A DNA stretch of 60,587 bases, the filler included, from Squatina squatina (lineage: Eukaryota): NCBI GenBank assembly GCA_031763465.1. It is 4 parts of 3 records of this genome, joined end to end, with 100 filler letters (N's around TTAATTAATTAA, not from the genome) between each part and the next. Parts side by side here need not be neighbours in the genome. Positions count along the whole stretch, not along the records: positions 14,929 to 28,161 come from JARFOE010000100.1; 3 more parts are not named here. The stretch is one strand, 5' to 3'. The position numbers were made by a program, and so were the translations under genes. Shown here one piece after another: positions 1-60,587 of the stretch. The notes beneath the pieces are model-generated. The model had not been told where the DNA came from and made no database searches. It worked only from the letters and a program-made list of their open reading frames with translations. Each line of letters starts with the position of its first letter. Position 1 is the first letter of the stretch.

Positions 1-83
1 ATGCAAGATCTACACAACGTGCCTATTAGGAATCCTATGGGAAATTATTCCCTCCTTCAACTTGAAAGATGCTGTTCTTTTAC

Positions 84-216
84 CTTTTGTAAGATCATTA
101 CATTCTTTCTTCTCATCCATCACTTCCTCCTGCTCTTCTTCCTCCTGATCCTGTTCTTCTCGGACATCAGGCTGCATAGCATCAGTCTTCTTGTACTCAG
201 CTGCATCATCAGATTT
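84..216 (-). CDS. CLGN: Calmegin exon, acidic cytosolic tail
   Basis: AG/GT-bounded 133-bp exon translating KSDDAAEYKKTDAMQPDVREEQDQEEEEQEEVMDEKKECNDLTK. EYKKTD follows the TM segment in calnexin/calmegin. Confidence 0.8.
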
Positions 217-891
217 CTAAGGAGTCGTATAATTTATGTTACAACTTGGTAGCTCTTCCATGAAGATTAAACTCAAAAACCATTGTATTTCTTGGATAAA
301 TCCTGTTCAGTTATGTTTAGTCAGAGACAACAACGTCCAGGAGGAAATGGCCAAAACTGCCGAACGCTGAAGTCAGAGTTCAAAAAGGTGGTACAGTACC
401 TTGGCACAATGTTTTGAGGTTGAGGAAAATCTTTACTATAAGCACAATGAAAACATTATATTTTGATAATTGTCCTCTTCCAGTTTTCTCTCCCCTTCTG
501 AAGGCCTTTTCCTTGCAAAGTTGTAGTTCCACACAAGGCAGGCATGTTTTAGTTTTTGCCCAATTGGGCATAGACAGCAAGTGGTGGTAGACTGTGACTG
601 TGAAGCCATTGCAACAGATGCTTATGCACATTTCCTGCAGGGCTTTCTGGGTAACCAAATTGATAGTGGGAACCCAGTCCTATTTTTCTTCCATAATCCC
701 TTGAGCATGAGGCTTGCTGAGATGATGCCCAATAGCTGGTCTCTGCCTGGGTGAGGTAGAGACCAGCTAAATCAGCAGTGTCCAGGCATCAAACTTGGGG
801 TCTTCCTAATCTGTGAAACTTAGTTACTCACTGCCTGAAATTAGACAAATCACTAGAGAGACACTACAAAAGCTTTCAAGCATTTTCTTAC

Positions 892-1011
892 CTTGCTTGG
901 CCAGCAGAACAGCACAATTAGCCCTAAAGGTAAAACAGCTGTCAGGATGTAAATAATCCAGAGCCAAGGACGTTCTTCTGCAGCAGTTGTCAACTGACCC
1001 AACACACCAGG
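892..1011 (-). CDS. CLGN: Calmegin exon, transmembrane segment
   Basis: 120-bp exon (ttttcag/gtaag) encoding [44 protein letters not shown] is calmegin-like; calnexin has FCCS. Confidence 0.85.
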
Positions 1012-1636
1012 CTGAAAAGAAACAAGATAAATCTCAATCAGATCAAGCCAGCGTCAGTATTTCAACCTGATATACTTTGTTCTGGAAATATCATGATCAC
1101 TACAGGTAAACTACACCACAGGGTTTTGCCTCCATGCAAATACGTGGTAAGGATTGATTTGGTTGCAATCAGGTCAATTAAGTTTGCATTTAAACTAGCC
1201 TTTAAAACTGATCGGTTTTATCAGTGGAATGCTCTTAAAAAGCAAAACAAACTTGCCTCCGAAATGGATAGCGAGAAGTAGGAGAAATAGGTTAGATTAG
1301 GCAGGGAAAAAAGTATAATTATGGGAAAATGGGAAACTATAAAAGAGGGAAAAGACCAATAACTGCTTAGTTAAAATGCAAGTGTGCCTTTTAGTTGTAT
1401 ATAGTTAGTATTACAATAAAACTACCCCTGATCAGTGCTTTTAACATTGGGATTTTTTTTTTGAGTTTATACAGTGTGTCACAAAGTAAATAATAGATAA
1501 ACCAGTCAGCTCAGACAGGAATTTCCCCAAACCCATCAGCAATCCAAGGGTAAAAAATGCTGTCAGCTGATGCAGTTAAAAGAAAACAAATTGAAATTAA
1601 AAGAAAATCCTTTAAAATGTTTAAAAACATACTTAC

Positions 1637-1808
1637 CTTANNNNNNNNNNNNNNNNNNNNNNNNNNNNNNNNNNNNNNNNNNNNNNNNNNNNNNNNNNNN
1701 NNNNNNNNNNNNNNNNNNNNNNNNNNNNNNNNNNNNNNNNCAGGTGCAGTTTCACATTTTGGATTGGGAATCTGGGGAGCTTCCCACTCACCATCCATTT
1801 CTTCATCC
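1637..1808 (-). CDS. CLGN: Calmegin exon, P-domain (interrupted by N gap)
   Basis: Acceptor at 1809-1810, then DEEMDGEWEAPQIPNPKCETAP. Donor TAAG/gtaag on the far side of the gap. Confidence 0.8.
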
Positions 1809-2001
1809 CTGAAATGGAAATGACATTCTGATTGCATTACCCATACACATATTTACCAACTTCAAAAATAACAGAACTGAAGAAAAACGTAAGTCAACAC
1901 ATCAAAAATAGTACACAAAAACTTTAACCACCACGGGGCTGCATTGTTCGGATGCTACTTTCCTGCTCACCAAATATAGAGACATCCTACAGCACAGTAT
2001 T

Positions 2002-2687
2002 GGCCTAGAAATTGTGGTCAGAGGCGTATCTCCAGAGTATGCCTCCAACCCGCAAGACAATTATGAAATTACCTGCTGGCGCCCAGGCTGCAAAAAGCTG
2101 CAGTCTCAGGCAGAGTAATAGCCCATGGATCCCAGCGACACAGGTGGTTTGGAAGTGCACTGGGGATCACGTGGGCCCAGTCCTCAAATGACAAAGAAGA
2201 ATGCCACTGCAATGATTTACGAAGGAAATCCCCTAATGATATACAGTTAACAGAATTTTAATTACCTTCATTCACCAAACTGAATAAAAATTTAATTTTG
2301 ATAATTTCATACATTAAAACTGTAATCCAGGCCAATGGCCAATATTTGCATGAACTCATTTGATAAAGTGTATGTGCATAATTTTGGATATGTAAATATT
2401 TAGTTTAAGCCTTAGATATCCCCTTACGTTGATGCACGCATGCCCTATCCTGCTTGCATCAATTGTAAGACTTACATGGGTGATGGCTGGCCAGTTGCTG
2501 GGCAAATAGCCCAACTCTCTGCCAGCGATTCGGACACCTTGCGAAAGGCCTGTCAATGCCTACGTTGACAGGCCGCAAGTTCTGGATTTTGCGCATGTGC
2601 AAGCGATTGCGGAAATTTAGAACTTGCGGGGCATTTCAAAGGGAATACGAAGGCATGCTCTGAGAGGACGCATTGCAATTTCAGGCC
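2002..2687. mobile_element. Non-autonomous DNA transposon (PIF/Harbinger-like MITE)
   Basis: Inverted termini GGCCTAGAAATTG / CAATTTCAGGCC with imperfect subterminal inverted similarity (CAGAGTATGCCTCC vs GAAGGCATGCTCTG). A related end occurs at about 16825-16840. Confidence 0.6.
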
Positions 2688-2859
2688 AATATTTTGAAAT
2701 ACTATGCAGATACTTATTTTTCAGTGAAGATGTTGGTAAGATCATAATTAAAGCAAAATTACATGGATGTCTGCCAATATCCGTGTCTAAGGTTTCTAAC
2801 TGGTCTTTACAGATGTTTAATATTTAAAGTCAAAAGCTATGGGATTCCATTTATCTGTA

Positions 2860-3306
2860 TAGAAACATGGAACAGGAGTACACCATTTAGCACATTCAGC
2901 CTGTTTCGTCATTCAATGAGATCATGGCTGATCAGTGACCCATATCCTTTCATCGCTTTGGTCAACAGTTTGGTTAGCAAAAGTCTATCAATCTCAGATT
3001 TAAAATCAACAATTGACTAGCATCAGTTACCATTTACAGAAGAGTTCCAAACTTCTATCATCCTTTGCGCGTAGAAGTGTTTCCTAACTTCACTCCTGAA
3101 AGGTCTGTCTCTAATCATGTCCCCTCGTCCTAGATTCCCCAACCAACAAATAGTTTCTCTCTGTCTACCCTATCCGTTCCCCTTAATATTCTGAAAACGT
3201 TGATCAAATCACCCCTTAACCATCTATAAATTCCAGGGAATACAACCTTAGTTTGTGTAAAATCTCTTCATAATTTAACCGTTGGGAGTCCAGGTATCAT
3301 TCTGGT
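2860..3306 (-). mobile_element. CR1-type LINE 3' end
   Basis: Reverse-complement CR1 ORF2 C-terminus and 3' UTR (cattcaatgagatcatggctgatc), shared with many other copies in the window. Confidence 0.75.
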
Positions 3307-3627
3307 NNNNNNNNNNNNNNNNNNNNNNNNNNNNNNNNNNNNNNNNNNNNNNNNNNNNNNNNNNNNNNNNNNNNNNNNNNNNNNNNNNNNNNNNNNNNNN
3401 NNNNNNNNNNNNNNNNNNNNNNNNNNNNNNNNNNNNNNNNNNNNTGAAAGAAGATCCTTTATTTTGAAGTTGTAACTGTAGAAGTATTCAAAATTATGAA
3501 ATATATAATACAGGTCCGCATTGATAAAATGCAGAAAGAGTTTATGACACCAACATTCCAAACTAAAGATATCAAAATAAACATTAAATGAAAGCATTGC
3601 AGAAGTTCCCCGCAAGATGGTACTCAC

Positions 3628-3797
3628 CAGTCTTCAGGCTTGAGTGCATCAGGATCAGGGATCTTTGGTTTTTCATCCCAGTCTTCAGGCTTACTGTCAT
3701 TAGGGTCATCTATTTCTTTAGGTGGATTAATAGGTGGAGTCATATCCTCCAACAAATTCCCTTTACTAACAACAGTTTGGTCAATCAGCATCTCAAA
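3628..3797 (-). CDS. CLGN: Calmegin exon, lectin/P-domain junction (5' end disrupted)
   Basis: Encodes [57 protein letters not shown] and ends at a gtgagt donor. Homology stops at 3797. Confidence 0.85.
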
Positions 3798-4139
3798 GAA
3801 GAAGATAGATTAATATTCTAGGTCCAGATCTTGGTAACCTTTTAACAGTGTTAATTTTGCCATCCCAGTCGTAAAGAATTTCGGGGGGTGGTGGTTGGTG
3901 TTGGTACCCCATCCTCCCATGTTTGCAGAGTATTGTGTTGCGTTACATCAGCTGCTTTCATTTTGTCCTTCACTTTTCCTCCATCAGATGACAAGGTTGC
4001 AGTTGATTTAGAGAATTTGATGATAGATGGTATTCAAAATGCAGTGCTTATATGAGGTGGTTAAATCTGCTACAGTATTTACATAATACCAAAATTCTGC
4101 TTCAAAACTGTGAAGTTGAGACCAAGATGTCAGGGGAAA

Positions 4140-4606
4140 CAATACGTGCATTTATATAGTGCCTTTCATGACCACTGAACATCTCAAAGTGCTTTTCAGA
4201 TACTTTTACAGAAGTACTTTTTGAAGTGTAGTCACTGTTGTAATGTAGGAAATGCGGCAGCTAATTTGCGCACAGCAAGCTCCCACAAACAGCAATGTGG
4301 TAATGACCAGTTAATTTGTTTTTTTAGAGATAGTGATTGAGGGATAAATATTGCTCAGGACACGGGAGAACTCCCCTGCTCTGCTTCGAAACAGTGCTAT
4401 GGGTTCTTTTATGTCCACCTGAAAGGGCAGAAGGTGTCTTGATTTAACGTCTCATCCAAGAGACGGCACCTCCGACTGTGCAGCACTCCCTCAGCACTGT
4501 ACTGAAGCAGCAGCCTAGATTTCTGTGCTCAGGGTTCTGGAGTTGGACTTGAACCCACAACCTTCTGACTCAGAGGCGAGAGCACTACCCACTGAGCCAT
4601 GGCTGA
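4140..4606 (-). mobile_element. tRNA-derived Deu-domain SINE (SacSINE1-like), near full length
   Basis: Pol III A box TGGCTCAGTGG and B box GGTTCAAGTCC, a central Deu-like core (ggatgagacgttaaa...gcactgtttcgaagcagagcaggggagttctc) and a tail ending ctatataaatgca. Confidence 0.8.
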
Positions 4607-5024
4607 GAGCTAAAAAGGGAAATCATCTCTGGGCAATTTCATAGGGAAATAGAGCAACAATGTGAATCACAAAGTAGAAATTGCAGATATCAATTGATCT
4701 TATAATCCCCAATGAAACATATGTTGTAAGAAGCCAAGAACATGGCATTGCTGAACAAGGCTTCACCTGTGTAATCTGAAGTGGCATAAATGTAGATTAA
4801 AGATTCAGACTTATAAAGAGATGTTTAGGCTACTATCCAGAACAGCCTTGCTCAGATGAGTAGACACCAAGACATAAATGTACAAGCTGGTTTGGGACTG
4901 AAGAGGCTTCTCTCAATGGTCAACTTGCTGATGGAACTTTTGTTAAACCAGATGTCACTCTCTGCCCAGCTCACGGGCAATGTCCAACAAATGTTGTCTG
5001 GGACAGCAGGTGGGTTTTTGAAAT

Positions 5025-5115
5025 TAAAAAAACACATAAAGTGCTGGAAACTCTCAGCGGGTCAGGCAGCATCTGCGGAGAGACAAACAACGTTAACATT
5101 TCAGGTTGATGACCC
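5025..5115 (-). repeat. Penelope-like terminal repeat fragment
   Basis: gctggaaactctcagcgggtcaggcagcatctgcggagag... Same family as 15611, 16440, 30122 and 53035. Confidence 0.55.
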
Positions 5116-5981
5116 NNNNNNNNNNNNNNNNNNNNNNNNNNNNNNNNNNNNNNNNNNNNNNNNNNNNNNNNNNNNNNNNNNNNNNNNNNNNNNNNNNNNN
5201 NNNNNNNNNNNNNNNTACTGACCTAAGCAGTGGCTGTGTGTGGGAAAGGCCCCCCTTTAAGTATGATGTGGGCTGATAGGTAAGTGGAAGAATTAAGGCC
5301 AATTGAGGAATTTGTCAGCTGAATTAAACTAAGAAAATCAGCGCCAAGTATGGGCCCTTTAGTGCTGAAATTAGCACATTTTTTAAAGTTGTGAGTTTTT
5401 TTCTAAGTGCCAAATTGCTTGACTTCAAACAAAATTGCAAAGACCTGGACTTAGCGCTCCCCAATTCATCCGTTAGCATCAGAAACTCAGGGCAGTCGAA
5501 TTGGGCGCTGATAGTCTTCTTGTTTTCTTGCCTTTGAGAGTGACAACACACTCACTATATCGTCCTTACAAAAAGAAATATATATAAAGAACAATAGTGT
5601 TCACTTAATATTATAACAATAACAAATCTCAGAGAATGATGGACATTTGAAATGATTACAATGTAGAAATACAAAGGGTTGAGATGGCACCGGAAAGGGA
5701 GAGTGTGATAGGGAAACTCATTGAAGCTAATGCGAATGCAAGGTCATGTGAATATATATAATAGTAGGATTAACGTACAATCCTTAAGAACTCTTTTTCA
5801 ATTTTGGCCAGAATGTAAAATAGCAAAACTGCAAGACTAAAAATATTTCTTTGCAGTTTCAGCTTATGGCTCTTGTGTAATATACACAAATAAAAATGAA
5901 ATATAGTGGGCATAAAATACATGGTTAACTTTATAACTTAGCTTGTAATTCCACCTCAAAGATGACCAAATAGGTACTTAC

Positions 5982-6123
5982 TGGACAATTAAAGGTTCAC
6001 TTTTGAATACAAAAGGTTTCTTCAGCGGAGCTGAAATTGCATGGTGCTTTGCTTTTGACTTCAGCACCAAACCTCTGTCACCAGGCACTTTGTTTTCCAT
6101 CAACTCTTCAACTGCCCATTTTC
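5982..6123 (-). CDS. CLGN: Calmegin exon, lectin domain
   Basis: 142-bp exon encoding (G)[58 protein letters not shown] matches calmegin rather than calnexin (LPGDKGLVLMS). Confidence 0.88.
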
Positions 6124-6261
6124 CTACAAAAGGCAAGAACAGAAATTAAATTTATTGACAGGATAGACAGATACAAATCAACTAAAAATTTAACAACCTG
6201 CTTTGAACCAAAGGTGACATGAGGAAAAACTTTTTTTTTTTTTTTAATTTTTTTTAAAATA

Positions 6262-6490
6262 AATGCAGCGAGTGGTTAGGGTATGGAATGCACTTCCTGA
6301 AAGAGTGGTGGAGACAGACTCAATTGAGGCTTTCAAAAGTTGGATAAGTACCTGAAGGAAAAAAAAACTGTCGGGCTATGTTTAGAGGGTGGGGGAGTGG
6401 GACTAGCTGAAGTGTTCCTGCAGGGAGCCGGCATGGGCTCGACAGACCAAGTGACCGCCTTCCACGCTGGTAACCATGATTCTATGAATT
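6262..6490 (+). mobile_element. CR1-type LINE 3' end
   Basis: cagcgagtggttagggtatggaatgcacttcctgaaagagtggtggag (QRVVRVWNALPERVVE) followed by a 3' UTR ending catgattctatga. Confidence 0.7.
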
Positions 6491-9175
6491 TAGCACTATG
6501 ATGTTCTGATTTTGTGACAGCTACTTTAAATCTTGTCCTGCTAAACAAATGGACGTGTAAATACAACATGTAATTAACTCTTGCAGGCTCAAATGACAGA
6601 ATGTGAATTCTCTAAGGGTGAATTAATAAAATGCAACTTCATGGATATGGGGACTCAAGAAGCCAAGTCCTTAATCTCAGGTGCACCCTGGTAGGGAAGT
6701 ATAGAACACAGGAAAGCTGCTGTGTACTGCCAGGCGACCTGCTCCAAGTTCTCTGCTGTAGCCTTTCTGGATAGGCCAGGAGAAGATGCACAAAATNNNN
6801 NNNNNNNNNNNNNNNNNNNNNNNNNNNNNNNNNNNNNNNNNNNNNNNNNNNNNNNNNNNNNNNNNNNNNNNNNNNNNNNNNNNNNNNNNNNNNNNNGATC
6901 TCATTGAATGGCGGAGCAGGCTCGAAGGGCCGAATGGCCTACTCCTGCTCCTATTTTCTATGTTTCTATGTAAAGATTCAGGTCAGGCGTCCAGTGGAAT
7001 CTCTGCCAATAATAGGAAACCCACCACAGTGGAAGAGTAAAATGCAGTGGTCCACTAGCAGGCCACCCGTTGTAGCACCAGAAGAGGAGGGAGCAACAAT
7101 AAACGGGCATAAGCACTCTGAAGATTGGAAGGGATGACCCAGTGAAGGCCTCGGCTAAGACCAGGGCATTCAGCATGTAAGTGCCGGGGACAAAATGATG
7201 TTAGAGAAGCCCGCTACAAGTGCCCTACTTCCCACCTGTTGCAAGTAACGTGTGGATACCAGGAATTCCACAGGGTAGCTGGGCCCCTCTCCCTGCAGTG
7301 AATGGGGAAGGAGAAGCTAGCAGTTGTCCTGGTGGGGACAGTGGAGGAATATGTAAGTAATGGGGTGAGGTGTCTGTAGGCCTCACCATCCTAATTTTCC
7401 ATCATTCTCCACCGTTGTCCTGCTTGGCAGCAGGCGGGATATCAGAGGAGAATCCAGCCCTAAATTTCAATTGAAACTTTGAAAAAGTGCTACCGTTGGG
7501 TCGGGGGCTTAACTGTACTTTGGCAACAGGCAGCAACACATCAACTTCAATATTACATGTCTTCCAAACTAAGGGGTCCATTTTTTCCTGTGTCTAAAGT
7601 GTTCTGTTAATAAACTGACAGGAACCAATTAAAGTTTAGTAAAGCAACTTTCCTTTAACTTAATCCACAGAGCAAAATATACCAACAAGACTTCATGCAC
7701 TATCTGGTGCCAACAACATTACCACTGCCTTCGAAGCACCAGAATACTTCTTTTGGCACAAACCACAATTTGACCATTTGTTAACAGACTAAAGACCAAC
7801 CACTGCAGTGAAAAAAATCTAGTGGATAGTGTGAAAGGTATATTTTTAAAGAAACAAGAAGTTGAAGTAGCCTTGCATCTTAAGAGGTTGGGTACTCAAC
7901 TTGCAACAAAGAGATTGTAATTGTGGATGACATGGCTGCAACCTCAACTGCGTAAATTCTGTTAGTCCTTAGGCAGGTTGTTCAATGTTATACCACTCAT
8001 CTCAGGACAGGCGTGCAGAAGGAATTTACATTGCAAGTCTCCAATCGCCTGAAGCAAATGCCTGCTGTTTAGTTAAGTAATATTGACGGAAATTCAGCCA
8101 AAGTACTCTCCCATCCTCTTTTATCATGATAATGGTATGATGGTGAGTGTCTTGTAAGGAAAAAGAGAACATGAATTGTGCTGAAAAAGAGCATCCAATA
8201 TATTACTACAATCCAAACATAATTATAATTTTAGCATAATAAATTTATAAACTAAAATTAACATTTAAAGTTGCTGTAACAACAAGAACCCAGTGAAAGG
8301 GTTTANNNNNNNNNNNNNNNNNNNNNNNNNNNNNNNNNNNNNNNNNNNNNNNNNNNNNNNNNNNNNNNNNNNNNNNNNNNNNNNNNNNNNNNNNNNNNNN
8401 NNNNNAATTTAGATGTTTGGGCCACATGGCCCGAACCTGCCATGCCAGTTGCTGAAGCCAGAGGCTAGAGATCTGTAATGAAATGGAAAATATTCTATAG
8501 GTTCTGGAGTAACCCAATGCTTTTTCTCCAACTTACAAGCTGATGTATTATGGCTTGGTCACTGCATCCTTTTTAGACCATCTCTAGGATTATTGCCTGC
8601 AACTGGCCAATTTTCTATTTGAGCTGAGACTGGAAAGAATGCCTCTGTGCGGAACAAGAACCCAAGGTCTCTCTACATTTGCAGAAATCTAGCTTTCATA
8701 TGTTTATATCCAGGATAGCCTTTCAGGAAATTACCTAGTTAGCCTTGACAGGCCAAAAAATGATGCAGCAGATATATAATAGCCCAAGGTGGCAATGGTG
8801 ACTTTGGTGAGAAAAAGACTTCTACAAAATGTAATTAAACAGGAAATAAGAATTGAAATGGACTGCAGAGAAGAGTTTTAAATTAAAACAGAACCAAAAA
8901 GAATTGATAAATGGCAATTCAAATTTTACTGACATGAGAATCAAGAGTTGGATCTGCTGACAATTAAAGGAGAAAAATAACTTATAGCATGACCTTATAT
9001 AGTAGACAAAGACTTTGACAGAGAACTGATGCTTTAATTAAGCAGGTTTGCTATGAAATGGCAAGAACATTTATTAAAAACTTCCCATAATATTAAGAAC
9101 TAACAACAGCATATGCAGTCAACACACATCAAGACATTCAGCAGCAAGCTTTCACTACACAAATACTTCAGTTAC

Positions 9176-9283
9176 CTTTAGAGGCTGAAGTTTCCCAGCC
9201 AATGAAGAGTGAGTTCCCACATGCTGAAAAAGGGAAGGTTTGTAACGAATTCGCAAATTAGCTTTCTGTCTGTCACAGTGTTT
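9176..9283 (-). CDS. MGAT4D: MGAT4-family (GnT-IV) exon, probable MGAT4D by synteny
   Basis: 108-bp exon encoding [36 protein letters not shown] with ctttcag/gtaac ends. It lies upstream of CLGN on the same strand. Family is certain; paralog is inferred. Confidence 0.7.
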
Positions 9284-11217
9284 CTGAAAGAAAGAAAAAT
9301 GTGGCAAACATTAGACTTCCTTTGAATAAGCAACTTCGAACCATTGCTTCTCTGACCAGTTACTTTACCTTTCCTGTGATATGATTTACTATAGAAAATT
9401 GCATAAACTGCGCAATTATCCATTGAGAACCTATAAGCTTTTTTTGTCAATACTGCATTTAAGTGCAGTATTAAAATAAACACCACCATCTCCAGAATAT
9501 TCTGCGACCTTGGACTGCAAATGTTTGTAAGATTTCCTCTCAGACACAGTAAGGCAAAAAATTACTTAATACAAATCACACCACTTAAACTGCTCACATT
9601 TAAATTGGCTAAAAAGCAGGGCATTTGCCCCTACCATTATTACAAAGTTGCTGCTTACAGCATGCTAAGTGCACTGGGTATTTTGCACAGAAACAGATGT
9701 TCACTCAGTAGTTTGCACCTCGTTAAAGTGGGTTCTCCAATTGGGCGCTGCTGGCCGTACTAGTACACAGAGGAGCCCTGGTCAGGAAACCGTGCGCTGC
9801 CAACACCTGATTTCCATCCATTCAAATGGACAGAACATCAGGGGCTGTTGGCCTGTGGATTCTCGACTAGCACTTCCTCACATGGAGCACCTGATCGGGG
9901 AGTCAGCTCTCAGATACACTCCCAGTCTGGAAAATTCCGTGCCAGGAGTGTAAATTTGTGAAATCTACCAAACAATATACCTATCCCAGAAAAAGAAACA
10001 CCTCTCAAAATATTAGTTTTGTCTTGTCTTAACTGTAATGAAAGTGGCTGTGAAGCAACAGGAGAGATAATGGAAGCTACCCATAAGAGGAAAAGATGCC
10101 TTGCTGACTGTGTTGTATCGATGCCTGTCAATGAATTACCGGTTCATCAGCAGTAAAACAACGCACCTTACACAATTGTGGCCTGCTGCCTTTGTTCTGG
10201 GAGGAAGTAACACAGTCTGTGAAGGGTATGTCTGAATCCCGCAGAGGCACAACGAGTGCAGAATTCCTTTGCCAATATCAAGAAAGTCACTAAGGTAAAT
10301 GATTACAGTGGACAAAAGCTTAGCAAGTTCATATGACACTCGTATGTGGTGTCAACAGAAGTGTTAACACATTTTATGTAATTAGCTTAATGTCTTGATT
10401 AAAATAGCAGAGAGGAATGGCATTTAAACATAGTAAACTAATATTGGTAATATCGACAACAGTAATTTTTGCTCTATATTTTAATAAAATTGTTCTTTTT
10501 ATCCAGTACACAATTAGTTAAACTTCATTTAATTCGGGATAGAACAATTTGCTTATTGTTTTGTTAAATATATCCCTTTCCAGATTAGACTTCTGATAGG
10601 AGATTTTGAACACTTCCCTCAGTTTCAACTCAATGTGCATCATTAAGAAAATCTGCACTGAATCTTCAACCACAACAGAAAGGAAACCTTCTTAATAAGT
10701 GTAACTAACTGCAGGAATTGAAGAAGTGGAAATAAAATGAACATTGTAAATTTAATAACCACCCTCACTCCAGCTCTGAGCAGACACTTGACAAATGAAC
10801 ACGGAACAAAATGCATTCTTCAATTTTCTCTTTATCTCCCCGAATCCTGCTGGTATCTCTTCAATTCCTCACCCTCTGGCCATTCTCTGAGCCAGGGTTT
10901 AGACATTAAACGTTGGCAAGTTAAGCATCACAGTAGAGTTGGATCCAGCCCACCCTCCAAATGTGCCCGCAAGGGTCATCAGGATCAGGAACCGTGGCTC
11001 ATTGTGAACACTTCCTAGCCTGGGCACTCTGGGGTTAGCTATAAGGACCCTGTCTGCCCCCTCACAGATTAGCAATTGAACCAGGTCGGTGGTCAACTTG
11101 GTACAGTGGCGCGTTTAATCTAGCAATCTGGAGAATGCAGTCAAAACAATCCGGGTAAATTGTCCAGGATACTCTGATGGCCTCATAGAGACACAAAGAC
11201 CAAGCTCCCTCTGATGT

Positions 11218-11360
11218 TAGGGTTACCAACCCTCCAGGATTGCCATGGCATCTCCAGGAATTGAAGATTACTCTCCCAGACATGGCTGAGAGCAACCCAG
11301 GAGAAAAATCTGAGGGGTGGTAAAAACAAAGTGTTTTTTTTTCCATTTTCTTTGAGTGGC
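11218..11360. mobile_element. Partial hAT-type MITE
   Basis: Begins TAGGGTTACCAACC and matches the reverse complement of the right arm of the element at 34705-35092. Confidence 0.6.
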
Positions 11361-12399
11361 GGAGTGAATAATCAGGGCTCTGACTGATATTCAGGAACCT
11401 CAGCAATCACCGGAAATTGTTTGAATTGCTTATCGAAACCTTACCCACCAGCCTTAACTGAAGATTTGCCACTGGTTTTGAGCTTGGTGAGAACAAAAAT
11501 AACCTACCAATGTCAGATCTCCGAGTTTGTGCTTGAGTGGGTCATAGATTGGGCCCATCAACCCTTCACCCCATTGCCACACTCAGAAGTGAAGCTGGAT
11601 GGCAAGCACATGCTGGACGTGATGGCCGACTCTCTGCAAACTTGAAGAATGACTGGAAATGAAAGTTCATTGATACAGTTCAGTGATAGGTTCGCAGACA
11701 TATTAACAGTCATCTTACCTTTGCAGTCCTGACTCACAACATGTCCACCATCATCTGACTCATCAGCCTGAAGTCATCCCCAGCATAAGCTGGACACTCT
11801 TGGATTGCAAACTCANNNNNNNNNNNNNNNNNNNNNNNNNNNNNNNNNNNNNNNNNNNNNNNNNNNNNNNNNNNNNNNNNNNNNNNNNNNNNNNNNNNNN
11901 NNNNNNNNNNNNNNNCTGTAAGAGGCACATCTACTTCCTGTGACACTACTCCGTCACAATTAGTGGGCCTAATTATTATAAAACAGCATATCCTGCAACA
12001 CACCACAAGCAAAATCATCAGATATTTCTATCAGATAGTCAAATCTGCTTAATTTGAATTATTTATCAATGCAATTTGAAATCTAGTGAAATTGAAATCT
12101 GTGTTTATTAAAATTGCTTAATTTGCACTAGTGGCAAATTTGAATGTTTTACAAACAAAACAATGATTGAATGAATAATGGTGTAATATTTCAAAAAATG
12201 TTTCACACTTCAGGTATCACACATGCAAATTTCTGTGCGACAATTTAATTTATTTTTACAAGGAAGCCATCCACTTCATGCTGCATCCTTTGGAGCTCAA
12301 TTGACCTCAGGGTCTGTTGGGCGAAATTAGCTTCTAACTGACCTCTAAACATCACAGCAAGTCGACCTTGCTGTCTTAAAGGAAGACATCAAGCGACGT

Positions 12400-12580
12400 T
12401 CCTTCATCGTCGCTGGGTCAAAGTCCTGGAACTCCCTCCCTAACTGTGGGAGTACCTTCACCACACCGACTGCAGCGGATCGAGAAGAAGACCCACCACC
12501 ACCTTCTCAAGGGACATCTAGGGGATGGGCAATAAAAGTTGGCCTTCCCAGCAGCACCCACATCCTGAGAATGAATTTTA
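12400..12580 (+). mobile_element. 3' end of second CR1-clade LINE family
   Basis: Matches the tail of the element at 32320-33254 (caccaccaccttctcaagg...gggatgggcaataaa). Confidence 0.7.
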
Positions 12581-13068
12581 AGAAACTATCAAGTTACATG
12601 CAGTAGCATCTTAAGAGAAGGGCAGAAATCTGGGTGGAAACAAAATATAGGTACAACTTCCAACCAAATTGATGACAAGTTGGCTGAATGAAGGACAGTA
12701 AAGAAGGCTGTGTTTGCCATTCTTCCAAAGCACACGTATCTTACCATTGATACTTTAGAAGCACATCATAAAAGATTTTTAACATATTAATTCCATACTT
12801 TAAAAAGATTTTTTTCCTCAAACCAAATAATTCATTGCTTTTACAGCCCTTCGCCAACTGACTGTGGAAAAGTTTACATCATAGCAGTGAAATAGTTAGC
12901 TATTCTTCATCCGTCTCAATTGTCCTCAACATGTGGCAAAGACACCATTCAACTTCTAATACTCAAGCTGTGATTAATTGAAATAGGGACAGCAACAGCA
13001 ACAGATGATTATTGCAGGTTTCATTGCTGGTGTTTGAGCTACTGACCATGAAAGAGAAATGAACTTAC

Positions 13069-13199
13069 AGTATCTTTCTCAGGATTGCATACTTTCACCC
13101 ACAATATGTGGTCAAGTAACCAGTCTATAGGCTTGTCCTTGTAGAACATGATAATGAATTCGACGATGAGTGTCAGATCAGGAGACTTGAATAATTTTC
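13069..13199 (-). CDS. MGAT4D: MGAT4-family exon, probable MGAT4D
   Basis: 131-bp exon encoding (G)[43 protein letters not shown]. Its phase joins the 9176-9283 exon. Confidence 0.7.
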
Positions 13200-14828
13200 C
13201 TAAATCAAACAGTAAACAAGAGAGAAAAAAGTTGTAATTCAACTCTCTGCACATTAGTGGGAGATTCTACTATCCATATCAGTTGAGGCATAATCATAAT
13301 TGAAGAAGTCAGCAAAAGAAAACAAATGAAATAAGCGAATACAATTATATACCTTTAAAAAAGAAGATTCATTATGAAATAAAATTGGAAAAGGTTCTTC
13401 TGCTTACTAACTCCTTGACTGCAGTGACCAAATTTGCTTCAAGATACATCACAGTGCTGCACAAATGCTGCCATGATTGTAATGTANNNNNNNNNNNNNN
13501 NNNNNNNNNNNNNNNNNNNNNNNNNNNNNNNNNNNNNNNNNNNNNNNNNNNNNGGAGAACCGACGAGGAAAAGTTTCTGACCCTGCCCGCTGTAGGAGAG
13601 CTGAGTTTAATGCTGTCGTCTGTTTGGCGCAGTTGGTAGGACTCTGGCCTTTGACTCAGGGCTTGAACATGTCATCTGGGCCCCTTCAGTGCAATACTGC
13701 AGGGTTGCAGCATTGATGCAAGTGTTGTCTTGAGGATAAGATAGAAAGAGTGGATATAAAAGATTCCACAGCCATATTTGAAGAGCAGGGATGTTCATGC
13801 CCTGGCGTGTGGATACCAAATTTGCCTAGGTAACACTTCAAAAAAAGAGCAATTCATTGGCCGTGAAGCAGCATGGTTGTACATGTCCGGCACAAATATA
13901 AGTGCGAGTTCTTTATTAACCTGGAAAGCTTTCGCATCTTTTGGCATTGTAGATATGAATTCTGCTGCCCCTGTGTCAGGCACAGTGCTTCGCCAAAACA
14001 TCTCCCATTGATAGCTTAACATTATTCTTTAATAAGAACAGTTTAAAACGCCTCAATAGCAAAGAAAACTTAGGCAGCATGGCTCAAATATCAGCATTCA
14101 TCTCTTCAGACTGGCATCAATGATGAGCTCCTTAAAAGCTGCAAGCCTATTGAGGCTGTATAAATGTATGAAACTTGATATGGTTACTGCAAACTGAATT
14201 CCAATCCAAGTTCTGAAATACAGTAAAGCCCTTTTGTATTATGGCACAGAGACGCTGCAAATTAACATTTGGCTTTCTAATATTATTAACAAATACCATG
14301 AAAATGGCAAACACAGAAATACAATTGCTCTGTGTGCAGAGTTAGAGAAGAATTCTATTACTAAACAATCATAAACCAATGAAAGTTTAGTAAAGGGATT
14401 TTTCTTTTACCTTGCACACACAGGAAAATACACTGCTGGATTGTGTTTTTAAACAACAGAACAAAGATTTATATCAAACTGTGCTTTTAATTCCAAACCA
14501 AATTGGAATATTCAACAGGACACCAATATTCAATGAGTGTGCGACACCTTATAAAAGAAAATCTAATTCTGATTAAATATTGGACGAGTTGAGAGGTCAA
14601 TTACCATTGAAGCTAACTGACACCCTTAGAGCATTTTAAAAAAGCAAATAGCATCTCAAAAACTAGACTTTGCATCTTTCCCTTTGTTCTTGTCACTCAA
14701 ACAGTTTTACAACATTCCCATCTTTCCCTTAGCCTCTTCTCAATTACCTGTGCCTTCCTTTGATTGGCAGAATGGAGCACTCCAGACCAGAATATATGTT
14801 CCTCAACAACAATCTCTTGTATGTCCTC

Positions 14829-14928
14829 NNNNNNNNNNNNNNNNNNNNNNNNNNNNNNNNNNNNNNNNNNNNTTAATTAATTAANNNNNNNNNNNNNNNN
14901 NNNNNNNNNNNNNNNNNNNNNNNNNNNN
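14829..14928. other. Artificial scaffold spacer N44-TTAATTAATTAA-N44
   Basis: A six-frame stop linker centred in exactly 100 positions; gene content changes across it. Confidence 0.95.
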
Positions 14929-15163
14929 GGTAACTGTGTTACTTTGCTTTGAAAAGAAATGCATTATTTATTACACTAGTACCCAAATCGCCTGTACTTT
15001 GCCTTTGTTGACCCTGAATAAATAGACTTGGAACTGCTACAAATTCAACAGCAATAACAAGACAGACAGAGAATTCACTTGAACATTCTGTCTTTTGTTT
15101 GTTCCTTCTCAAAGTCCGAGGCAACATCTTGAGGTGGGCTCCTCCCCTCTGAATCCGCACTCT

Positions 15164-15510
15164 CTAGACAGTAGAGGTCTGCCCTTCTGCCGGTGCTGCT
15201 TTCCCCGACAAGCTACCTGAAATGTTGTCCGAGTCCAGCAGCTCCACGATGCTATATGGGGAGCAATCCTCCAGACCAAGCTTTCCGGACAGCCAGCCGC
15301 AGAAACCTTTCTCCAAGTCCCGCACTGCCTGCCACCACTCACCAAACGACCAGGAAATCTGTGTCACGGTTGTGTACATGCCAAGGGACACAGACACTGC
15401 CACGATTAGCACTGGGTAAAAAATAATTAGAAAGGGGCAAATTGTAATCTTATGCCAGAAGGTGCGCTCCTCGTTGTAAACCAGGAAAATGTTATACCAG
15501 GTGATGGTCC
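15164..15510 (-). CDS. TMEM169: Transmembrane protein 169, 3' part of last exon
   Basis: TITWYNIFLVYNEERTFWHKI...GFCGWLSGKLGLEDCSPYSIVELLDSDNIS...TSTV* matches the TMEM169 C-terminus. Confidence 0.93.
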
Positions 15511-15610
15511 NNNNNNNNNNNNNNNNNNNNNNNNNNNNNNNNNNNNNNNNNNNNNNNNNNNNNNNNNNNNNNNNNNNNNNNNNNNNNNNNNNNNNNNNNN
15601 NNNNNNNNNN

Positions 15611-15752
15611 AAAGCAAAATACTGCGGGTGCGGGAAATCTGAAATAAAAACAGAAACTACTGGAAGTACTCAGCAGGTCAGGCAACGCCTGTGGAGACAG
15701 ACACCGAGTTAATGTTTCAGGACAGTGATGTTTCATCAGAACTGACGAAGGT
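15611..15752 (-). repeat. Penelope-like terminal repeat with degenerate hammerhead motif
   Basis: Minus strand of 15706-15744 reads CAGTT-CTGATGA-AACATCACTGTCCT-GAAAC-ATT-AACTC. Confidence 0.6.
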
Positions 15753-15992
15753 ATACAGTAACTAAGCGCCGGGATCCCTGAAGAGCACCATTCGCCACGT
15801 CTTTCCATACTCGGAAACTTCCTTTTACCCCAGCAAACCCTTCTACTCTCCAACCATTTCTCTATCAACTTGTTCAGATAAATCCCGAGAGATAAGTTGG
15901 AAATAGTGGATAAAAGAGTAAAACCAATCTAAGTTGCTGCTCTTCTGCATGGTGTGTAGTTTCACCAGTCTTTGTGTGCTTTCCTGATGTAG

Positions 15993-16176
15993 GTGTTTGC
16001 TGAGAGTAAAGACGAGACGGCTTTAGTCCTGTTTGGGACTGATGGAACCTCCAATCCCCTTGCTACATCAGACCAGTACCAGAACATTGTTGTGCACAGA
16101 AACCTGATGATCCCTGACTTCGATCTCCTGGAAGATGTTCAGAGTGGCATCAGGGCAAGTGACCATCAAGCTGACT
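15993..16176 (+). CDS. XRCC5: Ku80 exon (vWA domain)
   Basis: 184-bp exon encoding VFAESKDETALVLFGTDGTSNPLATSDQYQNIVVHRNLMIPDFDLLEDVQSGIRASDHQAD. Confidence 0.93.
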
Positions 16177-16185
16177 GTATCCTTT
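16177..16185 (+). promoter_or_regulatory. U12-type (minor spliceosome) 5' splice site
   Basis: GTATCCTTT begins exactly where Ku80 homology ends. Confidence 0.85.
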
Positions 16186-17014
16186 CAGCAAGCAGCTGCC
16201 TGAGGGAGATAACTGTTGAACACAAAGTTACCCAGAGGCTTTTCTATTACTGAGAAACACAGTGGTGCATGAAAGACCACCCAATAGTGGAAGGGGCATG
16301 GAGGGGAAAATATTTAGGCAAATCTATAAAATAATCAAGGGAGATTTCAGCTACTGCGAGGTAGGGAAAAGGAGTGGAGTTTTTTTTAGTGTGTACAGAA
16401 CTCCTTTCTCATCTAGAAGCCCAACAAGAGAGGAATCATAAATAATAAAAACAGAAAATGCTGGAGATACTCAGCAGGTCCGGCCGCATCTGTGGAGAGA
16501 GAAACAGTCAACGTTTCANNNNNNNNNNNNNNNNNNNNNNNNNNNNNNNNNNNNNNNNNNNNNNNNNNNNNNNNNNNNNNNNNNNNNNNNNNNNNNNNNN
16601 NNNNNNNNNNNNNNNNNNTAGGTTTTACCAAGCGTAAAAAACCTGAAGAGATCCCGAGCGAAAGTTTTGCAAAAATATCACAAAGCTCAGCGCTGGGGAT
16701 GAGTTCCGCAGTCTAAGCGTTGGAAATGTCAAGACAGATCGCAAATGCCGGTTATGCGAGCTTACGAGCCGGCTTTTGCGATGTCTCCACGGGTGCGTGG
16801 GAACATCGTTCCCACTCGGGGAGATTGCAATTTCAGGGCCATTCTGTGCTATTAACCTGGCCCACTCCAGGTTGAGGTTAAAGATCAGAGCAATTGTTTT
16901 CATATAACTAATTGAAAGGGTTCCCTGCTGCCTGAAATGTGTGTGGTTCAATATTTGTCGAAGTCCTTTGTGTTGATAGTTAGACTGCAGTCCTGTGCTT
17001 GTCTTTCTTCACAG

Positions 17015-17152
17015 CATGCTGCGGTGGCCTTGTCTGCACTGATCCATTCGTTGGATGAGCTGGATATGGTGGCGATAGTTCGTTACGTGTATGACCGGAG
17101 ATCAAACCCGCAAGTTGGAGTGGCGTTCCCCGTGATTAAAGACAAATCCGAG
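17015..17152 (+). CDS. XRCC5: Ku80 exon (core beta-barrel)
   Basis: 138-bp AG/GT exon encoding [46 protein letters not shown]. Confidence 0.93.
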
Positions 17153-17464
17153 GTAATGAGATGGGATTGAATGTCAGATGTGTAGACAATATTACTGACT
17201 ACTGAACTTTGGCATAAATGGTAAAGGGGAAAGAGCTGAATTTAGGCTGGAAGTGGAGACTTTTACAGAAATGTTGCAAGTACATCAAGTCCATCAGCAT
17301 CTGTAAAATGAAAAGATGTGTTCAGGTCCTGTACCTGAATCCGAGCTGGCTGCGTATCTCTGGCATTTGCAGATTTTTCTTTTTAACGGCTGTAGAATCA
17401 TTTTGAGGCACTATCAATTCAGAAAACTCAAACTAATTTTTGCTGTTTCCTCTCCTGCTGTCAG

Positions 17465-17555
17465 TGTTTGGTCTACATCCAACTCCCATTCATGGAGGAT
17501 CTCCGACAGTTTACCTTCACTTCACTGAAGAACAATAAGAAAGGAGCAGCTTCAG
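17465..17555 (+). CDS. XRCC5: Ku80 exon
   Basis: 91-bp exon encoding [30 protein letters not shown], in phase with the previous exon. Confidence 0.92.
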
Positions 17556-17939
17556 GTGGGTGCGAATTGTGCGCAGGAATAGACGGCTTCAGATTTGGGG
17601 CTTTTTATCAACTTGGAAGTGGGTACAGAAATAAAACACTCAAGTTTATAAATGATATCAAACTGCAAACCGTGAAGAACAGGGTGATCAAATACAGATG
17701 GCCGTGTATAGACNNNNNNNNNNNNNNNNNNNNNNNNNNNNNNNNNNNNNNNNNNNNNNNNNNNNNNNNNNNNNNNNNNNNNNNNNNNNNNNNNNNNNNN
17801 NNNNNNNNNNNNNGTGATCATGGGTTTTATTTGATACTTAGATTTTACCAAGTGGTGTTTGTCCAGCAAAGACTGAAAGCTGCAAACTCATTTTTGGGTA
17901 ACTGAAGGATTTTAGAGTTCTTGTTGTGATTTCTTACAG

Positions 17940-18136
17940 TGTCTTCAACACAAAGCATTTCAACCAGATGAGCCTTTGCCTCCCATGGACCCTCACCTGA
18001 AGACTATGTTGGACAGGCCCCAGGAGCTGGCTGGCTCCTGCCAGGCATCCTTGGAGCAACTAAAGAAGCTTTTCACTCTGCAGCATTCAGGCAAGAAGAA
18101 GGAACAGAAGATTGCACAGCAAATCTTCAAAGACAA
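17940..18136 (+). CDS. XRCC5: Ku80 exon
   Basis: Encodes CLQHKAFQPDEPLPPMDPHLKTMLDRPQEL...KKKEQKIAQQIFKD, bounded by cttacag and gtatga. Confidence 0.88.
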
Positions 18137-19489
18137 GTATGAGTTGGCCTGGATTTTAGATGGAGGGATTTGGAATTGAGTGTCCAGAATTTAGGTTCCG
18201 TTGGGGGGGGCGTGTTCCGTTGGCGGGGGGGGGGGGCTCGTTCCGTTGTGGGGGTGCAGGGAGTTCCGTTCGGGGGGGGGTGGCGGTGGCATGGTTGGGG
18301 AGTTGCGACATTAATCACATCTATTGCATTTACTTTTAAAGACTGTTAAATTCTTTAAACAGAACTGATCTTTAACAAATTAATACTGTCCGTGCTTGAG
18401 CAACCCATACATTTTTAAATAAGAACACAAGAACTAGGAGCCAGGATTAGGTCATCTGGCCCCTCGAGCCTGCTCCGCCATTCAACAAGATCATGGTTTT
18501 CTGTAGCCAGCAGTGCTGGCTCATCTGCGGTCTTCAGCAGGTATAAATAAGGCAGGTTTCTTAGCACCAGGAGCTGAGCTGCAAACAGAGTGCAGCAGCA
18601 TATACAGAGTGTTGGGAATTTGTTAAGTGAGGGAGGGGTGCATTGCTTANNNNNNNNNNNNNNNNNNNNNNNNNNNNNNNNNNNNNNNNNNNNNNNNNNN
18701 NNNNNNNNNNNNNNNNNNNNNNNNNNNNNNNNNNNNNNNNNNNNNNNNNTTTAACACCTTCTTCTGATCTTAGCTGCTGCTACTGACGCATCCACCTTCA
18801 CTGAGAGATGACCATGCAGATGCTCAGACATCATCATGCTAAAACTTTGCCTTTTCATCTGCAGGCTAAGTTGGCTACCAATAGTGCCTCCCAACAGGGG
18901 ATGGGGGCAGGCCCATCCACTGAGGTAACATCCAGGGCCCTGGAGCAGAGGGTGGTGCAGTTAATAGGGCCCCAGGTGACAGACCCAGTCGGCCAGGGAG
19001 AGGCAGATGGGGGCAATGGTGGCAGTGGTAAGTGCACCACAAGGGGAAGAAGCCAATGTTCCTTCAGATGCCAGGAAGAGGCTGGGAGTATCGTAATAGA
19101 TACAGATAGTATCTGTACAATGAGAATATCGAGCCTGGATCAGGGTGAGGTTATCCAGACTTTGTAATTGACCATTGTTTGAGTCTCTGGCGATTTGTCT
19201 CAGAACTGGAGTTAAAAGAATGAGATTGTGTTGAGAGAATTGTTTTAACAGTTGTGGCCATTTTTATCTTGTTTCACAGGCAGTTCTGATTATACAGTGA
19301 CTGTAATTTGTGAACTGGACTAATTTCCATTGTCCTGTGTGGCCTCGATAGCGGCTTTTCTTCACAGGCATCCCTGGTAGATTTACGGTGTCTGGTGCTG
19401 TCCTTCTACCATCCGTCTGTCAATCTCGGCCTCTTCATTCTTCCTCCTGTGGTCATTCCCATGTTTAACAATGCCTCGTCAAGATGTNN

Positions 19490-19812
19490 NNNNNNNNTAG
19501 TCACCCTCATCACCAGTTCTCTACTTGTGCTTGTTTCGTGCCCCTGTTCATTAGGCCTCAGGTGGCTGAGAATGTGTAGAATGGTGTATGCACAGTGATG
19601 ATTGGACATGGTTCCCATTGGCCGGTTGCCTCTGAAACTGTTGTGTGTGGTAGATGAGCGTTCGACCCGTGAGTTTCTATTACAGTTCGTGGTGCTCTTC
19701 TGATCCTCCATGTCCTTGGATTTTTCATAGTTCAGTACTTTCCATTGCTGGTTAACAGCTTGCCAACGCTTAAAGATTCGATATACAGATGGTCCCTCAT
19801 GAAAAATCAGTC
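19490..19812 (-). CDS. MARCHF4: E3 ubiquitin ligase MARCHF4, last exon
   Basis: GLIFHEGPSVYRIFKRWQAVNQQWKVLNYEKSKDMEDQK...HCAYTILHILSHLRP...SSRELVMRVT. The expected TTV* end falls in the 10-N gap. Neighbour of XRCC5. Confidence 0.9.
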
Positions 19813-20263
19813 CTGGAAAGGCAGAATGGAAAGTGCAGTCAAAGGTCTTGTCAGTGTTGCTGCTTGAGCGCAGCTCAATCCCAGTTTCTTGTGNNNNNNN
19901 NNNNNNNNNNNNNNNNNNNNNNNNNNNNNNNNNNNNNNNNNNNNNNNNNNNNNNNNNNNNNNNNNNNNNNNNNNNNNNNNNNNNNNNNNNNNNCGTGCGC
20001 AGTGGAGGGTTCGGAAACATAGACGTCGGGTGCAGGCCAGCGGGGGCTTGGGTGTGATGCACGCACAGTTGAACAGCCTTCCATCTCACACAGGAAGAAA
20101 GGCCACTTGGGGTGAGATAGAGGAAGGGATTATTCCCCAGGGAGAGTCAGCGCCCTCAGGAATGCCGATTCCAAGGATTGAACTACAGGGAGAAGAATGT
20201 GTTCATGGTCTATGAGTCTAGACACCAGACTAACCTCTCGCCTTCCTGTCTCCCCGGCTCCAG

Positions 20264-20561
20264 TGCAGAAGGAGAAAGGCTACACGAGTCGCCAGGACGA
20301 GGCTGTCAGGATCTTCAATTGTCTGCAGGAGCTGGAGTCCGTTTCCGATCCCATTCCCATCATCCAGGGAATTCTACAAACCTGCCAGGACCTGAAATCA
20401 CTGCGGGATGAGATTTACTGTCAGCTGATCAAACAGACGAACCACATGCCTCAGCCGAACAGCACAGGGAACCTGCACCACTGCCGGCTGCTCGGCTGCA
20501 TGAGCTGCACCTTCCTGCCCAGCCGGACAATCCTTCGCTATCTCAAGTTCCACCTCAAGAG
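20264..20561 (+). CDS. Myosin-X-like exon, MyTH4 domain (MYO10 paralog)
   Basis: 298-bp exon encoding QKEKGYTSRQDEAVRIFNCLQELESVSDPIPIIQGILQTCQDLKSLRDEIYCQLIKQTN...CTFLPSRTILRYLKFHLKR, closely resembling the MYO10 MyTH4 domain. Confidence 0.88.
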
Positions 20562-20576
20562 GTTTGAGTCACAGCT

Positions 20577-20652
20577 CCCAGCCAGCCCATAATATCCATC
20601 CACCCAGCCAGCCCATAATATCCGCCCAGACAGCCAGCCCATAATATCCATC
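20577..20652. repeat. Minisatellite, about 27-29 bp unit
   Basis: CAGCCAGCCCATAATATCC occurs three times before the gap. Confidence 0.85.
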
Positions 20653-20752
20653 NNNNNNNNNNNNNNNNNNNNNNNNNNNNNNNNNNNNNNNNNNNNNNNN
20701 NNNNNNNNNNNNNNNNNNNNNNNNNNNNNNNNNNNNNNNNNNNNNNNNNNNN

Positions 20753-21707
20753 CCACGGGAAGGGCCCAGTCCCACAGTGCAGTGCACCAGGGGAAGGGCC
20801 CAGCCCCACAGTGCAGGACACCAGGGCAAGGGCCCAGTCCCCCAGTGCAGGACACCAGGGAAAGGGTCCAGCCACACAGTGCAGGACACCAGGGAAAGGG
20901 CCTAGTCCCACAGTGCAGGACACCAGGGAAAAGGCCCAGTCCCCCAGGGCAGGTCACCAGGGGAAGGGTCCAGTCACACAGGGCACCAGGGGAAGGGCCC
21001 AGACCCACAGTGCAGGACACAAGGTGACGGGCCCAGTCCCACAGTGCACCAGGGGAAGGGCCCACTCTCACAGGGCAGGTTACCAGGGGAAGGGCCCAGT
21101 CTCACAGGGCAGGACACCAGGTGACGGGCCCAGTCCCACAGTGCAGGACACCAGGGGAAGGGCCCAGTCCCACAGTGCACCTGGGGAAGGATCAACTCTC
21201 ACAGGGCAGGGCACCAGGGGAAGGGCCAGTACCCCAGTGCACCAGGGGAAGGGTCCAGCCCCACAGGTCAGGGAACCAGGGAACAGGCTCAGTCCCACAG
21301 AGCACCGGGGGTAGGGCCCAATCTCAGGGCAGGGCACCAGGGGTCAGGCTCAGTCCCACAGAGCACCGGGGGTAGGGCCCAATCTCCCTGGGCAGGGCAC
21401 CAGGGGAAGGGCCAGTCCTCCAGTGCACCAGGGGAAGGGCGCAGTCCCACAGGGCAGGACACAAGGTGACGGGCCCAGTCCCACAGTGCAGGACACCAGG
21501 GGAAGGACTCAGTCCCACAGTGCACCAGGGGAAGGGCCCAGTACCATAGGGCATCTGGGGACAGGCCCACTCTCGCAGGGCAGGGCACCAGGGGAAGGGC
21601 CCAGTCCCACAGGGCACCAGGGGAAGGGCCCAGTCCCACAGGGCACCAGGGGAAGGGCCCAGTCCCACAGAGCACCAGGGAAAGGGCCCAGTCTCACAGG
21701 GCAGGGC
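20753..21707. repeat. GC-rich complex minisatellite (about 27-34 bp variant units)
   Basis: Recurring CCCAGTCCCACAGTGCAGGACACCAGGGGAAGGG and shortened variants. Confidence 0.92.
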
Positions 21708-21807
21708 NNNNNNNNNNNNNNNNNNNNNNNNNNNNNNNNNNNNNNNNNNNNNNNNNNNNNNNNNNNNNNNNNNNNNNNNNNNNNNNNNNNNNNNNNNNNN
21801 NNNNNNN

Positions 21808-22034
21808 GCTGTACCTGCCCTGGGAGTGTTTGATGGGACAGTGTAGAGGGAGCTTTACTCTGTATCTAACCCGTGATGTACCTGTCCTGGGAGTGTTTGA
21901 TGGGACAGTGTAGAGGGAGCTTTACTCTGTATCTAACCCGTGATGTACCTGCTCTGGGAGTGTTTGATGGGACAGTGTCGAGGGAACTTTACTCTGTATC
22001 TAACCCGTGCTGTACCTGCCCTGGGAGTGTTTGA
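21808..22034. repeat. 67-bp tandem repeat, about 3.4 copies
   Basis: Unit GCTGTACCTGCCCTGGGAGTGTTTGATGGGACAGTGTAGAGGGAGCTTTACTCTGTATCTAACCCGT starts at 21808, 21875, 21942 and 22009. Confidence 0.95.
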
Positions 22035-22057
22035 CGTTCCCTTTCCCTTTGGTTTAG

Positions 22058-22622
22058 ATCGCGTTATATCAGCACTGAGCTGGGAATTCGCGAGCGTTTG
22101 TTTGTCGGTGTCCTGACCTCCAAAACCACTCTGAACACTTTGGCTGTTGCCGTGAATCGCACGATGGGCAATCACATCGACAAGGTCCTGTACTTCACTG
22201 GGACCCGGAGCCGGAAGATTCCGCACGGGATGTACATCGTAACCCATGGCGATGAGCGGCCCATTTGGAACATGTACCAGACGGTGAAGTACGTCTTCGA
22301 GCATCACGGCGGTGAGTACGACTGGTTCTACTTCGCGCAGGACGACACGTACACTGAGGGCGACCGCATCAAGGCGCTGGTCGACCACCTGAGCATCGAC
22401 ACGGACCTGTACATGGGACGTCCTGAGGAGTTCATTGGGGGTGACACGGAGGGGCGGTACTGCTACGGGGGATTCGGATACTTGCTGTCCCGCAGTCTCC
22501 TGATTAAACTTCAGCCGCACCTGGAGAACTGTCGCAATGACATCCTGAGCGCCCGACCCGACGAGTGGCTGGGGCGATGTATCATCGATTATGTGGCAGT
22601 GAATTGTGTCGATGAGTACCAG
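22058..22622 (+). CDS. CHPF: Chondroitin polymerizing factor, internal exon
   Basis: SRYISTELGIRERLFVGVLTS...CRNDILSARPDEWLGRCII, AG/GT bounded. YISTELGIR and the block context favour CHPF over CHPF2. Confidence 0.88.
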
Positions 22623-22696
22623 GTGGGTGCAACTCACCGGGGCATGAACATACTCCCGAGATTGAAAATTCGCATCGATTGTATTCGGGTGTAGAA

Positions 22697-22867
22697 TATA
22701 AGAACACAGGAACATAAGAAACAGGAACAGGAGTCGGCCATTCGGCCCCTCGAGCCTGCTCCCCCATTCAATATGATCAGGGCTGATCTTCCTCAACACC
22801 ATTTTCCTGCACTATCCCCATATCCCTCGATGCCTTTAATATCTAGAAATCTATCGATCTCTGTTTT
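22697..22867 (-). mobile_element. CR1-type LINE 3' end
   Basis: aagaacacaggaacataagaaacaggaacaggagtcggccattcggcccctcgagcc, the reverse complement of the typical CR1 tail. Confidence 0.75.
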
Positions 22868-23028
22868 NNNNNNNNNNNNNNNNNNNNNNNNNNNNNNNNN
22901 NNNNNNNNNNNNNNNNNNNNNNNNNNNNNNNNNNNNNNNNNNNNNNNNNNNNNNNNNNNNNNNNNNNAGGCTCGAGGGGCTGAATGGCCTCCTGTTCCTA
23001 ACCCTCTTTTTTCTCTCTCGATTTTTAG

Positions 23029-23774
23029 GATGAAATCAGAAACGTCAGCAGCCTAACGGTCGAGGGCGAGAAAGCAAGCAGCTGGCCCGTGGGGATTAAC
23101 ACCCCATTCCACCCGCGCACACGGTTCGAGGTCCTGCGCTGGGACTATTTCACCGAAGACCAGGTCTTCTCCTGTGTGGACGGAGCCCCGAAGTGCGAGC
23201 TGCGCGGGATTGACAAGAACGACGTCAGCAACATCATCGAGATGGCAGTGGAAGAGCTGAACAGGAAATACCAGCCCGTTCTTCAGCTGCGCAAGGAGCA
23301 ACTGGTGAACGGTTACCGCAGGTTCGACCCCACCCGTGGCATGGAGTACACCCTGGACTTGCGGCTGGAGGTCCTCACCCAGAAGGGGCACAGCCGCTCC
23401 ATCACCAAGAGGGTCTACCTTGTGCGGCCGCTCAGCAGCGTGGAGATCATTCCCATGCCTTACGTGACCGAGGCCACCAGGGTCCACATCATTCTCCCGC
23501 TGAGCCTCCACGAGAGAGACCAGGCCACTCAGTTCATCGAGCTGTATGCCCTCAATGCGCTGGAGAGCAATGAGAACGCTATCCTCACCCTGCTCTTCAT
23601 CTACGACCCATTTGAGGCCCAGCGGGTGAACCAGAATGACATCTTCAGCAGCGTCAAGGCCAAGATCATGGAGTGCGAGAGGAAATACCCAGAGACGAAG
23701 ATCCCCTGGATCAGCGTGAAGACTGACTCGCCGTCCCAGATCAAAATCATGGACATCATCTCCAAAAAGCACCC
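23029..23774 (+). CDS. CHPF: Chondroitin polymerizing factor, last exon (truncated by gap)
   Basis: DEIRNVS...WPVGINTPFHPRTRFEVLRWDYFTE...NGYRRFDPTRGMEYTLDL...EIIPMPYVTEATRV...MDIISKKH. Confidence 0.9.
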
Positions 23775-23874
23775 NNNNNNNNNNNNNNNNNNNNNNNNNN
23801 NNNNNNNNNNNNNNNNNNNNNNNNNNNNNNNNNNNNNNNNNNNNNNNNNNNNNNNNNNNNNNNNNNNNNNNNNN

Positions 23875-25256
23875 GGGACATTGTATTTAAGGAGGAGGAG
23901 TGTGAAATATTAGATGAGAGAAACATAGTGAGAGTGGAAGTATTAAGGGGTTTAGCATCTTTGAAAGTAGATAAATCGCCAGGCCCAGTGAAATGTATCC
24001 CAGGCTAACTGTTAGGAGAAGCAAAGAGGAAATAACAGAGGCTCTGACCATCATTTTCCAATCCTCTCTGGCTACAGGTGTGGTGCGGAGGACTGGAGGA
24101 CTGCTAATGTACCATTGTTTAGAAAGGGGGAAGGGATAAACCGAGTAATTACAGGCCAGTTGGCCTTAACCTGGGCAAATTGTTGGAAAAATTTCTGAGG
24201 GACAGTATTAATCATCATTTAGAATGACACGGATTAATCAAGGACAGTCAGCATGGATTTGCTAAGGGAAGGTTGTGTCTGTCTAACTTGATTGAATTTT
24301 TTGAGGAGGTAACAAGGAGAGTGATGAGGGTAGTGCGTTTGATATAGTCTACATGGATTTTAGTAAGGCCTTTGATAAGTTCCCACATGGCAGACTGGTC
24401 AGAAAAGTAAAAGCCACGGGATCCAAGGGAAAATGATAAGTTGGATCCAAAATTCGGTCAGTGGCAGGTAGCAAAGGGTAATGGTTGACGGGTGTTTTTG
24501 TGACTGGAAAGATGCTTCCAGAAGTTTTCCGCAGGGCTCAGTACTCGGCCCCGTGCTTTTTGTGTTATGCATCAATTATTTAGACTTCAATGTAGGGATC
24601 TTCAATCATCAATCTTCCCACATTACAACAGTGACCACACTCCAAAAGTATTTCATTGACTGTCAAGTGCTTTGAGCCTGGTGGTCATGAAAGGTGCTAT
24701 ATAAATGCAAGACTTTTTTTTTCTATTGGAGGCATGATTAAGAAGTTTTCAGATGATACATAAATTGGTCCTGTGGTTGATAGTGAGGAAGAAAGCTGAG
24801 AACTGCAGGAAGGTATCAGTAGACTGGTCAGTTGGGCAGAAAAGTGGCAAATGGATTTCAATCCGGAGAACTGTGAGGAAATGCATTTGGAGAGGGCTTA
24901 CATAAAAAATGATAGGTTACTCAGAAGTGTAAAACAACAGAGGGACCTTGGAATGCATGGATCCATGAAGGTAGGAGGACAGGTAAATAAAGTGGATAAG
25001 AAGGCTCACGGGATACTTTCCTTTATTGGCCGAGGCATAGAATATAAGAGCAGGGAGGTTATGCTTGAACTGTATAAAACACCAGTTAGGCCATGGCAAG
25101 AGACTTTGTACAGTTCTGGTCACCACATCACAGGAAAGATGTGATTGCACCAGACAGGGTACAGAGAAGATTTACGAGGATGTTGCCTGGGCTGCAGAAT
25201 CTTCGCTTCGAGGAAAGATTGGATAGGCCGGGGTTGTTTTGTTTGGAACAGAGGAG
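23875..25256 (+). mobile_element. Decayed CR1 LINE ORF2 (reverse transcriptase)
   Basis: Frameshifted motifs NYRPV, SQHGF, MDFSKAFDK, PQGSVLGPVLF, FSDDT and VQFWSPH. Confidence 0.9.
24596..24727 (+). mobile_element. SINE 3' tail nested inside the CR1 RT domain
   Basis: cacattacaacagtgaccacactccaaaagta...aaaggtgctatataaatgcaag matches the tail of the 4140-4606 SINE and splits the CR1 between DFNVG and GMIKKFSDD. Confidence 0.75.
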
Positions 25257-26419
25257 NNNNNNNNNNNNNNNNNNNNNNNNNNNNNNNNNNNNNNNNNNNN
25301 NNNNNNNNNNNNNNNNNNNNNNNNNNNNNNNNNNNNNNNNNNNNNNNNNNNNNNNNAAAAACGCTACCTCACTGCGGGATGGGGAGTGACAGACCCACTG
25401 ACTGTCATCGCACAAGCTCCTTTCTCTTCTATTAATGGCAGCCGGCACCTGAGATTATAAAGAAACAATTACTCCTTGTTCCTGTTAATGAGTCTGTGAG
25501 GAGGTTCTCTGGGTTCAGTCACTATTTGCTCAACACTATCATTAGCTGTGCCTTTCCATCAGACTGGGAAACAATAACACGCCAGGCTCTGACTGGAAAC
25601 CAGCCACTCAGTGACAGTGCCTTCAGTTTTATGATGCATAATAGACTCTTTATGCCATTTCCATTTACTTAGGGCCCAATCAAGCTAGCTTAAATAGCAA
25701 TAGTGCATTATTTATTAATAAGCAGGATCTGTGATGTTGAATTACTTCAGCATCTTTTCCACTCCCTGACCTTGCAGATGTGTCACCTTAATTTGCCACT
25801 AACACGTTTAAAAAGGGCTGCTGTTTTATTGGCAAGACATAGAGCCCATACTAATGTTGTCCGTTATCAGCCCATCATTCACTTGTAAACCCTCCAGTCT
25901 GCCCTGACCTCAAAAGAGGATTCAAAGCCTTCTGGTTGAACCTGGATTAAGCGCTATCTTGTTTTAACAGGCACTTTTGCTTCTGTTGGTCGGCCAAATG
26001 GATTAGACATCCAAAAACCTGAAACTGTAGCAGAGGCTGCGTTTCAGAAAGGTATGGCCTTGTCGAGCAAGGGCAGAGCTTCACCTGCTGTCCTCTCTCC
26101 CGGCTTTAACGAGCAGTAATGTCGAGGCAATGTAATAACACCCACAGCAGATTAAGACAGAGGCAGTGTTCGATTGTGAAAGCAGAGCGGCAAAGCGGAG
26201 GTGGGATAATAATAGTGAGAAAGACTATTAATACCAAGGTTGAATCGTAGCGTATTAACTGCAGAGGTCCGAGAATTCTAGGCGACATCAGCTAATCACT
26301 ATTAACCCCAACCAAATTCTGCAGCACAAAAATAGTGTTTTTCTGACACGTCTTTACACTGATAAATAAACAGAGATAAACTGGGGAGTCAGAATAAGAG
26401 AAATTGAGAATTTAAAAAT

Positions 26420-27244
26420 TATACTGTGGTACGCCTGTGAGATCCATCACAGTGTACTGTGGTACGCCGGTGAGATCCATCTATGCATACTGTGGTACAC
26501 CTGTGAGATCCATCACAGATTACTGTGGTATGCCTGTGAGATCCATCACAGTACACCATGGTATTCCTGTGAGATCCATTAAAGTATACTGTGGTACACC
26601 TGTGAGATCCATCACATTATACTATGGTACACATGTTAGATGCATCACATTATACAGTAGTAACCCTGTGAGATCTATCGCAGTATACTGTGGTATACCT
26701 GTGAGTTCCATCGCAGTATACTATGGTACGCCTGTGAGATCCATCGCAGTATAATCTGGTACACATGTTAGATTCATCACAGTATACAGTAGTAACCCTG
26801 TGAGATGCATCACAGTACACTGTGGTACGCCTGTGAGCTCCATCGCAGTATATTGTGTTAAGCCTGTGAGATCCATCACAGTACACTGTGGTAAGCCTGT
26901 GAGTTCCATCACAGTATACTGTGGTAAGCCTGTGAGTTCCATCGCAGTACACTGTGGTAAGCCTGTGAGATCCATCACGGTATACAGTGGTAAGGCTGTG
27001 AGATTCATCACAGGACACAGTGGTGAGCTTGTGAGATCCATTACAGTACACTGTGGTAGGCATTTTAGATCCATCACAGTGCACTGTGGTAAGCCTGTGA
27101 GATCCATCGCAGTATACTGTGGTACGCCTGTGACATCCATCACAGTATACTGTGGTACGCCTGTGAGATCCATCATAGTATTCTGAGGTACGCCTGTGAG
27201 ATCCATCGCAGTATACTGTGGTACGCCTGTGAGATAGATCTCAG
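26420..27244. repeat. 33-bp minisatellite, about 25 copies
   Basis: Unit CTGTGAGATCCATCACAGTATACTGTGGTACGC, giving 11-aa periodic ORFs on both strands. Confidence 0.95.
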
Positions 27245-28161
27245 NNNNNNNNNNNNNNNNNNNNNNNNNNNNNNNNNNNNNNNNNNNNNNNNNNNNNNNN
27301 NNNNNNNNNNNNNNNNNNNNNNNNNNNNNNNNNNNNNNNNNNNNGTTGAGGGTTGTTGGCCCCTCTGTTGGAGCCGTGTAGCCAAGAGGTTGAGGTGAGA
27401 GCGTGGGCTTTGAATGAGAAGTGGCAGTGTGAGAGTTCTAATATGAGGTGACTGTCTTTCTCCTGCTGCCTTCCAGCTAGAGTTTCACGTAATATATTCC
27501 ATCCTCCCATTAGAATGGAAATTATGCTAATTATGGTTAAAAGTAGCTCTGGATTGACTTTGCTGAAGGACTCTGGGAGGTTGTGGTGATGTCAGAATAA
27601 TCGAGACTGATGACTGAGGGCAGTGTGTGAGTGAGGCGAATGTGATGGACCTTCACAGCAGTGCAGTATAACTACCACCCCGGTGACTGGACACAATTAG
27701 CCACCGTGGGCCCCATAGTTACCCCAGCTGGTCGATCAGGAGACTCTCAGACATTGACCAAAGACAAACTTCAGCTAACGGCTATCGAGCTGCAACTCGA
27801 CGGCCCCTGGCAACAGATGCCAGAGGGACAAGAGATGCCTCCTGGGCAAGAGAGGTGGTAAACTAGACAGGGAGCCCAGTCCTCAGCACTGTACAATGAG
27901 GCCTCCAGGAGAGAGAATGTGTAACGGAATCAGGCAAGGATGGGTTGGGATCGGATGTGACGCCCTTATTGACAGGCCGCCCATGCTTACACAATAAAAC
28001 ATTGAAAGAGGAATTGGTCACAACGCAAACAGGTCCATTCCACGAAGGAGAACAGCCTCGTAGAGTCACCAGAATGAGAGCGGGGATAAAAGGGTTAAAC
28101 TATGAGGACAGGTTCATTAAACAGCAGAATCACAGAATGGTCACAGCATAGAAGGAGGCTA

Positions 28162-28261
28162 NNNNNNNNNNNNNNNNNNNNNNNNNNNNNNNNNNNNNNN
28201 NNNNNTTAATTAATTAANNNNNNNNNNNNNNNNNNNNNNNNNNNNNNNNNNNNNNNNNNNN
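28162..28261. other. Artificial scaffold spacer N44-TTAATTAATTAA-N44
   Basis: Identical construct to 14829-14928. Confidence 0.95.
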
Positions 28262-30121
28262 CTTGGCCGAGGGGTTGATCACCAGGGCGCATAGATTTAG
28301 CCTAGAACATACTTGACCCACATTGCCTGTTTTAAGTGGGTGATCTGAGATATAATGGCTTTAGTTTTCATTTTGTTTTGGTTGAGAGCACTGTCGGCCA
28401 GCTCAAGAGGCCAGACAGAAGATGATGCACATCATACAATAGGCGGAGATGTGGGAAGAGCAATCAGCCCCAGTCCTTCTAGCCTGTGCAGATGGAAAAT
28501 CTACCCTATGTAGGAGATGGGAGGCCTTTATTGCAATTCGTATTGTGAGGTGGGAGGCAGCAGATTTAGCAAGTGGTAGTCGCTCCTCTCAGCTCTGACC
28601 TATGCACTGAATGGAGGGGAGAGGGGAGGGTGTGTGGAAACTTTGCTTCCAATTTTACTATTAGCACCAAACTAACTCTATTACTACCTTCAAGTGCATG
28701 TTTTGTCTGAGTGACTATCTGAAGCCAAAACCAACAAAAAAGGATTGCCCTGTCTCCTACTTGTATAAATATTTACTTAACAATACCTTGGAATTCCCTA
28801 ACAGGGACTTGCTATAAATAGGCAGAGATATTTGGAGAAAAATACACAAAATTACAAGTTAACAGCAGCCTCCAATTATTTCAATCAAAAGCATTACATG
28901 GTGTTTATTCTACTGAGCAAATTACAGGCGGAATGGAAGTCTTCCAAAATGTCCTATGCTGGAGTTGCTGGACAGAGTGAGGATTTCTTCACTTTCTACC
29001 GTTGGATGCACACGAGGCTTTAACAAATCGATTTAAAAGTTTGTATGTGTTTTTTTTAACCTCCATCTTCCTGTACTGCAGTTTCTTCCCCTCCTTAGGT
29101 TTCCCCATGTCATTTCCTAAACAATGATTCCAAGTGGTTGCCATGCCATTCAACAGGTTGGGTGGGTGGGGGCGTACATGGACCAGCCCAGCTTAAATTA
29201 TCCAGTCTTGTTCCTCCCCTTCCTGAGCCTTATCTCTGCCCATGTCTTTACACTCCTTTGGACTATGTAACCTAATATAAGAGGACAGAGAGGTGACCTG
29301 CTCCCAGTCCTCTGCGAGTGACAAACTACTAGTAGGTAGATGGGAGTAGTACAGGCTGACTTGTCTCTGACGTTTCCTCCCAAGGGAAATTGACATGTGG
29401 CCAGCAAACATGGGGAGCTATGATGAGCCAATCCAAACTGTACGTTTCATTGGTCAGATACAGAGCTTCTGATTATTAGTATCACATACCTGGTCAATTT
29501 TGATTTTATAATCCTGCACTAGAAAGGTTGATAATACTGCGGTTTGGCAATGTAGTTTAATTTCCTGTGGTTGTGGACCGGTTAATATATTTTTTTGATT
29601 CCACAGGGCTTAGCGTCATCGTGTTGAGAAATGGCTTCTTCCTAATTTAGAAGCTGCAACAGTTTGCAGCTTTAAACAAAGTATTCCTTTGGGATTACCT
29701 TGAATTCTCCCTGAATTCGCAGATAAGATCCACTGGGATTTTCTTTTTCTTCCTCTGGAACCAGATAGACCTTCTAAAACTAAGTTGGCTTAACAAGTAG
29801 CTGCTGGAGGATGAGAAGTGCTTTTGAATTCCCTCAACACCTAACCTTGCAGAATTGAAAAGATTTTTTTTTGTGGTTGTAAAATAGTGCCTGTTGTATT
29901 TTATCATACGTACAGAAGTGGAATTTTTGGACAAGGATTTTATTCCCCAGTGTATAACCCATTTCTTTTAAAGATGGTGAGTGGCACTGAAGTAATATTC
30001 CTTGCATGCTGCTGTATCTTTTAGTTCAGTCCCGCCAACACCTAAACTATCCCCGCTTATCCCAATTAGCCGCCTACATTGGGCAAATGGCGCTAATCAA
30101 CGTTCCCTTTAAGCTGTAGTA

Positions 30122-30270
30122 CAAGCGCAAAATACAGCAGATGCAGGAAACCTGAAATAAGAACAGGAAATGCTGGAAACACTCAGCAGGTCAGGCTGCA
30201 TCTGTGGAGAGAGAAACAGAGTTAACGTTTCAGGTCGAAGACCTGCTGAGTTTTTTCCAGCATTCTGTTT
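30122..30270. repeat. Penelope-like terminal repeat, fold-back derivative
   Basis: aatgctggaaacactcagcaggtc is followed about 45 bp later by gacctgctgagttttttccagcatt, its approximate reverse complement. Confidence 0.65.
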
Positions 30271-32319
30271 AAATCAATGATTTTCATAATTTGCCACGTC
30301 CAAATGACACCAGTGATGTATGCTGACACAAGTTAAATGTGAAGTTCTTATGACAGCTTCACAGTGTACACGTTGTCTCAATCTGTAGTATTAGTGTACC
30401 AAACTACTGGCCCACCCAACACTCTGTTAAGCTGGATATAATATTTACAGATGCCATAAACACCCTCAGCTTATCCAATGCTGGAAATTTTGCAAGGACT
30501 AGGCTCTGAAAACTGCATTTATTCCCATGCAAAATTTGTTGTACTGCATCCTGGAGGTCATTTTTGTCTGGAATTGCCATCCCCGTGTTAAACTAGAGTA
30601 ACTTTAAGGCCTTTGGTTAAATGAGGATAATTGTTGACTCTCTCTTTCTGGGCAGAGTCAAGTACCAGAGCAGAGAAGTGATACCCGTATTATATAATTT
30701 GTGAGTGCCTGAAAGTAACTCTAGTTTAAATCTGGCCTCTATTTGTTGTAGTATGAATATTGCCAAAACTTAGATCCAGCATGAAAAGAAAAACTTGCAG
30801 CACTATGGGGAAAGGGTGGGTGAATGAGACTAATTGGATAGCTCTTTCAAAGAGCAGACTGAATGGTACTCCTGTGCTGTATAATTCTACAATTCCACCC
30901 CCCCCCCCACCCCGGCACCCCGGGCGTCATTAGGTGAGTACAGTGTGTGCTGCATTGAGATCGTGCCCCAATCTAACTTCTAGGCCCTGGTTTTTACTGG
31001 GTCTTCCCAACTTGTGTTGGTTCTTGGAGCTCAGTTTACAGGGTGCTCAATGTGTTTCATTCGCATTCAGCTGGTCCTCCACCATGACATTGTTCTTTGG
31101 CCTGTCCTTGTTCTAAACTTCAGATGACTTGAGTCAGCACCAGCTCATATTTTAGGTGATCTCTGTAGTTTATTCACCACTATTGTGTTATCCAGCATGC
31201 TATTGACTGGCATCTATTATTCTCTACTATTGGTGACATTGCTGAAGATAAAGAATAAAGGGATTAGTTCTTTTGGCTGAAGCACCTTTGCCCATACTTG
31301 TCTCAAAATCTGCAGATGTGACTAAACCAGCAGCTGCACAGAATTTTCACCCCTGAACAGAAACTTTTGAATAGATTTACTTTAAGATATTTTACCCATT
31401 GTTTGGAGTTGGTGGTATAGTTTCAATGATGTGTTGTGGATAATGCAGCTCTATCTATGTTGCTCCTATGTTATTTTGTCATCAATAATATTGTGTCCTG
31501 GGATACATCAGAATAGTTCAGCGATAGCTGATTTCAGCTGCATTACTTTTATTAATGCAGTTTAAGCATTTTCATTTAAAAATAATCCTGGTCTTAAATA
31601 TTTCCATTTGAAAAGCTTTGATTTGTGGCAAATAAAAAGGAAGTGGCTGCAGAGAAGGGAGGTCAGTCGTCGAGACTGACCAGTCACTTACTATCCAGGA
31701 GGAAGAATGAACCTCGTGGCAGGCTAAAGCTCCTCGGGTGAGGACCAGGATTCAGCAGTTGATGAGTACGTTTGGTACATGATACTTGGACATTTGAAAA
31801 AAATCAAGGCATGGCACGGCACAAACATTGTAGGTGCTTCCATCATATTGAAAGCAAGATGCCCACCATCTTGAGGATCTTTTGCAGGCCCCCGCTGCCC
31901 ATGTGGTCAGAGGGATGGTTCAGTGCGCATTCACATTTTAGATGAGTTGTACTGCTCATTATGTAGCTTGTGAGAAGTTCCTGCTGCCAACCTATCAAGG
32001 GCTGAGCCCCTATGCCTGTCAGTTGTCGAATAGAGAATGGAATGAGGGGATGTCATTGGGATCAGTTTTGGACCTGAGATTGTGTAAGGTGATATGAAAA
32101 TTTGGAATCAAGTCAGCCATCTGTAAATTAATTCACTTTTTATTTAATAAATTCACAATAGTTTTAAAATTAAAAACAGGTCTGATGTGATGTTCTACTG
32201 CTCGCAGATGGGGAAACAATCCGATGGCAGCATAGGATAAATTGCAGTAGGTAAAATTATATTGCTAGACAGGGTTTCTGTATCTTATCTTGAGCTCATT
32301 GCTGAAAGATTACTTAGGT

Positions 32320-33254
32320 CTCAGCTCCAGAACATCACTGCAGGAGTTCCTCAACAATGTCCTAGATCCAACTATCTTCAGCTACTTCATTAATGATCTT
32401 CCCTCCATCATAAAGTCAGAATGGGCCTCTTTGCTGATGATTTGACAGTGTTCAGCTCCATTTGCAATTCCCCAGATAATGAAACAGGCAATGCTTGCAT
32501 GCAGAAAGATCTGGACAAAATCCAAGCTTGAGCTGATAAGTGGCAAGTAACATTCGTGCCATACAATTGCCAGGCAATGACCATCTCCAACAAATGAGAG
32601 ACATTCAATGCCATTGCCATTACCATCGTTGAGCAACCACCATCAACATTCCGGGGGTCTTCGTTGATCAGAAACTCAACTGGATCAATTACATAAATGC
32701 TGTGGTTACTCGAGCAGGTCAGATGCTGGGTATTCTCTAGTGAGTGGTTCACCTAATGCCTCAAAATTCCTCCACCACTGAACAAGGCACAAGTCAGAAT
32801 TATGATGGAATTCTCTCCGCTTGCCTGGATGGGTGCTGCTGCAACAACACTCAAGATGCTCGACATCTTTTAGGGCAACACACTCTGCTTAATCAGCAAC
32901 CCATCCACTGCCTTAAACATCCACTTCCTCCACAGTGTGTGTGGTTGCAGTGTGTACTATCCACAGGATGCACTCCACAACTTGCCACGGCTTCTTCGAC
33001 ACCACCGACTCATCACCTAGCAGCAGGACAAGGGCAACAGGTGCATGGGAATTCCATCACTACCAAGCCACACACCATCCCAACTTGGATATAGATCCCA
33101 AATTCATCATTGTTGGGTCAAAATCCTGGAACTCCTTCCCCAACAGCACTGTGGGAGTACCTTCACCACACGGACTGCAGCGATTCAAGAAGGCGACTCA
33201 CCACCACCTTCTCAAGGTCAATTAGGGATGGGCAATAAATGCTGGCCTTGCCAG
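32320..33254 (+). mobile_element. Decayed CR1-clade LINE (RT C-terminal half and 3' UTR)
   Basis: ITAGVPQ...PTIFSYFINDLPSII...FADD, then GSKSWNSFPNSTVG...GLQRFKKATHHHLLK. Confidence 0.85.
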
Positions 33255-34704
33255 NNNNNNNNNNNNNNNNNNNNNNNNNNNNNNNNNNNNNNNNNNNNNN
33301 NNNNNNNNNNNNNNNNNNNNNNNNNNNNNNNNNNNNNNNNNNNNNNNNNNNNNNGGGAGGGGAATTTATGGACTTTCTGGTTAGATGTGCTAAGAGTGAC
33401 TTTCCTCACCTGTATTTGTCTTGTGATCTTGTTGGTACCTGGACCTGTGTCCATATAAGGATACCTGTAGTTAAGACGGGGGAGGAAAGAGGCCACAGAA
33501 TTAGATCCAAAGTAGAAACTGGGCTGGAATAATAGACAGATTGCTGCAGAGATGGAGAGAGAAAGCGGACAGCCGGCAAGAAGAGGTGAAGGAGAAAAGA
33601 AAGCCAAAGAGAACAACAATTTAGAGTTAGCAGTGATATGGACAGGTTTGAAAAGAGACTGAGACTGGGTAGATTTTGGCATTTCTACAGAATAAAACAA
33701 AAGGGACGGTAAATGACAGACAAGGGTAACTGGTAAGAATGTTGCCATAGCCATGGAGAGACTTGTGTAAACACTGAAGTAGTTTCAGCATTGGCGCCTG
33801 GGATCTATAAATTACAGTCCTCAACAACACTATATTTAAATAACCTCTCGCGCAGCTAGTTTAAATTTCTAACTCGGTAGGTTTGTAAATATTTACAGAA
33901 TATGAACAAATTTTTAATTTGCAGCTATTCTGGTAAGCCCCCATAACAGAAACACAAATTTTGCCATCACTTCTGGCTATGCCGTGCAGGAGCAGGGCCA
34001 TCGAGGGGTAACTGAAGGTGTGTCTGCCGTTCAGCCAAACAAGTTGTTGGTATTTGGAACAGCTGTTTGGCCCAAGAACATGCTCCTAACATTCAGCACA
34101 GCTAACATCCTCCAGTGTTCAGTAATACATGATCAAAATGGCAAGCGTGTCCTCCAGAGTAATAAAAGGTCTCAATTTTAAAACTTCTCCAAGTGTTTCA
34201 AATGTTTGAAGGTCCAAAATGAGTCACAGAACGAAAGTGTAAAAAACTGGCTGCATGACAAATTATTAAAATCTAATGTTTTTTGGCGGTGTGAGACTGC
34301 AGTAGTTATGGAGACTGAGCAACTTGTAAGAAAGTAGTCCCAGTTCCTGCAGCTGAGTAAACTATCCTAATAATGAGATTCTGGCTGACGTACAGAATAA
34401 TAGATACTTGGGAGAGAATTACAGGACTGCAATTCAACTGAACGGATTCTGGTGACATCATGCACTGAAAGAGAGATGCTTGAAGAGATTTATGAAACAG
34501 GAGCAACCCTTGATTAAGTAACAACCTTTAACTCGAGCCCAGGTATTAATAGATGCTGAATACTGTGACCCCAGATTTCCTGCTCTGTTGCCATAAGTGT
34601 GACTGAGTGGAATGGCCTCCCCATCTGCCTTAGTCCCAAGCCGGAGACCCCATCCCAAATCCCAGGGATGGGGCCATTTGCATGGCCAAGGAGAGTCTCA
34701 CACC

Positions 34705-35092
34705 TAGGTTTGCCAGCTCTGGTTGGACGTACTCCTGGAGATGTCATCACATGACCTCCTGCCTCCAACCAGCCCGCCCTCACGCTCCCCGCCATTGGTC
34801 GCTCGACACATCCATTCTGACGATGTGTCGCCTCCCCACTGCCAATCCGAATGCGAATAGACTCTTCATTACCCAATTGTACGATTCTTGACTTCAGTCA
34901 AACAGCCTTTCTTTTCTCCCATCTTTGATACTTTATAACTAATAAACAGAAGCATTCAAAGAGAATAAAAAGAACACCATTTTTTTTCAATGCCCCTATG
35001 ATTCTTCTTCTGGGTTGCTCGCAGCAGTGTTCTGGAGATTAATCTTCAATTCCTGGAAACTCCAGAGTAATCCTCTAGGGTTTGCAACCCTA
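34705..35092. mobile_element. Complete non-autonomous hAT element (Blackjack-like ends)
   Basis: Termini TAGGTTTGCCA / TTGCAACCCTA flanked by an exact 8-bp target-site duplication CTCACACC (34697-34704 and 35093-35100). Confidence 0.88.
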
Positions 35093-35193
35093 CTCACACC
35101 AGCACGGGTACGTCAGCCATTAAGGATAATTGTCTGTGGAAACAGTGGTTTAAAGTCAGCTGGAACAGCTTTTAAATGGCATAAATCTAATAT

Positions 35194-35381
35194 CTTTTGG
35201 ATGAGCCGTTAAACGGAGGCCCTGTCTGCTCTCTCAGGTGGATGTACAAGATCCCATGGCACTATTTCGAAGAAGAGCAGGGGAGTTATCCCTGGTGTCC
35301 TGGGCCAATATTTATCCCTCAATCAACATCACTAAAACAGATTATCTGGCCATTATCACATTGCTGTTTGTGGGAGCTTGC
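35194..35381 (+). mobile_element. Deu-domain SINE fragment
   Basis: ggatgagccgttaaacggaggcc...gatcccatggcactatttcgaagaagagcaggggag; same family as 4140-4606. Confidence 0.8.
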
Positions 35382-35481
35382 NNNNNNNNNNNNNNNNNNN
35401 NNNNNNNNNNNNNNNNNNNNNNNNNNNNNNNNNNNNNNNNNNNNNNNNNNNNNNNNNNNNNNNNNNNNNNNNNNNNNNNNN

Positions 35482-35854
35482 AGCGGAGCCTGAGGAGGAT
35501 CACATACGTGCTTCACCCGGGCAAGTCTCACCCCGCCACCGCCGCCGGCAGCAGCAGCATCGGCCGGACCAGTGTCTCTTCCTTCGGCACCAGGCACGGC
35601 TCTTCCTCCTCCTCGTCCTCCTCCTACACGCTGAGGGCGCAGGGCTCGGCTCCCGTGCTGGAGGTGAAGACCAGTTACCGGAGGACGTCGCCCCAGGTCA
35701 GGACCCGGCGGATGGGCAAGGCGAGCCACCGCGTCCAGCCCATCGCCCAGTTCCATCACCCCCACCACCAGTTCTACCAGCAGCACCACTCCAAGCCGCA
35801 CCAGCAGCAGTCTATGAGGCACCCTGTGCAGTACCAAAAACAGCAGTCCAACGG
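35482..35854 (+). CDS. LTBP1: LTBP1 long-isoform first exon (5' part lost in gap)
   Basis: LRRITYVLHPG...VQYQKQQSNG/gtaagg matches the recalled human LRRITYVVHPG...VHQKQQLQG. CpG-rich. Confidence 0.85.
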
Positions 35855-50400: not shown

Positions 50401-50944
50401 AAAAGAAGAAATGAAAGAACAACTTTGTTACAAGTTCGACCTGGGCCAAACATACAAAAGAGAATGTAGAAAATTAAAAACATGATTGGTTTAACTGTAA
50501 GTAAAAAGGGAACTTTCCTCTGTTAAATATTTTTGTCATATTGCTTTGTTGGAGTTTTACATCAGTCCAACCCTGAGAGAGGAATCTAGCTATTACAGAC
50601 TTATACTTCTAATTATTACAGTTGGCGAAACAGATCTGCAATGCCACACTTCGACTAAGAGTTGCCACAATAAAGTTCTGTTTACTCGTTCAATCAAATG
50701 AAGCCTCGCTTGCGGTTAAAGTTCAACATCAGATTAAAAACTAAATTCATCCTTCTACTGAACCTAATCTGAGCTTTCTCTCGGCTATTTGTGGGATGGG
50801 TTCAACACTGGAGCATTTGTATTCAATGACAATGATGACATTATAACAGATACAGCGTGTACACTCTGGGAGGGCAGACGAGGCCTCAGTTTAATGTCTC
50901 ATTGGAAAGATGACAGCTCCGATGTATCATACACAAATGAGATA

Positions 50945-51200
50945 ATATATGGTACCTCTCATAGATGCCCTGGTATTATATGCGGTACCTATGTTAGATA
51001 GCTATGGAATTATATACTGTACCTGTATTAGATACCTATGGAATTATATACTGTACCTGTATTAGATACCCAGGAAATGATATACTGTACCTGTATTAAA
51101 TACCCATGGAATTATACTCTGTACCTGTATTAGATACCCAGGGAATTATATATCGGACCTGTATTAGATACCCATGGAATTACATACTGGACCTGTGTCA
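50945..51200. repeat. About 32-33 bp minisatellite
   Basis: CTGTACCTGTATTAGATACCCATGGAATTATATA repeated about 7-8 times, more degenerate at the left end. Confidence 0.9.
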
Positions 51201-52777
51201 GAAANNNNNNNNNNNNNNNNNNNNNNNNNNNNNNNNNNNNNNNNNNNNNNNNNNNNNNNNNNNNNNNNNNNNNNNNNNNNNNNNNNNNNNNNNNNNNNNN
51301 NNNNACCTCACGTTACCACACTGGCATCCCATGCTGCCTTGAGACATGCAGCATAGATCAAAGAAAGATTTTGTTGTGATGCGTTGACACCGCAAGTTGC
51401 ACTGCAGTGTAGAATCTACGATTATTAAAATAATGAAGGAATGAATAAGGTGGATGGAGTGCAATAGTTTGTGTACAACCGGGAAGAGAAAAGAAGAATG
51501 TGATTGTAATCTAAGGAAAACACAATACAATGAAACTTAAAGAACATTTATTGGTTATCTCAGGAACGTAGGAACTCCTACTGGGGTACAGTTGTATAGA
51601 TGTTAGCAGCCTCCACTGCTTTGCCAAAGCAGTTATTCTTGATGTGTAAGCGTGGCAGCAAATGTCACAAACTATTCAACCATAAAGGCACCACAGCTAA
51701 ACCTATTCATGGTCTCATATGCACATTTTTTAGCCCTGATCCCTGAGTAGCAATCAGGGATCCTGGCTGATTTTTCCTTCCCTAGCCCAAGGTCACTGAA
51801 ATCCAATTGCCGCATCTCAATATCACACGAGATCAGCTGACTCAGCATAAGCCAGGAGATATCAGGAAGGATGACCCAAAGTTTGGTCAAAGAGGGTCTT
51901 AAGGAAAGAGAAGGAGGTGGAGAGATGACGGGGCTGAAATTGAGTGCCGACGCGTTCGAAACACATACTGGGCGGTGCCGGCATTTCTCTCGCCGGCGTC
52001 TGTCCCGCCCCTCCCGGAATTCAGTGCTCCGGGGCACCTGCAGGACACAGCACGCACCCGGNNNNNNNNNNNNNNNNNNNNNNNNNNNNNNNNNNNNNNN
52101 NNNNNNNNNNNNNNNNNNNNNNNNNNNNNNNNNNNNNNNNNNNNNNNNNNNNNNNNNNNNNNNNNNNNNNNNNNNNNNNNNNNNNNNNNNNNNNNNNNNN
52201 NNNNNNNNNNNNNNNNNNNNNNNNNNNNNNNNNNNNNNNNNNNNNNNNNNNNNNNNNNNNNNNNNNNNNNNNNNNNNNNNNNNNNNNNNNNNNNNNNNNN
52301 NNNNNNNNNNNNNNNNNNNNNNNNNNNNNNNNNNNNNNNNNNNNNNNNNNNNNNNNNNNNNNNNNNNNNNNNNNNNNNNNNNNNNNNNNNNNNNNNNNNN
52401 NNNNNNNNNNNNNNNNNNNNNNNNNNNNNNNNNNNNNNNNNNNNNNNNNNNNNNNNNNNNNNNNNNNNNNNNNNNNNNNNNNNNNNNNNNNNNNNNNNNN
52501 NNNNNNNNNNNNNNNNNNNNNNNNNNNNNNNNNNNNNNNNNNNNNNNNNNNNNNNNNNNNNNNNNNNNNNNNNNNNNNNNNNNNNNNNNNNNNNNNNNNN
52601 NNNNNNNNNNNNNNNNNNNNNNNNNNNNNNNNNNNNNNNNNNNNNNNNNNNNNNNNNNNNNNNNNNNNNNNNNNNNNNNNNNNNNNNNNNNNNNNNNNNN
52701 NNNNNNNNNNNNNNNNNNNNNNNNNNNNNNNNNNNNNNNNNNNNNNNNNNNNNNNNNNNNNNNNNNNNNNNNNNNNC

Positions 52778-53165
52778 ATAACCACTGCTCCTTTTTCTTT
52801 CAGAAAGCAGCTAGTGGTAATGATTCTGCTTTTGTCATTTTCAGGTCCTCTAGACTCATCTTTTCTTTCTTAACTTGTCCCATTACCATCTCCTTTTGCC
52901 TTTCACCATCATCCCTTTTGTTTCTTAATCTTTCCTACCTTCCATCCTATCATAAACCTTCCCTTTTGTTCTTTCCTCCCCTCCCCCCTTTCCCTACACT
53001 TGCTTAAAAACCTGTTATATCTCTTAACTTTTTCCAGTTCTTACAAGGGGTCATCGACCTGAAATGTTAACTCTTTCTCTCTCCATGGACTGCCTGACCT
53101 GCTGAGTATTACCAGCATTTTGTTTTTATTTCAGATTTCCAGCATCTGCAGTATTTTGCTTTTAT
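52778..53165 (+). mobile_element. Penelope-like element terminal region
   Basis: Pyrimidine-rich stretch, then ccagttcttacaaggggtcatcgacctgaaatgttaactc...gacctgctgagtattaccagcatt...gcagtattttgcttt, the reverse complement of 15611-15744. Confidence 0.6.
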
Positions 53166-53259
53166 TTTCCTTAAGGGACGAACGCCAACTTTCTTTTGAT
53201 ATTTCTGCTATAAGTGTTCTATAGCATTGAAGTGACAATGGTTNNNNNNNNNNTCTCCC

Positions 53260-53423
53260 AGAGACCACAGGGAGGTCCTTTTGCCTTCCCATGGATGGAG
53301 GAGACCGCCCCAGTAGACCAACACAACCTGGTTGCACATTGCAGAGGAGGGCACAAGCAGGGATCTGGTCAGGAGGACCTGGGTGCAATGGTGCAAACCT
53401 TTTAATTATCTCAATAGATCATG
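53260..53423 (+). pseudogene. Decayed Myb/SANT-like ORF of a PIF/Harbinger transposon
   Basis: Translates RDHREVLLPSHGWRRPPQ*TNTTWLHIAEEGTSRDLVRRTWVQWCKPFNYL, fitting the W..IAEE...RTW.QC.K.FNDL pattern, with an internal stop. Confidence 0.65.
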
Positions 53424-56400
53424 AAACGTTAATACAAAGACACACTCACCTTCATCCTGTTGTGCCTCTCATCACATCCCCATCACTCTGCTTCCCTACC
53501 CTACTCCTGCACATCCTTACTCACATCAACTTACCTTGTGCCTCCACCAATCCCTCTATCGACATAATCACATCCCCATTTCACTAGCTACCCCTCACAC
53601 TCATTGTCATCCTAGTGCAATCATACCAACGCACAACACACAAGAGTGTTTAATGCAATGTTCATGTAAAGTTTCTGTTAATGTGGTGTCAAACATTGAA
53701 ACCTTTATTTTCAGCACTTTCTGTTTTTGAACAGATCTATGTGTACCTTTTGACGTGGCTTAGCGAGTTGCGGTGAATGGTGAGGCAAAACGGTCCCCCC
53801 TGCAATGGTGGAGAGTGTGAAGGGAATGGCTTGGACATTGTAGGTATGCTTGGTATGGGTGCCAACCTGCTGCATTTTGTGGCAACTAAGGCATACAGCA
53901 TCAAGTGAAGTAAATCTGGCCATGGTGAGGCCATCCCTGGCCTCCCAGGCAGCAATGCGGTCGGGTGTGGATGGCCTCTGTCCTGTGCAGCATCAGGTGA
54001 TTATGGAGAAGGTTGATGCTGTTGTTGTTGGGGTTGATCGTGGTGGGGTTCTGAGGACCAAGGTGAGAGAGTATAAAGGACACCCATGTTGATGGAATAG
54101 ATGGCAGGTGAAGTGAAGATGACAGAATCATTCTGTCAATGGTGAGAGAGTTCTTCCAATGAGGTGAGCGTGATGGAGAGTGGAAAGCCTGCAGAATCTA
54201 TGTTAGAAATGACTGCGAAACAGCTTGTGNNNNNNNNNNNNNNNNNNNNNNNNNNNNNNNNNNNNNNNNNNNNNNNNNNNNNNNNNNNNNNNNNNNNNNN
54301 NNNNNNNNNNNNNNNNNNNNNNNNNNNNNGGGGGAGTAGGAAGTGTCGAGTCATTGACGCTCCCGGCATCATGAGTGTGGGGCAGGCTTGATGGACCAGC
54401 TGGTCTTGTCCCGCCCATCATTTTTGTATGTCCATAAAACGCTCAATGTAGACAGGAAATTTCCAATTAAAGCACTGTTCTGTTTTATTAAATGGCGTAT
54501 TCCCAGAGGGGTTTTGCTGCAGACTGGATTTAGCTTCTGAGTAAATAATCTTGTGTAAATGCTACCAGAGTCGTAACTAAGGATTCAATAAAACTCATCT
54601 CCCCTGGATGCAGTTTGATTTGGAAGTGAGTCATGAACTAGAACTGGCTATAAAAACATAGGCCTAAGTAGCTTAACATGAGTTTTGAGCAGTGGGAGAT
54701 GGCAATGATTTCCCATCACTTTCCTTTGTTCCTGCTGTGCCTAAAGACTAAAGTCCTGTTGACCAAGTTGAGAGCTTCTTTTCTATGGCAGGCCAGAGTA
54801 TGAAAAATTCAACCATCCTCGAAGTGCTGGTGAAGGCTAACCTCAATTCCACCAGCTGGCAGATGAGACTCCCTGTTCTTAGCATACTTTCTTAAAATCG
54901 GCTTTTAGCTTACCTGCAATGGAGGCAGGACTAGCTGATTGGATAGTTTCCAGACTTATACCATTCCTTTTCATAAGCAGTAGTATAGTGTTTTCTGGCC
55001 TTCAGTACCATAGCACAATTTTCATTTCCTAAGATTGTTTGTAAATTTTAGTCACTGACTGCCTGTGCTATTTCCTCTCTTTTTCCCCCCGCCCCCCACC
55101 GACCTNNNNNNNNNNNNNNNNNNNNNNNNNNNNNNNNNNNNNNNNNNNNNNNNNNNNNNNNNNNNNNNNNNNNNNNNNNNNNNNNNNNNNNNNNNNNNNN
55201 NNNNNNNNNNNNNNNNNNNNNNNNNNNNNNNNNNNNNNNNNNNNNNNNNNNNNNNNNNNNNNNNNNNNNNNNNNNNNNNNNNNNNNNNNNNNNNNNNNNN
55301 NNNNNNNNNNNNNNNNNNNNNNNNNNNNNNNNNNNNNNNNNNNNNNNNNNNNNNNNNNNNNNNNNNNNNNNNNNNNNNNNNNNNNNNNNNNNNNNNNNNN
55401 NNNNNNNNNNNNNNNNNNNNNNNNNNNNNNNNNNNNNNNNNNNNNNNNNNNNNNNNNNNNNNNNNNNNNNNNNNNNNNNNNNNNNNNNNNNNNNNNNNNN
55501 NNNNNNNNNNNNNNNNNNNNNNNNNNNNNNNNNNNNNNNNNNNNNNNNNNNNNNNNNNNNNNNNNNNNNNNNNNNNNNNNNNNNNNNNNNNNNNNNNNNN
55601 NNNNNNNNNNNNNNNNNNNNNNNNNNNNNNNNNNNNNNNNNNNNNNNNNNNNNNNNNNNNNNNNNNNNNNNNNNNNNNNNNNNNNNNNNNNNNNNNNNNN
55701 NNNNNNNNNNNNNNNNNNNNNNNNNNNNNNNNNNNNNNNNNNNNNNNNNNNNNNNNNNNNNCCACTAAGTACTGAACACAGACGTCACACCACTTCCCCA
55801 GGAACAATCAGCTCGGCCATTAAAAACAGGGCATTTCCTCCATCACCATCACTAGACCATGAGAGATTGAATTTCCCTGCGCCTGCACTAGACCACCAAG
55901 GATTAGATTTCCAACACCAAAATGTACTTAAAAAAAAACGAGAACAGCTACTTTTGCTGCTATAATTTCAGCCAAAGACAGCTGGCATTTGCTCACTCCA
56001 TGACAATGCAGAACTAATTTTGGTAACATGTTTCCATCAAAACATTGCCCGATCTTTTCTCCTTCAAATGTTGACTAACCTGTTGCGTTTTTTCAAGCTA
56101 TTCTGTTTTTCTTTTCCATTTTTGTCATTTTTAATTCTTTCAGCAGAAAACTAATGGTGAGGTATGAAAATGGTTGTGGGCATGTGCTTTCACAGGGATA
56201 CCCAATATATGGGCTCTGCACCGTGTGCCAATTTTATTTTTAAAGTAACGAAGGAGCCATGGCACAAGCGGGGAAGGTACATTAGCCCCCAACCGACTCC
56301 CGCCCGACCCCCAAACCGTTCTGTTATAGCCGTGTCTTAACGTCAATGAAACCTGTCACCATGGCTATTTGATTAAAATACACATGATATGATTTATTCT

Positions 56401-58018
56401 TATTCAATGCCAAACAGATCCCTCTGCATACAGTAACCAAAGGGCCATAAAATACCTTTCAGCAGGGCAGAATCTACAAAGTGTTAAATAGCTTTTGAAA
56501 AGTGCTTAAATCTATGATAATTCATACCTTCATTGTGATTAGATTATACCACCTAATCGGTCTTACTTTCCTACAAAAAAAATGTCAATCAAAATCTATT
56601 TGAAGAGGCTGACTGCATCAATAACAAAGAAAAGTGCTTATATATGAAAATATATAGAATGGTATGCAACTGTGGTTAGTTTAGTAGTGTTGTCAATCAA
56701 TCAGAATTACAGTGTGACAAGGCATAATCTGCTAATGGTATAAACATATACTGTATTTGTGTCACTGCACAAGTCGTTGAATGGAGACAAAAGTCTAAGA
56801 GCATTACTATTCCAAGCTTTGGCAAGCCTCATCCTTCTATGTACTGCACTGCGCTCACTGCTTGCTTTGTCAAATTAGTAATCGACAATGCTTTTGATAT
56901 ACTTATGATTTGTTTCTCTGCCTGTCAATTACTATATCCTGTGATTTTAAAAGCCCTGTAATTGGGAAATGTTTGTGCAGCAGGTCATACAAAGCATCTT
57001 CCCAGGATAAAACAGCTCCCTTGCTAAAGAGCTTCTCAGCTCTATTCCTGATTACACATTCCAGACTGCAAAGATCAGTGTCACAATGATTGCAGCAGAT
57101 CTATGCAGAACTTAATGCCTTATAAGTATACCATACACCAATGTACAATATATGTTCTGTGGAAGCTAAACAGCATTTACTAACAATTGTGGAGCCTCAC
57201 TAGTAAACACTAGCTTTATGTAAACTAAAGGAAACTTGGTCTGTTGCAGTACTCCATAATTTTTTAAAAGAAATTAGTATACAACTGCTCTGTTCCATCT
57301 CACGCATTTTACGAGCACACAGGAATCTTTTCGTTACTGGATACCAAGGTTTCTATCCCCTAATATTTGGACAAAAAAAAACCCCAAGAGATTTGATTTG
57401 AACTCGGGGCATGTTCGGAGACCCCCTCGGAGAGTTCAGCCTAAGGCCCAGGCCCTTTTAACTCATGGGCCTCAGGTAAATGTGATGTCGGGGCTGGCGG
57501 GCGGGGACGGAAGCCCAAGGATTCTGGGGATCCAGGGGGACGGTCCCCGGCACAAAGTTAGTCTGGGGCAGAGGTTTCCACATGTGACGCTGGTGGTGGG
57601 AGGTAGATGTTGGTCATGGCTGAGGAGGCCCAAGGACTCCTTCCAGGGTCCAGGGGAGCAATGCAGAGAAAAGATAAGCATATGTACTTACCTTGGCATG
57701 TTCTGGCCTCTCCAATGTCTGCCACCAATTCCTGCTGTTGTTTTTGGCACTGTAAGAGCCTCTCGAACGTTGCAGTTAAAATGGCGCTGTGACAACATTG
57801 GGCTGTGACTTTAGAATGCAAAGTAGGCTTCTGTCTGCATGGAATGAGCATCTCTCCCGTTCCTGTCATGAGGGGAGTTAAGATGATGGGGGGAGGTGGG
57901 GCGGGAACATGTTGGGAATTTTGGTGTGACTGCCCACTATCTTAACCACTGCCCGCACCATTCTTGTCATGAGGGCAGGGTTAAGATCGATGCCAATATC
58001 GGTGTGTATTTCAGTGTT

Positions 58019-58410
58019 ACCTTGGCTCAGTGGTGGCACTCATGTCTCCGAGTCAGAAAGATCTTGGTTCAAACCACACTCCAGGACCAGGGTTTAGAAT
58101 CTAGGCTAACATTCCAATGCATCATTAAGGAGTGCTGCATTTTGTAGCACTGAGTTGCCTTCTGGTAGCACTATTTAAAGAACTGGATGGGGTCATTTTA
58201 ACTTCTGCCGATAATATAAAATGGACAATATCAGATCGGCTGCCAGTTGCACATTCCCACGATTTTCCTCTGCATTGAAGTCAATGGATGGCCAATCCGA
58301 TATCACCCATGGTACACAATCACCAAGTTAAAATGACCCCTAAGGAGTTCTCTCAGTGCCTTGGTCAACACTCCTTCCTCAGCCAACTGCACCAAAAAAC
58401 AGTTGAACTC
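58019..58410 (+). mobile_element. Decayed Deu-domain SINE interrupted by a MITE
   Basis: A box TGGCTCAGTGG, B box-like GGTTCAAACC, and the core gcactattt...ggagttctc split at 58189-58340. Confidence 0.7.
58189..58340. mobile_element. 152-bp MITE with perfect 16-bp TIRs
   Basis: GGGGTCATTTTAACTT...AAGTTAAAATGACCCC, plus an internal imperfect inverted pair. Confidence 0.85.
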
Positions 58411-60587
58411 ATCATTNNNNNNNNNNNNNNNNNNNNNNNNNNNNNNNNNNNNNNNNNNNNNNNNNNNNNNNNNNNNNNNNNNNNNNNNNNNNNNNNNNNN
58501 NNNNNNNNNNNNNNNNNNNNNNNNNNNNNNNNNNNNNNNNNNNNNNNNNNNNNNNNNNNNNNNNNNNNNNNNNNNNNNNNNNNNNNNNNNNNNNNNNNNN
58601 NNNNNNNNNNNNNNNNNNNNNNNNNNNNNNNNNNNNNNNNNNNNNNNNNNNNNNNNNNNNNNNNNNNNNNNNNNNNNNNNNNNNNNNNNNNNNNNNNNNN
58701 NNNNNNNNNNNNNNNNNNNNNNNNNNNNNNNNNNNNNNNNNNNNNNNNNNNNNNNNNNNNNNNNNNNNNNNNNNNNNNNNNNNNNNNNNNNNNNNNNNNN
58801 NNNNNNNNNNNNNNNNNNNNNNNNNNNNNNNNNNNNNNNNNNNNNNNNNNNNNNNNNNNNNNNNNNNNNNNNNNNNNNNNNNNNNNNNNNNNNNNNNNNN
58901 NNNNNNNNNNNNNNNNNNNNNNNNNNNNNNNNNNNNNNNNNNNNNNNNNNNNNNNNNNNNNNNNNNNNNNNNNNNNNNNNNNNNNNNNNNNNNNNNNNNN
59001 NNNNNNNNNNNNNNNNNNNNNNNNNNNNNNNNNNNNNNNNNNNNNNNNNNNNNNNNNNNNNNNNNNNNNNNNNNNNNNNNNNNNNNNNNNNNNNNNNNNN
59101 NNNNNNNNNNNNNNNNNNNNNNNNNNNNNNNNNNNNNNNNNNNNNNNNNNNNNNNNNNNNNNNNNNNNNNNNNNNNNNNNNNNNNNNNNNNNNNNNNNNN
59201 NNNNNNNNNNNNNNNNNNNNNNNNNNNNNNNNNNNNNNNNNNNNNNNNNNNNNNNNNAATGTGTACTATGCTGATGGCAGCCAACTAGACTGACACTATC
59301 TCTGTAAATATTATATTATCAAACTACTTTCATTGACCAAATAATACTGTAGACTGCACAATTACACTTATTTGGTACAAACCACTTCTGCAGATCCAAC
59401 CTTGAATATCACAGAAGACACAATTGCATCGTATTTTTTATGAAAAAAAAGCATTTTAGCCGTTGGTACATACAAGATCTTTAATAGCCTTTGCAGGCTT
59501 TGTCACAAATTCCACGCAGATTCATTAAAAATCTGTAAATGTACTATTCAGATTTATTATGAACAGAAACAGATTACTGGAAAATTGCGCACAAATTTGC
59601 AAGGCATCTGTAAAAGAAACACAGAAGCTGCTGTTTAAGTTTGACTTTTTATAGTTTTGACCTGTAGTCAAAGCAATTTAGTAAAAAAAATGTCAGCTTC
59701 TTTAATAATAATGCTCTGTCAGTGATTGATTGGAACATGCTCAGTTCAAAATCAGTTCTGAAGCTTATTCTCTGTTTGCTGAGATTTTCCCTGCAACTTT
59801 CGCAGCTGATGTGATGCATGCATAAACTCTAAGCAACACCAGAGTCAAAAGGAATTTCCCCAAACATCTGCAAGCGTTCCCGACTCTTCCTTAATGTTGA
59901 GCTGGAAGCACATGAACAGAGGAGCTTGTTGCAATGAGCCGATTTGTTCATGTGCATTCCACTGCTGTAAATAGGATGATGTGGAAATAGCAGGCAAGTC
60001 ATCTGGTCAGTGTTCTAGTTCTCCAGAGATTGCACACAATGATAAGACTTCACCTTTTGGAACTTTCTGCAATTTTCACGTCAAATGCAGATCATTTAAA
60101 TTGATAGCACTAGAATACAGTTATTAAAGCTAATGGTAAAAGGCAAGTATGTGAGAACACATAATGGAACTTTGGAGTTCAGGAAATGCAGTCAATCACT
60201 AAACTGGAATAATCACAGATCTTTTCCATATACAGTAGCTACCAGGAAATAATACGTTTTTTTAAAAGAAAAGATTGTTTCAAAGATGCTAGTAAATCAA
60301 TGCTACATTATAATTTAGTAACAAAGGTAGTTTGATTGGTGTTACTGTTCAAATCATGCAAAAATTAATTACGTCAATCTAAAAAAGAATGAATATACAA
60401 TCTGATTTTCTATTCACTATTAGAATCAGTACCAGTTAACAGTGAACAATGAATGTTTGTTCTCAGGCTCACATATTGCTTTAAATGTCAGAGCTTTGAA
60501 TTGATCAGTACTGCCATTTTAATCATTTCACAGAAAGTGATACATATATCTGGCACATTGGAACACTGCAGATGTATTCGCCCTGCT

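Follow-up and report, generated by a model that had tools for sequence, protein, structure and literature searches.

The window analysed here, 60,587 nucleotides of the Squatina squatina assembly GCA_031763465.1 with filler included, is made up of four stretches, joined at 14829-14928, 28162-28261 and 44384-44483 and broken by many assembly gaps, and contains five copies of one repeat that are 74-88% identical to each other in pairwise comparison. This raises the question as to whether these pieces are remnants of a minimal type I hammerhead ribozyme in the pseudo-LTR (pLTR) of a Penelope-like element (PLE), and what such a ribozyme would contribute to the spread of the element. The initial annotation had assembled the ribozyme as a composite from five copies, none of them intact, and all five are present where it had placed them (Table 1). 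None is able to form the ribozyme, which is dead in all window copies. The copy at 15706 had been described as keeping both boxes with a damaged stem II, and this is what we find: on the minus strand, 15707-15743 reads AGTT, CTGATGA, an extra A, a stem II with two of five pairs, GAAA, CATT and AACT, with C3 at 15739; the bond predicted to be cut joins 15711 and 15710. That its stem III palindrome is also broken (CATT; 16.2 G>A) had been missed. The copy at 53035, said to keep stem II and to read CTTACAA, does both; at 53036-53072 (+), stem II has four Watson-Crick pairs and a G-U, the core is CTTACAA and stem III is TGTT. This copy opens at the stop codon of an ORF (TAA, 52779-52781), just behind a gap of 715 N, and is therefore a whole 3' pLTR. 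At 30220-30244 (-), stem II with loop TTC is followed by an intact GAAACGTT, and the 5' core is missing, as 5' truncation has left an inverted piece in its place; together, 30240-30275 and 30117-30244 are a miniature head-to-head insertion. The copies at 5090-5115 and 16500-16518 are interrupted by assembly gaps and not truncated, and the junction of the inverted stub at 15742-15751 recurs in another locus of the genome (L347). A 30-nt weak match to the pLTR 3' UTR at 38358-38387 (+; E 1e-4) may be a sixth, very decayed pLTR fragment, or due to chance.

Table 1. Copies of the repeat and their parts in the window (positions in the whole stretch).
Feature	Position	Strand	Remarks
pLTR copy, stem II to short tail	5026..5115	-	5' part missing through assembly gap
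Short pLTR copy, hammerhead and long tail	15612..15743	-	genome match G000:C100:684-822; 5' end is the motif's 5' edge, 3' end meets assembly gap
Decayed minimal type I hammerhead	15707..15743	-	from the sequence
10-nt inverted stub of hammerhead 5' core, head-to-head with the main copy	15742..15751	+	
pLTR copy with GAAA box, intact stem III palindrome and short tail	16444..16518	-	5' part missing through assembly gap
pLTR copy truncated at stem II, long tail	30117..30244	-	
Inverted tail fragment	30240..30275	+	joined to the 30117-30244 copy by 5-nt microhomology
Complete 3' pseudo-LTR: stop codon, 3' UTR, hammerhead, long tail	52777..53165	+	
Decayed hammerhead	53036..53072	+	stem II intact; G5 and G8 lost; 15.2 C>T

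An Rfam scan of the window gave no hammerhead match at the repeat copies, and single-strand folding of the copies was uninformative, with z-scores around 0; the case for a ribozyme therefore rests on motif, copy number and context and not on folding energy. A tblastn search of PLE proteins against the window gave no match, and the ORF beside the 53035 copy falls in the gap. In the genome as a whole (1.52 Gb in 1.15 million contigs), a search with the repeat returned 1,446 candidates. An exact hammerhead skeleton has 5,276 matches in the genome vs. a single one for the reversed control, its G-C-closed version has 1,711 exact matches vs. none, and a 29-nt stretch of the tail has 7,473. The window has five copies of the repeat across its 54 kb of called bases, and the locus flanks have 13 across 275 kb, a density of about one copy per 11-21 kb and a sizeable share of the genome; a rough extrapolation from this density suggests a total of ~70,000-140,000 copies.

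For an unbiased view of the motif we used 86 copies that span all of it and were picked by upstream, ORF, junction or tail sequence, blind to the motif itself. The hammerhead base is the majority base at every core position (C3 in 80 of 86, U4 82, G5 80, A6 80, G8 65, A9 80, G12 80, A13 85, A14 86, A15.1 84, U16.1 74, and U at H17 in 82); the core is kept by 46 copies, core and stems by 24, and 13 are perfect. The genome-wide consensus thus has the CUGANGA and GAAA boxes and the GUU site, with UH and one extra base after A9, and in its core the composite of the initial annotation stands at genome scale. It does not at two positions: N7 is mostly C (59/86; the T in 20/86 is due to CpG decay) and 10.1 is mostly G (65/86). 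The main minor alleles at N7, G8, 15.2, 16.2 and 11.5 are all CpG decay products, and the palindromic pair 15.2-16.2, which closes without a loop 3, is C-G in 46 of the 86 copies and a CpG decay product in 30 more. The repeat family behind the decayed window pieces thus carries a minimal type I hammerhead motif of a known kind, for which cleavage at GUU is predicted only in a dimer or when protein assists. A second family with a GUC site was considered and dropped, as its 162 matches (125 in the control) are mostly mutated copies of the GUU family.

Since the copies decay neutrally, only differences between master lineages can covary in the stems. The frequent variants that do not stem from CpG decay, at 10.1 (G/A), 11.1 (U/C), 1.1 (A/G) and in loop II, all keep pairing. 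For pair 10.1-11.1, 138 copies (59 of 197 were left out because they had been selected on these bases) have G-C in 16, G-U in 74, A-U in 41, A-C in two and other combinations in five (Fisher p 0.056); a smaller copy set gives p 0.09, and the 100 listed of the 5,276 skeleton matches, counted by hand, have 11 G-C, 52 G-U, 33 A-U, one A-C and three others (p 0.052). The covariation that had been proposed as a check is at most suggestive: A-C is under-represented at this pair at borderline significance (p 0.05-0.09), and no two-sided change was seen at the other stem pairs. In a less diverged subfamily, 10.1-11.1 is G-C in six of 11 copies and 2.1-1.1 is a U-G pair in eight of 11; an older subfamily has no G-C at 10.1-11.1 in 51 copies. 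These counts are suggestive of a path from G-C via G-U to A-U without proving it. Stem III needs two copies to form. By nearest-neighbour energies, inactive rods come out 8-14 kcal/mol ahead of the active dimer, and U17 can pair with A14 (-2.4 to -2.6 kcal/mol). This agrees with the low activity of published minimal hammerheads (PMC4209133), with the report that one of nine frog dimers cleaved (10.64898/2026.07.22.740005) and with the protein-assisted cleavage of the anole motif.

Is the repeat part of a PLE? When copies are selected by the 210 nt that precede the motif, they run 5' into the end of an ORF, which translates as a GIY-YIG domain: in a Pfam search one of three ORF-end pieces matched GIY-YIG (E 0.0024; none for the other two), and the 20 endonuclease homologs are headed by proteins from skate, whale shark and zebra shark with 56-69% identity (skate 69%, whale shark 59%), followed by echinoderm and annelid proteins, a ranking that makes a cartilaginous fish the likely host. 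Among the homologs, RVT_1 scores above the Pfam cutoff in the full-length protein P0015 and GIY-YIG in P0002. A whale-shark RT query yielded 3,702 candidates in the genome. Thirty RT loci were fetched, most of them too short to be informative; two (L100 and L109) have RT, EN and the repeat in this order on one contig, a third (L108) has the repeat ahead of the ORF, and a fourth (L120) has an inverted tail piece. The translation of L109 contains an RT with YIDD, a C-x4-C-x2-C linker and a GIY-YIG domain with CCHH residues, interrupted by three stops. Like the genome's other broken ORF pieces it scores just under the Pfam cutoffs (GIY-YIG E 1.4e-4, 22.5 bits vs. a cutoff of 22.6; RVT_1 E 0.14). 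On the 5' side, pLTR-to-ORF junctions are found in L121, L124, L165, L179 and others, where the motif and tail are followed by ~45 more bases and then the ATG that opens the ORF. The element is thus laid out as 5' pLTR (hammerhead and tail), ~150 nt, ORF start, RT, Cys linker, GIY-YIG and stop, with about 260-300 nt between the stop codon and the hammerhead and tail of the 3' pLTR. An RT plus GIY-YIG ORF has the repeat both behind its stop codon (3' copies in L100 and L109) and ahead of its start (5' copies in the four junction loci named above), and this presence on both sides together with an optional 3' tail of ~33 nt supports the pseudo-LTR proposed at the outset; a single contig with both full pLTRs was not seen among the loci read. 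Truncation at the 5' end and inverted 5' copies are also present, in the window at 30240-30275 and 15742-15751. An upstream ORF in the leader was discarded as a candidate, its frame differing between subfamilies. As a side observation, in four annotated skate and shark proteins (P0001, P0003, P0005 and P0006) the element's endonuclease is fused to unrelated sequence; these are likely gene-model artefacts or exonised copies.

The class of the motif and its position have been known since 2014, when Cervera and De la Pena described minimal hammerheads in the pLTRs of metazoan PLEs, GUU sites included (given for many species in their Fig. S3; PMC4209133). The shark motif shares with these CUGANGA plus an extra base, a stem II of 5 bp, GAAA, a loopless C-G palindrome, a short stem I, a U-rich 5' side and an occurrence in both pLTRs and mostly as dispersed single copies, and it has the same CUGACGAA-GGG start as the motif of a coral Neptune element. 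It differs in that 10.1-11.1 is mostly G-U or A-U. Cartilaginous fish do not appear in Table S1 or Fig. S3 of that paper (supplement file 2), and our literature search returned nothing on Neptune-type PLEs in sharks; the motif extends a published rule to a further host lineage, and the repeat is worth a proper annotation. Judging from the Cys linker motif, which points to Neptune or Nematis, the element is likely an EN+ PLE of the Neptune type. The two clades were defined by Craig et al. 2021 (10.1101/2021.04.23.441226), and in the portions of that work available to us they share with the shark element a zinc-finger-like RT-EN motif (C-x4-C-x2-C in L109, of a kind common to Neptune and Nematis), CCHH in the EN, inverted 5'-truncated copies and an optional tail; Neptune was not recovered as monophyletic there, and the shark element is placed by its linker motif only. 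The Poseidon element PAc of Anolis carolinensis (Frangieh et al. 2024, PMC11167929) likewise has an RT with C-terminal GIY-YIG, a hammerhead in its pLTR, two RT starts and a tail of 30-40 nt. Internal RT starts define the tail of PAc, uncut RNA is its main substrate and cleavage needs protein. In PAc, however, stem II contains the start of the ORF, which also takes in the tail, whereas the shark element has its ATG ~150 nt behind the cut site, a non-coding tail and a Cys-rich RT-EN linker.

The large number of copies offers a record of where reverse transcription began and ended. At the 3' side, 109 of 217 uncensored ends lie at +90 to +104 from C3 and 73 at +125 to +139; these two classes, ~33 nt apart, are the optional 30-40-nt tail of Penelope-like elements. 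Exact target-site duplications of at least 8 nt flank 7 of 115 copies (8 of 600 in the control). For the 5' side we took the 100 listed of the 7,473 tail matches, half of which are censored by gaps. Of the 50 resolved ends, 19 fall at -8 to +1, 14 at +2 to +21, three at +22 to +30, three beyond +30, three at -100 to -9 and eight further upstream, so that the ends pile up at -8 to +1 (p 8e-17 vs. the -100 to -9 bin, p 0.004 vs. the +2 to +21 bin). The pile-up recurs in three motif-selected samples (14/36, 10/32 and 16/27), where it is centred on -5 to -1 (46 ends). An assembly length cut-off is an unlikely cause, as the position is unchanged with short or long tails and in diverged copies, although half of the tail-selected sample is gap-censored. 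The predicted cut has no such pile-up: two of the 50 resolved ends are at +26 to +31, and among the 100 listed of 350 matches from a cut-site search there is no clear peak at +29 (~7-9 ends by hand count, compared with 13 at +28 and eight at +31). The end record shows that the templates of the short copies were uncut RNA, and since many copies start at the first letters of the motif and not at the cut site, this RNA likely started there. A G precedes the first templated base in 23 of 52 cases (27.7% expected, p 0.008) among the 100 listed of 572 genome-wide matches to a pattern for truncated copies, 24 of which have no G at -3; by hand count, G precedes 13 of 30 starts at -3 and 10 of 22 at -4. 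Taken singly, the halves of this sample give p 0.07 and 0.04. The modest excess fits with what an untemplated, cap-derived G in a share of the copies would give. The flanks of 57 pile-up copies share no upstream exon and include no spliced copy of the element, and several of them are inverted pieces of it. Two of the 57 (L209 and L223) adjoin, on their 5' side, inverted sequence that derives from upstream of -4, and their template may therefore have been longer. A search for titles and abstracts on a 5'-end pile-up at PLE hammerheads, with subscription papers, Repbase and preprint supplements outside its scope, found none, and the accessible parts of PMC4209133 hold no description of one.

Two kinds of later change surfaced in the loci fetched with the cut-site search. 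In 8 of 30, short repeats of other kinds, with GGCC or AGCC at their end, have inserted into the hammerhead at the RTT of stem III (L355, L357, L359, L361, L366, L368, L375 and L378, at ~position 1500 each), and the same kind of inserted repeat is present in L048, L051 and L172. The insertions come with an apparent duplication of 3 nt, as Harbinger-type MITEs would make, and the hammerhead motif seems to be their preferred target. Further rows are small deletions; L354 and others share a recurrent deletion of 13 nt between two GAC triplets that takes out the GAAA box and the cut site.

We consider it probable that the repeats in the window are decayed pLTR copies of an abundant Neptune-type PLE with RT and GIY-YIG, the motif of which is predicted to cut at GUU only in a dimer or with protein. 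In the life cycle that we propose, the element's protein would nick target DNA and start reverse transcription internally, at one site 90-105 nt and another 125-140 nt behind C3, as has been seen in vitro for the anole element. The transcript would be capped and would start at the Inr-like YCAGTT just ahead of the core. Inr-like motifs in the pLTR have been reported for rotifer PLEs (PMC3846280). With the capped leader as template, the product would be a complete copy of 100-140 nt with hammerhead and tail; with read-through RNA from an upstream copy, it would extend into the ORF and be truncated at random. The ribozyme would likely act later or rarely, in the processing of tandem read-through RNA. 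We give about even chances to the proposal that the hammerhead's first base is where the mRNA of the shark element starts and that priming at internal sites 95-135 nt further downstream made its capped, uncut leader into tens of thousands of complete mini-insertions. If it is true, the start site is fixed from DNA alone and the mostly solo occurrence of PLE hammerheads is explained; cleavage at 30 nt from the start would take the cap off the message, and the ribozyme would switch the RNA between the roles of template and message instead of forming genome ends. The copies would then record both RT start sites and the template's 5' end, giving exact coordinates. For D. virilis Penelope (Schostak et al. 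2008, PMC2377424), a promoter inside the pLTR and a splice-acceptor-like signal directly before helix I are likewise described; its start, however, lies ~126 nt ahead of C3, and an intron of 75 nt that ends at C3-5 (our arithmetic) separates the two, whereas the shark element has its inferred start 2-5 nt ahead of C3 and shows no intron.

The region before the core (T-tract plus CAG) also reads like a 3' splice site, and the leader holds three acceptor-like signals, one of them directly ahead of the ORF start. Overlapping the predicted cut site is a branch motif of yUnAy type, 21 nt ahead of a long pyrimidine tract, CAG and then an ATG, an arrangement present in the window at 53062-53090 (+) and in all copies at +26 to +52 from C3. 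Sense-strand copies in introns could serve as splice acceptors.

How firmly the 5' pile-up marks a transcription start depends on whether it could arise during copying instead, by an RT pause, a fold-back or a template switch at the motif's 5' edge, with the TCAG-TT-CTGA hairpin, the upstream U-tract, a bound protein or a splice junction as candidates for the obstacle. The inverted upstream pieces beside forward pieces that start at -1 and -3 (L209, L223), the fold-back stubs at the 5' edge in the window (15742-15751) and in L347, and a D. virilis intron that ends at the same relative place, as far as the published excerpts go, all speak for such a cause. A structure, however, would be expected to stall the enzyme 3' of the hammerhead, where few ends fall, and neither the G enrichment ahead of the first base nor the lack of an upstream exon common to the 57 flanks is accounted for; we regard this origin of the pile-up as possible but doubtful. 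The short copies might also form an independent non-autonomous family, SINE-like or a retrozyme, with short masters or RNA circles of its own. Their very large number, common ends and occasional target-site duplications would be in line with this, and animal non-LTR retrozymes, reported in one chondrichthyan genome, do derive from pLTRs and carry a type I hammerhead (Li et al. 2026, 10.64898/2026.07.22.740005). These, however, are tandem units that each have a complete hammerhead, whereas the shark copies are dispersed, single or head-to-head and tied to an ORF, and they share subfamily variants with the ORF-linked copies; they end at ~-3 and +95 or +130 and not at +29, and are thus not cut-to-cut monomers, and tandem arrays of the unit do not occur in the loci read. 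An independent family is accordingly quite improbable.

The preferred reading, a PLE motif predicted to cut as a dimer or with protein, also has to be weighed against one in which cleavage has been lost in the shark lineage and the motif persists for another reason, such as the binding of a protein or signals for promoter or splicing. The closing pair 10.1-11.1 is mostly G-U or A-U and not G-C (74, 41 and 16 of 138), U17 can pair with A14, starts at the cut show no clear excess among the 100 of 350 matches listed, and the cut site overlaps the branch-like motif ahead of pyrimidine tract and CAG. Loss of cleavage nevertheless appears unlikely to us: all core bases are majority bases, the frequent non-CpG variants at 10.1, 11.1 and 1.1 keep pairing, the younger-looking subfamily has G-C in 6/11, GUU sites and non-G-C closings occur among the published PLE hammerheads accessible in PMC4209133, and the anole motif cleaves with protein (PMC11167929). 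That the hammerhead emerges by chance when decayed repeats are combined would accord with the window, where no copy is intact, Rfam is silent and folding z-scores are ~0, but has a negligible probability given the skeleton counts (5,276 vs. 1 and 1,711 vs. 0), the 13 perfect and 24 core-and-stem-keeping copies among the 86 unbiased ones, and a motif position that matches that in published PLEs.

Outside the repeat, the window has two minisatellite arrays, at 20538-21913 and 26650-27240, the latter with sub-threshold Rfam mir-308 matches via hairpin-forming units. Two long exons of a host gene are located at 22035-23913 (+), which we take to be from chondroitin polymerizing factor or chondroitin synthase, and a frame at 20182-20592 (+) reads, in our estimation, like an exon of a MyTH4-domain myosin. 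Exon-like frames are also present at 35336-35977 and 41200-41500 (+), presumably related to latent TGF-beta binding protein, which they resemble.
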